Below, piece by piece: positions 1 to 64,000 of a DNA stretch of 64,000 nt. Both the position numbers and the translations under genes were made by a program. The notes beneath the pieces were generated by a model that made no database searches, was not told where the DNA came from, and was given only the letters and a program-made list of their open reading frames with translations. The DNA is from a virus: positions 64,001 through 128,000 of the IMG/VR virus record IMGVR_UViG_3300045988_160113. One strand, written 5' to 3'. Each line of letters opens with the position of its first letter. Positions within the stretch are counted from its first letter, which is position 1.

Positions 1-31
1 TATTACTTATTCAGTTTATTGTTTTCTAAAA

Positions 32-292
32 TTACTTCTCTTCAGCGGCATCAGGATTGAAAGCCATACCATCCTCGGTAAGAGAAATGTACTTAACAAC
101 GACATCCTTGTCATCAGCACCCTTGATGTGCTCCTCAGTACGAACAGCATAGCCCTTCTTGCAGAGGCCAGTAACAGAACCAACAACAGTGGGGCCAGAA
201 ACACCAAGAGCATCAGCAATGTCCTTATTAGTTAGCTTGGAACCATAATTGTCCTTTAAGAAATCGAAAACACGGCGACTATTGATTGTCAT
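32..292 (-). CDS. small winged-helix/HTH DNA-binding protein
   Basis: 86 aa ORF; HTH-like segment TNKDIADALGVSGPTVVGSVTGLCKKGY; AAGGAG RBS upstream; preceded by three tandem promoter cassettes. Confidence 0.6.
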   Translation of the reverse strand: MTINSRRVFDFLKDNYGSKLTNKDIADALGVSGPTVVGSVTGLCKKGYAVRTEEHIKGADDKDVVVKYISLTEDGMAFNPDAAEEK

Positions 293-388
293 AACAAAAT
301 TCTCCTTTTAATAAATAAAATATATTTTTAATGGCACAAGCCACTAAATTCAATAAAATAATTTCTTTCCCTCTCACTTTCTGTAATT

Positions 389-417
389 AGTATACTAAAA
401 ATTTGAGAAAAAGTCAA
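389..417 (-). promoter_or_regulatory. sigma-70-like promoter cassette (proximal of three tandem copies)
   Basis: reverse strand: -35 TTGACT (412-417), 17-bp spacer, -10 TATACT (389-394), leader ACAGAAAGTGAGAGGGAAAG. Confidence 0.6.
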
Positions 418-478
418 ATTTCTTTCCAGTGAAATTTATAAGTTTTGCACTTATTTCTTTCTCATTCACTGTATAAAT

Positions 479-507
479 ATTATACCAAATATTTTCTGAA
501 AAGTCAA
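479..507 (-). promoter_or_regulatory. sigma-70-like promoter cassette (middle tandem copy)
   Basis: reverse strand: -35 TTGACT (502-507), 17-bp spacer, -10 TATAAT (479-484). Confidence 0.6.
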
Positions 508-590
508 ATTTTCACTTTACTCTTCAAGAAAAAATATAACATTTATAGAAAGCAATCAATTCATTTCTGTCTCTCTCACTTTCTATAAAT

Positions 591-619
591 ATTATACTCT
601 AAATTTTCTCAAAAGTCAA
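591..619 (-). promoter_or_regulatory. sigma-70-like promoter cassette (distal tandem copy)
   Basis: reverse strand: -35 TTGACT (614-619), 17-bp spacer, -10 TATAAT (591-596), leader ATTTATAGAAAGTGAGAGAG. Confidence 0.6.
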
Positions 620-635
620 AATTTCATTCTAACTT

Positions 636-3002
636 TTATAATGAGAAAATTGAAGTTGCTTTTTCTTTTGCTTTTAGTTTCAAAGCCTTTACACCCAAGC
701 TCCCCTTTGACGTCAAAGCTACTTCGCGCGTAGAAAATCTAATCGCCGCAGAACCAGTAGTTGTTACTACATCCATTACATCATTTGCTGGTAAAAAACC
801 AACAAGTTTTTCTCCGTCAGTAACTTTATGGAGTTTGGTTCCTTTTACATTACGATTAGTCTTGGGAAGTTCATCCAATGAAGTTCTACTAATCATGCCA
901 TCTGAAGTCAGTGATACGATTTCGTGCGCAGAACTATCAATAACCTGAGCGTCAATAACTTCATCACCATCATTGAGTTTTGCTCCTTGTACACCCATAG
1001 CAATTTTACCAACAGGGGTAATATCAGATGTACTAAATCGCATAAACTGACCACGCGTAGTAAGAAGTCCAATATCTTCATCATTTAGGAAAAGAATTTT
1101 ACAAAGATTATCACCCTCGCGCAGTTTGATAGCAGAAGAGCCACGGCCTGTTTTGGTTTTATATTCAGTAATTGCTGTCTTTTTTACAAGTCCATTCTTT
1201 GTAATGAAAACAATAAATTTACTTGCACTGGCTTTATCAAAGGAAGTGATATTTGTGATATACTCACCATCTGCTAACTTCAAAATTTCGCTCACATTGA
1301 TAAAAGCATTCAAAGGAAGGTCAGATAGAGGATAAGAATAACTCTTACCAAGATTAGAAAAAGCCATGAGAGTTCCAAGATTAGTATCTGCGACACTTTC
1401 AATGACACATTCACCATTTTGAAGTTTTATTTTACTTCCAGTTCCACCACGGCGCTGAGTAATTAGAGTGGACTGTTCGTTAGTATAAATGTTGCCATAA
1501 TTAGTCAGATTTACAATAAGAGACTTTTGTTCAATAACTTCACCCTCTTCATTAGACTGTAAATCCATAATTTGTGTTCTGCGCGCGTCTCCAAATTTGG
1601 TTACGACTTCACGAAGTCCATTTTCAATTTCTTTTTTGAGAAGAGTTTCATCATTTAGAATAGACTCAATGTGCGTGGCCTCTTTTTCAAGGTCGGCTTT
1701 TTCATTTTCAAGTTTGTTGATTTCAAGACGAGCAAGACGCGATAGCTTGATATCAAGAATTGCCTTGGCTTGTGCTTCATCAATAGAGAGTAAAGATTGA
1801 AGAGCCACATTCGCTGCGCGCGTATCAAAAGATTGTTTGATAGTGCGGACAACTTCATCAATCATATTGATTGCCTTGAGTAGACCATCAATAATATGAA
1901 GCCGCGCGCGAATTTTATTGAGATCAAATTCAAAACCACGGATATATACTGCGCGCTCATGGTCAAGATGAGATTGAAGAAGTTCCTTCCATGTAAAAAC
2001 TTTTGGATAGCGACCATTTTCAAGCATGGTCATATTGATAGTATAATGACTCTGTAGAGAAGTATTCTTATATAAATACTTCAATACTTTTTCTGGTGTT
2101 GCATGTTTAGTAAGATAAATTTTCAAATTACTTCTATAACCACTATTACCAGTCAAATCATTGAAACGCTCAATACCTGGATTTTCTTCACTCTCCAGAA
2201 TTTTTTCAAGTTGTTCACAAATTGTATTTGTATATACTCCAAAAGGAACTTCACTAACAATAAAACAACGCTCTTTTTGATTATATTCAAGAAGACTGCG
2301 AAGTTTACAAGCGAATCCTCTTCCATTGAGAAGTGATTCTTTTGTCTCTTTTGGATTGAGAATAATTGCTCCGGTAGCAAAATCAGGAAGAATAACAATA
2401 TCTTCTGCTGGAGTATCTGGTTCCCAAAGCAACTTGATAAGAACTTCATTGAGTTCTCTAATATTGAATTGAGGAACAGAACTTGCCATACCAACAGCAA
2501 TACCGCTACTACCATTTACAAGATTATAAAAACCCTTACTTGGTAAGACAGACGGATATTGAAGATTATCAGCGTAATTATCATGCCATTCCTCAATGGT
2601 ATTTTTCTGAATATCGGCAAATAAATAATTACAAGTTTCTGCTAATCTTGTAGATGTATAACGCTCTGCCGACCAACTACCAGAACTCATAAGTGTGCCT
2701 GAATTACCTTTTACTTCAGTAATAGGATATCTCATACTAAAGTTTTGTGCTGCGCGCATCATAATACCGACGCAAGAACTATCACCATGAATATAAAAAT
2801 CTTTCATAGCATCCCCCATAGGGGCATTAGTTTTTTCATAAGGTTTTTCATGGACATATTTATTACGCCACATGGAATAAAAGATTTGTCTAGCAGATGG
2901 TTTCAATAAATCACGAGAATCTACAAGTGCGCGAGACTGAAGAACTGCTCCACTATATTGAATAAAAGAATCTTTGATAATAGGAGTAAGATTTACTTCC
3001 AA
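636..3002 (-). CDS. type IIA DNA topoisomerase subunit A (GyrA/ParC-like)
   Basis: 788 aa; catalytic-Tyr motif AERYTSTRL; N-terminal LKPSARQIFYSM segment; repeated C-terminal beta-pinwheel-like segments. Confidence 0.9.
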   Translation of the reverse strand: MEVNLTPIIKDSFIQYSGAVLQSRALVDSRDLLKPSARQIFYSMWRNKYVHEKPYEKTNAPMGDAMKDFYIHGDSSCVGIMMRAAQNFSMRYPITEVKGNSGTLMSSGSWSAERYTSTRLAETCNYLFADIQKNTIEEWHDNYADNLQYPSVLPSKGFYNLVNGSSGIAVGMASSVPQFNIRELNEVLIKLLWEPDTPAEDIVILPDFATGAIILNPKETKESLLNGRGFACKLRSLLEYNQKERCFIVSEVPFGVYTNTICEQLEKILESEENPGIERFNDLTGNSGYRSNLKIYLTKHATPEKVLKYLYKNTSLQSHYTINMTMLENGRYPKVFTWKELLQSHLDHERAVYIRGFEFDLNKIRARLHIIDGLLKAINMIDEVVRTIKQSFDTRAANVALQSLLSIDEAQAKAILDIKLSRLARLEINKLENEKADLEKEATHIESILNDETLLKKEIENGLREVVTKFGDARRTQIMDLQSNEEGEVIEQKSLIVNLTNYGNIYTNEQSTLITQRRGGTGSKIKLQNGECVIESVADTNLGTLMAFSNLGKSYSYPLSDLPLNAFINVSEILKLADGEYITNITSFDKASASKFIVFITKNGLVKKTAITEYKTKTGRGSSAIKLREGDNLCKILFLNDEDIGLLTTRGQFMRFSTSDITPVGKIAMGVQGAKLNDGDEVIDAQVIDSSAHEIVSLTSDGMISRTSLDELPKTNRNVKGTKLHKVTDGEKLVGFLPANDVMDVVTTTGSAAIRFSTREVALTSKGSLGVKALKLKAKEKATSIFSL

Positions 3003-3033
3003 AGAAATTCCTCCTTTTACATTTTATATAATT

Positions 3034-3062
3034 ATTATAACAAAAATAGAGAGGAAAGTCAA
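3034..3062 (-). promoter_or_regulatory. promoter cassette upstream of the topoisomerase A gene
   Basis: reverse strand: TTGACT (3057-3062), 17 bp, TATAAT (3034-3039). Confidence 0.6.
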
Positions 3063-3078
3063 ATTTCCTCTCTACTCT

Positions 3079-3465
3079 TTATTCTCTAATTAGTGAGAAA
3101 TCAACATTTTTGAAAATAAAATCTGTTCGAGGTTCAACATCTTTGCCCATAAGACTATAAAGCAAATCAAAACTAAGCTGGTCTGGTTTGAACACATCAA
3201 GTCTTTGATATTCTGGAGTGAACATGGATTCATGGGCCTCTATTGCTTCGAGTGAACCAAGTCCCTTCGCGCGATGAACTTCACCTTTGATTTTACCCTG
3301 CTTACGCGCAGCATCAAATTCTTCATCATTGAAATAATAAGAACGATTTTTACCTTGCTCGACAATAAAAAGTGGAGAACGAAGCCAACAAAGGCGACCT
3401 TCCTCGATAAACTGAGGGGCAAGTTTTAGTAAACAAGCCATAACAAGAAGCCCGATATGATAACC
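3079..3465 (-). CDS. type IIA topoisomerase subunit B, exon 2 (C-terminal part of Toprim and tail)
   Basis: Begins GYHIGLLVMACLL, continuing the Toprim motif TDADSD|G from exon 1 (compare GyrB [20 protein letters not shown]); the ORF track start at 3477 is a TTG inside the intron. Confidence 0.8.
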   Translation of the reverse strand, partial: GYHIGLLVMACLLKLAPQFIEEGRLCWLRSPLFIVEQGKNRSYYFNDEEFDAARKQGKIKGEVHRAKGLGSLEAIEAHESMFTPEYQRLDVFKPDQLSFDLLYSLMGKDVEPRTDFIFKNVDFSLIRE

Positions 3466-4507
3466 CACTTTACCCAATATTTCTATTGGAGTAGACTATA
3501 TGTTACTCATTATAAAATGAGGATGCTCTTTCCCACCTACGTATCAATAGTAGGGGTACTCCCCTTCCGGGGGATAGTCGTTACAGGCTTCATTTACTAA
3601 CCCAAGCCTTTTGTTTTTTGCTATATACTGGAAGGTTTTTATAGGTGCGACCCCACAGTATTTGTTGTATTGTATTATAATTACATCTATCTTTATAATC
3701 ATTATAAATACTTTTCGCATCTTCTGAGACGTATCTTTGACGCATTTCTAGAACTTCTTTATCAGTAAATTTAGCATTGGTAGATTTTTCACCATCTGTG
3801 GCATGATATTTATAAAAGTTTTTATTTTCTTCTGTATAAACTTCCATTTTTATATCTTGCCAAGTGGAGCCATCCCAAATACTAGCAAATCCATCAAAGC
3901 TAATTTTATCTTTGAATAATTCATAAACTTCTCGTCTACGAAAATGCTCATCATAACAATTTCTTATATAAGCGACGTCTTCATTTGAAAGTTTTGTTCT
4001 GCCATTATTTTCACCACGGCCATTTTTCCCTCCGGGATGACAGTTGTAGCCAAAACCTTTATATGTGTCATAATAAGCAATCCAATAAATTTCTCTTTCA
4101 TCTAGATTTTCAAGAGAACACTCTTCGATTATTTCAAAATCGAAAGATTCAATTCCATATTTATGAATTGCTATATCTATCGCTAAATCTGTTTTTGTTT
4201 TATGTTCAGAAAATCTTCTATCTATATTATTTGATTGCCCAATATAAGATTTTCCATTTTGTTTCTTTGTAATTTTATATATGCCTATCATTGCGGCACC
4301 TCCCACAATTTTAGGCTTTGGGTTAGCAAATGATTCCCACGGGATCTGCGTGTCCTTTTTGAAAAAAGGATTTAGCTTCTCTTACCACCATAACCTTACG
4401 GTTTAGTTGCCCGTTAGCCTCTATTTATAAGTAGAATATGTAAACCCTAATTATAAAAATTTGAGACCCGATTGATAATCGAAAAGCATCTACAGACAGT
4501 TTTACTT
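3466..4507 (-). mobile_element. group I intron (about 1042 nt) with internal GIY-YIG homing endonuclease ORF
   Basis: Interrupts the Toprim motif between ...ICTDADSD and GYHIG...; the 5' exon ends in U (GAU) and the intron ends in G (..AAAGUG). Structured flanks include the GNRA hairpin CCCC-GGAA-GGGG and several other stems. Confidence 0.75.
3590..4291 (-). CDS. GIY-YIG homing endonuclease (intron-encoded)
   Basis: MIGIYKITKKQNGKSYIGQSNNIDRRFSEHK ... EIYWIAYYDTYKGFGYN; ATG at 4291 has a GGGAGG RBS (the track start at 4306 is GTG). Confidence 0.85.
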   Translation of the reverse strand: MIGIYKITKKQNGKSYIGQSNNIDRRFSEHKTKTDLAIDIAIHKYGIESFDFEIIEECSLENLDEREIYWIAYYDTYKGFGYNCHPGGKNGRGENNGRTKLSNEDVAYIRNCYDEHFRRREVYELFKDKISFDGFASIWDGSTWQDIKMEVYTEENKNFYKYHATDGEKSTNAKFTDKEVLEMRQRYVSEDAKSIYNDYKDRCNYNTIQQILWGRTYKNLPVYSKKQKAWVSK

Positions 4508-5980
4508 ATCTGAATCCGCATCTGTACAAATTCCAAGACGTCCATATCTAAGTTTCTTACTGTCGTATTTTCCAGGAACAATATTCATCGCGCTGAGAAG
4601 AAGTTTGATTTCTTCATTCTGAAAAATCTTTTCATCATCATTAGAAAGGCAGTTGATAATTTTACCTTTGACACACATTAGACCAGTTTTATCGGTATTA
4701 CGCGCCTGTGCCATACCATTGAGTGCACTGTCTCCCTCACAGACAAGAAGAATAGCATCTTGTCCAAGGAATTCTGCATCCTTGAGTTTATCTGATGCGA
4801 ATACTTTACGCTTCTGATTTTTTTCAATATCTTTCTGCGCATTCAAGACCTGAACTCGCGCGCGTTCTGCGGCGGCTTCTGCTTTAGCAATTTTAGTGAG
4901 AATTTCAATAACTTTATCAAAATCCCCTCTGCGGCGCGCGTAAAAATCTTTTAGGCAACTTGAAATCGCAGTAGCAGTTGCTGTTCCTGCTTCTTTATTA
5001 GCCAAAGCAGTTTTTGCTTGGTTAGAAAATTGGCCAACATGGACTTTGACGGAAACAAAACCCTCAAGACAATCTCGGATTTGTTCTCCAATGAATTTTG
5101 TTTTTGCGAGATTATTGAAAGTTCTTGTTAGAGAGGTTTTGAAAGAACTAATAAAAGCTCCACCATCAGGCATATAAAGACCATTTGCATAACCCTTGAT
5201 ACTACCTTTTTTAGTTACCCATTGTAGAGCAAGTTCTACTTTGCAATCTTCATCTTCATAAAAATAACTAAAAGGTTTGCCGATAGCATTTTCACTTTTT
5301 AGACCATCAATAAGTCCATTTTCAGAGAAGAAAATTTGTTCTTTTCCATCAATAATAAGAATAATTTTTAGCCCTTTAGTAAAATAAGACATTTCACGAA
5401 GCATATTTTTTAGAGATTCTTCATCAATAAAAATATCTCCGTAAACGGCTTCATCTGGAACATAAGTAATAATAGTTCCAGTTTTAGAATCCTTTGCTTT
5501 TGAAATTTTTACATCTGAAGTTGGAGTGGCACCTTCTTCATTGCTTTCAAATCGTTGAAAATAAATATTTCCATCTCTATGGACTTCTACTTCAAGCCAC
5601 TTTGCTGTATGACAAACTACTTTATTACCCTCACCATTGATACCAACCGAACTAACATAAGACCCTTCCTTATGTTTTGCTCCTGAGTGCGGAAGTAGAA
5701 AAGCTGCGGTAAGAGAGTTCACTCCATCATTACGAACCGCGCAAGGAATTCCACGCATATTATCAGATACACGAATTTTTCGTTCTTTTGTAAAAAGTTC
5801 AATTTTTAGAAAAGGATTTTCTGGTTTATATACTTCAAATTCATCCTGAACATTGACAATAAGTTCACGCAAACCAAGATTGATTGCTTCTTGACGGTCT
5901 GCGCTAAGATACATTCCAATTTTTTCTCTAAATGCTCGACCTGGAGATAAAGTTGTCAAGTCATTAGCGCCGTATGTCAT
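4508..5980 (-). CDS. type IIA topoisomerase subunit B, exon 1 (ATPase, transducer, N-terminal Toprim)
   Basis: GHKL-like N-terminus (GLRELIVNVQDE, GINGEGNK); Toprim LLVCEGDSA and ICTDADSD; the in-frame stop at 4502-4504 lies in intron sequence. Confidence 0.85.
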
Positions 5981-6710
5981 TTAGTATTTCCTCCAATCTT
6001 TCTTCAATATCTTCTTCATAAGTGATATAATATAATTTTATATTATTATTATCACAATATTCTTTTTTTATTATATCAGATTTTTGTCTTTCTTCAAATT
6101 TTTCTTTATTATTCCAACCTGAATTATGATATTTGAAATGAATATCTCCTTGATATTCTATTAGACAAAGTAATTCATTTTTATTATTGAAAATAGCAAA
6201 ATCATATCTATATTTCCCACCTTTTTCCGTAGAAAAATTTGGAAAAGAATATTCGGCTTTATAATTGATATTATGACTATTTAGATATCTGTTTATTGTC
6301 ATATTTCCAACAGAAGAAATACAACCACAAGAATTGGTGTCTCCGCATTTCAAATATTGATGTTGAACTTCACAAATATTACCACAATCACATTGGCATA
6401 ACCAGACTCTTCTTCTTTTTCCATTATCTTTAGTTATCCATCTTGAAAATGATAAAACAGTTAGACGACCAAATCTTTGTCCAGTCAAGTCTCCTCCACC
6501 ACGTTTCATGTTACTTTCTGCGGCTCGTTCTTTTTGATAACAGCCACAAGATTTAGTGTTACCACTTCGTAATTTTTTCCCACTTACTATTACTTCATTT
6601 CCACATTTACATCTACATTTCCATGTTGCTCGATTGTCTTTATCATTTGGAGCGCGTGCTATTACTGTGAGATAACCATAAGTATTACCTATTTCATTTT
6701 TTAGAGCCAT
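5964..6710 (-). CDS. homing-endonuclease-like protein: Zn-ribbon repeats plus PD-(D/E)XK/Vsr-like C-terminal core
   Basis: Repeated W.C.C.CGN..V....L.SG.T.SCGC modules; C-terminal YRYDFAIF...LIEYQGDIHF; overlaps the topoisomerase B start by 17 nt. Confidence 0.5.
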   Translation of the reverse strand: MALKNEIGNTYGYLTVIARAPNDKDNRATWKCRCKCGNEVIVSGKKLRSGNTKSCGCYQKERAAESNMKRGGGDLTGQRFGRLTVLSFSRWITKDNGKRRRVWLCQCDCGNICEVQHQYLKCGDTNSCGCISSVGNMTINRYLNSHNINYKAEYSFPNFSTEKGGKYRYDFAIFNNKNELLCLIEYQGDIHFKYHNSGWNNKEKFEERQKSDIIKKEYCDNNNIKLYYITYEEDIEERLEEILNDIRR

Positions 6711-6782
6711 TTATCTCACCTCCTTATTTATAAGTAAAACTGGACTAAACGGAATATAATAAATTCATACCATTATATTCCA

Positions 6783-6926
6783 TTAGTGAAAGCCCACCTC
6801 CACTTTTGTATTATCTTTTTTCTGTTCTAAAACTACAGAATCATTTCCATCATTCAATTTTATATAAAATTCTGAGGTAATTTCTTTGGCAAGTTGTTGA
6901 AGTTGCCCAACCTTTTCAAAATCCAT
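6783..6926 (-). CDS. hypothetical small protein (47 aa)
   Basis: ATG preceded by AAAAGGAGG and a promoter cassette; below the ORF-track size cutoff. Confidence 0.45.
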   Translation of the reverse strand: MDFEKVGQLQQLAKEITSEFYIKLNDGNDSVVLEQKKDNTKVEVGFH

Positions 6927-6955
6927 AATTGCCTCCTTTTCATTTTTATATTTAT

Positions 6956-6984
6956 ATTATACTATAAAATAAAAGAAAAGTCAA
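6956..6984 (-). promoter_or_regulatory. promoter cassette
   Basis: reverse strand: TTGACT (6979-6984), 17 bp, TATAAT (6956-6961). Confidence 0.6.
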
Positions 6985-7012
6985 ATTCTAAAAGAATCTG
7001 ACTTCTCAATTA

Positions 7013-7294
7013 TCATTCTGAAGATTTTTCTCCCCATGCTTCATATATCTCTTCTTTCGTAAAAGCCCATCCTTTACCATAAGTATCTGCTGTATATTTA
7101 TTATAGTCTGGGCCAGGCCAACCCCAAACATAGAAGAAACCAGTCTGGTCTTTGAACCAATCAAGACAATCTGTATTGATTGTAAAAATTTGCTTATCAA
7201 GAGAATCAGGAATCTTATTTGGGCTATACAAAAGGCTATAGATACAGTCATGCTTCATTACTTCGATATAGAAATTTTTTGTTTTGTCTAACAT
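7013..7294 (-). CDS. hypothetical protein
   Basis: 93 aa ORF packed directly downstream of the helicase gene, same strand. Confidence 0.55.
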   Translation of the reverse strand: MLDKTKNFYIEVMKHDCIYSLLYSPNKIPDSLDKQIFTINTDCLDWFKDQTGFFYVWGWPGPDYNKYTADTYGKGWAFTKEEIYEAWGEKSSE

Positions 7295-7298
7295 ATTC

Positions 7299-8345
7299 TC
7301 ACCACTTCATCATTGCTGGTTTCTTTTTTGGTTTATTTGTTACCCAAATCAACTTATCAATCGCACGAGTGGCTGCGACATAACTTACGCAACGTTCATC
7401 TGTATTATAGAATCGTGCGCCAATGACTACTACATTCTTACGTTCAAGACCTTTACTGGTATGAATAGTCAATACTTTGACTGTATCTCGTGCCATAGCC
7501 TCAGCAAATTCTTGAGCATCAAGTTCCGCGCGTTTGAAAGAATCACATGGAATACCTGCTTTTTCGAGAATGGATTTGATAGAAGAAAGTTCATTATTAG
7601 TGCGGCAAAGAACAAACCAGTCATTATAATGACCATCATTCTTGATTGCTTCGGCGATTTGAGAATTAGTGAATTCACCCTCAATTACTTGACCTTCAGT
7701 TCCGCGCATAGGGATAGAATAATCAACGTATTGTTTACCATTTTTCTTGATGATATCTTTAGCAAAAGAAAGAATTCTACTACCATTGCGATAGTTTTTA
7801 TTTAGGTCATATGTCATTACATCCCAATCTTGAGTTAGTTCAAGAAGTCTTGCGGGATTGGCCCCACGGAAACCGTATAATTCTTGGCGTGGGTCAAAGA
7901 ATATCATATAATTCTTAGGCTGGATCATATCTAACATAAAATATAATTCATTTTCTGTTGAATCCTGTCCTTCATCCAAAAGCAAATAGTCAACTTCTTT
8001 TATTGCCCATGGACGCTCTTTTATAATTTCAAAGAATTCATCAAAGTTTTCTTCTTGAATTAGTTTAGAAGTATCATAACCAGACATAAGTAATAGACGA
8101 TTACAATAAGCATGAACAGTTCCAATAAATAAGGATGGATAGTCTCCAATTCTTTTTCTCATTTCAATCGCGGCAGCATTAGTAAAAGTAATACATACTA
8201 CTTTTGATGGATCAGCACCATGTTCAAGGATATATTTTAGTCGTGCTGTAAGGCAGTGAGTTTTTCCTACAGCGACAGAGGACATTACTAATACTTTTGA
8301 TTCTTGTGTTTCTACTATTACTTTCTGCAAATCATTTAGTTCCAT
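7299..8345 (-). CDS. SF1 DNA helicase (UvrD/PcrA-like, compact)
   Basis: Walker A SSVAVGKTH; motif II LLLDEGQD; TIHTSKGLERKNVVV; YVAATRA. Confidence 0.85.
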   Translation of the reverse strand: MELNDLQKVIVETQESKVLVMSSVAVGKTHCLTARLKYILEHGADPSKVVCITFTNAAAIEMRKRIGDYPSLFIGTVHAYCNRLLLMSGYDTSKLIQEENFDEFFEIIKERPWAIKEVDYLLLDEGQDSTENELYFMLDMIQPKNYMIFFDPRQELYGFRGANPARLLELTQDWDVMTYDLNKNYRNGSRILSFAKDIIKKNGKQYVDYSIPMRGTEGQVIEGEFTNSQIAEAIKNDGHYNDWFVLCRTNNELSSIKSILEKAGIPCDSFKRAELDAQEFAEAMARDTVKVLTIHTSKGLERKNVVVIGARFYNTDERCVSYVAATRAIDKLIWVTNKPKKKPAMMKW

Positions 8346-8382
8346 AATTCAACTCCTATCTTCTCTTTCCACTATTTATTTT

Positions 8383-8411
8383 ATTATATTTCAATTTTCT
8401 CAAAAATTCAA
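8383..8411 (-). promoter_or_regulatory. promoter cassette
   Basis: reverse strand: TTGAAT (8406-8411), 17 bp, TATAAT (8383-8388). Confidence 0.55.
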
Positions 8412-8414
8412 ATT

Positions 8415-9509
8415 TTAGCCGCTTGCCTTCATGTTGAATCCATATTTATCCGCTCCATAGAATTCAATCCAGAATTTTTCGCGCGCGGATAGGTTTTCCT
8501 TTTCTACTCTTTCAATTACTTCAAAAGTAAAATTATCAATTCCTTGTTTCTCCATTGCGTCATGAATTGCTGCCCATGAAATAGTTCCAGTATGAAAAGC
8601 AGATTTACAATGCTGTTGCCAACGAGATTTGATATCGGTTGATTTGCCAATATAAATACGTTCGTCTGGCCCAGTAATTTTGTAAATACCACTAAAAGAT
8701 TCATTATTTAGCACACGCTTCTCCATTTCTTTCACTGGTCGCGCAATATAAAGGTCATAAATAAGTTTATATAATGAGGTAGTATCATTTAGACGAGGCA
8801 TGATAGACAATAATATTTGAATATCTTCTTTTGCGCCATCTGATAATTGGATTTTATAAAATTGACTTTGCTCTTCAACCGCACGCTTGCGAAGAATTGC
8901 TTCATTTATAAGTCTTTGTTTTTCTTTGAAGTCATTTACTTCGGATTGTAGACTTTCCTTCTGCGCGCATAATGAAAGAATATCATCATTTATAACTGCT
9001 TTTATTTCTTCTCCATACTCATTGATATTCTTTGCCATTTGGTCTTTAGAAGCCTGGACTTTCTCTTCCTCCGCGCGCAGAGTAGATTGAAGTTTTGTAA
9101 TTGCTTCAACTTTATGGTGCTGAAGTTGTTCATCTACTAAAGCAATACGATGATTTTTATAATCATTTAGTCTAATTTCATATGCGTTTTTCAAATTCTC
9201 AGTATGTTGGTATAGAATATCTTGTTGCTTCAAAGCATCAAGTCTTGCTTCATCTATTTGATTTCTAATTGTATTTAGAGAACGCTCTTGCGCGGCAATA
9301 GAACTATTATAATTTTGTTGTAATTGCTTTATTTCTATGTCATACTTTTCTTTTTCTAATCTATATTCTTCTTGTATTCTTCTTCTTTCTTCTACATATT
9401 CACTAAAGTCTCTTTCAGTTAACTTTAGATATTTATTCTTCAAATATTTTGATAATAAAATTATTGCTATTATTGCTACTAATATAATTATACCATATAT
9501 CATAACCAC
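8415..9509 (-). CDS. membrane-anchored coiled-coil protein with C-terminal GIY-YIG nuclease domain
   Basis: N-terminal TM segment IYGIIILVAIIAIILL; long heptad-rich middle; C-terminal SGIYKITGPDERIYIGKSTDIKSRWQQH...FWIEFYGADKYGFN. Confidence 0.7.
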   Translation of the reverse strand: MVMIYGIIILVAIIAIILLSKYLKNKYLKLTERDFSEYVEERRRIQEEYRLEKEKYDIEIKQLQQNYNSSIAAQERSLNTIRNQIDEARLDALKQQDILYQHTENLKNAYEIRLNDYKNHRIALVDEQLQHHKVEAITKLQSTLRAEEEKVQASKDQMAKNINEYGEEIKAVINDDILSLCAQKESLQSEVNDFKEKQRLINEAILRKRAVEEQSQFYKIQLSDGAKEDIQILLSIMPRLNDTTSLYKLIYDLYIARPVKEMEKRVLNNESFSGIYKITGPDERIYIGKSTDIKSRWQQHCKSAFHTGTISWAAIHDAMEKQGIDNFTFEVIERVEKENLSAREKFWIEFYGADKYGFNMKASG

Positions 9510-9540
9510 TCCTCCATAGTTATTTTATCCCTATAATTAT

Positions 9541-9569
9541 ATTATAGCATAAAAAGAAGAGAGTGTCAA
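9541..9569 (-). promoter_or_regulatory. promoter cassette overlapping an inverted repeat
   Basis: reverse strand: TTGACA (9564-9569), 17 bp, TATAAT (9541-9546); the -35 sits in the hairpin GAGAGTGTCA-aattc-TGACACTCTC, a possible terminator for the upstream gene. Confidence 0.55.
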
Positions 9570-9592
9570 ATTCTGACACTCTCAACTTTTGA

Positions 9593-10153
9593 TTAGAGCT
9601 TCCCATCCCTAGAAAGCGTATTATAATATCCAATGATAAAAGCATATTCAACATCCATTTGTCCATTTGTCAAGTTATTAGCCTTCAACAACTCATTATA
9701 TTTTTTGTGAATGTCAAATATATGATTGAAATCATCTAAAGTGGGGACTGTAACACCATGACGGCATTGTGTGGCGAAGTGGAGAATTTCATATCTAATG
9801 CGGTCAATTTCATTCTTGTCAACTTTTTCATTGAGAAGTTTTATCATATCATTTTGCGCGCGGTTTGTGTTTTCAATATCATCAAGTCGTTCATGGATAT
9901 CATCAATTTTACTAAAAATTTCCCCATAAATTTCTTCTTGATGAATTTTGAATTGTTCAATCAATGTGTCTGCGGTTTGTTTAGAAATTTCTTGAATTCT
10001 ATCTTTCCTTTTTTGTTCTCGCTTGGCGACACGTTTTTTGCCCGCGGTCGTAAATGTTTCCCAAAATTTGACTATTCCTAAAATTGCGCCGAGAAATCCC
10101 GCAATAGCAATGACTCCGCCAGAGAGATACTGTAAGTATTGTAAAATCATCAC
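9593..10153 (-). CDS. hypothetical membrane-anchored coiled-coil protein
   Basis: N-terminal hydrophobic segment GGVIAIAGFLGAILGIV followed by a charged helical region. Confidence 0.55.
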   Translation of the reverse strand: MMILQYLQYLSGGVIAIAGFLGAILGIVKFWETFTTAGKKRVAKREQKRKDRIQEISKQTADTLIEQFKIHQEEIYGEIFSKIDDIHERLDDIENTNRAQNDMIKLLNEKVDKNEIDRIRYEILHFATQCRHGVTVPTLDDFNHIFDIHKKYNELLKANNLTNGQMDVEYAFIIGYYNTLSRDGKL

Positions 10154-10214
10154 AACACCTCCCTTATCAAAGATAAGTAGTTTTAGTGACGGTAATTTAC
10201 AATGTTTTGAGCAC

Positions 10215-10595
10215 TCAAGGCGGAGTCAAATAATCATTATGAAATTTTGATTTTACGAGATATTGTGGTCGAAATAAATCGTTGAAATTATAAATTGTAG
10301 AAAGTTCCCAATAAGGAATACGGTAGAGTTTGAAATTGCGCGCGAGACAATAAGAATTTTTCTTACGGTCTCGTTCACGCGCGGCAAGATAACCTTTATG
10401 GTTTGTAAATTGAGAGATTTGTTGATAATGCTGAATACCATCATATTCAATATGAATTTGATAATCTGGCAAATAAAAATCAAATCTCAATGGGACATTT
10501 TTCTTTCCATGTAAATCTGGATAAGTTTTTTCTCTTTCAAACTTCACGTGCGCTGCGCGCAGAAGAGAAACAATGTAATCTTCTCCTTTACTCAT
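10215..10595 (-). CDS. PD-(D/E)XK (Vsr/DUF559-like) endonuclease-like protein
   Basis: LRFDFYLPDYQIHIEYDGIQHY core; start reassigned to ATG 10595 (MSKGEDY), which overlaps the ligase stop as ATGA. Confidence 0.5.
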   Translation of the reverse strand: MSKGEDYIVSLLRAAHVKFEREKTYPDLHGKKNVPLRFDFYLPDYQIHIEYDGIQHYQQISQFTNHKGYLAARERDRKKNSYCLARNFKLYRIPYWELSTIYNFNDLFRPQYLVKSKFHNDYLTPP

Positions 10596-11706
10596 TGGCA
10601 ATCTGAGAAAATTCGCACTCGCGTGCAGTCTTATCGGTTCGCCACTCAATAATCTTTGCATGACGGAACTTGAATGTATCCGGTTCAATTTCCATAGCAT
10701 TGATAGACACTACACGGTCAGTCCAGTTCTCTGGATTTTTGACAATACCTTCCTTGACTTCTTCAGTAATACCAGAAATCCAACCTACGGGATAAACTTC
10801 ATCGTTTCGATAGACACCAATTTCTACCGCGCTTGCCCAGTCATTATAATATCCCTTTGAAATTGGGTAATAAGGTTCACCAAGACTATACTGTTTATAG
10901 TAATCACCATAAACTTTTTCGCCTGTCTGCTCATTTAGCCAATATTTCCAATCTTCAATATGGTCACCATTATAAGCGCGTGTAGAAGGCTTATAACGAC
11001 CAGTCAGGAAACAATCAATGTAATTATCAAGTTCTTTCTTGATTTTGAGAGTTTTCTGTGCTGTGCGTTTACCTGGTTCAGCATGAGAATCAGCACGTGT
11101 AATAACAATACCTTCGCCACCAGAAGACATAACTCTCATAAGTTCATTCCAAAGAGCATCCCCTTCATAATACTTAGCAAAGCGAATATAAGAAGCATCC
11201 TGATACTTTTCGGCAATTTTAGCAAGAAGGTCAAAGCGTTCGCGCGCAGTGAGAGAAAGACAAGAATGACCATTATATGCCCATACGTCGAAGACATAAT
11301 ACCATAAGTATCCACTCTTTTCTTGACGAGCAATGGCTTTATCTTTCAGGCAACCCATAAAAGTCGTAACTTTTCGACTTGCACTATCTTTTTCAAGATG
11401 AATTTCACCAAGGAGGCAAGTACCATTAGGAAGAGCATTAAAGAAAGGTCTAAGTTGAGGAACCCATTCAAGTTTATCTGTCATCTCACCTTTGACATTT
11501 TCATTGCGCGCGCAAAGAAATAGATTACCATCTTCATCCTTTGTAAGCCTATAGTATACTCCATCGCGTTTCTCACTACCAAGATAATCTCCAGAATAGA
11601 TACGATTATGAATGTCAATTTTTACATTGGCTTTATTTTTTGCGAAAGACCAGTACTTCTCTGCTGGGAGATGATAAAAATCAATTCCATCAATATATCC
11701 ATTCAT
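10588..11706 (-). CDS. ATP-dependent DNA ligase
   Basis: Nucleotidyltransferase motif I SEKRDGVY (KxDG); LLGEIHL; EGIVITR; LKIKKE. Confidence 0.7.
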   Translation of the reverse strand: MNGYIDGIDFYHLPAEKYWSFAKNKANVKIDIHNRIYSGDYLGSEKRDGVYYRLTKDEDGNLFLCARNENVKGEMTDKLEWVPQLRPFFNALPNGTCLLGEIHLEKDSASRKVTTFMGCLKDKAIARQEKSGYLWYYVFDVWAYNGHSCLSLTARERFDLLAKIAEKYQDASYIRFAKYYEGDALWNELMRVMSSGGEGIVITRADSHAEPGKRTAQKTLKIKKELDNYIDCFLTGRYKPSTRAYNGDHIEDWKYWLNEQTGEKVYGDYYKQYSLGEPYYPISKGYYNDWASAVEIGVYRNDEVYPVGWISGITEEVKEGIVKNPENWTDRVVSINAMEIEPDTFKFRHAKIIEWRTDKTARECEFSQIANE

Positions 11707-12584
11707 AAATTACATTTCTCCTTTATATAATTATAGTTTATTTTATCAAAATCTGTATATGGGATTTCTATAAGTGGGATATTATTTTCTTTACAATATT
11801 CTTTTTTCATATTATCAGAATTTTCTTTATTCCACAAATTATTTTTATCATAATGTTGTTCACCTTGATATTCAATTAGACAATATAACTTATTATCAAT
11901 AAAAATAGCAAAATCAAAACGTAATGGATATATATTTTTTAGTTCTTGAAAAGAAAATTGTGTTTTGTAAGAAATATTATTTTTTTGTAAAATAGATAAT
12001 ATTTTTTGTTCTCCTTTAGAATTCATACAACCACAACTTTTTTTCGCTCCAGAGCATAATCTGCTAGTTGTAGATGAAGTAATATTACCACAATCACATT
12101 TACATTCCCAAATACTTTGTTTGTTTTTATCTTGTCCTATTTTTCTTATTACTACTAATTTTCCAAAACGCATATTAGTAATATCTTTTTCTACACATTT
12201 TTTGTAAAAATTTTCTTCTCTTAGACAACCGCAAGATTGTGTTTGCCCACTATGTAATCGTGAACTAACTACGGAACAAATATTGCCACAATCACATTGA
12301 CAAATCCATTTTATTTTTTTATCGTTAGATAGTTCTATATCTTTTTTTATAACAGTTAGTCTTCCGTATCTATTACCAACTTCAGAACAATTTTTACAAT
12401 CTTTACTGGTTCCTTTTGTTAAACATTGAGTATTTACTTCTTTTTCGTTGCCACATTCGCAACGACATAACCATTTTCTATTTCCTTTATATTCTATAAC
12501 TGTCCATTTGCTATTTTCTACTCCATGTTCTTTCATAACCCAACCAGTCATATCTATAAAATTATGAGGTCTTTTAGTTTTCAT
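11703..12584 (-). CDS. homing-endonuclease-like protein: Zn-ribbon repeats plus PD-(D/E)XK-like core
   Basis: Three W.C.C.CGN....SR/L.SG...SCGC modules; C-terminal LRFDFAIFIDNKLYCLIEYQGEQHY; paralog of 5964-6710. Confidence 0.5.
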   Translation of the reverse strand: MKTKRPHNFIDMTGWVMKEHGVENSKWTVIEYKGNRKWLCRCECGNEKEVNTQCLTKGTSKDCKNCSEVGNRYGRLTVIKKDIELSNDKKIKWICQCDCGNICSVVSSRLHSGQTQSCGCLREENFYKKCVEKDITNMRFGKLVVIRKIGQDKNKQSIWECKCDCGNITSSTTSRLCSGAKKSCGCMNSKGEQKILSILQKNNISYKTQFSFQELKNIYPLRFDFAIFIDNKLYCLIEYQGEQHYDKNNLWNKENSDNMKKEYCKENNIPLIEIPYTDFDKINYNYIKEKCNL

Positions 12585-12619
12585 GATTCACCTCTATATA
12601 ATTCTTTATTATACTTTTA

Positions 12620-12648
12620 TTATATTTCATTTTTCTTCAAAAGTCAAA
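12620..12648 (-). promoter_or_regulatory. promoter cassette
   Basis: reverse strand: TTGACT (12643-12648), 17 bp, TATAAT (12620-12625). Confidence 0.6.
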
Positions 12649-12726
12649 TTTCTTTTATATGAAAATGCTATACTTTTCTTTCAAAATATTTACTTCAAAA
12701 TAGAATAGAATTATAGGAGGCGCGCA

Positions 12727-12822
12727 ATGAATAAGAAATTACTTTATGCTGCGGCCGCGGCTTCAAGACGACGTATGTTGATTATGCGTCTTATTTGTGC
12801 TCTTGGTGGTGGATTGAAGTGA
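12727..12822 (+). CDS. hypothetical 31-aa peptide
   Basis: ATG with AGGAGG RBS; stop overlaps the GTG of the next ORF (GTGA). Confidence 0.35.
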   Translation: MNKKLLYAAAAASRRRMLIMRLICALGGGLK

Positions 12823-13136
12823 AAAAAGAAAAACAAAAAAAGAAAATCGAAGCATCAAAATTATTTACTGATTTATCTTTTGGCTTGGCTTTTGGTTTTG
12901 TAATTTTTTGTTGCTATGAAATGCATAGACTACAAGACCTTACTCCTATTACTTATCTTGGTGGAGGAATTTTGATTTTACTTGGTATTGTAGTAAATGC
13001 CTATATGAAACGTGCTGCGGCAAAAGATTTAGCACGACAGAAAATATATGAAACTCAAATGCTTTCAAAAATAAAACAAAAATATGGCGATGATTACCAA
13101 GAAGGAGAAGCACACGATACTGATGTAAAGATATAA
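12819..13136 (+). CDS. small membrane protein
   Basis: Two hydrophobic segments (LSFGLAFGFVIFCCY, GGGILILLGIVVNAY); start uncertain (GTG 12819, against TTG 12795 in the track). Confidence 0.45.
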   Translation: MKKEKQKKKIEASKLFTDLSFGLAFGFVIFCCYEMHRLQDLTPITYLGGGILILLGIVVNAYMKRAAAKDLARQKIYETQMLSKIKQKYGDDYQEGEAHDTDVKI

Positions 13137-13138
13137 TA

Positions 13139-13163
13139 AGAGGGTTGGAAATTCCAACCCTCT
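13139..13163. terminator. bidirectional intrinsic terminator between convergent genes
   Basis: AGAGGGTTGG-aaatt-CCAACCCTCT with flanking A/T tracts. Confidence 0.7.
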
Positions 13164-13166
13164 ATT

Positions 13167-13709
13167 TTATTCTGCACAACGAATAAGCCAATTTACAAAG
13201 GCATTCGCTTCATCTTGAAGATTATCAAGAGTAGAATTATTATTTACAAAATAATGATAAGGATAATTTTCAACACCATCATCTGAATCATTACCCATTA
13301 TTTTATTTGCCTCATCACGACGAACAAAAACTGCTGTTGCTCCATATTTATAAACATAATCATGGATTTCTTTTGGTTCGCGTACCATAATAAGAATATA
13401 TGTTGGATATGGAGTATCATTGAGACGGTCATATCTATTGGCTACATCTTCAACATTTTTCATAGTCAAATTTCCCCAAGGAGAATTTACTAATACTTTC
13501 TTCATATCGCTCAAAAACTTGCGCGCTTCTGGTGTTTTTTTACCATCCCATCCTGCGCGCGCAACAAGGTCTTTTACAAGACTTACTGAGGAATAAACAT
13601 ATGCTCTTCGACCACGAATACCGAGTTCTTTTGTTGTGTAATCAGCAAAACTCGATTTTCCTGACCTGGCATGACCATTAACAATTACATACTTAACCAT
13701 TTTCTGCAT
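13167..13709 (-). CDS. P-loop nucleotide kinase (dNMP-kinase-like)
   Basis: Walker A VNGHARSGKSSF near the N-terminus; about 180 aa. Confidence 0.5.
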   Translation of the reverse strand: MQKMVKYVIVNGHARSGKSSFADYTTKELGIRGRRAYVYSSVSLVKDLVARAGWDGKKTPEARKFLSDMKKVLVNSPWGNLTMKNVEDVANRYDRLNDTPYPTYILIMVREPKEIHDYVYKYGATAVFVRRDEANKIMGNDSDDGVENYPYHYFVNNNSTLDNLQDEANAFVNWLIRCAE

Positions 13710-14190
13710 TTCTCCTTCCTATTACTGCTAAGCTATCAGCATAATTATTCCATTGAGAAGTAAAATTATCCCCTTTTTGATGGCCTCTTACTTTTCGATA
13801 TTCAAATCGCGTATCATCAAAAGTTGGAATGAGTTCCTCCCATAGCTTTTTATTTGCTACTGGTGTCTTTTGAGATGTCATCCAACCATTAGTCATCCAT
13901 TTCAAATACCATCCTTGATTAGCACAATTTATAAGATAAGCACTATCTGTATAAATAATATATTCAAGTTCTCTAACAAAACCATTCTTACTCATCAAAT
14001 TTTTCTTGATATACTTTACTGCTTCTACTGCGGCAGTAAGTTCACCCCAGTTATTAGTGGTTCCTTTTTGACCACCATACTTAGAACAAACTATATTTTC
14101 TTTATCATCAAGAATAACATAACCCCAACCGCCTACTTGATTAGGTTGACCATTTCTTGTGCTAGCACCATCAGTAAAAATATAATACAT
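13693..14190 (-). CDS. ribonuclease HI
   Basis: FTDGAS, NNWGELTA, IYTDSAY, RGHQKGD...NNYADSLA (DEDD catalytic pattern). Confidence 0.85.
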   Translation of the reverse strand: MYYIFTDGASTRNGQPNQVGGWGYVILDDKENIVCSKYGGQKGTTNNWGELTAAVEAVKYIKKNLMSKNGFVRELEYIIYTDSAYLINCANQGWYLKWMTNGWMTSQKTPVANKKLWEELIPTFDDTRFEYRKVRGHQKGDNFTSQWNNYADSLAVIGRRNAENG

Positions 14191-14192
14191 AA

Positions 14193-14606
14193 TTATCCTT
14201 TCTTATAATAAGCGTCATAAATATAAGTAGCAATATCCAATGGTAATTTTTCATTATAAGATACTTCATGACAAAAATCAAGAGGAATAACTTTACCCTT
14301 ATTATTTTTCATGATAGGTTTCCATTTGAAATTATTTTTATATTTACGTTTGAATTTTATATAGGTAAGCAAATTAGTATTCAAATATAATGTTTTGTTT
14401 ATCATATTTGAATACATAGAAGCAATTTCAAATGTAGTAAGGTGATATTTAGATTTTGGATTGAAATGATATAATACTACATTATTATCTTTTACAATAG
14501 AATGTAAATATACAAATGAACTATTCAAAAATCTATCATAGTTATTATAATTTTTTTCCATTTCTTTTTTTGCCATAACATCATAATTTGAAGTATAATC
14601 TTCCAT
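14193..14606 (-). CDS. hypothetical protein
   Basis: 137 aa, first gene of the minus-strand arm, AGGAGGG RBS. Confidence 0.55.
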   Translation of the reverse strand: MEDYTSNYDVMAKKEMEKNYNNYDRFLNSSFVYLHSIVKDNNVVLYHFNPKSKYHLTTFEIASMYSNMINKTLYLNTNLLTYIKFKRKYKNNFKWKPIMKNNKGKVIPLDFCHEVSYNEKLPLDIATYIYDAYYKKG

Positions 14607-14638
14607 TTATTATAACCCTCCTATTTTATTATAATTAT

Positions 14639-14666
14639 ATTATACCAGATTTTTGAAGAAAATCAA
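14639..14666 (-). promoter_or_regulatory. promoter of the minus-strand arm
   Basis: reverse strand: TTGATT (14661-14666), 16 bp, TATAAT (14639-14644). Confidence 0.5.
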
Positions 14667-14806
14667 ATTTTGACTTTTGAAGAAAAATATATTATTTCGC
14701 GCGGGCGCGCATTTTATTATAATGTATAAATAATGGATGGCTGTACAAATTTGATTTTTCCTGAAAATTTTGGTATAGTATTTATAGAAAGTGAGGGTGA
14801 TAAGAA

Positions 14807-15103
14807 ATGGCTAAGTTGTCTGACGAAAAAATTGCTGAAATCCAAAAGCGATATGCTGAATGTGGTGTCTATGCTCAAGTTGCCAGAGAACTTGGTGTAT
14901 CTCCTGCTACCGTCAAGAAGTATGTTTCTTCCTCTGACTCTGCGCGCAGTTCAAAAGTTAGTGTTCCTATTACCAAATTTGAGAGTGAACCTCTTCCTAT
15001 TGAACAAATTGTGTCCCCTTTGACTCATCAAGGTTGGCTAGACTGGTGTTCATTTACTGACGATGATTTGAAAAGTGTTGAAAGTCTGAAAGGAGAATTA
15101 TAA
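14807..15103 (+). CDS. HTH DNA-binding protein
   Basis: YAQVARELGVSPATVKKYV helix-turn-helix; first plus-strand gene after the divergent region. Confidence 0.5.
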   Translation: MAKLSDEKIAEIQKRYAECGVYAQVARELGVSPATVKKYVSSSDSARSSKVSVPITKFESEPLPIEQIVSPLTHQGWLDWCSFTDDDLKSVESLKGEL

Positions 15104-15393
15104 TGAAGTGGTTTACACTTGAAGAAACTCCATATCATAATAACGAATGGACTATTCGACCTTCTAATAAATTTTATGAAACTTTTAGTGGTATTCATGG
15201 TTCTTATCTTGTTTATCCTGCGCGCTTGTGTGGATTTACATATGGAGACTGGTGTAGATACTGCCGAGATAATTATCAAGCAAAACTCTATGGTGGTTCT
15301 AAATATATTGTTGTAACTTTTCCTAACAAGGAAGATGCAAATACTTTAGCAAAATTTTTAGATGACAGAATGAATAAAATTGTAAAGGAGTAA
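15103..15393 (+). CDS. hypothetical protein
   Basis: 96 aa, ATGA overlap with the upstream gene. Confidence 0.55.
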   Translation: MKWFTLEETPYHNNEWTIRPSNKFYETFSGIHGSYLVYPARLCGFTYGDWCRYCRDNYQAKLYGGSKYIVVTFPNKEDANTLAKFLDDRMNKIVKE

Positions 15394-15398
15394 TTGAA

Positions 15399-15887
15399 AT
15401 GAAGGAAAAGAAGATTTATAAGATTGAGAATGAGGCTGCAAAGAAGAATCCTAAGCGCAATTACATTGAGTATTATGTGAACGAAGAGAAGAAGATTGTG
15501 ACCGCAGTTTTGACTGGCGTGCGTCAGGAAATGTCGAATATGTTTGAAAAGAAGTTTGCTAATGCTGGTTTTTCTGCGCGCCGCGATACTTGGTTTCTTG
15601 GTGGAATCGAAGCACTTTCTGATGTTATGAAGTTTATTCCTGATAAGATTGTAGCAAGTGCTACTTGCGCGCCAGAAGATGAATTTGATGTAGAGTTTGG
15701 TTGTAGTCTTGCTCGTATGCGTCTAATTGAAAAGCTTTATACGTATCGTGAGAGAGTTTCTTATGACCTGGCAGTAAAAGTTGGCATGATTCAGTGCGCT
15801 CTTATGGATTACAGTGAATTCTGCGGTATCAAGATTGAAAACCTTATGGAAGATATTGATGTTACTCTTTCCGAGCATAACTGGTAA
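15399..15887 (+). CDS. hypothetical protein
   Basis: 162 aa with AAGGAG RBS. Confidence 0.6.
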   Translation: MKEKKIYKIENEAAKKNPKRNYIEYYVNEEKKIVTAVLTGVRQEMSNMFEKKFANAGFSARRDTWFLGGIEALSDVMKFIPDKIVASATCAPEDEFDVEFGCSLARMRLIEKLYTYRERVSYDLAVKVGMIQCALMDYSEFCGIKIENLMEDIDVTLSEHNW

Positions 15888-15895
15888 TCAATAAT

Positions 15896-15923
15896 TTGAT
15901 TTTTACTAAAATTCAACTATAAT
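15896..15923 (+). promoter_or_regulatory. promoter
   Basis: TTGATT (15896-15901), 16 bp, TATAAT (15918-15923). Confidence 0.5.
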
Positions 15924-15954
15924 AAATATATAATCAATAAAGGAGATATGTAAA

Positions 15955-16275
15955 ATGGAAATGGAAAAGATGGCTATCAAGGCTCAGGCAGAAACCCGCG
16001 CAAATCTCTATCGTATTGTTACTGATGCTCTTGGTAGCGAAAATTTTGCTACTCAGCCAATCAAGGGTGGCCGTCTGATTGATCTCAACAATGGTTATTA
16101 TGCTAAGGTTTCTATTAGTATTATTGACCCCAATAATGTTGAACCTGCGATTCAGGCATATGCCGACCAGATGCGTGTGAATGCTGCTCGTGCTGCTGAG
16201 CGCGCAGAAAAGGAAGCAGAAAAGGCTCGTAAGGCCGCAGAGCGTGCGGCTAAGCGTGGAGAGAAGACCGAGTAA
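15955..16275 (+). CDS. hypothetical protein with Lys/Ala/Glu-rich basic tail
   Basis: 106 aa; AAGGAG RBS; C-terminal AARAAERAEKEAEKARKAAERAAKRGEK. Confidence 0.6.
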   Translation: MEMEKMAIKAQAETRANLYRIVTDALGSENFATQPIKGGRLIDLNNGYYAKVSISIIDPNNVEPAIQAYADQMRVNAARAAERAEKEAEKARKAAERAAKRGEKTE

Positions 16276-16291
16276 AAAAAAGAATAGATAA

Positions 16292-16317
16292 CGCCACAGG
16301 AAGCAATTCCTGTGGCG
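16292..16317 (+). terminator. stem-loop downstream of 15955-16275
   Basis: CGCCACAGG-aagcaatt-CCTGTGGCG; no clear U-tract. Confidence 0.4.
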
Positions 16318-16341
16318 CATAGTCATATTTGGAGGTAAATT

Positions 16342-16686
16342 ATGGAGAATATTATCGAGTTAGAAGTTGTAAATAAAAGTATTAGCACTAAATTTAGACA
16401 GAATAACTATGTTAGTGCTGGTGATGTGTATAAATTCAATTTTTCAAATGCTTGGGAGAAATTTTTAGGAGAGAATGCGCGCCTTCAAGCAACTTATTTG
16501 ATTGAGAATGGAAGACAAGATATTTATTACTTTGACCCACTAAAAGATTGTAAAAGTAACGCACCTGAGGAATTATTTAGAGAAGAAAATGAAGGAAAAA
16601 CTGTTTATCTTGGTGTTTGTGGTGTGCATGAAGACGGCACTATTTACCCCAGTGTTTATTATCGTTTAGGCGCTATCCGTCTATAA
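16342..16686 (+). CDS. hypothetical structural protein, paralog of the N-terminus of the next gene
   Basis: MENIIELEVVNKS...VYLGVCGVHEDGTIYPSVYYRLGAIRL aligns with MESTIELSVLKKE...VYFGIKGTY...YTTPYFRLGVLERG of 16771-19344. Confidence 0.55.
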   Translation: MENIIELEVVNKSISTKFRQNNYVSAGDVYKFNFSNAWEKFLGENARLQATYLIENGRQDIYYFDPLKDCKSNAPEELFREENEGKTVYLGVCGVHEDGTIYPSVYYRLGAIRL

Positions 16687-16770
16687 AATTCCTGATAGAT
16701 ATTCTTTTTTGCTATACGATGTAGTCCAAAAAATCACTTTATATTACAAGACGTATTGTGAGGTGATGAA

Positions 16771-19344
16771 ATGGAAAGCACGATTGAACTTTCAGTTCTA
16801 AAAAAAGAAATCCATTTTGTAAAGAAAGACAGTCTCACAACTGGACAACAAAGAAACTCCATGAAAATATCTTTCAATGGAAAAGAATGGAATGGACTAA
16901 CTAAGTATGGTGTGTTCAAAGTTGAAGATACTGTCAAAGATGTCTTGATTGCTAACTCTGATATAGAGATACCTGCCGAAGTTTGCACCCTTGACAATCT
17001 TGGTAAAGTGGTTTATTTTGGTATCAAAGGAACTTATACAGAGACTATTAGTGGAACGGAAACGGAAACTGTTTATACTACTCCTTATTTTAGACTTGGA
17101 GTACTTGAACGTGGTACAGAAACTTCTGGAAGTATACCAGAATATCCAACACAAAATGCCATTGATGCGGCAATTGAAAATGCGCGTAGATGGGCAGTTG
17201 GCCCAAGTTCTACAGATAAAGTTCCTACCGATACCAATAATGCGAAATATTGGAGTGACCAAGCAAAAGTAAATGTTGAAAATGTAAATGAGTATGCTAA
17301 TAAAGCAAAGGCAGAAGCAGACCGCGCAGAAACTGCGGCAAATACCGCTGTAGAAAGTGTAAAAGGTTCTGTTGAAGCCGCTGCGAAGAGCGCCCAAGAA
17401 GCGGGACAATATGCTGAGAATGCTAAGACCGCTGTAAGAGAGTATCCTCGTATTGATAGTCATGGTCACTGGGAAAGATACGACCCTGAGAGTGGTAAAT
17501 GGGTTGATACTGGCGCACTAGCAGAGTTCAAGATTAGGAAAACATATAGTACTATTGCTGAAATGAATGAACATTGGAGTGATAGTGATGTTTTTGTAAA
17601 TGATTTTGTAATGATTGCTGGTGAAGTTGAACCGGATAATGGCCAACTGTATGTCAAACTTGCTGATAGTAATGCTAAATATCAGTATATTGGTGACCTT
17701 AGTGGCGCTCAAGGTATCAAGGGTGAGAGTGCTTATGATATTGCAGTAGCGAAAAAGCAGTATGAAGGCACAGAAGATGATTTTGCGAAGTTCTTGGGAG
17801 AAGCAGTAAATAATGAACCTAAGAGACAAGAAGCAGAGACTGCTCGCAATAATGCCGAAAAAAATCGTAATGATGCTGAGTCTCTTCGCGCGCAGAATGA
17901 AACGCAACGAAAGACTGATGAATCTACTCGTCTATCAAATGAGACTGCGCGCATAGCAAATGAAAAAACTCGCGGTGAAAATGAAGATAGTAGAAAAGCA
18001 AATGAAGCAGACCGTGTAGAAAAAGAGACTGCTCGTGTCAATGCGGAAAAAAATCGTAATGATGCTGAGTCTCTTCGTGTGCAGAATGAAACACAACGAA
18101 AGACTGATGAAACTACTCGTTCTACAAATGAGACTGCCCGTGGTAATGCTGAGAAAGCTCGTAACGAAGCAGAAACTGCTCGTAATAATGCTGAATCTTC
18201 TCGCGCGACTGCCGAAACGAATCGTGATAAAGCAGAGATTACTCGCGCGCAAAACGAAGAAAAGCGAGTCAATGCTGAGTCTTCTCGTGTGACTGCTGAA
18301 GGAACTCGCGCGACCAATGAACAAACACGAATTGACACAGAAAAAGCTCGCAATGAAGCAGAGAGTAAGCGTGTGATTGCTGAAACTTCTCGTATTGAAT
18401 ATGAGAAAACGCGCGAATCAAATGAAAGTGCACGTGCAAAAGCAGAAATTTCACGTGCGAATGCTGAAACTAACCGTAATAATGCTGAGACTGCTCGTAA
18501 CAAAGCAGAAACCGCCCGTGATTCTGCCGAGTCTCTCCGCGCGCAGAATGAAATTCAACGTCAGTCAAATGAGACTGCGCGCGAAATATGGGAAGACTAT
18601 AACCAAGATAAAACTTATTACAAGGGAAATAAGGTAAGTCTCAATGGTAATAGTTATGTTTGTGTAGTCGAATCTACTACCAATCATCCTGGTCAATCTA
18701 ATGATTGGTTACTTATTGCTCAAAAGGGCGATGGACTAGTAATCAAAGATAAATATACTACAATTGAGGAACTTCGCGCGGCTAATCCTAATCATACTTA
18801 TACTTACCAAGTTGAGCAACCTAATGGTGAACTTTATATTTACTCTGATATTGCCGGTGATTGGGTATCTATTGGTGCTATCCAAGGACCGAAAGGTGAA
18901 ACTGGTGATAAGGGCGATAAAGGCGACCAAGGCATTCAAGGCAAGAAAGGTGATAAAGGTGATGCCTTTACTTATGCTGATTTTACTCCTGACCAACTCG
19001 CGGCGCTCAAGGGAGAAAAAGGTGATAAAGGTGACGCTTTTACTTATAATGACTTTACTCCTGAGCAACTTGCTTCTTTGAAAGGCGAAAAAGGCGACAA
19101 GGGTGACCCTGGTTCTTATACTGCTGGTACTGGTATTAAAATTGCCAATGGTGTTATTAGTGCGACCGCGGAAGTATATAAAGCGGGCGACGGCATTAGT
19201 ATCACTAATGGATTGATTAGTGCTTTACTTGGGGCTGGCCTCAAATTTGATACTGATAAAAAAATTACTCTTGATGAAACTACTTTTACGGAATATACAG
19301 ATGATGAAATTACCTCGATTTATAATTCTGTTGAAATTTCTTGA
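16771..19344 (+). CDS. tail fibre protein with long Asn/Glu/Arg/Ala-rich repeat rod and collagen-like repeats
   Basis: 857 aa; repeats ETARNNAEKNRNDAESLRAQNETQRKTDE...; Gly-X-Y run GPKGETGDKGDKGDQGIQGKKGDKGD plus two GEKGDKGD repeats. Confidence 0.8.
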   Translation: MESTIELSVLKKEIHFVKKDSLTTGQQRNSMKISFNGKEWNGLTKYGVFKVEDTVKDVLIANSDIEIPAEVCTLDNLGKVVYFGIKGTYTETISGTETETVYTTPYFRLGVLERGTETSGSIPEYPTQNAIDAAIENARRWAVGPSSTDKVPTDTNNAKYWSDQAKVNVENVNEYANKAKAEADRAETAANTAVESVKGSVEAAAKSAQEAGQYAENAKTAVREYPRIDSHGHWERYDPESGKWVDTGALAEFKIRKTYSTIAEMNEHWSDSDVFVNDFVMIAGEVEPDNGQLYVKLADSNAKYQYIGDLSGAQGIKGESAYDIAVAKKQYEGTEDDFAKFLGEAVNNEPKRQEAETARNNAEKNRNDAESLRAQNETQRKTDESTRLSNETARIANEKTRGENEDSRKANEADRVEKETARVNAEKNRNDAESLRVQNETQRKTDETTRSTNETARGNAEKARNEAETARNNAESSRATAETNRDKAEITRAQNEEKRVNAESSRVTAEGTRATNEQTRIDTEKARNEAESKRVIAETSRIEYEKTRESNESARAKAEISRANAETNRNNAETARNKAETARDSAESLRAQNEIQRQSNETAREIWEDYNQDKTYYKGNKVSLNGNSYVCVVESTTNHPGQSNDWLLIAQKGDGLVIKDKYTTIEELRAANPNHTYTYQVEQPNGELYIYSDIAGDWVSIGAIQGPKGETGDKGDKGDQGIQGKKGDKGDAFTYADFTPDQLAALKGEKGDKGDAFTYNDFTPEQLASLKGEKGDKGDPGSYTAGTGIKIANGVISATAEVYKAGDGISITNGLISALLGAGLKFDTDKKITLDETTFTEYTDDEITSIYNSVEIS

Positions 19345-19426
19345 CCATGAAGTTCTGAAAATTTTATATCTTACATTTTATTTTCCTACTTTAGAAATGG
19401 AATGAATTTGATAAGGAGGTAAGTGT

Positions 19427-19699
19427 ATGGCTCATATCCTGAGAAAAATTGGAAATGCTTCTAATGTATCTGTTTATAGATATGAAGCAGATACTGAAGC
19501 AGATATGCGCGCCATTGATGTCTCTATGGCTCCGATGGGCAGTCGCTGTTATATTATTGACACTGGTGATACTTATGCTCTAAACAGCAAAAAGGAATGG
19601 AAATCTGTTCCGAAAGGTTCTGGTGGCGATATTATCTATGATGGTGGCTCAGACAGTGGTTCTTCCGGTGACATTATTTACGATGGCGGTACTACGTGA
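19427..19699 (+). CDS. hypothetical protein
   Basis: 90 aa; AAGGAGG RBS; duplicated GDIIYDGG motif. Confidence 0.55.
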   Translation: MAHILRKIGNASNVSVYRYEADTEADMRAIDVSMAPMGSRCYIIDTGDTYALNSKKEWKSVPKGSGGDIIYDGGSDSGSSGDIIYDGGTT

Positions 19700-19709
19700 G
19701 GTGAAATAA

Positions 19710-20057
19710 ATGGCGCAAGTTATCAAGACTACGTTTAAGTTCCGTCGTAATACAGCAGAATATTGGAAGAATACAAATCCAGTTCTTGCTGACGGCGAAC
19801 CTTGTTTTGAACTTGATACTGGTAAACTAAAAATTGGTAATGGCACTACTGCGTATAATGATTTGAAGTATATCAATGGTGATTCAGTTCAAATTGAAGT
19901 TGCTACAAAGGATATTATTGGCGCAGTTTTGAGTTCTGATGAAAAGAATCAAGTTTCTGTTGATGAAAGCGGTCACATGGAAGTCAATGAAATTGGAGTT
20001 GAAAAACTAAGTGATACTGTTGGTGTTACTTTAGTTATTGATGGTGGTTCTTTTTGA
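19710..20057 (+). CDS. tail-fibre-associated protein with conserved N-terminal fibre module
   Basis: FKFRRNTAEYWKNTNPVLADGEPCFELDTGKLKIGNGTTAYNDLKYI. Confidence 0.6.
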   Translation: MAQVIKTTFKFRRNTAEYWKNTNPVLADGEPCFELDTGKLKIGNGTTAYNDLKYINGDSVQIEVATKDIIGAVLSSDEKNQVSVDESGHMEVNEIGVEKLSDTVGVTLVIDGGSF

Positions 20058-20081
20058 AATAACTAAATAGGAGGGAGACTA

Positions 20082-21194
20082 ATGGATAAGAAAGTTTTGA
20101 CCACTACGATTCAGTTGCGCCGTGCGACTGAGGTACAGTGGGAAGCTATCAAAGATAGTTTCATTCCTGCCGTGGGTGAACCTTGTGTTACTCTTGATGG
20201 TGATAATGCTGGCCAATTAAAAATTGGTGATGGTGTTACTCCTTGGGGTGAACTAAAATATTCTGGTGTTCATCTTGATGTACTCAAGATATATGGTGAT
20301 TCCGTAGAAGATACTTCTATGTTTATTGACGGTGTAAAGTATGATACTGCCGCAGAAGCAATCAATGCTGTTCCTGATGGTGGCACTGTCAAAATGACTG
20401 GCGGTCTCGGTGCAGATGAAATTATCAATGTAGAAAAAAAACTCACTCTCGATATGAATAGTGCGGTTATTGTTGATAATAATAAATGTCCTATGGAAAT
20501 TAGCACTAGTGGTGAACTTACTTTGTCTGGTAATGGTAGTGTTGAGTGTAATAAGAACGCTGAACCTGCTATTAATAACTGCGGCAAGATGATTATTGAA
20601 AATGGTAATTATACTCGTAAGGTTGATGAAAAGAATGATACTTTCTATACTATTCTAAATCATGGTGATACCGTTATTAACAATGGTATTTTTCAAGCAC
20701 CTGGTAATGTATCAAGTATGATTGAGAATGGTTATTGGGATTATAATTCTACCGACCCTAAGTATGGTCATGTTGTTGGAAAGAATGCTGAGACTTGTAT
20801 ATTGACTATCAATGATGGTACTTTTATCAATGCTTTTTATGTCATCAAGAATGATGATAATGGTATTGTAAACATCAATAGTGGTAAGTTCTATGGTACT
20901 ATTTTCCACAATGGTATTGAGATGACCATCAATAATGGATATTTTGAAGTTAGTGATGGAACTTACAATATTGGTCTAAGAAAGTTGAATGACAATATGA
21001 ATGCTGGTAAAACCACTATCAATGGTGGTACTTATATTTCTAATGGTACATCTAATTTCAAAATCAATGATGGCGAACCTGAAGTAATTATCAAAGGTGG
21101 TAAATTCAATAAAGAAGTTCCCGCCAGATTTATCGCTGAAGGATATAAGCAGAGTCTTGTCGATGGTTATTATGTTATAACCAAATCTGAGTAA
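20082..21194 (+). CDS. receptor-binding/depolymerase-like fibre protein (N-terminal fibre module plus beta-helix-like repeats)
   Basis: IQLRRATEVQWEAIKDSFIPAVGEPCVTLDGDNAGQLKIGDGVTPWGELKY; then repeated I(N/K)(N/D/G)G.(F/Y) turns (INNGIF, INDGTF, INSGKF, INNGYF, INGGTY, IKGGKF). Confidence 0.65.
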   Translation: MDKKVLTTTIQLRRATEVQWEAIKDSFIPAVGEPCVTLDGDNAGQLKIGDGVTPWGELKYSGVHLDVLKIYGDSVEDTSMFIDGVKYDTAAEAINAVPDGGTVKMTGGLGADEIINVEKKLTLDMNSAVIVDNNKCPMEISTSGELTLSGNGSVECNKNAEPAINNCGKMIIENGNYTRKVDEKNDTFYTILNHGDTVINNGIFQAPGNVSSMIENGYWDYNSTDPKYGHVVGKNAETCILTINDGTFINAFYVIKNDDNGIVNINSGKFYGTIFHNGIEMTINNGYFEVSDGTYNIGLRKLNDNMNAGKTTINGGTYISNGTSNFKINDGEPEVIIKGGKFNKEVPARFIAEGYKQSLVDGYYVITKSE

Positions 21195-21207
21195 GGAGGA
21201 ATGAGTT

Positions 21208-21579
21208 ATGTTCAATATTGCTTATGCTAATAAAGATAAAATTCAAAATAGTATTGCTCAAGGCGTCATTCCTGCTGAAAGTTTGATTATTACCAATAAT
21301 GAGGAAGGTAAGGCTGAACTCAGTTACTATGATGAAAATGGCAATTTAAAGAGTATTGTTAAGAAAACTCAGTTTGAAAGTGAAGCAGAAGCTCGTCTTT
21401 GGACTGCTAAATATAATTATACTGGTGAGAATATTAGTGTCTACGATGCTAAAAGCGGCCAATGGAATAGTTATATTGTTAGTGTTGGTGGCGATATCAA
21501 TAAGATTGCTAAAGCCGAAGATGTTGAGTCTTTCATGGAAGACTTGATTATTGATGGCGGCGGTGCTCCTCTAAAGTAA
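21208..21579 (+). CDS. hypothetical tail-associated protein
   Basis: 123 aa within the fibre block, AAGGAGG RBS. Confidence 0.55.
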   Translation: MFNIAYANKDKIQNSIAQGVIPAESLIITNNEEGKAELSYYDENGNLKSIVKKTQFESEAEARLWTAKYNYTGENISVYDAKSGQWNSYIVSVGGDINKIAKAEDVESFMEDLIIDGGGAPLK

Positions 21580-21586
21580 AGGAGGA

Positions 21587-22111
21587 GTGAATATTGTGGC
21601 AAAATTAATCAATACTACTATCAAACTGAGAAGGGATAATGATTATAACTACAGTAAAGTAGCAGATAGTTTTATCCCCATGAAAGGCGAGCCAGTACTT
21701 GTAGATACTGAACAATATGGACTTAGATTCAAAATTGGTGACGGTGTCACTTCTTATGGTGCGCTTGCTTATGCTGATGATAATAATAATGTAGTTTTAC
21801 TTGGTTATTATCTGAATAGTAAATTTTATATTGATAGCACTTATACAGTTGAATTAGAAAAAAATGAAAATAAACTGTATATTGATAAGAATACTTATAC
21901 AGTATATATTTGGGATAAAGAGAATTATATTCCACTTAGTCCCGAAGCTACTGAAACTGTTGCGGGCATGATGAAACTTTATCAAACTTCTGGTAATAAT
22001 ACTGATGGTACTATGAGCCAGAAAGCTATTACTGAAGGCGTAAATGCTATCAAATTTGAATTAGATGGGCAAGATAAAGAGTGTCTTGTTCTTGACCTCC
22101 CTTGGGACTAA
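21587..22111 (+). CDS. fibre protein with N-terminal fibre module
   Basis: IKLRRDNDYNYSKVADSFIPMKGEPVLVDTEQYGLRFKIGDGVTSYGALAY; GTG start (21587 or 21596). Confidence 0.6.
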   Translation: MNIVAKLINTTIKLRRDNDYNYSKVADSFIPMKGEPVLVDTEQYGLRFKIGDGVTSYGALAYADDNNNVVLLGYYLNSKFYIDSTYTVELEKNENKLYIDKNTYTVYIWDKENYIPLSPEATETVAGMMKLYQTSGNNTDGTMSQKAITEGVNAIKFELDGQDKECLVLDLPWD

Positions 22112-22174
22112 GGGAGTAAATTGATACAAATATGGAAAACCACATTGTAAATAAAATTGAAAGGAGATTTTATT

Positions 22175-23845
22175 ATGGCTGATATTTCTAAAATCAAGCT
22201 TGCTAACGGCACAACTGTTACTTTGAAAGATGTTCAAGGTCGCACTGATATGACTACTCTTCTTGGTAAACATGCTCTTGAATCTCTTGGTGCTGCCGCT
22301 TGGAAGGCAGTTGCCACTGAAATTTCTGGTGAAGGCCTTGTTGATGCTTCTGTTGTTAAGGCCTATGTTGATTCTCAAGTTGGGCAAATTCATAGTTTTG
22401 ATGTTGTAATTGATGCCGATGGTGGAGCTACTGGTCCTTCTGTGGCTGCTTCTAAAGACACTATGTATAAGATTTACATGGTTGCTGATGCTCAAGCTTC
22501 TGCTGGTACTTATATTGAGTGGATTACTATTCGTTCTGGGGTTAAAGACCCTTATACCTATGCTTGGGAAAAAATTGGTTCCACCAAGACTGACCTTAGT
22601 GGTTATATTTCTAATACTATTACCATTGCTGGTATTCGACTTAACAGAGATATTTCTGTCTCTGACCTTCAGAAAGCTCTTACTCTTGGTTCTATGGCCT
22701 ATGCTGATAAAGCTTCTGGTTCTGGCTCCGTTGAGACTGTTGATAGTATTACCATGAAAGAAGTCACTGTTGCTGGTAATGCTGCTGTTACTTTCAAGGC
22801 TGCTGATGCTACTCTCACTAAGGCTAATTATACCCCTGCTGGTAAGGTTACTGGTTCTGCCATTTCTGGAGGTTCTATTGCTGTTACTTTGAAGGATTCT
22901 GCTACTAAGACTGCGGCCACTCTTAGCACCTCTGAGTTCACTCCTGCTGGTACTATCGCCGCCAAGGAGGGTGGTTCCTTCTCTGCTTTGAAGTCTGCCG
23001 CTTTCGGCGCTTCTGAAGATGGTGTTCAGATTGAGGGTACTGTCAGTGCTCCTGCAATTTCTCTTACCGCTGCTGACAAGACTTTTGCTACTGGTTTGAC
23101 TGGTGGTAGTAAGGCTTCCTTTACTGAGGGCGCTTTTACTCCTGCCGCAATTCAGGATGGTTTTTATACTGCTGGTAAGGCCGCTACTTGGACTGGTGCT
23201 GATTATACCGCTCCCAGTATGGGTGAGGCTTCCAAAGCAAAGTTTGCTTCTGAGGGTATTGTCGCCAGTCTTGATGCTGAAGATGCTGAATGCCTAGTAT
23301 TTACCACTGCTGGTACTGCTGATGCTGTTACTGCTCAGGGCGCCTTCAATGCTGGTAATGTTAACTTTGGTACTTTCAATGGTGGTTCTGCTACCGTTAT
23401 CGATACTACTAAGTTCTCTGGTGGTTCTAAGGATGCTGATACTTTCGTTGCTAATGAACTTCAGACTGCTACTACTGGCAAGGTAAGTGAAGTTTCTGCC
23501 GCCGCTCTTGCTAATGCTCCTGTATTCACCGGTGAGAAGTATGCTATTGCTACTACTACTGATACCGCTCTCAAGGATGTCGCCTTTACTGCTACCAATA
23601 GTGCTACTATTGTTGATAAAGTTGAGTATGTCAAGCCTGAAATTGATGCTGCTACCTTTACTGGTACTGCTGCTACTCTTGGCTTTACTGGTACTGAGGT
23701 TGAGAATGCTCTTGTTACTAGCGTTAGTTATGATAAGGCCGATACCATTGCCGCATTTAGTGTTGCTGTTACTCCTGAGACCGATATTATCAAGAAGACT
23801 GCTAAAACTGTTGAGGTTGAAGTTTCTCCTGTCGCTAAGCAGTAA
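22175..23845 (+). CDS. Ala/Thr/Gly-rich tail fibre protein
   Basis: MADISKIKLANGTTVTLKD N-terminus, a motif shared with the next two small ORFs; 556 aa, low complexity; ATG 22175 has an AAAGGAG RBS. Confidence 0.65.
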   Translation: MADISKIKLANGTTVTLKDVQGRTDMTTLLGKHALESLGAAAWKAVATEISGEGLVDASVVKAYVDSQVGQIHSFDVVIDADGGATGPSVAASKDTMYKIYMVADAQASAGTYIEWITIRSGVKDPYTYAWEKIGSTKTDLSGYISNTITIAGIRLNRDISVSDLQKALTLGSMAYADKASGSGSVETVDSITMKEVTVAGNAAVTFKAADATLTKANYTPAGKVTGSAISGGSIAVTLKDSATKTAATLSTSEFTPAGTIAAKEGGSFSALKSAAFGASEDGVQIEGTVSAPAISLTAADKTFATGLTGGSKASFTEGAFTPAAIQDGFYTAGKAATWTGADYTAPSMGEASKAKFASEGIVASLDAEDAECLVFTTAGTADAVTAQGAFNAGNVNFGTFNGGSATVIDTTKFSGGSKDADTFVANELQTATTGKVSEVSAAALANAPVFTGEKYAIATTTDTALKDVAFTATNSATIVDKVEYVKPEIDAATFTGTAATLGFTGTEVENALVTSVSYDKADTIAAFSVAVTPETDIIKKTAKTVEVEVSPVAKQ

Positions 23846-23848
23846 TAA

Positions 23849-23953
23849 ATGGCTGAAATTTCTAAAATCAAATTGCCAGACAATACCGAGTACAACCTAA
23901 AGGACGAAGAACTTCGTACTATGTTGGAAATTTTGTTGGGTAATAAAAATTGA
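23849..23953 (+). CDS. small ORF repeating the fibre N-terminal motif (34 aa)
   Basis: MAEISKIKLPDNTEYNLKD...; possibly a truncated fibre paralog. Confidence 0.35.
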   Translation: MAEISKIKLPDNTEYNLKDEELRTMLEILLGNKN

Positions 23954-24032
23954 TAGAGATATGGAACGGGGAGACTCCGGTTTCTCCGTTCCTACTTTAG
24001 AATAGAAACAAAGTGCTTCAAGGAGGGGTAAA

Positions 24033-24221
24033 ATGGCAAAGATAAAGACAATCAAACTTCCCAATGATACCTCTGCGCGCGAAGTATATGATGTTGGCGC
24101 AGTCAGATTTGATGAAAAAGGTAATCTGACAGAAGCACAAAAAACTATCGCGCGTGCTAATGTTGGCGTAGAAGAGTATACTGCCGACGAGATTGAGAAT
24201 ATTTGGAATAGTACAACGTAA
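24033..24221 (+). CDS. small fibre-motif protein
   Basis: MAKIKTIKLPNDTSAREVYD; AAGGAGGGG RBS. Confidence 0.5.
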   Translation: MAKIKTIKLPNDTSAREVYDVGAVRFDEKGNLTEAQKTIARANVGVEEYTADEIENIWNSTT

Positions 24222-24229
24222 GTAAATAG

Positions 24230-24251
24230 GGTGGGAGTAAATACTCCCACC
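24230..24251 (+). terminator. intrinsic terminator
   Basis: GGTGGGAGT-aaat-ACTCCCACC followed by a T-containing tract. Confidence 0.65.
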
Positions 24252-24262
24252 TTAGTAAAAAT

Positions 24263-24291
24263 TTGACGTGGAAAGTAATTTGTGGTATAAT
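24263..24291 (+). promoter_or_regulatory. promoter of the DGR operon (extended -10)
   Basis: TTGACG (24263-24268), 17 bp, TGgTATAAT (-10 at 24286-24291); followed by an untranslated leader of about 260 nt. Confidence 0.6.
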
Positions 24292-24555
24292 TATTATAGT
24301 GGATAAGAAATCTGCCTGGCTTGGAATGATAGTCAGTATAGCCCTTGAAAGTGATAGGGAGAAGAAGTTGACGGACGCTGAGCCAGTGGGTGAAGTGTCT
24401 GTTTTTTTATGTATATATTATATTCTGCGCACTTGTGAATTTTTTATAAAAGAAGATAGTGATTTTTATAGATTTTATACAAGGCCACGCGTAAGGATAG
24501 AAAGAATATAAATTGGCCTGCGCGAAAAGTGTAAGAGATAATAAAGGAGGTACAA

Positions 24556-24768
24556 ATGAGTAAGAATGTGAATGCTTGTAAAAGCGACAATACTGAAAAC
24601 TGGAATAAGGCAGTAAATTTTGTGCCTTCAAAGGGAGAAGTAATTATTTACTCTGATGTTGAACAGATGAAAGTCGGTGATGGAGTAAATAGTGTTGTCA
24701 ATTTGCCATTTAAGGACAGAGAATATGAGGATAAGGAAATTGAAGAGATTTATAATTCTGTGAGGTGA
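24556..24768 (+). CDS. small protein with fibre N-terminal module
   Basis: TENWNKAVNFVPSKGEVIIYSDVEQMKVGDGVNSVVNLPF; AAGGAGG RBS. Confidence 0.6.
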   Translation: MSKNVNACKSDNTENWNKAVNFVPSKGEVIIYSDVEQMKVGDGVNSVVNLPFKDREYEDKEIEEIYNSVR

Positions 24769-24772
24769 AAGT

Positions 24773-25522
24773 ATGGGAATTATTATGTTGAATAACAAGG
24801 TTCTGGTGAATCAGAATAAGATTGCGATGTATATACCTCCTTTTGAACCACCTGCTAAAGGTTCGATTGTAAAGATGAATTTGGATGGGACTGAAAGACA
24901 GTATAGAGTATTGAGTGTAAATGGAAACGTTTGTAAAGTATTAGGAATGTGGGATGACTTTGCAAGCAAATATAATGAAACAAGTACAACTACTACTTTC
25001 GGAAGCACTACTGCTCAGAAATACGAAGGTTCTACTTTAGATACCTATTTAAATACTACTTGGTATAATACATTAACTAGTGCTGCTAAGGCGGCTATTG
25101 TACCTGAGAATGTAGTACAGTATTGTTATAAATATTATGATGAACCAAATACTCCAAATACACCTACATATACATATCAATATCAGCATAACTGGTCTAA
25201 TTCAGATTATGAAAATGCCGATAATGTAGGCAATGTAACTGTTGGAGAACGTAACGTGTTTGCTTTAGATTTGAAGGATATTTTTGATTATATGGGAAAA
25301 GTGTGTATTACATCTGATGAACTAATGATTATGTTTTGGAATAGTACAACTAAAGTATCTAAATATCTATGGTTGCGGTCCTCTCTTGCCGACTATTCTT
25401 ACGGTGCGTGGATTGTGTCCGGTGACACTGGTAATTTGAGCTACACTGGTGTTGCTAATAGTTGTGTCGTGCGGCCCGCGCTTAATCTAGATATGTCCAA
25501 AATCCAGTACACCCTCGTGTGA
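24773..25522 (+). CDS. DGR target protein (receptor-binding candidate with C-terminal variable lectin-fold-like tail)
   Basis: C-terminal WLRSSLADYSYGAWIVSGDTGNLSYTGVANSCVVRPAL is encoded by the VR matching the TR. Confidence 0.85.
   Translation: MGIIMLNNKVLVNQNKIAMYIPPFEPPAKGSIVKMNLDGTERQYRVLSVNGNVCKVLGMWDDFASKYNETSTTTTFGSTTAQKYEGSTLDTYLNTTWYNTLTSAAKAAIVPENVVQYCYKYYDEPNTPNTPTYTYQYQHNWSNSDYENADNVGNVTVGERNVFALDLKDIFDYMGKVCITSDELMIMFWNSTTKVSKYLWLRSSLADYSYGAWIVSGDTGNLSYTGVANSCVVRPALNLDMSKIQYTLV
25373..25484 (+). repeat. DGR variable repeat (VR)
   Basis: Aligns without gaps to TR 26006-26117; all 19 mismatches lie at TR adenines; identical GC-rich 3' end GTCGTGCGGCCCGCG. Confidence 0.9.
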
Positions 25523-25529
25523 GCGGGTA

Positions 25530-25555
25530 GCTGGAGGCGCCTCAGCGCCGACAGC
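25530..25555 (+). promoter_or_regulatory. GC-rich hairpin downstream of VR (candidate DGR homing-enhancing structure)
   Basis: GCTG-ga-GGCGC-ctca-GCGCC-ga-CAGC inside an isolated GC-rich tract (25521-25566) in AT-rich DNA. Confidence 0.5.
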
Positions 25556-25618
25556 GTCCGCGGAGGAAAATATTTTCTAAAAATTATCAAATAACATTTT
25601 ATAAGGAGATTTTATTCA

Positions 25619-25993
25619 ATGGCTGAATTCAATCTTATCAATCGTGCAGAAAATATGGTTGACTATTTATTAACAATTACAGATAAAGCACCTAAAAAAC
25701 TTCGCTCAGATATTATCCCAGAACTTCGTAGAGCAAGTTTCAAATGTATTCAAGCAATCATTAAAGCTAATAATTGTCCACTTGACAAAACTCAACCTTA
25801 TTATACTGAACTTAGAAAACAATACCAACTTGAAACTAAAAGTTTTCTTCAAACAATTAGTGCTTATTCTGAGATTTGTATGAAGCATAACTACATTACT
25901 AAGAAACAATTCGATGTACTAAACGACCATATTTTCAAATGTCAAGATACCCTTATAAAATGGATGACTTCAGATGAAAATCGTTTGAAGTAA
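25619..25993 (+). CDS. avd: DGR accessory variability determinant (Avd-like four-helix-bundle protein)
   Basis: 124 aa basic helical protein located between the target gene and the TR, the canonical DGR position. Confidence 0.7.
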   Translation: MAEFNLINRAENMVDYLLTITDKAPKKLRSDIIPELRRASFKCIQAIIKANNCPLDKTQPYYTELRKQYQLETKSFLQTISAYSEICMKHNYITKKQFDVLNDHIFKCQDTLIKWMTSDENRLK

Positions 25994-26005
25994 CAGGTAT
26001 ATAAC

Positions 26006-26117
26006 TTGCGGTCCTCTAATGCCGACAATTCTAACAATGCGTGGAATGTGAACGGTAACAATGGTAATTTGAACAACAATGATGTTACTAATAGTAATGT
26101 CGTGCGGCCCGCGATTA
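26006..26117 (+). repeat. DGR template repeat (TR)
   Basis: Asn-codon rich (AAT/AAC) copy of the VR, 13 nt after the avd stop and upstream of the RT. Confidence 0.9.
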
Positions 26118-26260
26118 GGAAATAAAACAAAGATTTGTTTATAGTAACATGGGTTCTATACAATATCTTTTTTCTAAGGAGTTATATCCCTTCTGTAAAA
26201 AGAAAAATATTACTTGTGTATGATTATATCGTAACTATGTAATCTGCACTTCTTAGGAGG

Positions 26261-27193
26261 TTGCACAAGTTGTATAAAGAAATTTTGTGTAATTTTGATA
26301 ATATTTATAAAGCTTATAAAATAGCTCATAGAGGAAAAACAGATGATAAAGAAGTAATTGAGTTTGATAAAGATAAGATATATAATTTGAAAAAATTACA
26401 AGAAAAACTATTGAATAAACAATGGGATGAAATATTTACCTATTATAGGTTTGTAATTACCGACCCGAAGAAAAGAACTGTTGATGCTTTACATTTTGAA
26501 GGTAGAATAGTTCAACACGTTCTTTGTGATTTGATATTGAGACCTTACTTTGAAAGAAGATTGATAAAGGAAAATGCGGCTTGTAGAATAAATAAAGGAA
26601 CTGAGTACGCAGTGAATTTATTGAAAAAAGGTATTATTGAATATTATAAGAAAAATGATGACGGTTATGTTCTTCAAGCCGATGTTCATAAATATTTTCC
26701 AAGTATTGATAGAAAGAAATTGAAGGAGATAATTGATTATCCAAATAAAGAGATTTTAGAATTGATTCATTGGATTATTGATTGCGCGCCTGGCAATGGT
26801 ATTCCTATTGGTAATCAGTCTTCACAATGGTTTGCTTTATATTATTTGGATAAAATTGATAGAATTATCAAAGAGAAGTATAGATGTAAGATTTATGTCA
26901 GATATATGGATGATTTGATAGTTATAGATAAAAGTAAAGATAAACTAAAAAGAATTTTAGGTGATATTATACGAATCGGCCGAGAATTCGGATTGGAATT
27001 CAATGGAAAGACGCAAATATTCCCGCTAAGAAAAGGAATTTGTTTTTTGAGTTGGAAGTTCATTAGAAAAGAAAATATAATAAAACTGTTGAATCCAAGA
27101 AAGAAGTCAGGGAAAATAAAGAAGATAAAAGAAATTTTCAATGAAGGACCTGATAAGTTTGGGAGCGTTTTCAGTCTATGCGCGCCTACTTAA
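26261..27193 (+). CDS. DGR reverse transcriptase
   Basis: GIPIGNQSSQWFALYYL (DGR-type IGxxxSQ motif); YVRYMDDLIV (YxDD); non-ATG start (TTG 26261 or 26270) after GGAGG. Confidence 0.9.
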   Translation: MHKLYKEILCNFDNIYKAYKIAHRGKTDDKEVIEFDKDKIYNLKKLQEKLLNKQWDEIFTYYRFVITDPKKRTVDALHFEGRIVQHVLCDLILRPYFERRLIKENAACRINKGTEYAVNLLKKGIIEYYKKNDDGYVLQADVHKYFPSIDRKKLKEIIDYPNKEILELIHWIIDCAPGNGIPIGNQSSQWFALYYLDKIDRIIKEKYRCKIYVRYMDDLIVIDKSKDKLKRILGDIIRIGREFGLEFNGKTQIFPLRKGICFLSWKFIRKENIIKLLNPRKKSGKIKKIKEIFNEGPDKFGSVFSLCAPT

Positions 27194-27263
27194 GATTAGG
27201 AAACACTTACTATTTTAGAAAGAAAAGACTGATATATAATTATATATAAAGGAGGTCACCTAT

Positions 27264-28082
27264 ATGAAATATGTTGGCGAAAATGCCCTCAAAAAATGGA
27301 CTTCATTAGTCAAGTCCGACATAAAGAAAAAACTCGACAAAAACCAAGGCACTGCTAATTCTGGCAAAATTCTTGGTGTCAATGCGACTGGTGAAGTTGC
27401 ACCTACTGATACTGAGGTTGCTACTCTGGTGGACGTCCCCAATGGGATTGTAAAGGGAGATGGGAGTACACTGAGTGCGGCAGTAGCAGGGACGGACTAT
27501 ATGGCTCCAGTTACCGGTGGTTCTTCCGGTCAAGTGCTGACGAAAACCGCCGATGGGCAGGAGTGGGCAGACGCGGCGGGGGGCGATGTGTTCTGGATTC
27601 ACGCGACGTTGAGCGGGGCTACCGTTACCGCAGACAAAACCCCCAGCGAAGTCAAAGAAGCAATGGTAGCTGGGAAATTATGCCTTTTGGATATTGGTTT
27701 TCCATATCCAACATTGGTTGGAGGCGATGTGCGGAATGTGTCGGGTATTCCTCAAAGCATAATATTTACAGCAGTTAAAGAGAAAAGTAAGGATTCAGAA
27801 GCAGGAACAGTCTACTCAGTGACATGCAGTTTTACAGTCGATGCATGGCAGGCTCTCACAAAAACCATTATCCCAAGAATACCTATACCGAATAGCTCCA
27901 ACGAGGGCAAATTTGTAAAATCGATCTATGATGATGGTGACGAGGCGTATTATGCACGCTGGCAACCCATCGCCCCCTCCGACATCGGCGCTATCGCAAG
28001 CGGCAACATCGTCAAGCAGACGCTTGTGAACGTTGAGACCACGCCGACCGAGAACTACGCCATCAACTGGCTGTTCGGCTAA
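27264..28082 (+). CDS. tail fibre protein, compositionally chimeric
   Basis: AT-rich N-terminus; GSTLSAAVAGTDYMAPV fibre motif; switches to GC-rich coding from about 27430. Confidence 0.65.
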   Translation: MKYVGENALKKWTSLVKSDIKKKLDKNQGTANSGKILGVNATGEVAPTDTEVATLVDVPNGIVKGDGSTLSAAVAGTDYMAPVTGGSSGQVLTKTADGQEWADAAGGDVFWIHATLSGATVTADKTPSEVKEAMVAGKLCLLDIGFPYPTLVGGDVRNVSGIPQSIIFTAVKEKSKDSEAGTVYSVTCSFTVDAWQALTKTIIPRIPIPNSSNEGKFVKSIYDDGDEAYYARWQPIAPSDIGAIASGNIVKQTLVNVETTPTENYAINWLFG

Positions 28083-28092
28083 GGAGGCGCGC

Positions 28093-29223
28093 ATGGCTAC
28101 ATTTACTGTAGAGATAACGCCAGATTCTAGCAACGGTACTATCGCCCACGCAGTCGGAAAGTTTTCCGGAGGGTCAAGCAGCTATAAAGGTCGGCGACGC
28201 ATGAACGTTACCGTCAGCGGCGTCGGGACATTTTCTGCGTTATCGCCGGAGACAAGCGGAGGCGAAAACACTTTTTCTCTCGACATCACGGGGCTGACGC
28301 CGGGGACAACGTACAACTGGAGCGCGTCACTCTACTACAAACATACGTCCGGGGGTTGGGTGACAGCAGGATCGCAGTACGATAAATCCGGAAGCTTTAC
28401 GACGAAAAGTAAAACCCCTACATTACCAAAAACGCTCGTCAACGGCACTGCTTACGACGTTAAGGGCGGGAAGTGCCTCGTCAACGGCACGGTGTACAAT
28501 ATCCTCAAGGGCAGGACGCTTATCGGCGGGACGGGGTATGATATTGCGCTGTCGAGCGCGGGGACAAAGATTGAGACGCTGAACGTGGGACAATCAGTAT
28601 ATGCAAATGTTGGTGGCGTGCGCAAGGAATTCATCGTTGTCCATCAGGGCAAGCCAAGTTCTTTGTACGATGATTCCTGCAATGGCACTTGGCTGTTGAT
28701 GAAGGATATCTACGAGAATAGGCAGTGGAACAGTTCCGATTCCAACGTATATGAAACCAGCACGGTCAACACTTACCTTAACGGGCCGTTTCTTGGGCTG
28801 TTTGACTCTAACATTCAAGGGATTATCAAACAGGTCAAGATACCGTACCGCAAAGGTGGCGGCAGCGGCACTGACCAGTCCGGCGCAAATGGCCTGTCCG
28901 CGAAGATATTTTTGTTGTCTGGTTACGAAGTAGGCTGGACGACCAGCAACCACGAGTTGTTCCCACAGGATGGCGCGAAGCTGTCCTACTTTGAGTCTGG
29001 GACCGGCACGTCCGCCAACAAGAAGCGCATTGCGTACCTGGACGGCTCGGTCGCCATCTGGTGGCTCCGCTCCCCGAACATCGGCTACACCGACGGGGTA
29101 TGGCGCATCAGCGCCGGTGGCAGCTACGACTACAACAACGCATCCCGCTCGTACGGCATCCGCCCCTGCATCATTCTCCCGTCCACTACCCTCGTGGATG
29201 ACGAATTCAATCTTACCACTTAA
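28093..29223 (+). CDS. GC-rich fibre/receptor-binding protein with VR-like C-terminal tail
   Basis: ATG 28093 after AAGGAGG; C-terminal IWWLRSPNIGYTDGVWRISAGGSYDYNNASRSYGIRPCIIL and internal TVNTYLNGPF parallel the DGR target protein. Confidence 0.65.
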   Translation: MATFTVEITPDSSNGTIAHAVGKFSGGSSSYKGRRRMNVTVSGVGTFSALSPETSGGENTFSLDITGLTPGTTYNWSASLYYKHTSGGWVTAGSQYDKSGSFTTKSKTPTLPKTLVNGTAYDVKGGKCLVNGTVYNILKGRTLIGGTGYDIALSSAGTKIETLNVGQSVYANVGGVRKEFIVVHQGKPSSLYDDSCNGTWLLMKDIYENRQWNSSDSNVYETSTVNTYLNGPFLGLFDSNIQGIIKQVKIPYRKGGGSGTDQSGANGLSAKIFLLSGYEVGWTTSNHELFPQDGAKLSYFESGTGTSANKKRIAYLDGSVAIWWLRSPNIGYTDGVWRISAGGSYDYNNASRSYGIRPCIILPSTTLVDDEFNLTT

Positions 29224-29235
29224 AGGAGTGAAACT

Positions 29236-30036
29236 ATGTCAACTTACATCAAAGTCAACAACACCGAATACCCCGCGACCATCACGGGCGAGCACAAAGA
29301 CCGCACGTGGGGTGAGCGCGAGGTCAAGAACATCCGCCTGACGATGACCGCCACCGAGGCGGCGGCGCTGCTACCCGACAACACGCCGTGGAGCATCGTA
29401 CAGCGCGACACCGTACCTAAGTACGATGAGGACGGCAAGCCCACGGGCGAGACCGAGGAGGTCGTCAACGAGTGGGACAACAGCGCGTACAGCCTGAGCG
29501 GGGCGATCACCGACCACCGCGACGGCACGGTCACGGTCAAGATGGGAAAGCCCACGGAGACCGAGAGCGCCAAAGCGACCGTCACCGCCCTTGCTGGCGA
29601 GCCGGTCACATACGCCCGCGCGGTGGAGCTACGCCCCATTATCGAGCAGACAGCGGTCAGCCTGAGCGACGGCGAGGCGGCAAGCGTGCCGGAACTCATC
29701 ACAGCATGGGCGTACCCCGTTGATTACGCTGAGGGCGACCGCAGGAGCTACGGCGGTAAGGTGCACAAGTGCCGTCAGGCACATACCTCGCAGGCCGACT
29801 GGACGCCGGACAAGACGCCCGCGTTGTGGGCGGTCATCGACGCCGAGCACGCGGGCACGCAGGCAGACCCCATCCCGGCAGCGCGCGGCATGGAGTACGA
29901 GTACGGCAAGTACTACCTCGACGGCGAGGACGGCAAGGTGTACCTCTGCGAGCGCACGGGCGAGCAGGCGGGCGGCAAGATCACGCTGCAATACCTGCCG
30001 CACGAGCTGGTGGGCAACTATTTCAAGGCGGCCTAA
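29236..30036 (+). CDS. GC-rich structural protein with CBM5/12-like carbohydrate-binding C-terminus
   Basis: YGGKVHKCRQAHTSQADWTPDKTPALWAVI resembles the aromatic CBM5/12 motif; AAGGAG RBS. Confidence 0.5.
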   Translation: MSTYIKVNNTEYPATITGEHKDRTWGEREVKNIRLTMTATEAAALLPDNTPWSIVQRDTVPKYDEDGKPTGETEEVVNEWDNSAYSLSGAITDHRDGTVTVKMGKPTETESAKATVTALAGEPVTYARAVELRPIIEQTAVSLSDGEAASVPELITAWAYPVDYAEGDRRSYGGKVHKCRQAHTSQADWTPDKTPALWAVIDAEHAGTQADPIPAARGMEYEYGKYYLDGEDGKVYLCERTGEQAGGKITLQYLPHELVGNYFKAA

Positions 30037-30167
30037 GGTCGCAGAAAGGGAGCGAACCAATGGGAGATTTGGCAAGGGTCGTATCGGTGTGCTCGGAGAT
30101 CACGGTTATCCTCAGTGCGTAAAGTAAGAGTCCAACAAAATTTCAACAAAAATTTTTCTCTCGAAAT

Positions 30168-30196
30168 TTGACTTTTCTTCAAACTTCAACTATAAT
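30168..30196 (+). promoter_or_regulatory. promoter cassette
   Basis: TTGACT (30168-30173), 17 bp, TATAAT (30191-30196). Confidence 0.65.
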
Positions 30197-30292
30197 ATAA
30201 TTAGAGAGTGGGAAGAGAACACTCTCCTACCTTATTTACTTATTTTTCTTTCTCTTCCCACTCTACTACATTATACTATGGAGGAATTTACC

Positions 30293-30646
30293 ATGTCTGA
30301 ATCCGCTCATCATGCTCCTGCGCCCGTTCCGCAACCGATTCCAGTTTATAAAACCGTCGATATTTCTACAGTCAAACGACAAGGTGATACTTGGTTACTA
30401 AACTCTCAACTCACCTATACCGATTCTCAAAACTTCTCATCTGTCCATTTTATCTCAAATGGTCAATCATTTACCGCTATTTCTCATTACCCAAAAGACA
30501 ATTCCGAATGTCTTTATTATGACCTCATCAAAGTCAATAACGGCTCTCCATTTTGGCTTGATGATAACTATCGAGTAATATCACTTACTCATAAACCAGA
30601 TAAGAAATTACTCGCCTGGCTTACTGCTAATGGCGTAAAGATATAG
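30293..30646 (+). CDS. hypothetical protein
   Basis: ATG 30293 (MSESAHH) lies 8 nt after GGAGG; the track start at 30278 contains that RBS. Confidence 0.55.
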   Translation: MSESAHHAPAPVPQPIPVYKTVDISTVKRQGDTWLLNSQLTYTDSQNFSSVHFISNGQSFTAISHYPKDNSECLYYDLIKVNNGSPFWLDDNYRVISLTHKPDKKLLAWLTANGVKI

Positions 30647-30653
30647 ATTTTTA

Positions 30654-30680
30654 GGAGAGCGGAAGCTCTTCTTTTTTTAT
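30654..30680 (+). terminator. intrinsic terminator
   Basis: AGAGC-ggaa-GCTCT followed by TTCTTTTTTT. Confidence 0.6.
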
Positions 30681-30692
30681 AGGAGGAATATA

Positions 30693-31484
30693 ATGACAGA
30701 ACAAAACCTGCGTAGGCTAGTAGTAGACACATTCTGTTCCTATAATGGTGCCAAACAGAATTCTACTAAACACAAAAACCTTATTGACACATACAACACA
30801 ATTATCCCTCTTCCTCGTGGAGTGAAGATGACTTACTCCATGTCTTGGTGTGCGGCAACAGTAAGCGCGATTTCACAGAAGCTTGGACTGACAGATATTC
30901 TTCTTCCTGAGTGTTCCTGCTCCAAAATGATTGAAGCGTATCAAAAAATTGGCCGCTGGGAAGAGCGTGATAACTATGTTCCTCAGATTGGCGACTTAGT
31001 TATGTATGACTGGCAAGATGGAAGTGATTATGTTAGTGTAGATAATACCGGTGCACCCGACCATGTTGGTATGGTGGTTGATGTGAATAAGGCTTCGAAA
31101 ATGATGAGAATTATCGAAGGGAATAAAGGAACTCCATCAACTTGTGGATATCGATCACTACAAATCAATGGACGATTTATTAGAGGATTCTGTTTACCAG
31201 ATTATGCAAAGGCTGCTAAGACATACAAGACAAGTTCCACTACAAAAATTGAATATTGTAGCGTAAACCTACCAGTTCTCACTCAAGGCGCGACTGGACA
31301 AACTGTAGAGACACTACAAGTTATACTGCGCGCGCTGGGATATAAGATTGATTTAGATGGTTCTTTCGGTCCTGCGACGGCGAATGCACTCAGTCAGTTC
31401 CAGAAAGGGAGTGGCCTAGCGGTTGATAAGTCCTGTGGACCTCTTACATGGACCGCTTTGATTACAGGAGGAGAATTGAAATGA
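30693..31484 (+). CDS. endolysin: CHAP/NlpC-P60-like hydrolase plus PG_binding_1 domain
   Basis: Candidate catalytic Cys in MSWCAATV and His in PDHVGMVV; C-terminal LRALGYKIDLDGSFGPATANALSQFQ. Confidence 0.8.
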   Translation: MTEQNLRRLVVDTFCSYNGAKQNSTKHKNLIDTYNTIIPLPRGVKMTYSMSWCAATVSAISQKLGLTDILLPECSCSKMIEAYQKIGRWEERDNYVPQIGDLVMYDWQDGSDYVSVDNTGAPDHVGMVVDVNKASKMMRIIEGNKGTPSTCGYRSLQINGRFIRGFCLPDYAKAAKTYKTSSTTKIEYCSVNLPVLTQGATGQTVETLQVILRALGYKIDLDGSFGPATANALSQFQKGSGLAVDKSCGPLTWTALITGGELK

Positions 31485-32467
31485 AATACTATGTATCTAA
31501 TGGTATCAAAATTATTGAATGCGCGCCCAGTGAATTCAAAGTGGTCATGGTGAATCAACACAAGAAAAATGTGCGCAAGTCCACTTTTGTAAATGCGAAT
31601 TTCTTTGCGGGTGGGCAGAAACTCAACAATGAAGTATTCACGTTACCAGTAAATCACCTTATTTGTGATTATGAAGCAAGTGGAAACTCGGAGCGGATTC
31701 GTAATGAGCAGCGTGGCACTTTCAAAGGTAATAAATATTACTATGATTCTTACTCTTACGGCGCACCCACTGACCAATTCTATCATAAAACCTTGACTGT
31801 CTTGGCTATCAAGAACAAAAAGCCAAGCATCTTTGATATGGCTGTATTGGATAAGTCATATGAATATCTTGTTGCTGGTATTCCAGTAATGAAGAATGGC
31901 AAGGATGTAAAGTGGAAGACTTATGTTTCTAAGCAAGGTTGGACTGGTGGTGAGCTATATGGAACCTATCACATTTTTGCTGGTTTGAAGAATGGAACTG
32001 ACACTATTTACCTAATGAGTTGGAAAACTACTTCTTCAAATTTGATTTATAGTGGTGAAGCATTTAGAAGGTTCTCAGCGATGGGTTTTAGGGATGTCAT
32101 CAAGCTTGATGGCGGTGGCAGTGAGATTATGAGGTATAACAATGTTACCAAGCACGCGACTGCTGAAAATCGGCAAATCAGCGCCATTATTGAGGTAGTT
32201 GGTAAAGAAGTTGCTACAACTCCAAATCGTCCACAGAGCAAGGCTAATCCATACGCAGTCCCCACCAAGGCTCTCAAACGTGGCTCGACTGGTAATGGAG
32301 TTCGCTGGATGCAGTTCCAACTAAATAAAGCTGGATTTACTTGTTCTATTGATGGCTCTTTCGGCCCAGCAACTGAGAAGGCACTCAAGTCCTATCAATC
32401 TGCGCGCAGTCTCGAAGTTGATGGAAGCTGTGGTCCTGCTACTCGCGCGGCATTGAAGAAGGAATAA
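31481..32467 (+). CDS. second cell-wall-binding lysin-like protein (phosphodiester-glycosidase-like plus PG_binding_1)
   Basis: VIKLDGGGSEIM motif; C-terminal LNKAGFTCSIDGSFGPATEKALKSYQ; ATG 31481 has a GGAGGAG RBS and overlaps the upstream stop. Confidence 0.6.
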   Translation: MKYYVSNGIKIIECAPSEFKVVMVNQHKKNVRKSTFVNANFFAGGQKLNNEVFTLPVNHLICDYEASGNSERIRNEQRGTFKGNKYYYDSYSYGAPTDQFYHKTLTVLAIKNKKPSIFDMAVLDKSYEYLVAGIPVMKNGKDVKWKTYVSKQGWTGGELYGTYHIFAGLKNGTDTIYLMSWKTTSSNLIYSGEAFRRFSAMGFRDVIKLDGGGSEIMRYNNVTKHATAENRQISAIIEVVGKEVATTPNRPQSKANPYAVPTKALKRGSTGNGVRWMQFQLNKAGFTCSIDGSFGPATEKALKSYQSARSLEVDGSCGPATRAALKKE

Positions 32468-32468
32468 T

Positions 32469-32497
32469 TTGACTTTTGAATTCTTTTATGATATAAT
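32469..32497 (+). promoter_or_regulatory. promoter cassette (extended -10)
   Basis: TTGACT (32469-32474), 17 bp, TGaTATAAT (32492-32497). Confidence 0.65.
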
Positions 32498-32542
32498 ATA
32501 TATAAAGGTGGATGACACCAATAAATATGAGAGGATTATAAA

Positions 32543-32761
32543 ATGGTAAAGCTAAGCGTAACAGAAAAGTATCGTGCAGAGACTCGTGAGGAAGCAGAAG
32601 ATTTCATTCGTGCACAGCGTGAGAATGGAGCTAAGGAAGGGTATGATATTACTAAAGCTGAGTATACCCATAAAGACAAGAAAAAGGGTGGGGAGATTAT
32701 TGATTCGTGTGAAGTAGTCACCATCACTAAGGTCTATTGTGGTATGTGGGACATGGAGTAA
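32543..32761 (+). CDS. hypothetical protein
   Basis: 72 aa, charged. Confidence 0.55.
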   Translation: MVKLSVTEKYRAETREEAEDFIRAQRENGAKEGYDITKAEYTHKDKKKGGEIIDSCEVVTITKVYCGMWDME

Positions 32762-32763
32762 CT

Positions 32764-32931
32764 ATGGAAAAAACCTATACTTGCTACACTTGCCTCAATT
32801 TTGATGAACTTTGCTCCAAACTCGAAAATGGTGAGCGGCCTCCAAAAATTTGTAAAAAGTGCGCATGGCATGAGCAGGGAGATGAACTCCCTCTCAAGAA
32901 GCGCCCTAATTATATTTCAATGAATCTATAA
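32764..32931 (+). CDS. small Cys-containing (zinc-ribbon-like) protein
   Basis: CYTC...CKKC pairs; ATG 32764. Confidence 0.5.
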   Translation: MEKTYTCYTCLNFDELCSKLENGERPPKICKKCAWHEQGDELPLKKRPNYISMNL

Positions 32932-32943
32932 GGAGAATCAACT

Positions 32944-33357
32944 ATGGAAATTTTTCAACAGTGTCTAACCGAACTACTCCGTGTAGTAGTCCTTGTTATC
33001 ATCGCCGGTTTTGGTGTTCTTGCCCGTATGTATCTTGTTCCTCTACTCAAGTCTTGGGTTGAAAAGGCTAAGTCTGCCGCAGATAAAGCTGGTATTGACC
33101 TAACTGCCGAACAGGTTGAACAGGCAAAGAAGATTATTGCTGCGATGGTTGCTTCGGCATATCGTTTAAAGCTCGGTGGTAAGATTGAAGATGCTAAGGC
33201 TTATGTCAATGAGCTGGCAAAGACTGAACTTGCTAAACTTGGCATTGAACTGAGTGATGAAATGATTGATGAGTTTCGTCGTGCGGCGCTTGGTGAGCTT
33301 GAGCGCACTATGGCCGAGTGGAAGACTCTTACTGAAATTGAGGGAGAGACAGAGTAA
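32944..33357 (+). CDS. holin-like membrane protein
   Basis: N-terminal TM segment VVVLVIIAGFGVLARMYLV then a long hydrophilic helical tail; adjacent to the lysins. Confidence 0.45.
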   Translation: MEIFQQCLTELLRVVVLVIIAGFGVLARMYLVPLLKSWVEKAKSAADKAGIDLTAEQVEQAKKIIAAMVASAYRLKLGGKIEDAKAYVNELAKTELAKLGIELSDEMIDEFRRAALGELERTMAEWKTLTEIEGETE

Positions 33358-33376
33358 TCTGTCTCTCTTTTTTTTG
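33345..33376 (+). terminator. intrinsic terminator
   Basis: AGAGACAG-agtaat-CTGTCTCT followed by a T9 tract. Confidence 0.75.
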
Positions 33377-33380
33377 AAAT

Positions 33381-33409
33381 TTGATTTTTGAAGAAAAATT
33401 TTGTATAAT
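33381..33409 (+). promoter_or_regulatory. promoter cassette
   Basis: TTGATT, 17 bp, TGTATAAT; leader ATTATAGAAAGTGAGGAAAG. Confidence 0.65.
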
Positions 33410-33433
33410 GATTATAGAAAGTGAGGAAAGATT

Positions 33434-33658
33434 ATGAAAGGTATTGAGGAAATTTTATACCATTTCAAGGCTTGGTTTAGAAGTCTTGGCTTATCAGTAT
33501 ATAATGTAAAGTTATGGCGGGAAGAAGAAACTAAAAATGTATATGTAGGAAGTCAGTTTTTCTTTAGATATAAAGCAGCAAAATTTTGGAAAGATAGCTG
33601 GGATGAAGATAAAGAAATTACTGCTACTATCACTAAAGAAACCGTATTCTTATTTTGA
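33434..33658 (+). CDS. hypothetical protein
   Basis: 74 aa behind a promoter cassette. Confidence 0.55.
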   Translation: MKGIEEILYHFKAWFRSLGLSVYNVKLWREEETKNVYVGSQFFFRYKAAKFWKDSWDEDKEITATITKETVFLF

Positions 33659-33660
33659 TT

Positions 33661-33828
33661 ATGAAAGTAGAAAAAGGAACTATTGCTAAACTTCGTCGTT
33701 GCGCGCGGATTGAACCATTGTTTCCAGAGTTGAAATGGTGGCAGAAAATTTATTTGAGAATCTATGAAAGGGTACGGGGTGTATTATGGAAGATAAGAAG
33801 GAAGATAGGAATTCGACCTCGAAGATGA
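33661..33828 (+). CDS. hypothetical small basic protein (55 aa)
   Basis: ATG ORF below the track cutoff, overlaps the next small ORF. Confidence 0.3.
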   Translation: MKVEKGTIAKLRRCARIEPLFPELKWWQKIYLRIYERVRGVLWKIRRKIGIRPRR

Positions 33829-33935
33829 CTCCTGAACAGTTAGAAAAATGGCTTGCTCTGCGTAAGAAGTGTCATGTGCATAAGAGCAAGAAAGACTATA
33901 CTCGAAAGGAGAAGCATAAGAAACAGTATGAATAA
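33786..33935 (+). CDS. hypothetical small basic protein (49 aa)
   Basis: ATG ORF, Lys-rich. Confidence 0.3.
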   Translation: MEDKKEDRNSTSKMTPEQLEKWLALRKKCHVHKSKKDYTRKEKHKKQYE

Positions 33936-34137
33936 AAATATTATATTTGGATTCAAACTTGCTTTGGCAGTATTTTGCTCGGTATTTAGCTTGATTTTAC
34001 CTTATGTATTTCTTTTTTATATTGTTACTCATCCTGTTTGGTGGATTTGGCTGTTAGGATTTCCTACTCTTGCCGCGCTAATTGCTCTTGAAGTATGTAT
34101 TTGTGAATATATATGGGAGGAATGGATTGATGATTGA
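33928..34137 (+). CDS. small membrane protein
   Basis: MNKNIIFGFKLALAVFCSVFSLILPYVFLFYIV...; two TM segments. Confidence 0.5.
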   Translation: MNKNIIFGFKLALAVFCSVFSLILPYVFLFYIVTHPVWWIWLLGFPTLAALIALEVCICEYIWEEWIDD

Positions 34138-34726
34138 TAATTTTGAGAATATAAAGAATATTCCAGTTACAAATATGACTATTGGAGATATTTTGAAATA
34201 TTTTGAAGTTGTTACTGAACGTGAACACAATAGTGAAGAAGAAGTAAAGAGAAGTATGTCTGAGGTTGCTAATCGTTTTATGGTAGAAGCGATGTATAAA
34301 TATTATAATCCTAATGAATATCAAAGCGAGACATCAAAGGTTTCTATGCGCAAGGATGGCGAAAACTGGGAAAAAGGGGGAATAATTAGTGGTTATTTTT
34401 ATCCACCCAATTCACGAGCGGCTATTGTCAGAGAATTGACAAATAAATTCAAAGATGATTTGATTCGAGGGAAAATTTTATTTTCAGAAGAGAATAAAAA
34501 TTTTTTCTTCAAAACCGCAGACCATCCTACCTGTAAACTTACTCTTAGCATCGAAGATGGTAATTTAGTTATTACTTATTATATTGGTGATACCGTTTAT
34601 ACCAAGAAAATTTTACCTGACTCTTCCGATTTTGTAAATAAAAGTGACGAATTTTGGAAAAAGTATGGGGAAATTATTATATCTTCGTCCAATGAGTTGG
34701 TTGCGCAAATCAATGAAGGTCATTGA
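34130..34726 (+). CDS. hypothetical protein (paralog pair A)
   Basis: IPVTNMTIGDILKYFEVVTEREHNSEEEVKRSMSEVANRFMVEAMYK aligns with the next gene. Confidence 0.55.
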   Translation: MIDNFENIKNIPVTNMTIGDILKYFEVVTEREHNSEEEVKRSMSEVANRFMVEAMYKYYNPNEYQSETSKVSMRKDGENWEKGGIISGYFYPPNSRAAIVRELTNKFKDDLIRGKILFSEENKNFFFKTADHPTCKLTLSIEDGNLVITYYIGDTVYTKKILPDSSDFVNKSDEFWKKYGEIIISSSNELVAQINEGH

Positions 34727-34747
34727 CTAGGAGAAATATCCTAAAAT

Positions 34748-34776
34748 TTGATTTAGTAAGAAATATTTGCTATAAT
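34748..34776 (+). promoter_or_regulatory. promoter cassette
   Basis: TTGATT, 17 bp, TGCTATAAT. Confidence 0.65.
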
Positions 34777-34830
34777 ATTTATAGAAAATTGAGACAAATT
34801 ATATTTGAAAGGAGAAGTGTAAGAAAGATT

Positions 34831-35511
34831 ATGCTGAATAATGAAGATTATTCAAAGGTGTTGAAAAAGCCTATCAAAGACATGACTATTGGTGATGTAG
34901 TTGAATACTTTGATATCATCTGCGCGCGGAAACATGGCGGTGATGAAGATGTAAAGCGCACTGCTTCTGAATTGAAGGCGCGTTTTATTATGGAAGCTCT
35001 CTATAAGAATGATGAGTTTTTTTCGAAAGAGCGGCAAGGAAATGTAATCAACGATTGGTATAATAAGACTTGTAAAGACGGTCATCTAATATTAGTACCT
35101 TCTTCTTATGAAATTGCCCAAGCAAGAAACTATCTTGATTCTGATTGTAGGCTGCTGTCTCCTCAACTGTTGCGAGACCGACAGAGTGCGAAGGAACTAA
35201 AGAATTTGGTTAGGGAATTTTGTGAAGATAGAGATGCTGGTAGACTTATTCACCCTAATAGTGTCTGTGCCAATCCCGTTTTTGATAGAGTAAATGGGAA
35301 AACTCGACTTATAATTTCCAAGATTGCTAATAATCAACTTTTCGTTCGAGTAATTATCAATGGTTCAGCAAGATATTTCTATGTCAATGTAAGGTTCAAT
35401 AGAACACCATTTGCTTATAATTGGTGGAAGATGTATAGTCGTCGCATTACAAAGAAACTTGGGAAAATTATCGACAAACTTGAGAAAGGAGATTATAATG
35501 AACAATTTTGA
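34831..35511 (+). CDS. hypothetical protein (paralog pair B)
   Basis: PIKDMTIGDVVEYFDIICARKHGGDEDVKRTASELKARFIMEALYK. Confidence 0.55.
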   Translation: MLNNEDYSKVLKKPIKDMTIGDVVEYFDIICARKHGGDEDVKRTASELKARFIMEALYKNDEFFSKERQGNVINDWYNKTCKDGHLILVPSSYEIAQARNYLDSDCRLLSPQLLRDRQSAKELKNLVREFCEDRDAGRLIHPNSVCANPVFDRVNGKTRLIISKIANNQLFVRVIINGSARYFYVNVRFNRTPFAYNWWKMYSRRITKKLGKIIDKLEKGDYNEQF

Positions 35512-36148
35512 TGTAACCATTCTTACCCCACAGGGAGATAACTATGTAAAATTATATCCTCTTATTAATGGAGCAATACTTAAAACCAGTCAGTCTAAAC
35601 CTGGCAGTTTCAAAAATATTGATATTGAACTAACCAATGAAGGCCTTGAGCAATTGCGCGTATGGCTTGATTGTTACTTCAAAGAACATGAAGAAGACGA
35701 AAAGAAACAAAAGCTAATTTCTAATCGTATGGCCACATATGAAGTATATATTGAAGGATTAGCAGATTTCAAAATTGTCAACTCCGAGATTCCTAAAAAT
35801 ACCATTGAGTATTTCAATCACCTAAAAAATTATCTTGATTTTTCAGTTCTCACACCACAATTATATGCTTCTCTTCGTCATACAGTTCTTATGGGATTTT
35901 ACAAAGTAAGTGAAAAAGCAACTCATAAGCTCACTTTAGAATTTTTGATGAGTGGCAATTCAGTAAATACAATTTTGTATAAAATTGAAAGTTGCGATGA
36001 CCATATTGGGAGATATGAATTTACAGACGAAGGACTCAAAATTATCCCATTGGGCACAGCTGGGCTAGCAGAAGACCTAAACTTCAAACTTTGCGCGAAA
36101 GCTATCAAAGATATTTATAATGAATTTATGGAGACTGATTATGAATAA
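35498..36148 (+). CDS. hypothetical protein
   Basis: ATG 35498 after AAGGAG. Confidence 0.55.
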   Translation: MNNFDVTILTPQGDNYVKLYPLINGAILKTSQSKPGSFKNIDIELTNEGLEQLRVWLDCYFKEHEEDEKKQKLISNRMATYEVYIEGLADFKIVNSEIPKNTIEYFNHLKNYLDFSVLTPQLYASLRHTVLMGFYKVSEKATHKLTLEFLMSGNSVNTILYKIESCDDHIGRYEFTDEGLKIIPLGTAGLAEDLNFKLCAKAIKDIYNEFMETDYE

Positions 36149-36155
36149 TCAAATT

Positions 36156-36184
36156 TTGACTTTTTAGAAAAAATTTGTTATAAT
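36156..36184 (+). promoter_or_regulatory. promoter cassette driving a tRNA
   Basis: TTGACT, 17 bp, TGTTATAAT; leader ATTTATAGAAAGTTGAGAGAG. Confidence 0.65.
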
Positions 36185-36279
36185 ATTTATAGAAAGTTGA
36201 GAGAGAAACAACTTTCTATGATGGCTGCACGGTGGTTTTGCGGTTCCATCGGTCAACATAAATAAACCGTAGTATATAT

Positions 36280-36356
36280 GGCACTGTAACCCAATTGGCA
36301 GAGGTAAATCACTCAAAATGATTGAAGTATGAATTCGAATTTCATCAGTGCCACCA
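36280..36356 (+). tRNA. tRNA with anticodon CAA (Leu by code) but short variable arm
   Basis: GGCACTG/CAGTGCC acceptor, A73, encoded CCA; AATCA-CTCAAAA-TGATT anticodon arm; ATGAA-TTCGAAT-TTCAT T arm; 3-bp D stem with 11-nt loop; 5-nt variable region. Confidence 0.65.
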
Positions 36357-36452
36357 TAAAGAATTTGGGATAGAGCAGAAAAGCGCACCTGCTTGATAAG
36401 AGTAACTCCCTCTTCCCTTATTCTTATCTTATGGAGTTAGTAAGGAGTAAAA

Positions 36453-37154
36453 ATGGAAGAATATGGCATATTTCAAATTCTTGAAAAGTTAGATGAAAGA
36501 GATAAATATCATCATCAATTATGTCGTATTAGATGCAAATATTGTGGAAGAGAATTTATTCGAGCATATAGTCAAGTAAAAGCTCCGTCTTCTTACACAA
36601 CGGTTTGTAACCATAAAAGGAAAAATGGTGAAGATGTTCAGTATGGGATACACTGGAAAAATTCTCGTATAAGAAGTATTTATGCTGGAATTATATCTCG
36701 TTGTTTCAATGAGGAGGATAGAGATTATCGTTTTTATGGAGCAAAAGGGGTTTCTATTTGTAAAGATTGGCAAGAGAATCCTTTACATTTTGAAGATTGG
36801 GCTTTAGCTAATGGTTATAAAGATAATCTAACTATTGATAGAGAAGATGAGACTAAAGATTATTCACCTGATAATTGTCGATGGATAACAGGAGAAGAAA
36901 ATGCTCGTTGGAAATCAACAACAAATCGAATTGATGTTGATGGAGAAATAAAAACTGGACAGCAATGGGCTAAATATTTGGGTTTTGGTCCAAATCTTAT
37001 AAATAGTTATATTAGAAAATATGGATGGGATAATACTGTAGAATTTATTCGTCGTTATAAAGCACATCCATATCAAGGATTGCTACCTCATAAAACAAGT
37101 TATTATTCTATGTATATGTCTGATAATTATAAAAAGGAGAACAATAATGAATAA
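36453..37154 (+). CDS. HNH-family homing-endonuclease-like protein
   Basis: YGAKGVSICKDW...LTIDREDETKDYSPDNCRWITGEENARWK; N-terminal CRIRCKYCG zinc-ribbon. Confidence 0.5.
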   Translation: MEEYGIFQILEKLDERDKYHHQLCRIRCKYCGREFIRAYSQVKAPSSYTTVCNHKRKNGEDVQYGIHWKNSRIRSIYAGIISRCFNEEDRDYRFYGAKGVSICKDWQENPLHFEDWALANGYKDNLTIDREDETKDYSPDNCRWITGEENARWKSTTNRIDVDGEIKTGQQWAKYLGFGPNLINSYIRKYGWDNTVEFIRRYKAHPYQGLLPHKTSYYSMYMSDNYKKENNNE

Positions 37155-37362
37155 TTATTCCTACTTTATTGGCGATCGTGTTTTTGTAAAGGATTATGGT
37201 GTTGGAACTATCACCAAGATTGACGAGAAGTCGCGTGACTTCACCTATTTCGTCCGTTTCAAGGGACACGCAAGAGGCTGGTTCCCTGAGTATCGTCTGA
37301 GCGAGTATGTGGAACCAGTTGTGAAGGTAGAATCTTCTGATGAGGAAGTATCTACCCTGTAA
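37147..37362 (+). CDS. hypothetical protein
   Basis: 71 aa, ATGA-type overlap. Confidence 0.5.
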   Translation: MNNYSYFIGDRVFVKDYGVGTITKIDEKSRDFTYFVRFKGHARGWFPEYRLSEYVEPVVKVESSDEEVSTL

Positions 37363-37382
37363 ATCCATTATCGACTAACTTT

Positions 37383-37448
37383 TCGCGGCCTTGTGTAAAT
37401 TGCTTCATTTATAGATAGATTTTTTGGTAAATTTATACAAGGCCGCGA
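37383..37448 (+). repeat. long inverted repeat / stem-loop
   Basis: TCGCGGCCTTGT...ACAAGGCCGCGA (12 bp, extendable) around a loop of about 40 nt. Confidence 0.6.
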
Positions 37449-37490
37449 TAAGAGTTTGCTCTGCGCGCAGAATGTGAGAAAGGAGTAATT

Positions 37491-37697
37491 ATGACTTGCC
37501 TTGAACATTTGATTGAGAACACTCTTGATAGTTTCAGTAAACGAAAACCCGTCCAAGAAATCTGTGATAGAATTAGAGAAGATGTAAATTTATCTGGCTC
37601 TGGTCTTACTGTTGAGCAGTGTTATGAAATTTGTCAGTTCATTTTTTACGATGTTCTTCCCTATTCTAATTATTATTTAGAAGATAACAGATACTAA
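37491..37697 (+). CDS. hypothetical protein
   Basis: 68 aa, AAGGAG RBS. Confidence 0.55.
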   Translation: MTCLEHLIENTLDSFSKRKPVQEICDRIREDVNLSGSGLTVEQCYEICQFIFYDVLPYSNYYLEDNRY

Positions 37698-37700
37698 AAT

Positions 37701-37729
37701 TTGATTTTTCTCAAAATTTCTGCTATAAT
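37701..37729 (+). promoter_or_regulatory. promoter cassette
   Basis: TTGATT, 17 bp, TGCTATAAT. Confidence 0.65.
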
Positions 37730-37760
37730 ATTTATAGAAAGTTGAGAGGAGATACATAAA

Positions 37761-37979
37761 ATGAATACCTTGAATTTTGGTGAATTTTACAATGAACTCG
37801 ATGAGAGTGGTAATTCCACTGGTCGTGTCTATAAATGCATTGGTATCGCCGCAGATTATTACCAGACTGGTGAGGAAGTAGTTCTTATGGCTCGTATTGG
37901 TGATGGTGGCTATTCTAATGGTTTGCTTTATATTCCTGTTGGAGATTTCATGGTAGATTTCGAGGAGATTCGAAAATGA
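37761..37979 (+). CDS. hypothetical protein
   Basis: 72 aa behind a cassette. Confidence 0.55.
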   Translation: MNTLNFGEFYNELDESGNSTGRVYKCIGIAADYYQTGEEVVLMARIGDGGYSNGLLYIPVGDFMVDFEEIRK

Positions 37980-38176
37980 ATGAAGATTATGTAAAGGGAG
38001 AAATGTTAGAAAATTTCTCCAATTCTAACAAAAATCCAGACTATCCTATTATTTGGAGCGATACTGTATGGGAAGATATGAATGTTCCTATGTCTTGTCG
38101 AATGTGCAGTAATCATCCTATCAATGGTGGAAGTGGAATTTGCTGGTGCGTTCTCGGAGTTCCAGAAATTAGGTAA
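37976..38176 (+). CDS. hypothetical Cys-rich small protein
   Basis: 66 aa; CRMCSNHP...CWC. Confidence 0.5.
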   Translation: MNEDYVKGEMLENFSNSNKNPDYPIIWSDTVWEDMNVPMSCRMCSNHPINGGSGICWCVLGVPEIR

Positions 38177-38182
38177 ATAAAT

Positions 38183-38257
38183 ATGGGCGTGGTGTAATTG
38201 GTAGCATAATAGTCTCCAAAACTATTGGTTTTCGTTCAAGTCGAAACGCTCATGCCA
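38183..38257 (+). tRNA. trnW: tRNA-Trp (CCA)
   Basis: ATGGGCG/CGCTCAT acceptor; ATAGT-CTCCAAA-ACTAT; TTTCG-TTCAAGT-CGAAA; encoded CCA. Confidence 0.8.
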
Positions 38258-38263
38258 TGCCAC

Positions 38264-38294
38264 GGCGTCGTAGTGTAATTGGCAACACGGTGCG
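38264..38294 (+). pseudogene. tRNA 5' half only (acceptor strand, D arm, 5' anticodon-stem strand)
   Basis: GGCGTCG-TA-GTGT-AATTGGCA-ACAC-G-GTGCG, then AT-rich sequence leading into the GIY-YIG ORF; no matching 3' half (CGCAC...CGACGCC) seen downstream. Confidence 0.4.
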
Positions 38295-38357
38295 TAATAA
38301 ATAAAAGGAAAGGGTAATAAAAGGAAGAGAGGTATTTTATTTTATGGAGTGGTAGTA

Positions 38358-39137
38358 ATGAAAAAGATTGGTATTTATAAAATTATAAATACGGTGAATG
38401 GGAAAATTTATGTTGGTCAGTCTATAAATATTTATGACAGATGGACACAGCATAAGTATAAAAGTATCTATTCTGAAGAATTGGGGTATAACTCCGCAAT
38501 TCATGCTGCAATGAGGAAATATGGTTTTGAAAATTTTGTATTTGAAATTATTGAAGAATGTGAACCGGAATTATTAGACGAAAGAGAAAGATATTGGATT
38601 GAAAAATTGAATTCTTTGACTCCAAATGGTTACAATATCATGCCTGGAGGACAGAAAAATAAAAGAATAATTCATAGATGCTGTGATTGTGGAGCGATAA
38701 TTAGCAAAGGTGCGAAAAGATGTGAAAAATGTGCTCATAAAAATCAAGAAAGAGCAAAAAATCCTTTTGAACCTTTGGAATTAGCAGAAGAAATTAAAGA
38801 AAAGGGCTTTGAAGCTTTGGGCAAAGAGTATGGGTATACAAATGGGCGCCCTATAAAAAAATGGTGTAAGCAACTTGGTTTACCAGTGTATAAAGAAGAA
38901 ATTATTAAATGGTATGATGAACAAATGGGGATAAAACCTCCTGAAAAAGTTCAAAAAAAGAATAAGGAAAGGCCAGTTTATAAAATAGATTTACAAACAG
39001 GAGAGATTTTAGAAGTTTTTTCAAGCATAGCAGAAGCAGCAAGAAGCATTGGAAAAAAGAAAGGTAACCATATTACAGAGGTTTGTAAAGGAAAATTTCT
39101 TTCTGCTTATGGCTATGGGTGGAAATATGTAGAATAA
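38358..39137 (+). CDS. GIY-YIG homing endonuclease
   Basis: IGIYKIINTVNGKIYVGQSINIYDRWTQHK...RYWIEKLNSLTPNGYN; zinc-ribbon CCDCG...CEKC; the stop abuts tRNA-Gly. Confidence 0.85.
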   Translation: MKKIGIYKIINTVNGKIYVGQSINIYDRWTQHKYKSIYSEELGYNSAIHAAMRKYGFENFVFEIIEECEPELLDERERYWIEKLNSLTPNGYNIMPGGQKNKRIIHRCCDCGAIISKGAKRCEKCAHKNQERAKNPFEPLELAEEIKEKGFEALGKEYGYTNGRPIKKWCKQLGLPVYKEEIIKWYDEQMGIKPPEKVQKKNKERPVYKIDLQTGEILEVFSSIAEAARSIGKKKGNHITEVCKGKFLSAYGYGWKYVE

Positions 39138-39139
39138 AT

Positions 39140-39213
39140 GTCGTATTGGTGTAATGCTAGCATAAGACACTTCCAATGTCTTGGTGGCAGTTGGAATCTG
39201 CTATACGACCCCA
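39140..39213 (+). tRNA. trnG: tRNA-Gly (UCC)
   Basis: GTCGTAT/ATACGAC; AGACA-CTTCCAA-TGTCT; encoded CCA; T-loop TTGGAAT. Confidence 0.75.
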
Positions 39214-39315
39214 TCGTCACACACTCCGTGACGAAAATTCTCTTTCCCCCCTTTCCTTTGCCCTGGCAGGCGGCATTATAGTCTGCTTTCCCCCTCAATA
39301 GTAATATATATATAT

Positions 39316-39392
39316 GGAGCAGTAACTCAGTTTGGTAGAGTAGCGGTCTTTTAAGCCGTCTGTCGGGTGTTCGAATCACCTCTGCTTCACCA
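39316..39392 (+). tRNA. trnK: tRNA-Lys (UUU)
   Basis: GGAGCAG/CTGCTTC; GCGGT-CTTTTAA-GCCGT; GGGTG-TTCGAAT-CACCT; CCA. Confidence 0.8.
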
Positions 39393-39395
39393 TAC

Positions 39396-39471
39396 GGGAG
39401 ATTAGCTCAGTTGGTAGAGCGCGTGACTGTTAATCACGATGGCGTAAGTTCGAACCTTACATTTCCCGCCA
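39396..39471 (+). tRNA. trnN: tRNA-Asn (GUU)
   Basis: GGGAGAT/ATTTCCC; CGTGA-CTGTTAA-TCACG; GTAAG-TTCGAAC-CTTAC; CCA. Confidence 0.85.
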
Positions 39472-39618
39472 AGGTTACCACTGAGCCGTAAAGTGGCGGG
39501 TGAAATTCTCGATAGCTGGGGTCTGAGTTTTACGCTATCTCTTTTGACATGGGGTTAAAGCGGTTAATCAGAATTAAATGAGGAAACAGTGTCATTAATC
39601 TCTACCAGCAAATTTTAT

Positions 39619-39695
39619 GGGACAATAGCTTATGAGGTCTGAGCACTGGTCTGAAAAACCAGAGGGTGATGGATCGTTACCATCTTGTCCCACCA
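39619..39695 (+). tRNA. trnF: tRNA-Phe (GAA)
   Basis: GGGACAA/TTGTCCC; CTGGT-CTGAAAA-ACCAG; GATGG-ATCGTTA-CCATC; CCA. Confidence 0.75.
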
Positions 39696-39724
39696 TTTGA
39701 AATTCATTATAAAGATGACGCTAT

Positions 39725-39799
39725 GGTGCGGTAGTTTAGTTGGTAAAACGGAGGACTTATAATCCTTTGTCTCTTGTTCAAACCAAGGGCGCACCACCA
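39725..39799 (+). tRNA. trnI: tRNA-Ile (UAU, AUA-reading)
   Basis: GGTGCGG/GCGCACC (one mismatch); GAGGA-CTTATAA-TCCTT; TCTTG-TTCAAAC-CAAGG; CCA. Confidence 0.75.
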
Positions 39800-39808
39800 C
39801 TTCAAAAT

Positions 39809-39837
39809 TTGACAAATCCACAAATTTTTGCTATACT
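39809..39837 (+). promoter_or_regulatory. promoter
   Basis: TTGACA, 17 bp, TGCTATACT. Confidence 0.6.
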
Positions 39838-39888
39838 ATATGTACAAACTAAGAAATGAATCTAAATAATTTTGAAAAGGAGAACGAA

Positions 39889-41784
39889 ATGAATAACACT
39901 ATTGACCTTACTAAGGCACTTCTCCATTTTTCCCATGTGGTTCTTGATACTACTTCTACTGGTCGTGGTAATTATTTTACTAACGATGATTTTATGGAGT
40001 GTGGTATTTTATTCCTCAAGTCTGATGGCACTGAATTCAAGGGTGTAATTCCCGAAGACATTGCTAAACTCGTTTTCGACGAATTTGACATCACTCATTC
40101 TGCTATCAATACTTTTCATAAGTCTTGGGAGAAGGTAGCAAATGCTGATTATAATCAGCTACTCATTGAGCAGGTACTTCATTATATGTCTACTTATGGC
40201 ATGGAATTTTTTGGTGCTCGCGCAGTGCCTATGATTCCCGTTGAGGAACTAATCGCTGACCCGAATGCTCGTCCTAGTTATAATGCCATTCGTATTATTA
40301 CTGTTGTAAGCGAGGACGAAGCACAGAAGCTTATCAATGAGTTTCTTATGTCTGTCAAGGCTCCTAACCAGATGTTTATGCCCGAGTATGAGGCTTATGT
40401 TCGCTCGGCTACTATTACCGCAGAGGACATTGCTTCTTTTGAGTTGAAGTGCGTCTGGTATGAGTATCATAATAGCGTGCCTGAGCGTGGTCAGGAGTTT
40501 TTGCGCTATGCGATGTATAAGATGATTGGGTCTACTTTGATTATCAAGAACAATCGTACTATCAAGTCTCTTCAGAGTGCTTGTGAGCGCGAACCTGCCA
40601 AGGCATATAACCTGTTTAAGAATGCGAATACGGTGGAATTAGCTAAGTGCTTCTTCCGTTTCAAGCCTTTGTTCCTTGCATTCAAGAAGTCTAAGCCTTG
40701 TGCGCCGATTATCAATGAGATTCGTCGTCTTGCTGATGTATTCCATAAGCCTATGGGTGAACTGACCATTCAGAATGTGTCTAAGCTGATGAAGCAGGGT
40801 CGCTATGAAGAGGCTGGTAAGGTTCTCAAGACCGCAGATAATCGTCAGTTAATCAAGTTGATGAATTATTTTGCTACGGATGATAGAGTAAAAGCGCCTG
40901 CTGTTTTCAACATTCGCAATGGCAAGATTCATGTTCGTGAGGATTTCAAGCGTTTGAATGCCGGTGCAGCAATGGTTTTTGCGGAACTCGTAGAGAAGAA
41001 TCAGTATTCTCTTGCTGGTAAAACTTTCTATATTCCCTCTTATATCCATTATGCTGCGCCTGTGAGTGAAAAGCAGATGATTGGTGATATTCCTTATGGC
41101 ACTCTGCTTGAAGCACCTCAATCTGGTAAGTTCTCTGCGGCGATTTGCTGGGATAACTACAAGGGAATGAGAACTGATATTGACCTGCATATGAATAGCA
41201 AGAATGCTTCGTTTGGTTGGAATAGTGCTTATCGTGGCCGTGATGGAGAGATTCTGTACTCTGGTGATATGACCGATGCAACTCATGGTGCGGCTGAAGC
41301 ATTTTATTTTGAACCACAGGAAGATGTGTTTATTCTGAGCGCAAATAACTATACTGGTGTGCCGAACGTGCCTTTCAAGTTTTTCATTAGTGATGCTCAA
41401 CCTAAAGCGCGTTCTTATCGTGATGCGACTCCTCCTATTGATGTGGAGAGTGCCCTGTTCCCTGCCGTTCCTCTTCGCTTTGCGGCAGGTAATGGAACCG
41501 GTATTGGTATTTTCAATGGCTGCGACTTCTACTTTTATGGTGGAATGCTCGATAGGGGTATTGTTCCTGACCGGAATAAGTATCCTATGTTCATTGATGG
41601 TATTGTTGACCGACTGGATAGAATGATGGACCTCGAAGTTTTCATTCGTATCTGCGGCGGCACTGTTATCAATGAGATGCCTGAGGATGGAGAGATTGAT
41701 AAGGATATTATCGACCTTTCTCCTAACACTCTTACTGCGCGCACCCTATTTGACATTGTTGATGGGGTGCTCGCTAAGAAGTAA
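39889..41784 (+). CDS. large hypothetical protein with possible TerD-like beta-sandwich segment
   Basis: ATG 39889 after AAAGGAG; helical N-terminal two-thirds; TDIDLHMNSKN...ILYSGDMTDATHGAAEAFYF resembles the TerD DxDxS...SGDNxTG pattern (weak). Confidence 0.6.
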   Translation: MNNTIDLTKALLHFSHVVLDTTSTGRGNYFTNDDFMECGILFLKSDGTEFKGVIPEDIAKLVFDEFDITHSAINTFHKSWEKVANADYNQLLIEQVLHYMSTYGMEFFGARAVPMIPVEELIADPNARPSYNAIRIITVVSEDEAQKLINEFLMSVKAPNQMFMPEYEAYVRSATITAEDIASFELKCVWYEYHNSVPERGQEFLRYAMYKMIGSTLIIKNNRTIKSLQSACEREPAKAYNLFKNANTVELAKCFFRFKPLFLAFKKSKPCAPIINEIRRLADVFHKPMGELTIQNVSKLMKQGRYEEAGKVLKTADNRQLIKLMNYFATDDRVKAPAVFNIRNGKIHVREDFKRLNAGAAMVFAELVEKNQYSLAGKTFYIPSYIHYAAPVSEKQMIGDIPYGTLLEAPQSGKFSAAICWDNYKGMRTDIDLHMNSKNASFGWNSAYRGRDGEILYSGDMTDATHGAAEAFYFEPQEDVFILSANNYTGVPNVPFKFFISDAQPKARSYRDATPPIDVESALFPAVPLRFAAGNGTGIGIFNGCDFYFYGGMLDRGIVPDRNKYPMFIDGIVDRLDRMMDLEVFIRICGGTVINEMPEDGEIDKDIIDLSPNTLTARTLFDIVDGVLAKK

Positions 41785-41792
41785 ATAAATTT

Positions 41793-42234
41793 TTGGCATA
41801 GAGAGTTCCTTTTTTCTATAATCTTGCCGAGAGATAGACTAATACCTATTATTAGGACTATCTTTTGGCGCATACTTGAAGAAAACTCTCCGCCAACGAT
41901 TAGCATAGATAGTTCCTTTATGGAGAAAATACTATCCGCTAATCCTATATAAGCGCACAAGTAGTTCCTTTATTCAAATATTAAGAAACAATAATTTACA
42001 CTACTCGCGCTAATCACCTCCTTACGCCGCATAGAAAGTTCCTCTAAAAAGGTATTCTTCAGAAAATATTGATTTACTTTCCGCGGCAATTTACTTTGAA
42101 TGTATAGCATCGAGAGTTCCTTTTGCCGAAAGGCGCTAGACTGCTAATCTAATTTTCACTCTCCGCTATATTGGTCGCATAAGAACTTCCTTTTTCTAAT
42201 AGATATTTAGGTTATTTATGTTAGTTCTCGCGAC
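41793..42234 (+). repeat. array of six tandem covarying stem-loops with conserved GCATAGAnAGTTCCTTT motif
   Basis: Units 41793-41896, 41898-41944, 41952-42011, 42026-42087, 42103-42170, 42174-42234. Each has an outer clamp, a 5' ATA bulge, a GAnAGT/ACTnTC helix, a single 3' C and a loop starting TCC; arms change in a compensatory way. Confidence 0.8.
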
Positions 42235-42240
42235 TAAAAT

Positions 42241-42269
42241 TTGAAATTTTTATAAAAGTATTATATAAT
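42241..42269 (+). promoter_or_regulatory. promoter cassette
   Basis: TTGAAA, 17 bp, TATAAT; leader ATATATAGAAAGTGAGGGAAAG. Confidence 0.65.
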
Positions 42270-42294
42270 ATATATAGAAAGTGAGGGAAAGAAT

Positions 42295-42747
42295 ATGAGA
42301 TTTTATTCTGATATGCTTGAGAAGTTTTTTGATAGTGAAGAAGAGTGTCTTTGGGCTGAGAAGGAAACTCTTGATAAGAGTCGTAAAGCAATTCAGCGTG
42401 CGAATGATGAACTAGAACTCAAAGACCTTCATAAGAAAATTAGCAATTTGCGTGCAGAGCTTGAGAATAGTTTTGAAGAGTATTATCGGCTTCAGTATGT
42501 GTATTTTGATAATTATGGTGTTCTTTGTGACATGACTGAAGAAGAAGGCCATCCTGACCCTGTGGGTGAAAAGGGTGAAAAGGGTGACTGTGACTGTGAT
42601 TGTGTCTGTAAGTGTAGCGATGATGATAATTGTGATTGTGCCACTAAGGATGAAGATGATTTCAATCCTATCACCATTCATATGACCACTTATCGTCCTT
42701 TCAAGGATACTTATCCTCATCTGTGGAAATTTTTTGGAGGTAAGTGA
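42295..42747 (+). CDS. hypothetical protein with Cys/Asp-rich C-terminal half
   Basis: 150 aa; GEKGEKGDCDCDCVCKCSDDDNCDC. Confidence 0.55.
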   Translation: MRFYSDMLEKFFDSEEECLWAEKETLDKSRKAIQRANDELELKDLHKKISNLRAELENSFEEYYRLQYVYFDNYGVLCDMTEEEGHPDPVGEKGEKGDCDCDCVCKCSDDDNCDCATKDEDDFNPITIHMTTYRPFKDTYPHLWKFFGGK

Positions 42748-42748
42748 T

Positions 42749-43027
42749 ATGTTTATTCCTGCTAATCCATCTGTTTTTCCTTGTGAAAATTGTACACATC
42801 GTGGTATTTGTAAATATGAAGATGATGTAATGAGTTTTGTTCGCTGTGCTAAATTGCCTGAACAAGAATGCTTGTCTATCAAGTATGAATGTAAGTATAA
42901 GACTTATACAAATTTGTTTGGTGGATATAGGGATTTTGAAGTGACTAAGATTAGTAATACTAATGGTTGTACTACTTCTCGTCCTTATACTATTGATACA
43001 TCTTCAGAATGTATTGATAAAATTTGA
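42749..43027 (+). CDS. hypothetical Cys-rich protein
   Basis: ATG 42749 after GGAGG. Confidence 0.5.
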   Translation: MFIPANPSVFPCENCTHRGICKYEDDVMSFVRCAKLPEQECLSIKYECKYKTYTNLFGGYRDFEVTKISNTNGCTTSRPYTIDTSSECIDKI

Positions 43028-43052
43028 CAAAATCTAAAATTTCTGATATAAT
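43024..43052 (+). promoter_or_regulatory. promoter cassette driving a noncoding transcript
   Basis: TTGACA, 17 bp, TGATATAAT; leader ATATTCAGAAAGTGAGAGGAG; no credible ORF follows. Confidence 0.65.
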
Positions 43053-43092
43053 ATATTCAGAAAGTGAGAGGAGAACTAAATCTCCTCAATAT

Positions 43093-43168
43093 AGCAGTAG
43101 GGAGAAACGGTTTCCTCGCTTGGCTCATAACCAAGAGACATCTGGGTCAGCACCAGTTACCGCAACCA
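43093..43168 (+). ncRNA. tRNA-like module (anticodon-like CAU) with non-canonical T-loop
   Basis: 76-nt cloverleaf: CTTGG-CTCATAA-CCAAG arm, T-arm TCTGG-GTCAGCA-CCAGT, 3' TACCGCA-A-CCA; 5/7 acceptor pairs. Confidence 0.45.
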
Positions 43169-44361
43169 CAATTAAAAACAATGAGGCTAACGGCAGTTGC
43201 ATCAACGAAAGTTGATTAGACGGGTCGGGGTTAGCAAAGAAAGGTTAACAGGTAGTGCAGCGGTAGGTAACAAATCCGTAAGTCGAAATGAGTTGGGAAA
43301 ACCAAATGATACGGCTTAGTCCTTCGTAAGAAGTTGAAGAGAGATTTTAGGTAAAAGGTAACAACTTTTAACTGCTCTTCGTAATTGACCATGAAACAGG
43401 GTCATAGCTACCACTCATTGTTTTTAGATGTTTTATCAAAGAAGACGAATGGTTGGTGAGTCTCAAAACAACCCAACTACCACATTACTAATCATCGCTA
43501 CTCGTGGTTAGTAAGTTGTTTTAGAAGTAGCAAACCTACGAGTATGGTAGGCGGCGCGGTAATAGTCGTAAAGGGTGAGGTAAAGCTGAATTATCATTTG
43601 AGGTAGTTTCTTTCTCCTAGCCAAAAACAGAAACCGGTGCGCAGTCGTGAAATGCGGGAATGGTAGATAAGCCTTAGTGTACTACTCATACGGTTGTGAG
43701 TTCTCCTATGTATCTTGAGAACTCTCGGCGGCGAATGCCTAAATCTCCCCGCCCGCGCGGTTATAGCGGCGTTTACCAAACTGTTATTCGATAAAATGGT
43801 TTGGAAGTGCGAGTAGTAACTTGGAATTACTCCCGAAAGCAACGGTTAGATTGCTCAACTTGCTAGACTCAAGTTGACAAATGGGAGGTGGCCCCTCCTA
43901 TGTCTCCCACGCAACACTAAGCGCGGGCGTATATGGGAAATAGTCAACCATATACTTATTGGGTTGAGAGTGTAATATTATACATAAAATCCCTCTGCGC
44001 GCAGAGTAAATCTGCGGTATCGTAGTAAAAACTCTACAAAAAAACTATATCAAAGGGACGACTCTAAACGAGGTAAGGGAAACAAAGTAAAGAGTACATT
44101 CTCTTAGGCTACTTTGGTATTATATGTGGTGTGGTTGAGGAGTATGGGCGACGATACACCGGAATGCGGAGTTAGCGACATACTGTGTAGATGGCGAGTC
44201 AACAGAGCGATATAGTTTATTTTGGCTTCCTTTCCGCTCTTGCGGGATGACTCTAGGATAGCGATACTACAAAGTAAAGGAGGACTGTGATTTATTCATA
44301 GCCCTCTTTTGCTTTACCAAAATTGTGTATTTTTAGGTAGAAAATTTTACTTAGTAATAAG

Positions 44362-44386
44362 AGGTTATAAAATTATAACCTTTTAT
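44362..44386 (+). terminator. intrinsic terminator closing the noncoding unit
   Basis: AGGTTATAA-TTATAACCT palindrome followed by TTTTAT. Confidence 0.55.
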
Positions 44387-44417
44387 AATATATTTTATAA
44401 AACAAGGAGGGAATAAT

Positions 44418-45029
44418 ATGGATAATATAGTTGTTTCCATTCCCGAACGTGCGAACACAACCATCCCTGACCCAAGTCTATTATGGTATTATGAAGACTT
44501 AGAAGATAGAGTTTATCAATTGGTTGGAGAGGTTGATGAAGGTTTGCTAGATTTCTCACGCCACGTTATTAGATGGAATAGAGAAGATAAAGGAAAACCA
44601 GTTGAAGAGCGTAAGCCTATAAAATTATTTTTCTTTAGTCCTGGTGGAAGTCTTGATATAAATTATTCTGTCATTGATATTATTCGCTTGAGCAAAACTC
44701 CTATTATTGGCATCAATATGGGTGTTTGTTGTTCTGCGGCGGCGTATATTTATCTTGCTTGCCATAAGCGTTATATGCTCCCTCATTCTTATTTTGTATT
44801 TCATCAAGGCAGTTCTCAAATGTCAGGAACTTATGGTGAAGTTGTTGCTATTATGACTGATTATCAGAATCAAGTTGCTGAATTAAGTTCCTTTATGGAA
44901 GAGAGAACTACTTATACTAGTGAGGAAATTACTGACAATATCGTTACTGAATGGTATGTAAGGGAAGAGGAAGCTCTTGAAAAGGGAGTATGCCACGAAG
45001 TAATAGAAGATATAGAGGTGCTATTATAA
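44418..45029 (+). CDS. ClpP-family serine protease
   Basis: FFFSPGGSLD...GINMGVCCSAAAYIYLACHKRYMLPHSYFVFHQ matches the ClpP S14 pattern (xSPGGxV, GxAAS, R..lp....iHQ). Confidence 0.8.
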   Translation: MDNIVVSIPERANTTIPDPSLLWYYEDLEDRVYQLVGEVDEGLLDFSRHVIRWNREDKGKPVEERKPIKLFFFSPGGSLDINYSVIDIIRLSKTPIIGINMGVCCSAAAYIYLACHKRYMLPHSYFVFHQGSSQMSGTYGEVVAIMTDYQNQVAELSSFMEERTTYTSEEITDNIVTEWYVREEEALEKGVCHEVIEDIEVLL

Positions 45030-45857
45030 GTGGGATATATTTATAAGATTAGCAATACTGTAAATAATAAAGTTTATATAGGGCAAACCTCTCGAACGGT
45101 AGAAAAAAGATGGAATTTACATAAGCGAACAGCAAAAAATCCTTCTTATCTATCTTATTCATATCCTTTATATCAAGCTATGAGAAAATATGGTATAGAT
45201 AATTTTCAAATTGAAGTTATTGAAGAAACTGATAATAAAAATTTGAATGAGCGAGAAGTTTATTGGATATCTTATTATGATTCATATAATAAAGGTTATA
45301 ATATGACTTTAGGTGGAGATGGCCATTATAAATATGAAGATGAAGATTTTTTAGAATTATGGAATCAAGGGTATAATGCTGCTCAAATTACAGAAATGCT
45401 ACATTGTGATAGACATACAGTCGCCGATAGGCTATCTCAATTAGTTCCAAATTATTCTAATTTACAAAAAGAGAGACAAACTCCTTCAAGATATTCTTTT
45501 GAAAAAGAGCAAAAAATTAGAGAATGCTGGGATAAAGGAATGAGTTCTAAACAGATTCAAGAAGAATTAGGAATAAATAGAAAAGGTATAAAGGGATATC
45601 TGGTAAAATATAAAAATTTTTCCGAAGAAGACTGGGAAAAAAGAAATTATGTTCAAAGAAAAAATAGCAACCCTCAAAAAATTGCTATAAAACAATTGAC
45701 TTTAGATGGTCAAGAAGTAGCAGTACATCAATCTATTGCTGATGCTGGAAGAGCAGTTGGAGATGTTAGACGAAGTGCCAATATTCGCGCTTGTCTTATT
45801 GGAAAACAAATAACGGCATATGGATACAAATGGCAATATGCTGATAAGGAGAACTAA
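45030..45857 (+). CDS. GIY-YIG homing endonuclease (free-standing)
   Basis: GYIYKISNTVNNKVYIGQTSRTVEKRWNLHK...VYWISYYDSYNKGYNMTLGG; GTG start directly after the ClpP stop. Confidence 0.85.
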   Translation: MGYIYKISNTVNNKVYIGQTSRTVEKRWNLHKRTAKNPSYLSYSYPLYQAMRKYGIDNFQIEVIEETDNKNLNEREVYWISYYDSYNKGYNMTLGGDGHYKYEDEDFLELWNQGYNAAQITEMLHCDRHTVADRLSQLVPNYSNLQKERQTPSRYSFEKEQKIRECWDKGMSSKQIQEELGINRKGIKGYLVKYKNFSEEDWEKRNYVQRKNSNPQKIAIKQLTLDGQEVAVHQSIADAGRAVGDVRRSANIRACLIGKQITAYGYKWQYADKEN

Positions 45858-45862
45858 ACTAT

Positions 45863-46690
45863 ATGGATTATACTGGATACAAAAGTATTATTCTTGATGA
45901 TAAGGACTTAGCACAGTTATATCAAGATGGAACTGTTGATGGCCTTGAACTATATGAAAATGAATACCTCGCGGTTATGAATGAGAATGAGGAAATAGTT
46001 GATAAGTTCAAAATGAAGAAGGGCGGTTTAGAAAAAGTCCCATTTTATAGTTTCGAATCTCGTCAAATGGGAACTGTCAAACCAAAGACTTTTGAACAGC
46101 ATTTTGCTATGGATTTATTGCGAGATAGACAAATTACAGTAAAAATGATACGTGGTGTGTATGGAAGTGGAAAAGACTACCTTATGTCTGCATACGCTAT
46201 CGAAGCCCTTGAAAAGGGTTATTATAATAAAATTGTTTATATTCGCCCTAATGTGTCTCTAAAGGATGTTCCCGAGACTGGTTATCTCAAAGGTTCAATT
46301 ATGGATAAATTGGGTTGGACTTTAGGCCCTCTTTATGATAAATGGGGTGGAGAAGATGGTGTCCAAATGATGATTGATAATGGTCAATTAGAACTTGCTC
46401 CTTTACAATTTATTCGCGGTCGTAGTTTTGAGAATTGTTTGATTTATGTTTCTGAAGGACAGAACATTACGACTGAAGTTGCTAAATTGCTCCTTGGCCG
46501 AGTTGGAGAAAATTCTGCTCTCATTATCAATGGTGATACGCATCAGACAGATAATAGAGTATATGAACGTGATAATGGTGTTCTAAAGATGATTGACCGT
46601 CTCAAAGGTCATCCTCTCTTCGGCTACATTTATCTTTCTCAAACCCTACGTAGTGAAACTGCTAATTTAGCAAATCTTCTCGATGACTAA
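45863..46690 (+). CDS. phoH: PhoH-like ATPase
   Basis: Walker A GVYGSGKDYL; FIRGRSFENCLIYVSEGQNIT (PhoH RGR..DEAQN-type motif). Confidence 0.85.
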   Translation: MDYTGYKSIILDDKDLAQLYQDGTVDGLELYENEYLAVMNENEEIVDKFKMKKGGLEKVPFYSFESRQMGTVKPKTFEQHFAMDLLRDRQITVKMIRGVYGSGKDYLMSAYAIEALEKGYYNKIVYIRPNVSLKDVPETGYLKGSIMDKLGWTLGPLYDKWGGEDGVQMMIDNGQLELAPLQFIRGRSFENCLIYVSEGQNITTEVAKLLLGRVGENSALIINGDTHQTDNRVYERDNGVLKMIDRLKGHPLFGYIYLSQTLRSETANLANLLDD

Positions 46691-46697
46691 TTATTTC

Positions 46698-46727
46698 GGG
46701 CGGCGTCTCTGCGCGCCGCCCATTTTT
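46698..46727 (+). terminator. intrinsic terminator
   Basis: GGGCGGCG-tctctgcg-CGCCGCCC then ATTTTTAT. Confidence 0.75.
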
Positions 46728-46741
46728 ATGGAAGTGATGAA

Positions 46742-48391
46742 ATGGCGAACCTATTGGGTGAAAGTAAGCAACTTGCCAGCAAATTTGTATTCTACGACCA
46801 ACTAAAAGAGTATGACCCTGGTACTATTCAACGCTCTCTATACGATAGCGCTGTTTCTGCTGGTGAAGCAGTTCTTGCTCTCAATAAACCAGAGTCGCGA
46901 GCAGCATTCATCGCTTCTAATCTGCGCGCGCAAGCAAGAAATGAAGCACAGAAAGATATAATGTTGCTCAATACTTACTTTGGTGGGAATTATAATATTG
47001 ACGATGTTTATAATAAAGATATTGGTAAAAAAATCACCATTGCTCTCAATGAAGCACTCAATTTGAAAGATATTTTTCAACGCAATTATGACCGTATTGT
47101 AAATGAGAAAGGTGATGGGCGCGCAGCAAAGGTTACTATTTCTTCTGTTATGGAGAGTTATGTAATAACAGAAATTAGAAACAGTTGGCCTACTATTTGT
47201 AATCATGTATTGAAACGCTTAGCAGATAGTAATGGTGAATACTCTATCGCGCAAGCAATAGAGGAAGAATTCAATTCTGAATATATAAAGAAAGTTATTG
47301 GACGCGCGCTGGACAAAGCATTAGCATCACCTACTTGGACTGGTGGAAATGATAATCCTTTCAAAGAATTAGTGGACTATTTGAATACCCATAAAGACCG
47401 TCGCAATGAAATTCTTGACAAAATGTGGCAGTATTTAGGAATTGATAGATTGAAACAAAATATGGTAGAAAATATTACTAATTCTGAACAATTGAAGAAT
47501 TTCAAAAATAGCCGAAAGAGCGGAAAAATAAATTTGACTACTTCAATCAAAAGCGGAGTCCAGCGAGGGCTTATGGGAGAAGCACTTTCTCAAGTTGTTA
47601 GTGAGGCCGCGGTAAAATTGAATACAGAGAATACTAAGTTTACTTCTGAGCAAGTTGGCTCTATCGGCGCGAAGCCAGATGTAATATTAGGTTTTCAAAT
47701 CAAAGTGGATACTATTAGTGGTATTATGACTAATGATAGATTCAAAGGGTCTGATAGGGAAACTAATCGAAGTAGATTTATTGAAATCAATGAGCATTTG
47801 AAGAGATTGAATAAAGGAATTGTTGTCTACTCTAATGTAAAAGATTACGCACTTGGTCAAGATTTCAAGAGACGTGGTGGTTTTTCTACTGGTGGAGACA
47901 TGACATTAGATACCTATGCTAATATAATGAAAAAGACAAAAACAGGCGAGTTCATTGGCGCTGTTGCTAATGCTATGGATAAAGCAGTATTTGGCGATGA
48001 TAAGCATAGGCAAGCAATTTTAGAAATGATAACTCAAGATATGGCAAACTTTTTGTTCGATGATGTATTTACCGTTGGTAAAGAAATGACTGGCGGCGCA
48101 ACTGCGATACATCTGATGAATTTAGATGGAGTATATATTCCAGTTTCATATTTACTATTGCTTTTAGCAGAAGCATTTGAAAAGGAAGATAAGAATAATT
48201 ATCGAGATATTTTCTATCCAACTATTAGGTATACGGAAATTTTATATCCTGATGGCGGTGAAGGCCATGAGGGAGATAATATATGGTCTTTTGAAGACTG
48301 GAAGAGACAGAGAGACGACGCACTAAACAAGATTACTATTGGCGCTCATTTTGCGCGCAGTTTTGTTGATATTGTAAAGGAATTGAAATAA
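46742..48391 (+). CDS. hypothetical protein (549 aa)
   Basis: Long ORF, no motif recognised. Confidence 0.65.
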   Translation: MANLLGESKQLASKFVFYDQLKEYDPGTIQRSLYDSAVSAGEAVLALNKPESRAAFIASNLRAQARNEAQKDIMLLNTYFGGNYNIDDVYNKDIGKKITIALNEALNLKDIFQRNYDRIVNEKGDGRAAKVTISSVMESYVITEIRNSWPTICNHVLKRLADSNGEYSIAQAIEEEFNSEYIKKVIGRALDKALASPTWTGGNDNPFKELVDYLNTHKDRRNEILDKMWQYLGIDRLKQNMVENITNSEQLKNFKNSRKSGKINLTTSIKSGVQRGLMGEALSQVVSEAAVKLNTENTKFTSEQVGSIGAKPDVILGFQIKVDTISGIMTNDRFKGSDRETNRSRFIEINEHLKRLNKGIVVYSNVKDYALGQDFKRRGGFSTGGDMTLDTYANIMKKTKTGEFIGAVANAMDKAVFGDDKHRQAILEMITQDMANFLFDDVFTVGKEMTGGATAIHLMNLDGVYIPVSYLLLLLAEAFEKEDKNNYRDIFYPTIRYTEILYPDGGEGHEGDNIWSFEDWKRQRDDALNKITIGAHFARSFVDIVKELK

Positions 48392-48621
48392 TGAAAGTAA
48401 GAACTATAAAGAAAGATAAACTATTGGAGTTAGTGAGCAATTATAATTGGGACCCGATTCCTAAAGAAGTAGTCGACCATTGGCTTTGTATTTGGGGTTT
48501 GACTATTGAGATTGAACCCGAGACGCGCGCTGAAGAAAATGAAGCAAAGAAAACAGACTGCGCGCAGAACGAAATAAAAGAACAAAAAAATAATGATAAT
48601 AAAGTAGAGGAAGAGCATTAG
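48391..48621 (+). CDS. hypothetical protein
   Basis: 76 aa, TAATG overlap. Confidence 0.55.
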   Translation: MKVRTIKKDKLLELVSNYNWDPIPKEVVDHWLCIWGLTIEIEPETRAEENEAKKTDCAQNEIKEQKNNDNKVEEEH

Positions 48622-48631
48622 TCTCTTCCTC
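48607..48631 (+). terminator. intrinsic terminator
   Basis: GAGGAAGAG-cattagt-CTCTTCCTC then TTTCT. Confidence 0.7.
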
Positions 48632-48639
48632 TTTCTAAT

Positions 48640-48668
48640 TTGAAAATTTTAGAAATATATGATATAAT
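48640..48668 (+). promoter_or_regulatory. promoter cassette
   Basis: TTGAAA, 17 bp, TGATATAAT; leader ATATATAGAAAGTGGAAAGAG. Confidence 0.65.
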
Positions 48669-48700
48669 ATATATAGAAAGTGGAAAGAGAGGAACTAAAA

Positions 48701-49003
48701 ATGTATAAATCCAATAAGTATTCTGCTCAGAGAGATGCTATCATTGAGGGTTGCGCAATGGTGAAACTTGCTGAAGCAAGTGATGCCCTTACTCTTGATG
48801 AAATTATTTGCGGCGAGCCACTTCTTGCTGGAGTAAGCACTCAGAAGCTCGCGCGAGTAATGATGAAGTTTGTTGATATGGGTTTCGTGGTAAAGTCTAA
48901 GCGCCGCGATGGTAAGATGATTTATAAAACTGTTGCTAAGATGGAAGAAGAGGGATATGAGAGAGACCCTGTTACTCATTTGTTTGGAGGAGAAATGGCA
49001 TGA
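48701..49003 (+). CDS. winged-helix-like small protein
   Basis: ATG 48701; LDEIICGEPLLAGVSTQKLARVMMKFVDMGFVVKSKRRDGKMIYK. Confidence 0.5.
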   Translation: MYKSNKYSAQRDAIIEGCAMVKLAEASDALTLDEIICGEPLLAGVSTQKLARVMMKFVDMGFVVKSKRRDGKMIYKTVAKMEEEGYERDPVTHLFGGEMA

Positions 49004-49230
49004 CTGATTTGAAGTATTATATTGGTAATACAGTTGAAGATACTGTTATGGTAACTCCCGATGATAAAGCAATTTATTTTGATACAGAAGAAGAAGCACA
49101 GTTTTTCTTTGATAACTATCTTACACCCGAAGACAGAGAAATTGCTATTATCATTCATTGTATTTTGTTTTATGATGGTGGCTATGTAAATTGGAAAGAA
49201 TATAAAAAAGAGTTAGAACAGGAGGAATAA
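49000..49230 (+). CDS. hypothetical protein
   Basis: 76 aa, ATGA overlap. Confidence 0.55.
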   Translation: MTDLKYYIGNTVEDTVMVTPDDKAIYFDTEEEAQFFFDNYLTPEDREIAIIIHCILFYDGGYVNWKEYKKELEQEE

Positions 49231-49231
49231 T

Positions 49232-50425
49232 ATGACTGTTCATGATACTTATGATAATCTAATGGAAGTCCAAAAGTTTATTCTTGACCACGAAAATTGG
49301 AAAGAACTCTTGGAAAATCCTCCTTACTGCCTGAAGATTACCGTAGAGGGTACTCTTATTATGTTCAATTATAGTCAGTTGGATTCTGATTTCTATAATC
49401 CTATCGTCAAGGAATGCCGTGGTTTGATTCTTGATAAAAATACTTACCGAGTTGTGTGTCGCGCGATGGATAAGTTTATGAATGCTGAGGAAGGTGCAAG
49501 TGACCTCAATAAAATCAACTGGTTTGATTTTCAGATTCAGACTAAAATTGATGGGTCTTTGATTCGTCTTTATCATTATAACGGCGAATGGCACGTGTCC
49601 ACCAGTGGTACGATTGATGCCTTCAATGCACCTCTCAATGTTGGCGGTTACAAGACTTTCGGTGATTTATTTGCGGCAGCACTATGGAAGTATATCAATC
49701 CTGAGTGTTTTTATGGAATGCTTGACCCTACTCATACTTATTGGTTTGAGTTGACTTCTCCGTATAACCGCGTTGTTATTCCTTATGATGAAATTGAATT
49801 GACTTTTCTTGGTTGGCGCGCAAATTATGCTCCCTATAAGGAAAAGTGGCCCTCTCAGTCAGTTGTCGCAGAGTATATTCCTATTGCTAGTAGGCTTCCT
49901 CGTCAATCTTATCAGTCTCTCCGCGCGCTGGCTGATTCATTGCCTTGGAATGAAGAGGGCTTTGTAATTTGTGATAATAATTTCCATCGTGTCAAGGTGA
50001 AGTCTCCTGCTTGGATTTCTGCGCACTATCTGCGGAATAATGGCATTCAGCCTGACCGTAGACTTATTGATGTTATCCTACATGGTGAGCAGGAAGAATT
50101 GCTTACTTATGCTCCTGAATATACCGACCGTCTACACGAACTTCAAGCAATGATGGAAGAGTATCACCTGCGCGCTGATGAACTTTTTAGTGTTTATTTG
50201 GAAATGTATATTGGTTTGGATTGTCCTGGCCGCGCATGGTTCGCAAAAACTGTAAAGAAGAATAAAGAAGATTGTGAACCGTATTTGTTTTGGGCTTTCA
50301 GTAAGATTTATGGCACTCCGCGCGGTGAAATGGATGATAATAAAGATTATTCTTTCAAGAGATATGAGAAGGAAAATCTTGATGCGCGCAAGTGGGTAAG
50401 ATTGTTGAAGTTGAAGGAGGAATAA
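49232..50425 (+). CDS. ATP-dependent RNA ligase (Rnl1-like)
   Basis: Motif I QTKIDGSLI (KxDGS); ECRGLILD upstream; EEGFVICD (motif IV-like); VKVKSP (motif V-like). Confidence 0.6.
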   Translation: MTVHDTYDNLMEVQKFILDHENWKELLENPPYCLKITVEGTLIMFNYSQLDSDFYNPIVKECRGLILDKNTYRVVCRAMDKFMNAEEGASDLNKINWFDFQIQTKIDGSLIRLYHYNGEWHVSTSGTIDAFNAPLNVGGYKTFGDLFAAALWKYINPECFYGMLDPTHTYWFELTSPYNRVVIPYDEIELTFLGWRANYAPYKEKWPSQSVVAEYIPIASRLPRQSYQSLRALADSLPWNEEGFVICDNNFHRVKVKSPAWISAHYLRNNGIQPDRRLIDVILHGEQEELLTYAPEYTDRLHELQAMMEEYHLRADELFSVYLEMYIGLDCPGRAWFAKTVKKNKEDCEPYLFWAFSKIYGTPRGEMDDNKDYSFKRYEKENLDARKWVRLLKLKEE

Positions 50426-50426
50426 T

Positions 50427-51257
50427 ATGACTCGTGAAGAGAGAATTATGAATGGCGTGAAAGACCATTGGGACGATGCACAGAGAAATGGTCAGATGCC
50501 ACAGTTTTCATTAGGAATTTTTCTTCAAGGAAGTCAGAACTATGGCCTTGATTATGAGGGTAGTGATATTGATACCAAGTTGATTACTCTTCCAACTTTC
50601 AAGAGCATTATTCATAATGATGCGCCTGTTAGCACAACTTTTGTAAGAGAGAATAATGAGCATACTGATTACAAAGATGTGAGATTGTATATTAAGAATT
50701 TCAAGAAACAGAATATCAATTTTTTGGAGATTTTATTTACAAATTTTGGGATTGTAAACAAGAGATTTGAGGAAGATTGGCTTAGTCTCCAGTTGAATAG
50801 AGAAAGGATTGCTCATTACAATCGTTTTCGCGCGCTGAAAGTGATGAAGGGAATGACGCTTGAGAAGTATGCGGCACTTGAACATCCGTATCCATCTAAG
50901 AAAGAGGTATTGGAGAAGTACTCATTCGACCCAAAACAACTTCACCATATCCTTCGTCTCAATGACTTCATTAGCCGTTATACCCAAGAAGAGTCTTTTG
51001 CAGATTGTCTTATTCCTACTAATCCAGAATTCCTTATCGAAGTAAAGAAAGGCAATGTATACGATTTGGACCGCGCGCGAGAAGTAGCCAAGAAAGTCGT
51101 TGCTAATACTGTTGAAATCGCTGATAAATTCTGCGAACTTATTCCTGACCGCGGCGACCCTATTGTTGATGAAATTCTTGACGAGTTTCTTTGCAATGTA
51201 ATGAAAGAGTCTCTTAGTTTGGAGTTCAGTAATTTTTACTGTTCAGAAATATATTGA
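50427..51257 (+). CDS. Pol-beta-superfamily nucleotidyltransferase
   Basis: FLQGSQNYGLDYEGSDIDTKL (GS-x9-13-DxD signature). Confidence 0.6.
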   Translation: MTREERIMNGVKDHWDDAQRNGQMPQFSLGIFLQGSQNYGLDYEGSDIDTKLITLPTFKSIIHNDAPVSTTFVRENNEHTDYKDVRLYIKNFKKQNINFLEILFTNFGIVNKRFEEDWLSLQLNRERIAHYNRFRALKVMKGMTLEKYAALEHPYPSKKEVLEKYSFDPKQLHHILRLNDFISRYTQEESFADCLIPTNPEFLIEVKKGNVYDLDRAREVAKKVVANTVEIADKFCELIPDRGDPIVDEILDEFLCNVMKESLSLEFSNFYCSEIY

Positions 51258-51278
51258 CCAAGGAATTATCTACGATTT

Positions 51279-51307
51279 TTGACTTTTTCTCAAATTTTTG
51301 ATATAAT
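51279..51307 (+). promoter_or_regulatory. promoter cassette
   Basis: TTGACT, 17 bp, TGATATAAT; leader ATATATAGAAAGTGAGGAAAG. Confidence 0.65.
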
Positions 51308-51332
51308 ATATATAGAAAGTGAGGAAAGAGTT

Positions 51333-52064
51333 ATGGATATTGTTTCGCTTCGTGAACAGTGGAAGCCTTTCTTTGATAAAATTAGACAGACCAAGGAGTT
51401 TGAAGAGTTTACTAAAGACCCTTGGTCTCGGTCTTTTTCTCATCTTTGCGAGGCCATCAAGGAAAATTTTCCTGACTTTGCTTTTACTTCTGATAGTGGT
51501 GAAACAAAGTTTGTGATTATTCCAGAAGATTATGACATAGTTCTCAAGTTTCCTAATGCTCCGACAAGACATGACTTTTCTATTGATTATTGTCTTGTTG
51601 AAGCAAGAAATTATCGCGCGGCAGTAGAGAAGCATTTAGATAAATATTTTGCTTGGTGCGATAAACTTTTTGACGTATATACGCCTAATGGGTATTATCC
51701 TATTTATGTTATGGAAAAGGTAAACTGTGATGAACAGTCTATCAATGAAGAGTTGATGGATTGGTTCAATAACAACTATGATGAACCCGATTCTAAAGAT
51801 GAAAAAGAAATGATTGAGTATGAAGATACTCTTCAGGAATTTTCCGATGGCTCTAGTGTTGCTGTTGACCTTTGGTTTGAGTCTATTTTCTCTGATGACT
51901 ATATGCGTCTTATTCAGTTTTTCGCTACTAATCTTATTGATGATATCCATAGTGGTAATCTTGGATATCGCAATGGAGAAATTGTTATCATTGATTATTG
52001 CGGTTACAGCACACTTTTCAATTCCAAACTTCCTAAAGATTGGTATTCAAAGTATGGTTTTTGA
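51333..52064 (+). CDS. hypothetical protein
   Basis: ATG 51333 right after the cassette leader. Confidence 0.6.
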   Translation: MDIVSLREQWKPFFDKIRQTKEFEEFTKDPWSRSFSHLCEAIKENFPDFAFTSDSGETKFVIIPEDYDIVLKFPNAPTRHDFSIDYCLVEARNYRAAVEKHLDKYFAWCDKLFDVYTPNGYYPIYVMEKVNCDEQSINEELMDWFNNNYDEPDSKDEKEMIEYEDTLQEFSDGSSVAVDLWFESIFSDDYMRLIQFFATNLIDDIHSGNLGYRNGEIVIIDYCGYSTLFNSKLPKDWYSKYGF

Positions 52065-52151
52065 TGGATTCTTCTGCTCAAAATTCCTCTTATAATAGGG
52101 AGAACTCTCCCTTTATAATATATTTATGCGGCTTGCCGCAGAGGAGGAAAT

Positions 52152-52949
52152 ATGGCTAACAAACATATGAAATCCTCAAACATTATTCTTATGGTTGTTA
52201 TTGTATTTATGGTGATGATGGGAACTGGATTTTACTCATTATGCCATGCAAACGACACAGAGGTTCTGCGCGCGGAGAAAACGCAAGAATATGAAAGTGT
52301 TGAAGTAGCAACCAAAGACCCAAATGAGTTGAAACAACTCATGGCAGAGTGTGAGAGTACAATGAAGACCGCCAATATTATGGCAGAGTCAGCAAGAACC
52401 CTTGGATATGATGAGGGACATATAATTATTGCTCTTGCGAAAGAAGATTATGGACGCGCGCAGAAAGAATATGAAGTATACTGTGCAGTCTATGATGACA
52501 TAATGAAAGTATGGGAGGAATGTGCGGCTGAATATCCTGCGGCCACTCAAGCATGGTTATATTTATATAACCTTGGATATTCTGATTCAGTAATTGCTGG
52601 TATTATCGGTAATATGATGGTTGAATGTGGTGGGCATACTCTTGCTCTAAATCCAACTATCTATTCTAAGGATGGATACTATGGTCTTTGTCAATGGAAT
52701 AAGAATTATGGTATTCATGGAACTTCTATTGAAGTTCAATTAGATTATTTAGCTAATAGTATTGAAGAAACATTTGATAATTTTGGTTATCTTTACCAAC
52801 GAGGCTTTGATTATTCCAGTTTTATGAGTCTCACGAGTGAAAAAGAAGCGGCTTTAGCATTTGCTAGAGTGTATGAACGTTGTACTATATTTTCCTACGG
52901 CGCGCGTAGAGCATGTGCAACTACGGCCTATAATTACTTTGTGAAGTAA
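52152..52949 (+). CDS. membrane-anchored phage lysozyme-like peptidoglycan hydrolase
   Basis: N-terminal TM segment IILMVVIVFMVMMGTGF; AGIIGNMMVECGGHTLALNP...YGLCQWN resembles the phage tail-lysozyme motif. Confidence 0.5.
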   Translation: MANKHMKSSNIILMVVIVFMVMMGTGFYSLCHANDTEVLRAEKTQEYESVEVATKDPNELKQLMAECESTMKTANIMAESARTLGYDEGHIIIALAKEDYGRAQKEYEVYCAVYDDIMKVWEECAAEYPAATQAWLYLYNLGYSDSVIAGIIGNMMVECGGHTLALNPTIYSKDGYYGLCQWNKNYGIHGTSIEVQLDYLANSIEETFDNFGYLYQRGFDYSSFMSLTSEKEAALAFARVYERCTIFSYGARRACATTAYNYFVK

Positions 52950-52974
52950 GTAAGATAAAGAATAATGTTTGAGG

Positions 52975-53006
52975 AGAGGACGTTTATAATGAGCGTCCTC
53001 TTTTTC
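52975..53006 (+). terminator. intrinsic terminator
   Basis: AGAGGACG-11 nt-CGTCCTCT then TTTTCT. Confidence 0.7.
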
Positions 53007-53010
53007 TAAT

Positions 53011-53039
53011 TTGATTTTTTCTGAAAATTTTAGTATAAT
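53011..53039 (+). promoter_or_regulatory. promoter cassette
   Basis: TTGATT, 17 bp, TAGTATAAT. Confidence 0.6.
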
Positions 53040-53059
53040 ATTTATATAAAATAAGGAGA

Positions 53060-53464
53060 GTGGTATTATTGTTTAGAATTATTGGAAGTTTTTATTTGTT
53101 TGTTTGTTTTTTCAATATTCTTTACTTTATTGTAGTTATTACTGATACACTCAGAGAAGTGAATAATGGTTTACATGAACTACAGCAGAATATTGATACC
53201 GTAACAAATGGAAAGATGGATATTGAGATTCCTTTAGTTGGAATTAGTGTGATAAAATCATGGCCTTATTTACTTCATTCTATTATTCCTATTTGGCATT
53301 TGGCTCTCTTTTATACTTTTATTACAAAGAGAGATAAAGTTTATAATACTTTTTATACAGTGTTTCAAGGTAAGGCTGTCAAAAATGTTAGCGAAGTTAT
53401 GGAAAGTATTGGTGTAAAAGACTTCGGCAAAGAAATGGAGGAAAATCATGACGACGTTTTATGA
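53060..53464 (+). CDS. membrane protein
   Basis: Hydrophobic N-terminus; start uncertain (GTG 53060 or TTG 53069 after AAGGAG). Confidence 0.5.
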   Translation: MVLLFRIIGSFYLFVCFFNILYFIVVITDTLREVNNGLHELQQNIDTVTNGKMDIEIPLVGISVIKSWPYLLHSIIPIWHLALFYTFITKRDKVYNTFYTVFQGKAVKNVSEVMESIGVKDFGKEMEENHDDVL

Positions 53465-53705
53465 AATTAGAGCAGAATACTTTGATACGGATAATAAGGA
53501 TAGTAATGTTGGTACATTTAGGGGTTATGTTTGTGCACAGAACTATGCTAATGCCGCGGCAATTGTTGAAAAAGAGTTTGAAGGAATTTTGATTAGTATG
53601 AGTTTACTTGAAACTAACTGCGGCCCTATTCTAGATGTAGACGATACTGGTCCTGATAAAATTGATTGGAAGATTAGGGAGAATGGTGGTAAGAATGAAG
53701 AATAA
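53448..53705 (+). CDS. hypothetical protein
   Basis: 85 aa. Confidence 0.55.
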   Translation: MTTFYEIRAEYFDTDNKDSNVGTFRGYVCAQNYANAAAIVEKEFEGILISMSLLETNCGPILDVDDTGPDKIDWKIRENGGKNEE

Positions 53706-53865
53706 ATCTTTCAATCAGGAGACTTGGGAGAAAGCTATTGAAAAACTTCATGAATTAGGAATTAGTACAGTTCATGAAGATGGAACTCTTTTGACTGGTT
53801 ATGAACTTTTAGAAGCAATGGCTGAAAAATGGTCTGAATTGGAGGGAATTTTCAATGAAGAATAA
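53695..53865 (+). CDS. hypothetical protein
   Basis: ATG 53695 (MKNKSFNQETWEK). Confidence 0.5.
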   Translation: MKNKSFNQETWEKAIEKLHELGISTVHEDGTLLTGYELLEAMAEKWSELEGIFNEE

Positions 53866-54214
53866 AGAAGTTCTCAAGTTACGTCGTAAAATTTGTAAAG
53901 GTTTTCGCGTGCTGAATAATAATCTTCGTGATGATTATCTTTGGCGTGGTAGATTTGAAGTACGTATGAAAGATTTCCAATATAGGAAATATTTCGATAA
54001 TAGTGGTTATCAAGTTTGGGTCTGCGCGCAGTTTATTGACCATAAGACTGGTCAAACTAAAGACCTGTGGGGAAATTATTTTGATTGGACTAGTGGTTGG
54101 AAAGTATTCGTAGCAATGAATGTTTTTATTGTTGAAGATTGCCATGTTTGGGAATATGATAAAGAAGACCCAAACTATCCAACTAATGATAAAACTGTGT
54201 ATAGGAGTAAATGA
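53855..54214 (+). CDS. hypothetical protein
   Basis: 119 aa. Confidence 0.55.
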   Translation: MKNKEVLKLRRKICKGFRVLNNNLRDDYLWRGRFEVRMKDFQYRKYFDNSGYQVWVCAQFIDHKTGQTKDLWGNYFDWTSGWKVFVAMNVFIVEDCHVWEYDKEDPNYPTNDKTVYRSK

Positions 54215-54215
54215 T

Positions 54216-54527
54216 ATGACTTACGAAGAGTTTCTGGATTTTGTCAAGGGCTATGATGAGTTCAATAATTATGTGAATAGTCTATATGAATTGGGTATGG
54301 TAACTGATGATTGTCCTATTATGGAAATGTACGGTTATTATGCCAAGGCGATTTGTAAGAATTTTGGTGCGGACTATGCTTGGTTTTTGAATTGGGCAGA
54401 TGATAAGTGCCTTCATGTCAAAGACTATAGTGATAATCATCCTGGTATTGATTTTTGGGTGCGCGATGGCTTGGAAATGTATAAGTTCCTACAATCTGAG
54501 ACTGCGCGCGAAGAGTGCTGGATTTGA
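54216..54527 (+). CDS. hypothetical protein
   Basis: ATG 54216 after AGGAG. Confidence 0.55.
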   Translation: MTYEEFLDFVKGYDEFNNYVNSLYELGMVTDDCPIMEMYGYYAKAICKNFGADYAWFLNWADDKCLHVKDYSDNHPGIDFWVRDGLEMYKFLQSETAREECWI

Positions 54528-54536
54528 TAAGCAAAT

Positions 54537-54565
54537 TTGAAATTTTCTCAAACTTATTATATAAT
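54537..54565 (+). promoter_or_regulatory. promoter cassette
   Basis: TTGAAA, 17 bp, TATAAT; leader ATATGTAGAAAGTGAGAGAG. Confidence 0.65.
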
Positions 54566-54571
54566 ATATGT

Positions 54572-54780
54572 AGAAAGTGAGAGAGAAAAAGATAATAAAA
54601 TTCAGAAGGGCGTTCACTTCTCTATAAGGATAAAGAATAGTCCATACCTCTCAAAGTGCTATTCAATAAGGTTAGATTATAAGTAGGTATGATAGTTCTG
54701 CTAATAAACTTGAATAGAGTCAATGACGTTGTGGCTTTGATTGTATGATACCTCCAAAAGAATTTTATTAGAAAGAAAGT
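54572..54780 (+). ncRNA. structured leader or small RNA of about 200 nt between a cassette leader and a second leader copy
   Basis: CTATTCAA...TTGAATAG (8 bp) and CATACCT...AGGTATG helices; a second GAAAGAAAGTGAGGGAAAAG RBS-leader at 54770-54790 precedes the next ATG. Confidence 0.4.
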
Positions 54781-54793
54781 GAGGGAAAAGAAT

Positions 54794-55165
54794 ATGTATG
54801 CTTATTTTTGTTTGACTGCTGAATACACTGTCAAGGATGGTGAAAAAATCGACGAAGCCAAAGAAAGCGATTGTCTTTATGATGTTTCCATTGACGCTAA
54901 AATCGATTTTGACTATTCTGCTGCGCGAAAAGTGAAAGTTGGTAGGCTTGGCGATATTCTTGATGATACTTTTGAGTGGAATACTTACTACGAAGATATT
55001 CTAAGACTTAGCCGTGAACACCCAAATGTTCTCTTTGACCTTTACTATGAAGATACAGAAGAGTTCGCAAGCGCGCATATCTACTTTATTGCTGGACTTT
55101 ATCAGTATAGTCCTGCGATTGTAAAGTATGAAGAGTTTGACTCGAATAAATTATGTTCATATTGA
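54794..55165 (+). CDS. hypothetical protein
   Basis: ATG 54794. Confidence 0.55.
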   Translation: MYAYFCLTAEYTVKDGEKIDEAKESDCLYDVSIDAKIDFDYSAARKVKVGRLGDILDDTFEWNTYYEDILRLSREHPNVLFDLYYEDTEEFASAHIYFIAGLYQYSPAIVKYEEFDSNKLCSY

Positions 55166-55178
55166 GAGGAGATTGATT

Positions 55179-55367
55179 ATGAGAGACCCTAATCGTATTT
55201 ATGTTATTTGTTCTCAGATTGCTAAAGCTTGGTATGATAATGTCCCTGATTGGCGTTTTACTCAGATGTTATGTAATTTTCTCTCTTATATGGGTTCCGA
55301 TTGTTTCTATATGGAAGATGAAGTATTTATGGAAAAATTCAACGAGTATATGAGGACACTTGTATGA
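55179..55367 (+). CDS. hypothetical protein
   Basis: ATG 55179 after GAGAGGAG. Confidence 0.55.
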   Translation: MRDPNRIYVICSQIAKAWYDNVPDWRFTQMLCNFLSYMGSDCFYMEDEVFMEKFNEYMRTLV

Positions 55368-55534
55368 ATGTATTTTTACTTCGAGTTATATTGACAATTC
55401 TTATCGGTTCTTTTTGGTATGAAGCCAAAAGAATTTTTGAATTAGAGAAGAGAGAAAATGGCGCGCGAATATTTATGTATTGTTATACGGTGCTGTTGAT
55501 TTTGGTACTGTGTTTTATTTGGTTTTTGATGTGA
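55364..55534 (+). CDS. small two-TM membrane protein (56 aa)
   Basis: MNVFLLRVILTILIGSFWY...VLLILVLCFIWFLM; ATGA overlap. Confidence 0.45.
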   Translation: MNVFLLRVILTILIGSFWYEAKRIFELEKRENGARIFMYCYTVLLILVLCFIWFLM

Positions 55535-55550
55535 AAGGAGAGTGATGTGT

Positions 55551-56112
55551 ATGGCAATCTGGATTACTTCAGATTGGCATTAGGCATTTTTGCCATGATA
55601 GAGAATTTCTTTATAAGCCACGCGGTTTTGATAATATTCAAGATATGAATCGTGCAATTATTCAGAGGCATAATAAACTGGTAAACTGGGATGATGATGT
55701 CTATACTCTTGGTGATTGTATGCTCAATAATAACGATGAGGGAAGAAGTTGCATTGCTCAGTTGAATGGACAAATTCATATTATTAGAGGAAACCACGAC
55801 AGTAATGGCCGTATGGAAATCTATCGTGGCCTTCATAATGTAGTTGAAGTGTGCGAAGGTAAATTCCTGCGCAATGGAAAATACCATTTCTATCTTTCTC
55901 ATTATCCTTGTCTTACGAGTAATTGGGATGAAGATAAACCTCTCAAGGCGCGCATGACGAATTTGTGTGGTCATAGTCATACTAAAGACCATTTTGCAGA
56001 CTGGGGCAAAGGTCTAATTTTTCATTGTGAAATGGATACAAATAATTGTGAACCCATTCTTCTTGATGATATTATCAAGAAAATTGAAATCAAGTTAGGA
56101 GAAAATAAATGA
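55551..56112 (+). pseudogene. calcineurin-like metallophosphoesterase with an internal frame change
   Basis: MAIWITSDWH (motif I, frame of 55551) hits TAG at 55581. The remainder, RHFCHDREFLYKPRGF...GDCM...RGNHDSN...CGHSH, continues in the +1 frame (track ORF 55645-56112). Confidence 0.6.
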
Positions 56113-56477
56113 ATACTGGAAAAATTATTGCTCTCGGTGCAGTGAGTGCTATTGCTATCAATGCGCTTGGTTATTTTGCGATGAATACCGGCATTGGCTA
56201 TAATATTATCGTATTTGGCTGTATTGCCATTGTGGAAGTTCTTGCTATTATTGCTTTTGTGAAGTGGATTTTTGCTCCGCGCGCGGAAGAAAAGATTACT
56301 TCTCGTGGTAAGCGCGCACCATCCAATGCTTTCAAAGATGGCGATGTGGCACTTTATAATTCCGATACTGGTGATTATGATGTGCTTAGTGATTACGAAG
56401 CGCCTGATATTGACCTAAAGGAAGCATATGATAACCTCGATAAGACACTTGAGAATTGTGATGTAAAGGAGAACTAA
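56109..56477 (+). CDS. membrane protein
   Basis: Two TM segments in the N-terminal half. Confidence 0.55.
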   Translation: MNTGKIIALGAVSAIAINALGYFAMNTGIGYNIIVFGCIAIVEVLAIIAFVKWIFAPRAEEKITSRGKRAPSNAFKDGDVALYNSDTGDYDVLSDYEAPDIDLKEAYDNLDKTLENCDVKEN

Positions 56478-56478
56478 A

Positions 56479-56982
56479 ATGCTTGTTGTTCTTGTTGGCC
56501 CTTCGTATAGTGGTAAGTCAACTGTATGTGAATTTTTCAAGAGATATTATAAGATGCAGGAACTTCCTATGTATGTTGTTTGTCCTGATGATATTCGTGA
56601 AGAACTTCTTGGTGATGCTAGCGACCAGTCAAATGGCAAGATGATTTTTGAGACTGCTTATGAAAGAGTAGACAAGGCACTAAATTCTTCTTTGAATACT
56701 GTTTTCTTTGATGCTACTTCGCTTACTCCTGCGCGCAGAAAGCCTCTTATTGAAATTGCGAAGAAACATAAAACGTGTTGCTTTGCCGTGGTTATGCCTA
56801 ACTTTACTGAAGAAGAACTCACTGCGCGCGCAGCAACTCGTGAACGTAAGGTTCCTTTAGATGTGGTCTACGCGCAGAAACAGAGAATGATTTATCCTAA
56901 TGTTGAAGAAGGCTTTGATTATACTATGGAGATTCCGAAGTCTTCATTGGATATTATGAAGGAGCGACTAAATGATTGTTAG
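56479..56982 (+). CDS. P-loop kinase (polynucleotide-kinase-like)
   Basis: MLVVLVGPSYSGKST Walker A at the N-terminus; about 167 aa. Confidence 0.55.
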   Translation: MLVVLVGPSYSGKSTVCEFFKRYYKMQELPMYVVCPDDIREELLGDASDQSNGKMIFETAYERVDKALNSSLNTVFFDATSLTPARRKPLIEIAKKHKTCCFAVVMPNFTEEELTARAATRERKVPLDVVYAQKQRMIYPNVEEGFDYTMEIPKSSLDIMKERLNDC

Positions 56983-57568
56983 TATTCTTGCTATTCTTGC
57001 TATTGTAATATTCACTGGTTCGTTTATTACCAATTTTATTTTTCGTTATCAAGCATATAAGAAAAATGACCATTATTTTTATCATGACACTTGGTATGGA
57101 GATAAACCTAAAATTTGGGCTTATTTTGGAGAATGGCTTTTGCTAATTCTTGTCATTGGTTTTTTATATGTTTTTATCAGTTTTGGTATTTATATATTTA
57201 CTGAGGGTTCAGATAATTTTACCCATTATGAAAAAGATAATGAATGGACTATTTATGCTTTAGATGATTCCATTGGTGCAAGTGGAAGATTTTTCCTTGG
57301 TAGCGGCAGAATTGATTCAGATATCTATTATTATTATGTTTATAATACTGTTCATGGGCAGAAAATTGGAAAGCTTCGCGCTTCTAATGTATATCTAAAA
57401 TATGATGATGATAACCATTATATTGAAAAGTATAGTAGGCATTATAATGATGATTTGAAGACTAAACTATTGGTAACTCAGTTATTCACTAAATGCGAAG
57501 ATAGTTATTATGTTATTTATATTCCAGAAGGTAGTATTACAAATGATTTTACTGTTGATTTACAGTAA
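56972..57568 (+). CDS. membrane protein
   Basis: Two TM segments (ILAILAIVIFTGSFITNFIF; LLLILVIGFLYVFISFGIYIF). Confidence 0.55.
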   Translation: MIVSILAILAIVIFTGSFITNFIFRYQAYKKNDHYFYHDTWYGDKPKIWAYFGEWLLLILVIGFLYVFISFGIYIFTEGSDNFTHYEKDNEWTIYALDDSIGASGRFFLGSGRIDSDIYYYYVYNTVHGQKIGKLRASNVYLKYDDDNHYIEKYSRHYNDDLKTKLLVTQLFTKCEDSYYVIYIPEGSITNDFTVDLQ

Positions 57569-57583
57569 TTTAGTAACTAAAAT

Positions 57584-57612
57584 TTGAAATTTTCTGAAGT
57601 ATATGATATAAT
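57584..57612 (+). promoter_or_regulatory. promoter cassette
   Basis: TTGAAA, 17 bp, TGATATAAT; leader ATATATAGAAAGTGAGAGAAAG. Confidence 0.65.
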
Positions 57613-57639
57613 ATATATAGAAAGTGAGAGAAAGAGAAA

Positions 57640-57843
57640 ATGAGAATTCTTTTTATTATACTGTTTATCATTGGTGTTGCAGTTTTTCTTTTTTGTTTTA
57701 TTCAATGGTGTTTTGCTTTGGCTAATATTAGTAGTAAAAATGATTCAAAAGAAATTGAAAGAATACTTTATTGGAATCTGTGGATTGCATTTTCTGCTCT
57801 TTATATAAACATTATCAATATTTTATTCAAACTTTGTGTATGA
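57640..57843 (+). CDS. small membrane protein
   Basis: 67 aa, two TM segments. Confidence 0.55.
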   Translation: MRILFIILFIIGVAVFLFCFIQWCFALANISSKNDSKEIERILYWNLWIAFSALYINIINILFKLCV

Positions 57844-58016
57844 AGAAAAAAATTATGAAGAAGAAGATTGTTGAAAAGTTATCTGAACTTGAGAGACGAG
57901 ATAAATTCTTCACTGAGTTAGAAGAAACTTGTCCCATTCATTATGAAGGAACAGATATTGTAGCAGATGTTTCTCTTGATGTGGAATTTATCTTTCAAAA
58001 TTTGAAAAATTCATAA
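57840..58016 (+). CDS. hypothetical small protein
   Basis: ATG 57840 (MKKKIMKKKIVEK), ATGA overlap. Confidence 0.45.
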   Translation: MKKKIMKKKIVEKLSELERRDKFFTELEETCPIHYEGTDIVADVSLDVEFIFQNLKNS

Positions 58017-58030
58017 ATCTTTGCTATAAT
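58002..58030 (+). promoter_or_regulatory. promoter cassette
   Basis: TTGAAA, 17 bp, TGCTATAAT; leader ATTTATAGAAAGTGAGAGAG. Confidence 0.65.
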
Positions 58031-58059
58031 ATTTATAGAAAGTGAGAGAGGTAAACAAA

Positions 58060-58272
58060 ATGAATAGAAGTGAGTTCTTTGAATTAGTTCATGATGTTGT
58101 TGATACATATGGTGTTTATTCTTGCCTTGATAATGAGGATGACATTGAAGAGAATAATCTCTGGTTCAACTGTCCAAATTGTGGAGACCCAATTTTGTAT
58201 GACGATTTCAAGAACGACAAAGACCTTCATGCCGGCTTCTGTCCGATTTGTGAATCTCAACTTTTTGATTGA
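58060..58272 (+). CDS. small zinc-ribbon protein
   Basis: CPNCG...CPIC; ATG 58060. Confidence 0.55.
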   Translation: MNRSEFFELVHDVVDTYGVYSCLDNEDDIEENNLWFNCPNCGDPILYDDFKNDKDLHAGFCPICESQLFD

Positions 58273-59419
58273 TAAATCCTTTCAATACTCGAATGGTCGG
58301 TGAGAGTATAAATAACCTGACTACCATGGTGAAACGGTAGTAGCCAACCAGTATAGAGGAGTTCGATTCTCTGAACCGCGGCGTTCGACTCGTCCGGTGC
58401 GAGGGCAAAACTGGTATAGCGCGAAGAAATTGGAGAGCCAGATGACGCGCTACTCTCTGATGCTGGTCAGTCTCACGTCTTGCAGAAAGCATCTAAAACA
58501 CGGGGTACGCTGAGCATTAGTCGATGCGGCGGCTTCCTAGGAGAGTTCTAACCTAGGCCAAGGTTTATGAACACCGCAAGTAAGGTTCTTCTTTTCGAGG
58601 GTGATGTATTGTGAGGAAGGGCTGAAAGACTTAGATGGGAAGTAATGATGATTACTCGATCTAAGTGTGTAGAAAATTAGAATCGAAGACCTCGTAGCGG
58701 CCGTAGCGAGGCTACCGTGTGGACGGTAATCGTGTCCTCCAAAGTGCTAGGCAAAGCGGGCATACAGAGTGGTGATTGAACAGTTATTGGCTAGTCCACT
58801 CATTGAAGCTACTAATCCTGACGTCGGAGGTAGTAGTTGACGGCAATCAAAAAGATTGTAAGTCCATGGAACTAATGCGCTGTGCTCATTGTCTATGGCA
58901 TGACTGTGAAGACTCAATAGGATGTCTTCCAAAACGATGTGAGAAGTCGTGCAGAGTGGTGATAACACTAGCCCACTCAATAAATCCAGATGATACTGGT
59001 TGAGTTGTGTGTAAGGAAGAGGTAAGGTTGGTGTGCGGTATATAAAGAAGGCCGTGATTAGCATACAACAAAAAATACAGACGAGGGGTTAGGTAATGTG
59101 ATGGATTCGGCGGGTGAAAGTCCCGTGGAGGTAGTCTGTATTCTAATTCTAATTCTAAAAACCTACATAGAAGTAATTCCACCTTGAGAAGGGTCGTCAT
59201 TCGACGAAGTATAAGTTGAGTACTACTTATACTAATAAAACAGACTGGTGGTTGAGTAGGTCATCTGGATTCTTCTAATAGGTAGCAGTCACCTACGTCA
59301 AGCGGGCCTTGTATCACGGTTTCCCGCGGAAGGCTGTAGACTGTGAGAGTGTGATAGTAAATGGGAACAGGGGAGGCCCTCAAGCACACGGGCGAGCGCA
59401 CGCCTTTCTCCCTATATAT

Positions 59420-59488
59420 GCTTAGTTGGTGTAAGGGGTAGCATAAGCCGCGGAAGCGGAGACTCTGGTTCGAACCCAGAACTAAGCA
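59420..59488 (+). ncRNA. tRNA-like module with anticodon arm replaced by a GNRA-capped hairpin
   Basis: GCTTAGT/ACTAAGC acceptor; GTGT-AAGGGGTA-GCAT D arm; CCGC-GGAA-GCGG; TCTGG-TTCGAAC-CCAGA T arm; no CCA. Confidence 0.45.
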
Positions 59489-59567
59489 CAGTAATGTGGT
59501 AACTACCATGCTCAACGCGCGAGAGTACCCGGAAGGTAGTTGACAGCCAGGAAAGACTGGCAGGCCT

Positions 59568-59636
59568 GGTCGATTAGTGTAACGGTAGCACGCCATCCTT
59601 TTATGGAGGAAGAGAGGTTCGACTCCTATGCGATCT
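59568..59636 (+). ncRNA. degenerate tRNA-like module (UUU-type loop)
   Basis: GTGT-AACGGTA-GCAC D arm; CCATC-CTTTTAT-GGAGG (one mismatch); AGAGG-TTCGACT-CCTAT; poor acceptor pairing; no CCA. Confidence 0.35.
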
Positions 59637-59745
59637 CAATTATTTATTAGGTAGTCATTACTCCATCGCGAGGAGCCTAAACAAGAGTAAAAGAATGACT
59701 GGCACTCTGGAAAGACGGAGAGACGTCTATAAAGAGGTAGTTGAT

Positions 59746-59952
59746 ATGGATTGGAAAGAAGTTGTTATTTGTGCGCCAGAGGACGCCGTAAAGAAAGCAA
59801 TAAAGTTTTGTGAAAGTCATGAGTGCGTGGAATGTCCAATTCATATCAATGATATTGAGCATAGAACAAAGTATGATAAATGTTGTGAATTTGTTCCTTG
59901 TGTGGCTAATTTGATTTATGAGTTGGTTGTGCACCCACATTATGAACTTTAG
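59746..59952 (+). CDS. small Cys-rich protein
   Basis: ATG 59746 after AAGAGG; CAPED...CESHECVECP...CCEFVPC. Confidence 0.5.
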   Translation: MDWKEVVICAPEDAVKKAIKFCESHECVECPIHINDIEHRTKYDKCCEFVPCVANLIYELVVHPHYEL

Positions 59953-59955
59953 TTT

Positions 59956-59994
59956 GGTCGGTTAGTCAAGTGGGCTAAGACACAAGGTTTTGGA
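59956..59994 (+). tRNA. tRNA-Gln (UUG), 5' half of a split gene
   Basis: GGTCGGT-TA-GTC-AAGTGGGCTAA-GAC-A-CAAGG-TTTTGGA. Confidence 0.6.
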
Positions 59995-60123
59995 GATGGT
60001 AATATAGCAATTATTGATTCTTACAGTAAAGAAGAATTAGAAAGTATTATCAAAAGTTCTTATTCTTATAAAGAAGTTCTTGAAAAATTAGGTTATTATA
60101 GTCATAGCGGAAGTTCTTATAAA

Positions 60124-60732
60124 ATGCTACAAGATAGAATTCAAAAATATAATATAGATATATCTCATTTTACTAAGAAAAAGAATATTGTTCGGAATGA
60201 AGAGAATATATTTATAAAAGATTCTACTGTTTCTCAGCATTGTTTACGAGATTGGTATTTGAAAGGTAAATATACTGAGTATAAATGCTCTATCTGTGGA
60301 CAGGAACCTTTTTGGCAAGGTAAGCCTCTTACGCTTATTTTGGATCACATAAATGGGAAAAACCATGATGATAGATTGGAAAATCTTCGATGGGTTTGTC
60401 CTAATTGTAATCAACAATTAGATACTACTGGCTATAGAAAATTCAGAACGGAACAAAAAAGCAAGAAAGAATATTTTTGTTCAAATTGTGGTAAAAAAAT
60501 ATCTAAAGGTTCTACTTTATGTGTAGAATGTTTAGGGAAAACTAACCGGATTTGTGAACGACCGAATAGACAAGAATTGAAAAATATGATAAGAACAATG
60601 AACTTTGTTGATATTGGTAAAAAATATAATGTATCTGATAACGCTATTAGAAAATGGTGCGATACTTATAATTTGCCTCGGCTTGCTACACTTATAAAAC
60701 AAATTCCCGATAACGAATGGGAAAAAATCTAA
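60124..60732 (+). CDS. HNH homing endonuclease inside the split tRNA-Gln gene
   Basis: LILDHINGKNHDDRLENLRWVCPNCN (HNH) plus Cys4 ribbons. The frame is open from 59953 through the tRNA 5' half, and upstream residues NIAIIDSYSKEELESIIKSSYSYKEVLEKLGY look like part of the protein, so the true start is probably upstream or non-ATG. Confidence 0.8.
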   Translation: MLQDRIQKYNIDISHFTKKKNIVRNEENIFIKDSTVSQHCLRDWYLKGKYTEYKCSICGQEPFWQGKPLTLILDHINGKNHDDRLENLRWVCPNCNQQLDTTGYRKFRTEQKSKKEYFCSNCGKKISKGSTLCVECLGKTNRICERPNRQELKNMIRTMNFVDIGKKYNVSDNAIRKWCDTYNLPRLATLIKQIPDNEWEKI

Positions 60733-60769
60733 CCTTGGAACAGGAGTTCGATTCTCCTACCGACTCCCA
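60733..60769 (+). tRNA. tRNA-Gln (UUG), 3' half of a split gene
   Basis: CCTTG-GAAC-AGGAG-TTCGATT-CTCCT-ACCGACT-C-CCA; joined to 59956-59994 it gives a canonical 76-nt cloverleaf. Confidence 0.6.
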
Positions 60770-61012
60770 CGAGTGAGCATTGGGCCAACTAACACTCTCA
60801 AAAATGATTGTCCCTTCTTCACCCTCCGCGTGGGCTACTCATAGCACAGAGACCACAAATGCGCGGCCATTATCAAAAGTCAAAAATCCTTGGCTTTGTA
60901 TAAGTATAGTTCTACTGGTTGAGCAACAGTATGATAATACTTTAGTTTGATGGTTGATGTGTAGAGACTTTACTTGGTTCGGCTCGGAAGTGGGTAAAGT
61001 CTTGATTTATTT

Positions 61013-61087
61013 AGAGGATTAGTGGACCAGTGGACACGCTCGGCTTTGACCCGAGAGAAAGACGGCCAGCACGTCTATCCTCTGCCA
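61013..61087 (+). tRNA. tRNA-like gene with UUG (Gln) anticodon and non-canonical T-loop
   Basis: AGAGGAT/ATCCTCT acceptor, G73, CCA; CTCGG-CTTTGAC-CCGAG; T arm AGACG-GCCAGCA-CGTCT lacks TTC. Confidence 0.5.
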
Positions 61088-61111
61088 TAATAATTTTATA
61101 AGAAGGGAGAT

Positions 61112-61753
61112 ATGAACGGTTATATTTATAAAATTACTAACGATATAAATGATAAAGTATATATCGGAAAAACATTATTGAATATTGAAAAAAGATTTCT
61201 TCAACATAAAAACGATAGTCGGAGAATTAGATTAGAAGTTCGTCCATTATACCGAGCAATAAAAAAATATGGATGTGAACATTTTTATGTTGAATTAGTA
61301 GAAGAATGCCCAATAAAAGAATTATCTAATAGAGAAATTTATTGGATTGATTTTTATGATTCATATAAAAATGGATATAATGCTACTATGGGTGGAGAAG
61401 GTAAACAATTTTATGATTATGACATTATCGTAAGTGAATTTTTATCTGGTAAAACAACAAAAGAAATAATGAATGATTTGGGTTGTTGTATTGAAACTGT
61501 ACGTAATGCTTTACATTTAGCAAATATAGATATAAATACAAATAATTATAAAAAGTATCAAAAGAATTTTGTAGCAAAGGATAAAGACAAAAAAATTGTT
61601 CAAAATTTTTTGACTAAAAGAGAAGCCGCAGAATGGCTAATCAAAAATGGTTATTCCAAAACCGATAACATTAAAAGTATTACAAGTGTAATTGGCCGAG
61701 TATTGAATGGTCAGCGAGAAAAAGCTTATCATTTTTATTGGGAGTATACTTAG
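61112..61753 (+). CDS. GIY-YIG homing endonuclease
   Basis: NGYIYKITNDINDKVYIGKTLLNIEKRFLQHK...IYWIDFYDSYKNGYNATMGG. Confidence 0.85.
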   Translation: MNGYIYKITNDINDKVYIGKTLLNIEKRFLQHKNDSRRIRLEVRPLYRAIKKYGCEHFYVELVEECPIKELSNREIYWIDFYDSYKNGYNATMGGEGKQFYDYDIIVSEFLSGKTTKEIMNDLGCCIETVRNALHLANIDINTNNYKKYQKNFVAKDKDKKIVQNFLTKREAAEWLIKNGYSKTDNIKSITSVIGRVLNGQREKAYHFYWEYT

Positions 61754-61804
61754 TTTATCAAATCTACCTGCGCCGCCATAAGAATTTATAAAGGAGAATT
61801 ATCT

Positions 61805-61927
61805 ATGAATTTTCGTACTTACGACCATTATCTCAATCGTATTTCTAAGCTAATGTCTAAGGGTGATACTAATAAGCGTCTGGTCAATAAGACCAAGCGT
61901 CGTCTGAACCAGATGAAGGAGAAGTAA
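61805..61927 (+). CDS. hypothetical small basic protein (40 aa)
   Basis: ATG after AAGGAG; TAATG overlap with the next gene. Confidence 0.4.
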   Translation: MNFRTYDHYLNRISKLMSKGDTNKRLVNKTKRRLNQMKEK

Positions 61928-62199
61928 TGAAGAAGGTATTTATGTTTTGTCTTGCGCTGGTTATGTGCTTGGTGATTACTGCTTGTAATGGTCATAACAG
62001 TATTGGTGCTGATGCCGACGCGGCCATTCCAGTCTTTACCGACACCGGTATTCGAGTGAAGAATCATCAGGACCGTGTGTATAGTATTGTCAAAGATACG
62101 AATGGTTTTCTTTATTATTGCTCCGATGTAGAAGGTACTCTTGCTCCTGTTTATAGTGAGTATGGGCTTCCTACTAAAGATATGGATATGTTTGATTGA
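61927..62199 (+). CDS. lipoprotein
   Basis: Signal peptide with lipobox MKKVFMFCLALVMCLVITAC. Confidence 0.65.
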   Translation: MKKVFMFCLALVMCLVITACNGHNSIGADADAAIPVFTDTGIRVKNHQDRVYSIVKDTNGFLYYCSDVEGTLAPVYSEYGLPTKDMDMFD

Positions 62200-62203
62200 T
62201 AGC

Positions 62204-62237
62204 CGCGCCGTGAGAGACGATGTTCTTTCACGGCGCG
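62204..62237 (+). terminator. GC-rich stem-loop (possible terminator)
   Basis: CGCGCCGTGA-14 nt-TCACGGCGCG; weak U-tract. Confidence 0.45.
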
Positions 62238-62295
62238 TGGTCTATAAATTGGTAGGAAAATAGGCTGCGCGAAGAGTGAGAAGATATAATGAAAT

Positions 62296-62324
62296 TTGAA
62301 AATTTGTTATAGTTATGATATAAT
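62296..62324 (+). promoter_or_regulatory. promoter cassette
   Basis: TTGAAA, 17 bp, TGATATAAT; leader TATTATAGAAAGTGAGGGAG. Confidence 0.65.
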
Positions 62325-62348
62325 TATTATAGAAAGTGAGGGAGAGTA

Positions 62349-62564
62349 ATGAATAAACAGTATATTGACCATATAGTTTTTTGGGGTAAGCAATGCGCTA
62401 CAATGAACAAAATTCAGGAAGCAAGAATTGCCTTACTTGATGAAATTATTTTCTATAATGATATGGTAGTTATTCTTTACGACTATGACCCTCGTGCAGC
62501 ACAGGAGTTATATTGGAAAACGCATAATATTTTTATTACCAATTTTCCAAAGGAGGAAGAATAA
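62349..62564 (+). CDS. hypothetical protein (paralog of the next gene)
   Basis: ...EIIFYNDMVVILYDYDPRAAQELYWKTHNIFITNFP aligns with 62566-62811. Confidence 0.55.
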   Translation: MNKQYIDHIVFWGKQCATMNKIQEARIALLDEIIFYNDMVVILYDYDPRAAQELYWKTHNIFITNFPKEEE

Positions 62565-62565
62565 T

Positions 62566-62811
62566 ATGAAACGTGACCTTTATCTTGATTATCTTATTCG
62601 TTGGAACAAGGCAGATAAAATTGCTCTTAGAGTGAATGAAGCAGAACAAAAGTTTCTTGAAGAAGTTCTTTTTTGGAATAGACTGGGTATGATTTTATGT
62701 TCTTGTGATTTGAAAACTTCAAGAGAACTTAATGATTGGGTTGGTAACGTTCTCTTTACCAACTATCCTGAGTATTGCGATAAACTTTCGGAGTATCATA
62801 ATGCTGACTAA
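62566..62811 (+). CDS. hypothetical protein (paralog of the previous gene)
   Basis: ATG 62566 after AGGAGG; ...EVLFWNRLGMILCSCDLKTSRELNDWVGNVLFTNYP. Confidence 0.55.
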   Translation: MKRDLYLDYLIRWNKADKIALRVNEAEQKFLEEVLFWNRLGMILCSCDLKTSRELNDWVGNVLFTNYPEYCDKLSEYHNAD

Positions 62812-63214
62812 ATCGCAACGTGCTTATTTTCGTGCTGCGCGCGCAGTGAGTGAATTGTCAGATTATCCGCGACATCATCTTGGTTGTGTGATTGTTGATA
62901 AACATAGAATTGTATCGAGTGGATATAACAGTAATACAAAATGTGATTCTATTCAGGCAAAAATGGATATTGAAAGACACGGAGTATTCTGTCCTGGTAA
63001 AGTTCACGCTGAATGCGCGGCGTTGATGCCGATTTTGAAGAATAAGATAAGTTTGAGTAATGCTGAACTTTATGTGTATAGAGAACATAAAAATGGAAGT
63101 TTGGCTATGAGTAGACCTTGTCCTAGTTGTATGAAGTTGATTAGAAAATGCGGAATTAGATATATCAATTATACAACTGAAGATGGATATGCGTTTGAGA
63201 CATTGGAGGTTTGA
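62801..63214 (+). CDS. dCMP (deoxycytidylate) deaminase
   Basis: HAECAAL and PCPSCMKLI zinc-binding motifs; ATG 62801. Confidence 0.85.
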   Translation: MLTKSQRAYFRAARAVSELSDYPRHHLGCVIVDKHRIVSSGYNSNTKCDSIQAKMDIERHGVFCPGKVHAECAALMPILKNKISLSNAELYVYREHKNGSLAMSRPCPSCMKLIRKCGIRYINYTTEDGYAFETLEV

Positions 63215-63426
63215 GTATGGATTGTGGGTATGGACATGGAGAATGTAAAGCTCCAGATACACAATGCCCTCATTGGCAAGGAACTTTTTGTGAGTTAGAC
63301 CAAGGACCGATTATGCGCGACTGTCACAAGTGTGTTTATGAAGGTGCTTATGGTGGTTGTCATGAAAGTCCACTTGGTTGTAAGAAATATAAACGTGATG
63401 CTCCTGATGGAGGGTATTATGGATAA
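63211..63426 (+). CDS. small Cys/His-rich protein
   Basis: 71 aa; multiple C/H clusters. Confidence 0.5.
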   Translation: MSMDCGYGHGECKAPDTQCPHWQGTFCELDQGPIMRDCHKCVYEGAYGGCHESPLGCKKYKRDAPDGGYYG

Positions 63427-63432
63427 TTTAGA

Positions 63433-63486
63433 GTTGCTAAAGTTTTGTTCTGCGCGCGGAGTGAAAGTTTAGCAACTTTCTTTTTA
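63433..63486 (+). terminator. intrinsic terminator with GCGCGC in the loop
   Basis: GTTGCTAAA...TTTAGCAAC followed by TTTCTTTTT. Confidence 0.65.
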
Positions 63487-63490
63487 TAAT

Positions 63491-63519
63491 TTGAAATTTT
63501 CAGAAATATATGGTATAAT
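63491..63519 (+). promoter_or_regulatory. promoter cassette
   Basis: TTGAAA, 17 bp, TGGTATAAT; leader ATATATAGAAAATGAGAGAGG. Confidence 0.65.
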
Positions 63520-63550
63520 ATATATAGAAAATGAGAGAGGGGAATTGATT

Positions 63551-63850
63551 ATGAAATATATTATTCGTGATACCTCTACTTATCCTTGGTTTTCGTTTTG
63601 TGTTTGTTCTACTGAATCTGATGCTGAGGAAATGGTACTTGCGCTGAGTGAAGAAGAACTTTACCAGGCTTGGTTTTCTTATACTCAGATAAAGGAAGAT
63701 GATGAACCTGATTTTTGGGAAAATATTAGGATTTATAAAGAGCGCTGTTTCGCGGCTGGTAATACAGTTATTTATAAGACCTTGTTTTGTTTAGCAATTT
63801 ATTGTGATACTCCCAATGGTTGGGACTACATGGAAATTGAGGAGGTTTGA
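63551..63850 (+). CDS. hypothetical protein
   Basis: ATG 63551 directly after the cassette leader. Confidence 0.55.
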   Translation: MKYIIRDTSTYPWFSFCVCSTESDAEEMVLALSEEELYQAWFSYTQIKEDDEPDFWENIRIYKERCFAAGNTVIYKTLFCLAIYCDTPNGWDYMEIEEV

Positions 63851-63852
63851 GT

Positions 63853-64000
63853 ATGAAATATGCAATTTACGCTGGTTTGGGTGGTAGTTTTGGTGGAGCT
63901 ACTTTTCAGTATGTAGATGATTTTAACACTGAAGAAGATGCTCTGGATACTGCATATTTGCTTGCAGTCCAGGAATACGAAAGTTATGAAGGTCTTCATG
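63853..64000 (+). CDS. hypothetical protein (5' fragment, runs off the window)
   Basis: ATG after GGAGG; open to the window end. Confidence 0.45.
   Translation, partial: MKYAIYAGLGGSFGGATFQYVDDFNTEEDALDTAYLLAVQEYESYEGLH

Follow-up and report, generated by a model that had tools for sequence, protein, structure and literature searches.

The stretch of viral DNA analysed here (the window, 64,000 nucleotides) contains a gap at 58273-59745 in which GC content is 0.43-0.51 over 58.4-59.6 kb, as against ~0.27-0.38 in the flanks, and the GC of the non-coding core lies ~14 points above that of the genome. A sequence-only reading had found no credible coding in this gap, and this was borne out: even the longest ORFs reach just 75-111 aa, overlap one another and lie mostly antisense, a Pfam search of them gave no match at a meaningful E-value, and in 16 of the 17 related loci used no gene had been called within the stretch. 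A real gene on either strand, which that reading had named as a finding that would refute it, was seen neither in the ORF list nor by Pfam nor by the gene callers. The analysis supports a conserved non-coding RNA locus on the + strand, composed of tRNA-derived modules and a conserved non-tRNA core, with a real span of 58285-59728 (+) rather than 58273-59745. The features are as follows.

58002-58030, + strand: candidate sigma-70-like promoter (TTGAAA, 17-nt spacer, TG-TATAAT), a consensus match only
58285-58326, + strand: H-type pseudoknot mimicking a tRNA acceptor arm, from covariation in 16 distinct copies
58327-58346, + strand: short hairpin region directly after the ACCA, with an insertion hot spot at the junction 58326/58327
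58347-59419, + strand: GC-enriched body of ~1.07 kb that forms the conserved non-tRNA core; its median identity to relatives is 90-93%
58354-58373, + strand: T-arm-like hairpin with a 15-mer (58357-58371) that recurs unchanged at 60742-60756, in the T arm of the split tRNA
58767-58801, + strand: repeated hairpin, copy 1, CAGAGUGG-UGAU..loop..GCUAG-UCCACUC; 2-3 copies in every homologue
58803-58951, + strand: optional replaceable segment between the hairpin copies, with unrelated sequence instead in L031, L038, L040 and L041
58954-58978, + strand: repeated hairpin, copy 2, with loop UGAUAACACUAG, a loop sequence also present in L042
59151-59279, + strand: variable segment with two alleles, ~128 nt in the window, L004 and L010
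59420-59488, + strand: tRNA-like structure 2, combining a D arm and a canonical T arm with an acceptor stem of 7 bp (GCTTAGT/ACTAAGC)
59489-59567, + strand: conserved linker between both tRNA mimics, median identity 94.6%, among the most conserved blocks
59568-59636, + strand: tRNA-like structure 3, a degenerate cloverleaf, from ARAGORN, Rfam and covariation
59637-59728, + strand: conserved 3' segment ending ...GAGACGTCT; in relatives a real tRNA begins at the next base
60770-61012, + strand: a further conserved non-coding block belonging to this array, 87-97% identical across all relatives

The relatives (handles beginning with L denote individual loci) are ~17 gut-metagenome contigs that are only 4-18% diverged, and in them the non-coding blocks are 90-95% identical, compared with 80-96% for the flanking genes; in L014 the RNA is 92% identical and the upstream gene only 70%. 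Metagenome samples carrying the phage include ERZ28575524 and ERZ1755967. Since the body turned up in a single phage lineage, its conservation may partly reflect recent common ancestry and recombination. A blastn search of 50,697 isolate phages with the region and with 12 kb of neighbouring genes returned no match, nor did a neighbouring 549-aa protein find one among isolate phages, where the closest relatives of the RNA ligase encoded nearby are all below 36% identity. A search of IMG/VR anchored on a 198-aa neighbour protein found nothing, and the loci of P0095 and P0098 (L033-L036), which concern distant kinase homologues, hold no comparable non-coding stretch. Neither the pseudoknot pattern nor a core box was found in GTDB genomes, which consequently give no clue to the host.

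The boundaries of the element in relatives are real tRNAs with zero spacer. At the 5' boundary a tRNA-Pro with encoded CCA ends on the first base of pseudoknot stem S1 in L014, L031 and L041, and directly after GAGACGTCT there follows a tRNA-Ser (from position 11677 in L005 and 12243 in L014) or a tRNA-Glu (from 10549 in L009 and 4862 in L041). The tRNA-shaped modules have the same orientation as all neighbouring tRNAs, and cassettes are gained and lost between strains and exchanged at fixed junctions. The second conserved block, 60770-61012, sits downstream of a variable gene/tRNA cassette and is followed by a tRNA-Gln(ttg) in L003, L014, L031 and L041. The candidate promoter lies upstream of a 70-aa ORF and agrees with the consensus at 11 of 12 positions, with an extended -10; judged from its sequence, it is likely the start of a transcript that would reach the non-coding region, and a search of 57500-61400 for terminator-like sites on the + strand found none. 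The phage also encodes a tRNA-repair gene set, consisting of an Rnl1-type RNA ligase (49232-50425), a metallophosphatase (55645-56112) and an AAA_33/KTI12 kinase (56479-56982), and since it carries these genes, pressure from a tRNA-targeting defence is suggested.

At the 5' end of the element, stem S1 pairs 58285-58290 (ATACTC) with 58304-58309 (GAGTAT), loop L1 is GAAT (58291-58294), and stem S2 pairs 58295-58300 (GGTCGG) with 58317-58322 (CTGACT), followed by ACCA at 58323-58326. Across the 16 distinct copies, 85.4% of cells are paired as against 71.8% in shuffled alignments (0/500), and the covariation score is 0.505 as against 0.222 (0/500), with slid controls at or below 0.14. Two-sided changes occur at five of the six pairs of S1; S2 is 99% paired, with 2 covarying pairs. 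The loop residues (GAAU, UGA and an A-rich L3) are strictly conserved, GAAU being invariant in all 16 copies and A-CCA present in 13, with one substitution in each of the other three. S2 and its tail copy the acceptor stem of the tRNA at 59956/60759 (GGTCGGT / ACCGACT-C-CCA), the phage's own tRNA-Glu, so that the claim of a shared acceptor strand holds: GGTCGGT at 58295 is identical to the 5' strand of the acceptor stem in the split tRNA that begins at 59956. The further claim that 58295-58378 is a degenerate copy of a tRNA-Gln does not, as GGTCGG pairs locally with CTGACT (58317-58322) within the pseudoknot. The pseudoknot is a recurrent copy of a tRNA acceptor end that is absent from Rfam; its copies include those of large phages from IMG/VR, and in other phages the same head precedes different bodies. 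Directly behind it, at the junction 58326/58327, the window has an insertion of 0 nt, L008 and L037 have ~87 nt, and L005, L007, L009, L012, L013, L031 and L041 have ~120 nt; the flanking ACTACC...GGTAGT is kept despite these strain-specific insertions.

A motif at 58290-58326 had also been reported at 43446-43482 and taken as a sign that the two large non-coding regions of the window are related. The motif is present at both places, with a gap of 9 nt rather than 12-13 (CGAATGGTYGGTGAG-N9-AACC-N2-ACTACCA), and IMG/VR scans with the 12-13-nt gap gave 0 matches. It is shared far beyond chance, because it recurs elsewhere with covariation. The two regions have this pseudoknot head of ~45 nt in common and nothing else: a profile of the region at 58-59 kb found no other match in 43053-44386, the motif itself scoring an E-value of 0.97. 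The 43-44 kb region contains RAGATH-33 (RF03102) at 43186-43313 with 129.9 bits, and the same covariance model is absent from 57900-61300. RAGATH-33 lies in the same tRNA islands as the pseudoknot head, which was found just downstream of it or elsewhere in the locus in the window and in 7 of the 10 IMG/VR loci recovered with the RAGATH-33 core; it differs in that, to judge from the sequence of L025, where it has a promoter and a hairpin of its own, it seems to be a short RNA in its own right. The term RAGATH-33 was not found in the literature searched. The TTCGACAC...GTGTCGAG boxes of the large IMG/VR phages are absent from the window.

The body has 15 pairs with two-sided changes, compared with 4.4 +/- 1.6 in shuffled alignments and 1-3 in slid controls. 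This covariation is modest, and the helices were predicted from the same alignment used to score them. It contains many conserved G-U pairs and changes from G-C to G-U, which fit one strand only, and the + strand folds better than the - strand in three of four blocks. Single-sequence folding z-scores are unremarkable (-0.26, -2.13 and +0.67, as against -0.51 for a coding control) and are not informative for blocks of this size. A global alifold of 1.46 kb gave long-range pairs that were unsupported, and when covarying stacks were searched for exhaustively, noise from single sequences dominated the result; the analysis makes no claim to a global fold. Near the start of the body, the 15-mer AGGAGTTCGATTCTC is exact at 58357-58371 and 60742-60756, as the sequence-only reading had stated; the hairpin around it (58354-58373) hardly varies among the relatives, two of which have one substitution, and therefore allows no test of covariation. 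The duplicated hairpin GAGTGG...CCACTC is likewise present, at 58767-58801 and 58954-58978, with loops of 5-18 nt across homologues; in L038 its stem has changed in a compensatory way to GAGCGG/CCGCUC, and so it has at 971-997 of L042, an unrelated phage. Just upstream of the replaceable segment 58803-58951, L002 and L037 carry an extra segment with a third copy of the hairpin. The segment 59151-59279 is ~40 nt in most other relatives and almost absent in L007. GAGTGGTGAT has just two occurrences in the 64 kb, and GGTAG has 9, as against 3.0 +/- 1.8 expected.

Structure 2, described earlier as a tRNA-like fold with a replaced anticodon arm, is indeed tRNA-shaped, with the short hairpin CCGC-GGAA-GCGG (a GGAA tetraloop in the window) in place of that arm, a T arm reading TCTGG-TTCGAAC-CCAGA and no encoded CCA. 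In all 17 sequences its conserved acceptor stem is stacked on a canonical T arm, the former invariant and the latter nearly so. The replaced arm occurs as 9 alleles that differ in sequence and length, each a 3-4-bp hairpin with a loop of 4-11 nt, often GNRA. At E<=10 the Rfam tRNA model (RF00005) did not report 59420-59488, which has no anticodon arm with a 7-nt loop and is not a member of that family. Structure 3 had been called a degenerate Lys-like cloverleaf. The cloverleaf stood, with 90.4% of cells paired as against 76.8% (0/500), a covariation score of 0.411 as against 0.186 (0/500) and covariation in all four arms; the Lys-like character (loop CUUUUAU) is confined to the allele of the window. 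ARAGORN called it in the window (59567-59637, tRNA-Lys(ttt)), and it gave nothing in 12 of 17 sequences and differing identities in the rest. The acceptor stem has only 4-5 good pairs, the anticodon loops in relatives are 5-8 nt, mostly 6, and non-canonical in most, and the anticodon arm exists as ~8 alleles, at least 60% of it aligning in just 1 of 17 relatives. With an Rfam tRNA score of 25.6 bits, below the gathering score of 29, and a 7-nt loop that is not conserved, 59568-59636 also falls outside RF00005. The linker 59489-59567 could pair with 59654-59675 across structure 3, a predicted pairing that shows no two-sided changes. In the mimics, the acceptor and T arms are kept and the anticodon arms turn over with compensatory changes; the locus documents anticodon-less tRNA mimics under selection.

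No known family accounts for the element. A cmscan of 57900-61300 (3.4 kb) against Rfam with permissive filters, listing matches to E<=10, found no family in the region save the one sub-threshold tRNA match. The identities tmRNA, YrlA, hammerhead, twister and HDV were ruled out on the Rfam results, and a group II intron was rejected, the only match being 19 nt (GGCGGGTGAAAGTCCCG, 59108-59129) to the start of RF02003 with an E-value of 6.4, its 13.9 bits falling short of the gathering score, which is 49. The mimics resemble tmRNA and YrlA in having acceptor and T arms without a decoding anticodon arm, and a mini tmRNA-like domain lies in a comparable island (L042, 1217-1295). ARAGORN and Rfam gave no tmRNA or YrlA match in the window region, the third acceptor pair is U-A in both S2 and structure 2 with no G3-U70 in either, and no tag ORF was identified.

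There are parallels to known cases of tRNA mimicry. In the tRNA-like 3' ends of plant viruses of the TYMV type, the acceptor arm is built from a pseudoknot, and the head described here is an H-type mimic of this kind, with crossing helices that covary and stack to ~10-12 bp before a single-stranded A-CCA. It differs in that its ACCA is internal and not the 3' end of the RNA, in having no equivalents of the T loop or anticodon domain, and in belonging to a DNA phage. RNase P accepts acceptor/T mini-helices and also the pseudoknotted tRNA-like end of TYMV RNA, and tRNA-like signals direct processing in the MALAT1 mascRNA, in mitochondrial tRNA punctuation and in the stable RNAs of the phage T4 tRNA cluster. 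The locus resembles these in placing non-decoding tRNA shapes at the ends of a larger RNA with real tRNAs adjoining, and in conserving the acceptor and T arms, the parts read by RNase P and RNase Z; it would differ in carrying three kinds of mimic (a pseudoknot mini-helix, a tRNA shape lacking the anticodon arm and a degenerate cloverleaf) in one bacterial-virus transcript.

This stretch of an uncultured gut phage most likely specifies a folded and conserved non-coding RNA whose class has no database entry, and the tRNA look-alikes at both its ends probably let host tRNA-processing enzymes excise it from a long transcript. It is proposed that the region is part of the phage's tRNA island and would be read as one long + strand transcript from the promoter at 58002-58030, which would encode a lineage-specific structured RNA with its own tRNA-type processing signals. 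The 5' pseudoknot would stack its two short helices into a mini-helix of 10-12 bp ending in A-CCA, with a conserved U before the first G, features which are those that bacterial RNase P reads in the acceptor/T arm of a tRNA; near the 3' end, the two mimics would retain the acceptor/T-arm shape without a working anticodon arm. Host RNase P might then cut at 58294/58295, 59419/59420, 59567/59568 and at the next tRNA, with RNase Z or exonucleases trimming behind the mimics, to give a ~1.1-kb RNA (58295-59419) and two short conserved pieces. The freed body would be a stable folded RNA in infection, in the niche of ROOL and GOLLD. This account, a tRNA-island precursor from which RNase P and RNase Z, cutting at the mimics, would release a structured body of ~1.1 kb that acts in infection, is considered the best explanation and is held with moderate confidence; within it we infer that the locus is transcribed, where it is cleaved and whatever role the body has. 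Among the points against it, a cut by RNase P at G58295 would sever the 5' strand of S1. A more speculative extension, held only tentatively, is that the pseudoknot-ACCA head is a hitherto undescribed, portable maturation signal, directing RNase P or self-cleaving, that splices arbitrary structured RNAs into tRNA-array transcripts, the freed 1.1-kb body being a new ornate RNA class that forms a self-assembling particle or an RNA-protein scaffold like ROOL or GOLLD.

An alternative is that the mimics are decoys, with the pseudoknot-ACCA and the mimics mainly sponging host factors that act on tRNAs (tRNA-cleaving or 3'-end-modifying toxins, tRNA enzymes) and the body serving as a scaffold. The tRNA-repair gene set suggests such a defence, S2 copies one specific tRNA acceptor stem, and the anticodon arm of structure 3 evolves much more rapidly than the sequence around it, as an arms race would predict. 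Nevertheless, this is unlikely: structure 2 lacks an anticodon loop altogether and the loop of structure 3 is 5-6 nt long in most alleles, so that neither would decoy anticodon nucleases well, the ACCA remains internal in an unprocessed RNA, and the conserved 1.07-kb body is left unexplained. Decoys and processing are compatible and not mutually exclusive. It is quite unlikely that the head is instead a small self-cleaving ribozyme that frees the 3' end of the upstream tRNA and the downstream RNA without RNase P. Its position directly after the CCA of tRNA-Pro in L014, L031 and L041 is the context of theta ribozymes, HDV-like elements beside gut-phage tRNAs (PMC10879173), which are likewise small, pseudoknotted, directly 3' of phage tRNAs in gut Caudoviricetes and proposed to mature the tRNA and its neighbour (PMC10879173). 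The strictly conserved loop residues would suit a ribozyme, as would the co-occurrence with RAGATH-33 and RAGATH-18, motifs named for association with ribozyme-linked genes, and a possible third helix, read from the sequences, between GAAU/AUUC and a downstream TTCGAC box that would give a nested double pseudoknot. However, the HDV-like architecture (P1-P2-P3-P1.1-P4 with a catalytic C in J4/2) was not found: no Rfam ribozyme family, HDV-like ones included, matched at E<=10, no P3/L3 hairpin is possible because the two strands of S1 are only 13 nt apart, and there is no conserved candidate for a catalytic C at a fixed place. Moreover, just 4.5% of theta-adjacent tRNAs encode CCA (PMC10879173), and the tRNAs adjoining the head do.

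A decaying tRNA array, in which the modules are pseudogenes and the remainder neutral spacer, would fit a tRNA island with tRNAs on both sides, the resemblance of structure 3 to a degraded tRNA-Lys, the gain and loss of cassettes between strains and the weak thermodynamic z-scores. Such decay is very unlikely, given that the core is as conserved as coding sequence, with an excess of compensatory change and elevated GC; the sequence-only reading would have yielded to a decayed array without a conserved non-tRNA core, and a conserved core was found. Furthermore, in all 17 sequences structure 2 retains a perfect acceptor stem and T arm, change being confined to its anticodon arm, and neutral decay would not be so selective. 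With regard to known large phage RNAs, the body is large, GC-rich relative to its genome, non-coding, situated among phage tRNAs and probably co-transcribed with them, as are ROOL and GOLLD, and a real ROOL lies in the equivalent tRNA island of L024. It differs from both in being longer (~1.07 kb, or 1.44 kb with the modules), in the pseudoknotted acceptor mimic at its head and the anticodon-less tRNA mimics near its tail, in its restriction to one phage lineage, and in having no sequence or covariance-model similarity to either. Its context (a phage, bounded by tRNAs in relatives, with tRNA-like modules within) is that of GOLLD (RF01998), whose linker can carry tRNAs (10.1101/2024.12.08.627333), which is insufficient for membership. 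That it is a very divergent GOLLD or ROOL beyond the reach of the Rfam models is highly improbable and already disfavoured: neither the GOLLD model nor that of ROOL (RF03087; six multistem junctions, three pseudoknots) matched the 3.4 kb at E<=10, the same tool gave the ROOL of L024, which lies next to RAGATH-33, 302 bits, and the 3' domain of GOLLD is described as universally conserved (10.1101/2024.12.08.627333). Least probable of all is an element acting as DNA, such as a replication origin, packaging site or recombination hot spot, for which the excess of GGTAG, the repeated hairpins and cassette exchange at fixed junctions could speak, but which is at odds with G-U pairs that fit one strand only, strand-asymmetric folding and modules oriented like all neighbouring tRNAs.

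In summary, the body shares its genomic niche with ROOL and GOLLD and is unrelated to both. To these large conserved RNAs of phage tRNA islands the locus adds an unrelated third example with module boundaries that are clear and directly testable. Together with the recurrent pseudoknot and the anticodon-less mimics, it suggests a general rule, that phages may bring RNAs other than tRNAs to maturity by giving them the guise of tRNAs, and such a rule would help to annotate many of the gene-free, GC-rich gaps in the genomes of uncultured phages.

The stretch 58273-59745 is a real, conserved and modular non-coding RNA locus. Its GC content is 0.43-0.51, compared with about 0.3 in the sequence on either side; it contains only short overlapping ORFs, none with a meaningful Pfam match, and gene callers leave the equivalent stretch empty in nearly all relatives. 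Rfam at gathering thresholds returned nothing in 58273-59745, and with permissive filters the sole match was a sub-threshold tRNA at 59568-59636 (25.6 bits; gathering score 29). The 17 usable homologues (given as loci L002-L014, L031, L037-L041) came from a look-up of the upstream 70-aa protein, variants of the neighbouring kinase, one metagenome scan and IMG/VR scans. Median identity to the window is 90-95% in the non-coding blocks and 80-96% in the flanking genes, and in L014 the RNA is 92% identical and the upstream gene only 70%. Alignment to the relatives shows scattered indels of lengths that are not multiples of three, and the differences cluster in few replaceable places, listed here with the features downstream.

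58326/58327, + strand: replaceable site, an insertion point exactly after ACCA
58803-58951, + strand: replaceable segment
59151-59279, + strand: replaceable segment
Within 59420-59488 and 59568-59636, + strand: replaceable anticodon arms of both tRNA mimics
59956-59994 and 60733-60769: halves of a disrupted tRNA gene, with an insertion at 59995-60732
60770-61012: conserved non-coding block after the tRNA cassette

The individual items of the sequence-only reading were all found in the sequence, apart from two corrections: the gap in the motif shared with the 43-44 kb region is 9 nt, not 12-13 nt, and the first tRNA-derived module is not a cloverleaf. IMG/VR was searched with the core of the Rfam motif RAGATH-33 and then with the corrected motif, recovering phage loci, on contigs of about 48-219 kb, in which the motif occurs up to four times per locus. 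Sixteen distinct copies align unambiguously and support a pseudoknot of two crossing helices: in S1, the 4-6 nt immediately 5' of an invariant GAAU pair with the nucleotides immediately 3' of GGUGA, and in S2, GGYYGG pairs with CYRRCU. Across these 16 copies 85.4% of cells are paired, compared with 71.8% in shuffles, and the covariation score is 0.505, compared with 0.222 in shuffles and at most 0.14 in slid controls; in both cases 0 of 500 shuffles reach the observed value. From this comparison, the shared motif is an acceptor-arm pseudoknot. In the window, S2 and the A-CCA after it (GGUCGG / CUGACU-A-CCA) copy the neighbouring tRNA (GGTCGGT / ACCGACT-C-CCA) in its first six pairs and its 3' terminus. 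S1 and S2 stacked together make a helix of 10-12 bp that has U at -1, either G or A at +1, and A-CCA on its 3' side. These are the determinants that bacterial RNase P reads, and plant viruses with pseudoknotted tRNA-like ends have the same topology there. Heads and bodies are shuffled, one head type preceding different bodies (for example L029 and L020), and strain-specific insertions fall exactly 3' of ACCA. The proposal that the two large non-coding regions are related holds for the pseudoknot head, common to both, and for nothing else.

In the tRNA mimic at 59420-59488, the 7-bp acceptor stem is invariant, the D arm retains GG and the canonical T arm is nearly invariant in all 17 sequences. 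A hairpin of 3-4 bp forms its anticodon arm; this hairpin varies in sequence and length over nine alleles and frequently has a GNRA loop; the Rfam tRNA model does not report this mimic at E<=10. Most alleles of the mimic at 59568-59636 fold alone into a cloverleaf that covaries in all four arms (covariation 0.411 against 0.186 in shuffles; paired cells 90.4% against 76.8%; 0/500 for each). The anticodon loop of this cloverleaf usually has 6 nt, and ARAGORN made no call in 12 of 17 sequences, its other results being Lys, Leu, Pro or undetermined. The Lys-like loop is kept only in the allele of the window and L010, and a proper tRNA-Lys lies elsewhere in the window, at 39316. The kept acceptor and T arms of the former mimic, with its variable anticodon arm, and the covarying cloverleaf with non-canonical loops of the latter therefore indicate selection on tRNA shape, not decoding. 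Genomes that are otherwise 90-95% identical carry at least three cassettes of the whole 59568-59636 module and about eight alleles of its anticodon arm, a turnover far faster than that of the surrounding sequence, and the stems nonetheless remain paired. Diversifying selection or cassette exchange may be the cause of this turnover.

ARAGORN on the relatives places real tRNAs against the element at both ends: in L014, L031 and L041 the first base of S1 is also the last base of a tRNA-Pro, and in L005, L009, L014 and L041 a tRNA-Ser or tRNA-Glu starts with the base directly 3' of ...GAGACGTCT. In the window, a 70-aa ORF stands in place of the upstream tRNA and is accompanied by a strong promoter-like site (58002-58030), and a 68-aa ORF lies between the element end and the next tRNA; no + strand terminator-like site was found in 57500-61400. 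The nearby gene previously read as a split tRNA-Gln is a tRNA gene that has been disrupted; its intact alleles in L003, L004, L009, L031 and L041 encode tRNA-Glu(ttc). The 738-nt insertion lies in the anticodon loop and ends precisely with the stop codon of an HNH ORF (60124-60732), and no group I intron signature was detected at the locus at E<=10. Further downstream, 61013-61087 forms a cloverleaf that resembles tRNA-Gln and is degenerate: its acceptor is AGAGGAT/ATCCTCT, its anticodon loop CTTTGAC and its T loop, which is unusual, GCCAGCA, and it ends in G-CCA. It is called by neither ARAGORN nor Rfam; a proper tRNA-Gln(ttg) occupies the equivalent place in L003, L014, L031 and L041.

For the body, 292 local pairs were taken from RNAalifold with the replaceable segments left out. 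This set is 98% paired, and in 15 pairs both partners have changed; shuffles give 4.4 +/- 1.6 such pairs and slid controls 1-3. The support is overstated because the structure was derived from the same alignment. Folding is better on the + than on the - strand in three of the four blocks. Each homologue carries two or three copies of a hairpin module, CAGAG(Y)GGUGA...CUAG(Y)CC(R)CUCA, whose loops vary. L038 has a compensatory variant, and the module also occurs in an unrelated 150-kb phage within another tRNA-flanked non-coding stretch. GGUAG is enriched three-fold. Three results count against a structured body: its single-sequence folding z-scores are weak, no long-range helices were established, and it is restricted to one lineage. 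In one relative (L039, about 1000-1150, equivalent to about 59000-59070), a unit of about 45 nt (TGTATGTCTACCATATAACAAAAATACAGAGAATACTGTTGAGT) is tandemly triplicated within the body.

RAGATH-33 matches the window at 43186-43313 (129.9 bits), and the second pseudoknot-head copy (43435-43482) follows about 120 nt downstream. In L025 (7400-7820), RAGATH-33 and a head-plus-body are each preceded by a promoter of the TTGACA/TATACT type, and a terminator-like hairpin ends RAGATH-33, so the two look like separate RNAs. L025 also has a recurrent box, ATTCGACACT(C/A)ACAGCAA, paired with its complement (A)GTGTCGAG 60-120 nt downstream (6475-6550, 8450-8580, 9853-9985); such boxes are absent from the window. 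Between one pair, 9880-9960 runs from T arm, 3' acceptor strand and CCA to 5' acceptor strand and D arm, and looks like a circularly permuted tRNA. In L042, a 79-nt element (1217-1295) matching the tmRNA model at both ends (62.7 bits over model positions 1-374), with G3-U70, A73 and CCA and without a body, may be a mini tRNA-Ala-like domain. The large RNAs ROOL and GOLLD share the phage tRNA-island niche of 58273-59745, and membership of either family fails in the Rfam covariance-model scan. A genuine ROOL RNA (302 bits; L024 4468-5062, - strand) occurs with RAGATH-33 (6879-6991) in one tRNA island of a 120-kb IMG/VR phage.

The window is a phage-like, AT-rich contig (about 35% GC) with seven tRNAs clustered at 36-40 kb, and also encodes homing endonucleases and a Clp protease. 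A search of isolate phages gave no match to it; 57500-61800 is identical in the ENA gut-metagenome contigs L001 and L011 (contigs up to 136 kb). GC reaches 0.46-0.675 at 27200-30000 (peak 29600-30000; genome average about 0.35), overlapping long ORFs. An intergenic repeat of 55-70 nt, with a TTGAAA/TATAAT promoter-like site and a ribosome-binding site, precedes many small genes (57574-57643 and 57991-58066 in the window; 571, 6474, 9520, 9938, 14233, 15426 and 19101 in L001). Upstream of the RNA locus, and syntenic in all relatives, an Rnl1-type RNA ligase (49232-50425) and a phosphatase/kinase pair, comprising a metallophosphatase (55645-56112) and an AAA_33/KTI12-type kinase (56479-56982), together resemble a set of genes for tRNA repair.

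The reading with the best support is a putative precursor RNA of the tRNA island, with tRNA-type signals that would mature RNAs other than tRNAs; non-coding status, conservation, pseudoknot, mimics and exact tRNA boundaries all fit it. The pseudoknot head and the mimics would direct cleavage of the precursor, and the body may have a function of its own. Alternatively, the mimics may be decoys for a tRNA-targeting defence, with which both the repair genes and the fast-evolving anticodon arm are compatible, or the head might cleave itself, by analogy with theta ribozymes. Neutral decay of tRNA genes and an element acting at the DNA level both fit the data poorly. In summary, the locus represents a new family within a kind of system that is already known, and the model of processing by tRNA-type signals is open to experimental test.

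Follow-up and report, generated by a model that had tools for sequence, protein, structure and literature searches.

A phage tRNA-Glu(UUC) gene with a homing-endonuclease gene in its anticodon loop: probable disruption without splicing

A tRNA gene is interrupted in its anticodon loop by an endonuclease gene in the viral DNA analysed here, a stretch of 64,000 nucleotides (positions 64,001 to 128,000 of IMG/VR record IMGVR_UViG_3300045988_160113) that is called the window below. Shine–Dalgarno sites, a RAGATH-33 RNA motif and a ligase of the Rnl1-like kind point to a bacterial phage. The features of the locus are listed with the evidence for each, and loci in related phages are given L numbers.

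49232-50425: Rnl1-like RNA ligase (PF09511, 60 bits)
56479-56982: AAA_33 kinase-like (polynucleotide-kinase-like) protein
59731..59955, + strand: 225-bp insertion directly upstream of the tRNA (flanks compared with L037, L042 and L125-L127)
59956..59991, + strand: 5' part of tRNA-Glu(UUC) (ARAGORN on the joined halves; match to the uninterrupted L042 and L037/L044), with acceptor 5' strand 59956-62, D arm 59965-81, CAAGG 59983-87 and U32-U35 59988-91
59992..60732, + strand: HNH homing-endonuclease cassette (phrog_10822; alignment of homologues; absent from L037 and L041-L044), with GGAG ribosome-binding site 59992-95, probable ATA start 60004, TAA 60730-32 and a 242-aa ORF
60733..60769, + strand: 3' part of the tRNA-Glu, with CCTTG, variable loop GAAC, T arm, acceptor 3' strand ACCGACT, C73 and CCA
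61013..61087, + strand: tRNA-Gln(UUG)-like gene with non-canonical T loop GCCAGCA (from its sequence; the L037/L044 orthologue is canonical)
61112..61753, + strand: free-standing GIY-YIG homing-endonuclease gene (Pfam GIY-YIG, E 5.6e-8; PHROG 'homing endonuclease')

The two parts of the tRNA gene pair along an acceptor stem GGTCGGT/ACCGACT with a G1-U72 pair, an anticodon stem CAAGG/CCTTG and a T arm AGGAG-TTCGATT-CTCCT. Taken as 59956-59994 and 60733-60769, the halves lie 738 bp apart, and when joined they are called by ARAGORN as a 76-nt tRNA at all three possible junctions, so that the cloverleaf proposed in the initial annotation holds in every stem. With introns allowed, ARAGORN reads the raw window from 59956 to 60769 as a tRNA with a 739-nt intron; plain ARAGORN and Rfam both miss the split gene in the raw window, and an exact search of IMG/VR with the tRNA 5' half gave no match. 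An assembly chimera is effectively excluded because identical junctions recur in at least five independent assemblies (ERZ28575524, ERZ1755967, ERZ27255455, ERZ940695 and ERZ28656381). Nor is the pairing of the halves a product of chance, since relatives carry both as one uninterrupted gene.

The DNA between the halves is an intact HNH endonuclease gene. The phrog_10822 'HNH endonuclease' profile matches its ORF over the full length (E 2.4e-48), and the Pfam HNH model gives a weak 19.7 bits, just below its cut-off of 21.4. All invariant residues of a 13-member alignment are present, including the block C-x2-C ... DHING-N-DD-LENLR-VCPNCNQQ that is common to the window protein and 12 homologues; a PDB profile search with the family found no match. 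The full-length match and the invariant residues bear out the first identification of the insert as an HNH gene. The first ATG of the ORF lies at 60124. The homologues begin with MALIDNYSKEEL, and the window sequence aligned there is IAIIDSYSKEEL, which places ATA 60004 opposite their ATG and 8 nt behind the GGAG at 59992-95. This non-ATG start is likely to be real, because other family members carry ATA (L005 and L006) or ATC (L128) at the same position. At the other end, TAA 60730-32 abuts CCTTG and the last G ahead of the 3' half is at 60721, both as originally reported. IMG/VR holds 253 relatives of the protein, and the best 80 of these 253 loci (∼3.7 kb each) contain 392 tRNA genes, which marks the family as resident in phage tRNA arrays. 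The stop codon of other members runs straight up to the 5' end of the tRNA that follows. The window protein groups with free-standing members (L003, L004 and L005), apart from intron-borne ones.

The 225-bp insertion immediately upstream carries a 68-aa Cys-rich ORF (ATG 59746, TAG 59950-52) that matches no Pfam or PHROG family, and the insertion is missing from all relatives, the HNH-bearing L125-L127 included. The HNH frame is indeed open from 59953, directly past TAG 59950-52, as had been noticed at the outset, and it is open this far because the insertion sits in frame just upstream; in L125-L127, which lack the insertion, the frame extends as far as an ATG that precedes the tRNA by 34 nt. 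An alternative genetic code, with the TAG read through to join the upstream ORF to the HNH, was considered and rejected; the window has long standard-code ORFs, and such a fusion is further ruled out by the placement of the in-frame upstream ORF in a separate insertion that relatives do not share. No promoter-like site was found directly upstream of the split tRNA or of the HNH. Strong promoter-like sites lie at 57584 and 58002, with no + strand terminator found between them and 62000, and with neither a promoter of its own nor a terminator the cassette is probably read within a long tRNA/non-coding-RNA transcript.

The native identity of the gene emerges from relatives in which it is whole. 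One syntenic relative (L037) was reached via a lysozyme-like neighbour and four metagenome contigs (L041-L044) via a conserved downstream spacer; the AAA_33 kinase-like protein, used as a synteny probe, found no relatives. The orthologous site is uninterrupted in all five contigs, and in each the gene is a tRNA-Glu(UUC). L042 shares every stem with the window, agrees with it at 73 of 75 exon bases and carries TTTTCAT as its loop, reading ...GACA CAAGG TTTTCAT CCTTG GAAC AGGAG TTCAATT CTCCT ACCGACT. With slashes marking the junctions, the window reads CAAGG-TTTT/GGAGATGG...ATCTAA/CCTTG, and CAT is absent. The first 30 nt of the tRNA-Glu of L037 and L044 are likewise identical to the window 5' part. 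Set against the loop of L042, the cassette starts after U35 and stands in place of the native C36-A37-U38, and precise excision could not restore the original tRNA because these three bases are missing.

Judged by these orthologous sequences, the interrupted gene is tRNA-Glu(UUC) and not tRNA-Gln(UUG), the label first given to it. The apparent UUG consists of U34 and U35 plus a G of the cassette, so that the supposed Gln anticodon base G36 belongs to the GGAG ribosome-binding site of the insert and not to the exons; with all five orthologues Glu(UUC), no functional tRNA-Gln(UUG) is encoded here. The junction at 37/38 that had been thought compatible with the sequence falls with this label, since the insert begins after U35. 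A comparison with relatives carrying an uninterrupted tRNA-Gln had been suggested as the way to define the insertion site; the intact gene is instead a tRNA-Glu, and the insertion follows U35 with the loss of 3 nt.

The cassette is polymorphic in its presence, being found in the window, L001, L002 and L125-L127 and in none of L037 and L041-L044. L125-L127 carry the same HNH-bearing junction as the window in a second flanking background, which fits a mobile element. Their exons differ from those of the window at three bases, all structure-compatible, and within the stems only one exon substitution separates the lineages.

The tRNA-Gln(UUG)-like gene downstream, which is called by neither ARAGORN nor the tRNA model of Rfam, had been offered as a possible replacement for the broken gene. 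In L037 and L044, however, its orthologue is a canonical tRNA-Gln(UUG) that coexists as a separate gene beside an intact tRNA-Glu, and the downstream gene is not a replacement. The GIY-YIG gene starts 24 nt downstream of this odd tRNA-like gene; it is absent there in L037, L041, L042 and L044, and L043 has both the same tRNA-Gln-like variant and a GIY-YIG gene.

Given that bacterial tRNA anticodon loops are classic sites of group I introns and that HNH genes are common intron passengers (PMC2330249), a self-splicing element (group I, group II or a novel ribozyme) with a core overlapping the ORF might be considered here, and the 5' exon does end in U. It is nevertheless extremely improbable. 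A cmscan search of 58000-62500 with Rfam 15 found no group I or group II intron match inside the insert, whether at the gathering cut-off or with the limit relaxed to E<=10, the sole group II hit (13.9 bits, E 8.5) lying outside it at 59108-29. The group I core calls for ∼200 nt or more of non-coding RNA, whereas the insert has 12 non-coding bases between U35 and ATA and 0 after the stop. There is no terminal G, the last one being 11 nt before the 3' half, and the exons could not be properly rejoined with C36-A37-U38 of L042 missing. The ends of the insert are also effectively unpaired, the duplex of its first and last 25 nt having an energy of -4.2 kcal/mol in RNAduplex against -3.7 +/- 1.6 kcal/mol for shuffled sequences. 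The view that the insert has no group I hallmarks and little room for a core is therefore upheld, and the covariance-model check proposed along with it came back empty at E<=10. A known small ribozyme was likewise dropped, since neither the window nor the related introns gave an Rfam match.

Splicing by proteins, in which an endonuclease together with the Rnl1-type ligase and kinase of the phage would join the halves into a working tRNA with a Gln-UUG or other anticodon, appears highly improbable as well. Both the Rnl1-like ligase and the AAA_33 kinase-like protein are encoded in the window, the sequence across the junction allows a loop of 7 nt, TTTTGGA or TTTTGAA, and the tRNA introns of relatives, described below, must somehow be removed. 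Rnl1 and a kinase are, however, a common phage counter-measure to anticodon nucleases, as with Pnkp and Rnl1 of T4, the native C36 has been deleted, and whatever was ligated would have a Gln anticodon on a Glu body. The junctions have no conserved structure. The bulge-helix-bulge motif of protein-spliced introns comprises two 3-nt bulges around a 4-bp helix at site 37/38, and here the ends are unpaired and the insert starts after U35; no splicing endonuclease (EndA/Sen) was seen among the window proteins scanned.

A second insertion bears on the same question. A search at the protein level turned up, in L128-L131, an HNH with 73% identity to that of the window (P0003); it lies bare inside another split tRNA, GGCCCAT..CTGGA T/AGGATAGGAGAGG..ATC..TAA/T TCCAG..ATGGGCT A CCA. 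L132-L135 hold the uninterrupted twin between the same flanks, a tRNA-Glu(UUC) whose loop is TTTTCAT. All that is left of this loop in L128-L131 is U32 and U38, 5 nt having been lost in L128, and no excision could rebuild the tRNA there. Together with the unpaired ends of the window insert, this sister insertion leaves the unusual excision mechanism once entertained for the window without support. Two related HNHs in the same loop of two tRNA-Glu alleles, each with an empty twin and lost loop bases, make a pattern that fits a homing-endonuclease gene aimed at the anticodon-loop region of tRNA-Glu but does not fit an intron.

Each filled allele is thus matched by an uninterrupted one whose stems are identical, L042 in the case of the window and L132-L135 in that of L128, and the perfect pairing of the halves is inherited, with no selection after insertion needed to account for it. 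An argument for long-term selection on the split fold, drawn from the compensated stems of the window and L128, was dropped on the same ground of shared stems in the uninterrupted twins.

There is some reason to consider that the split fold is kept by selection as a processing or stability frame for the HNH mRNA. With the halves held together by their acceptor, D-arm and T-arm pairing, RNase P and the 3'-end machinery would free an 814-nt HNH message that ends in CCA from the polycistronic precursor, and the tRNA would have ceased to decode without being junk; the idea overlaps with simple disruption and differs from it in the selection invoked. A conserved promoter-like motif is carried by relatives whereas the cassette lacks its own promoter, homologous HNH genes lie repeatedly within tRNA-like frames (L007, L009, L011, L012, L051 and L052), and the stems are intact in three HNH-bearing versions; the abutment of stop codon and following tRNA in other family members points the same way. 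The shared stems of the empty twins make selection unnecessary, however, and a single in-stem exon substitution is all that separates the lineages. On balance, selection on the fold is unlikely, with a modest chance of being correct.

The explanation that best accommodates the locus is that a free-standing HNH homing-endonuclease gene has disrupted a phage tRNA-Glu(UUC) gene and that nothing is spliced, which we consider quite probable. It builds on an anatomy, an orthology, a presence/absence polymorphism and a loss of loop bases that are directly observed, and the initial suggestion of a tRNA killed by homing-endonuclease invasion fits the empty and filled alleles and the lost bases well. 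A mobile HNH gene would have inserted after U35, replacing C36-A37-U38 and destroying the anticodon. The cassette is minimal, comprising GGAG, ATA and TAA with no promoter and no flanking intron RNA, and would probably be transcribed within the long tRNA/non-coding-RNA operon, with the HNH translated weakly from ATA. As the halves still pair, RNase P and 3'-end trimming would probably release an 814-nt tRNA-framed RNA, and neither a working tRNA nor a splicing event would be expected. The endonuclease presumably cuts intact TTTTCAT alleles of co-infecting relatives and is then copied in, and the filled allele should be immune to the enzyme because its target is disrupted. The tRNA-Glu gene that was hit is most likely dispensable to the phage.

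Some observations sit less easily with a simple disruption. The halves are undecayed and all stems are perfect, which could mean either a recent insertion or selection on the fold. Homing is normally precise, and a further step has to be supposed for the 3 nt lost from the window and the 5 nt lost from L128; lost loop bases of this kind suggest that the first insertion was illegitimate. The phage also encodes an Rnl1-type ligase and a polynucleotide-kinase-like protein, and its relatives carry real-looking tRNA introns, which leaves some chance of repair at the RNA level.

Free-standing homing-endonuclease genes are known from phage tRNA clusters, among them segB of T4 and the F-Tfl genes of T5 (F-TflI/II/IV), and the GIY-YIG enzyme SegB recognises a T-psi-C stem-loop motif (PMC2330249). 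Like these, the window HNH resides within a tRNA array and varies in its presence from one close relative to the next, its target presumably being tRNA gene sequence and its expression presumably low. Unlike them, it does not lie between tRNA genes that are left intact; it lies inside an anticodon loop, with the gene destroyed and with cleavage and target being predictions. In Aeromonas phage Aeh1, insertion of mobE reportedly splits nrdA ('genes in pieces', cited in PMC2330249), and the NrdA pieces are said to reassemble and to keep their function. The window HNH is similarly an intron-less free-standing homing-endonuclease gene that splits another gene, but a tRNA severed in the anticodon and short of several bases has no way to keep its function as the NrdA pieces do.

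Group I introns occur in several bacterial tRNAs (tRNA-Leu UAA, fMet, Ile-CAU of Azoarcus and Arg-CCU) and may carry an endonuclease ORF. The window insert resembles these in its position in the anticodon loop after a U, and differs from them in having no ribozyme core, terminal G or P1/P10 potential and in the missing exon bases. With archaeal and eukaryal bulge-helix-bulge introns and the split tRNAs of Nanoarchaeum it shares an anticodon-loop interruption whose joining would need proteins; unlike those it has no such motif, a junction other than 37/38, no leader/trailer complementarity and a bacterial-phage setting.

Following the HNH family into relatives brought to light a further group of inserts, all outside the window. 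HNH family members lie within split tRNAs (Asp and Glu) in a conserved RNA frame in L007, L009, L011, L012, L051 and L052. Similar frames of 44-120 nt with no ORF (L007, L022, L041, L042, L072, L076, L132 and L134) interrupt tRNA-Asn, -Glu, -Gln, -Lys and -Ile. Examples of the nested introns are L072 1329-1469 and L041 5997-6191. Thirteen elements parse alike. Their terminal helix, acceptor-like and 7 bp long, leads in most of them into 'TA' (in five it is AG, TC or TTA), after which nine of the 13 have an assignable D-arm-like hairpin. A variable region or the HNH cassette comes next, then a hairpin resembling a T arm, with a loop of 7 nt, set directly against the 3' strand of the helix, and finally a tail of N, NN or NCCA. 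Helix cells are paired in 99% of cases across the 13, against 33-41% in controls slid by 1-3 columns, in an alignment that was built on structure and is therefore biased toward pairing; double changes are seen in 14 of 16 pairs.

For the elements with NCCA-type tails (GCAA in one), removal from nucleotide 1 through the tail leaves a canonical 7-nt anticodon loop in 10 of 10, so that the boundaries coincide with the mature ends of an inner tRNA-like element. This coincidence suggests, as a hypothesis drawn from sequence, that the elements may be excised by RNase P and a tRNA 3'-end nuclease, leaving a 3'-OH/5'-phosphate nick that would then be ligated, conceivably by a ligase of the Rnl1 type. 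A simple RNase Z rule fails to account for three HNH-bearing cases, whose tails are 2 nt long. With respect to co-occurrence with Rnl1, the best 80 of 253 loci include contigs of L037, L133 and L135, and those of L007, L009, L011, L012, L022, L051, L052, L072 and L076 are not among them. The nested elements match no Rfam family, literature searches found no published description of such phage tRNA introns, and a stringent DNA motif built on the 5' part of the intron matched only the four contigs known before; they are possibly a new class. The window insert shares with them the HNH family, the region of the loop (34/35 to 36/37) and the kinds of tRNA, but has none of their defining parts: there is no terminal helix, no D- or T-arm-like hairpin (none, in particular, after the stop), no N or NCCA tail and no way to restore a 7-nt loop.

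The window offers what appears to be a clear natural case of a homing-endonuclease gene that is neither intron-borne nor placed between genes, but has landed in a tRNA anticodon loop and killed that tRNA gene. With an empty allele to set beside the filled one in each of two lineages, there is a ready system for testing the target of the enzyme, presumably the TTTTCAT loop of tRNA-Glu, and HNH insertion may explain the high allele variability of tRNA-Glu among near-identical phages. Variant alleles with CTTTCAC or CCTTCAA in the place of TTTTCAT occur as well. Such loci also carry a warning, in that intron-tolerant tRNA finders will call such wrecks intron-containing tRNAs, with the wrong anticodon. 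The larger value lies outside the window in the nested tRNA-like inserts, which, if they are spliced, would represent a new splicing route. There is a small chance that the split unit of the window is itself a tRNA-framed endonuclease message, freed from the tRNA operon by RNase P and the 3'-end machinery, and that units like it were the raw material for the tRNA-like introns of relatives; those lie in the anticodon loop of a working tRNA and would be excised at their own mature ends, with a ligase sealing the nick. If that is true, it would be a third route of tRNA splicing, dependent on proteins and RNase P, in the world of bacterial viruses.

Anticodon loops of phage tRNAs also host small nested tRNA-like elements, which were seen at related phage loci (L numbers) outside the window and which either lack an ORF or carry an HNH gene.

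Nested tRNA-like elements in tRNA anticodon loops of related phages
L007 1946-2078, ORF-less
L022 2371-2509, ORF-less
L041 5997-6191, ORF-less
L042 2451-2643, ORF-less
L072 1329-1469 and 2576-2700, ORF-less
L076 1283-1402, ORF-less
L132 5519-5667 and 8296-8432, ORF-less
L134 4042-4190, ORF-less
L007 2753-3677, HNH-carrying
L009 2725-3673, HNH-carrying
L011 2746-3666, HNH-carrying
L012 2741-3682, HNH-carrying
L051 1354-2299, HNH-carrying
L052 1373-2293, HNH-carrying

These elements are built from a 7-bp acceptor-like helix, hairpins that resemble D and T arms, and a tail of N or NCCA, and their helices show strong covariation. When exactly the inner element, from nucleotide 1 through NCCA, is taken out, all ten of the NCCA-type cases regain a 7-nt loop. 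The elements matched none of the Rfam families searched, and a literature search found no published description of them. A further anticodon loop, at L132 5803-6359, holds a different ORF of ~150 aa in an insert closed by the 7-bp helix TTGTTCA/TGAACAA.

Three members of the HNH family have ATA or ATC where their homologues have ATG (window 60004, L005 ~2887 and L128 ~2003), in each case preceded by a good ribosome-binding site. This pattern in the sequences suggests non-canonical initiation, possibly as a way to hold expression low. Other homologues contain TGA at conserved Trp positions (L016, L018) or an in-frame TAG (L029), and the phages that carry them appear, from these reading frames, to use recoded stop codons. 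Other tRNAs, 84-86 nt long, have a UUG (nominally Gln) anticodon.

tRNAs of 84-86 nt with a UUG anticodon
L004 3646-3729
L005/L006 3625-3709
L075 2287-2371
L092 886-971
L105 2736-2819

The variable arm is long in those of L004 and L005/L006, the ones whose sequence was read, and in L004, L005/L006 and L075 the start of the tRNA lies at most a few nucleotides from the stop codon of the HNH gene.

Several other features lie in the window itself.

Other features of the window
43186-43313, RAGATH-33 RNA motif (129.9 bits, above the Rfam gathering threshold)
45030-45857, second GIY-YIG endonuclease gene, with helix-turn-helix domains
49232-50425, T4 Rnl1-type RNA ligase (PF09511)
56479-56982, AAA_33/KTI12 kinase-like protein
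58282-59730, GC-rich stretch of ~1.45 kb
59731-59955, 225-bp insertion directly upstream of the tRNA, with a 68-aa Cys-rich ORF

The ligase and the kinase-like protein are enzymes of the RNA-repair type, and phage contigs of 105-190 kb often carry relatives of Rnl1. The GIY-YIG gene adjoins a PhoH-like gene. The 225-bp insertion is missing from all relatives compared, and its ORF matched no family. The GC-rich stretch (45-55% GC vs ~30% nearby) contains no ORF, is 80-90% conserved in the syntenic relatives L037 and L041-L044, and may be a large structured RNA; it includes tRNA-like modules, among them 59420-59490 and a weak tRNA-Lys (59567-59637), and a repeated motif, GAGTGGTGAT...CCACTC, and had no match in Rfam. 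A GOLLD match at L009 410-867 fell below threshold (99 bits).

Downstream of the interrupted tRNA, the window carries a complete cloverleaf with a UUG anticodon and a non-canonical T loop, GCCAGCA.

UUG tRNA-like genes
window 61013-61087
L043 4812-4897, the same variant
L003 ~3624-3695, similar
L020 2777-2846, similar

T loops elsewhere read GGCGGCA and GGCAGTA, and a GIY-YIG or HNH gene adjoins these odd-loop genes; where relatives lack the GIY-YIG gene, the window's copy has a canonical tRNA-Gln as its orthologue. Because T4 SegB recognises the T-psi-C motif (PMC2330249), the odd-loop gene may be a variant immune to cleavage.

At the interrupted locus itself, at least three tRNA-Glu alleles are found in phages that share 84-95% identity in the flanks.

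tRNA-Glu locus
window 59956-60769, HNH-interrupted
L037 19352-19427
L041 5674-5749
L042 2127-2201
L043 4493-4568
L044 4862-4937

The alleles differ in their anticodon and T stems, with every change compensated, and an arms race against the endonuclease could lie behind this diversity.
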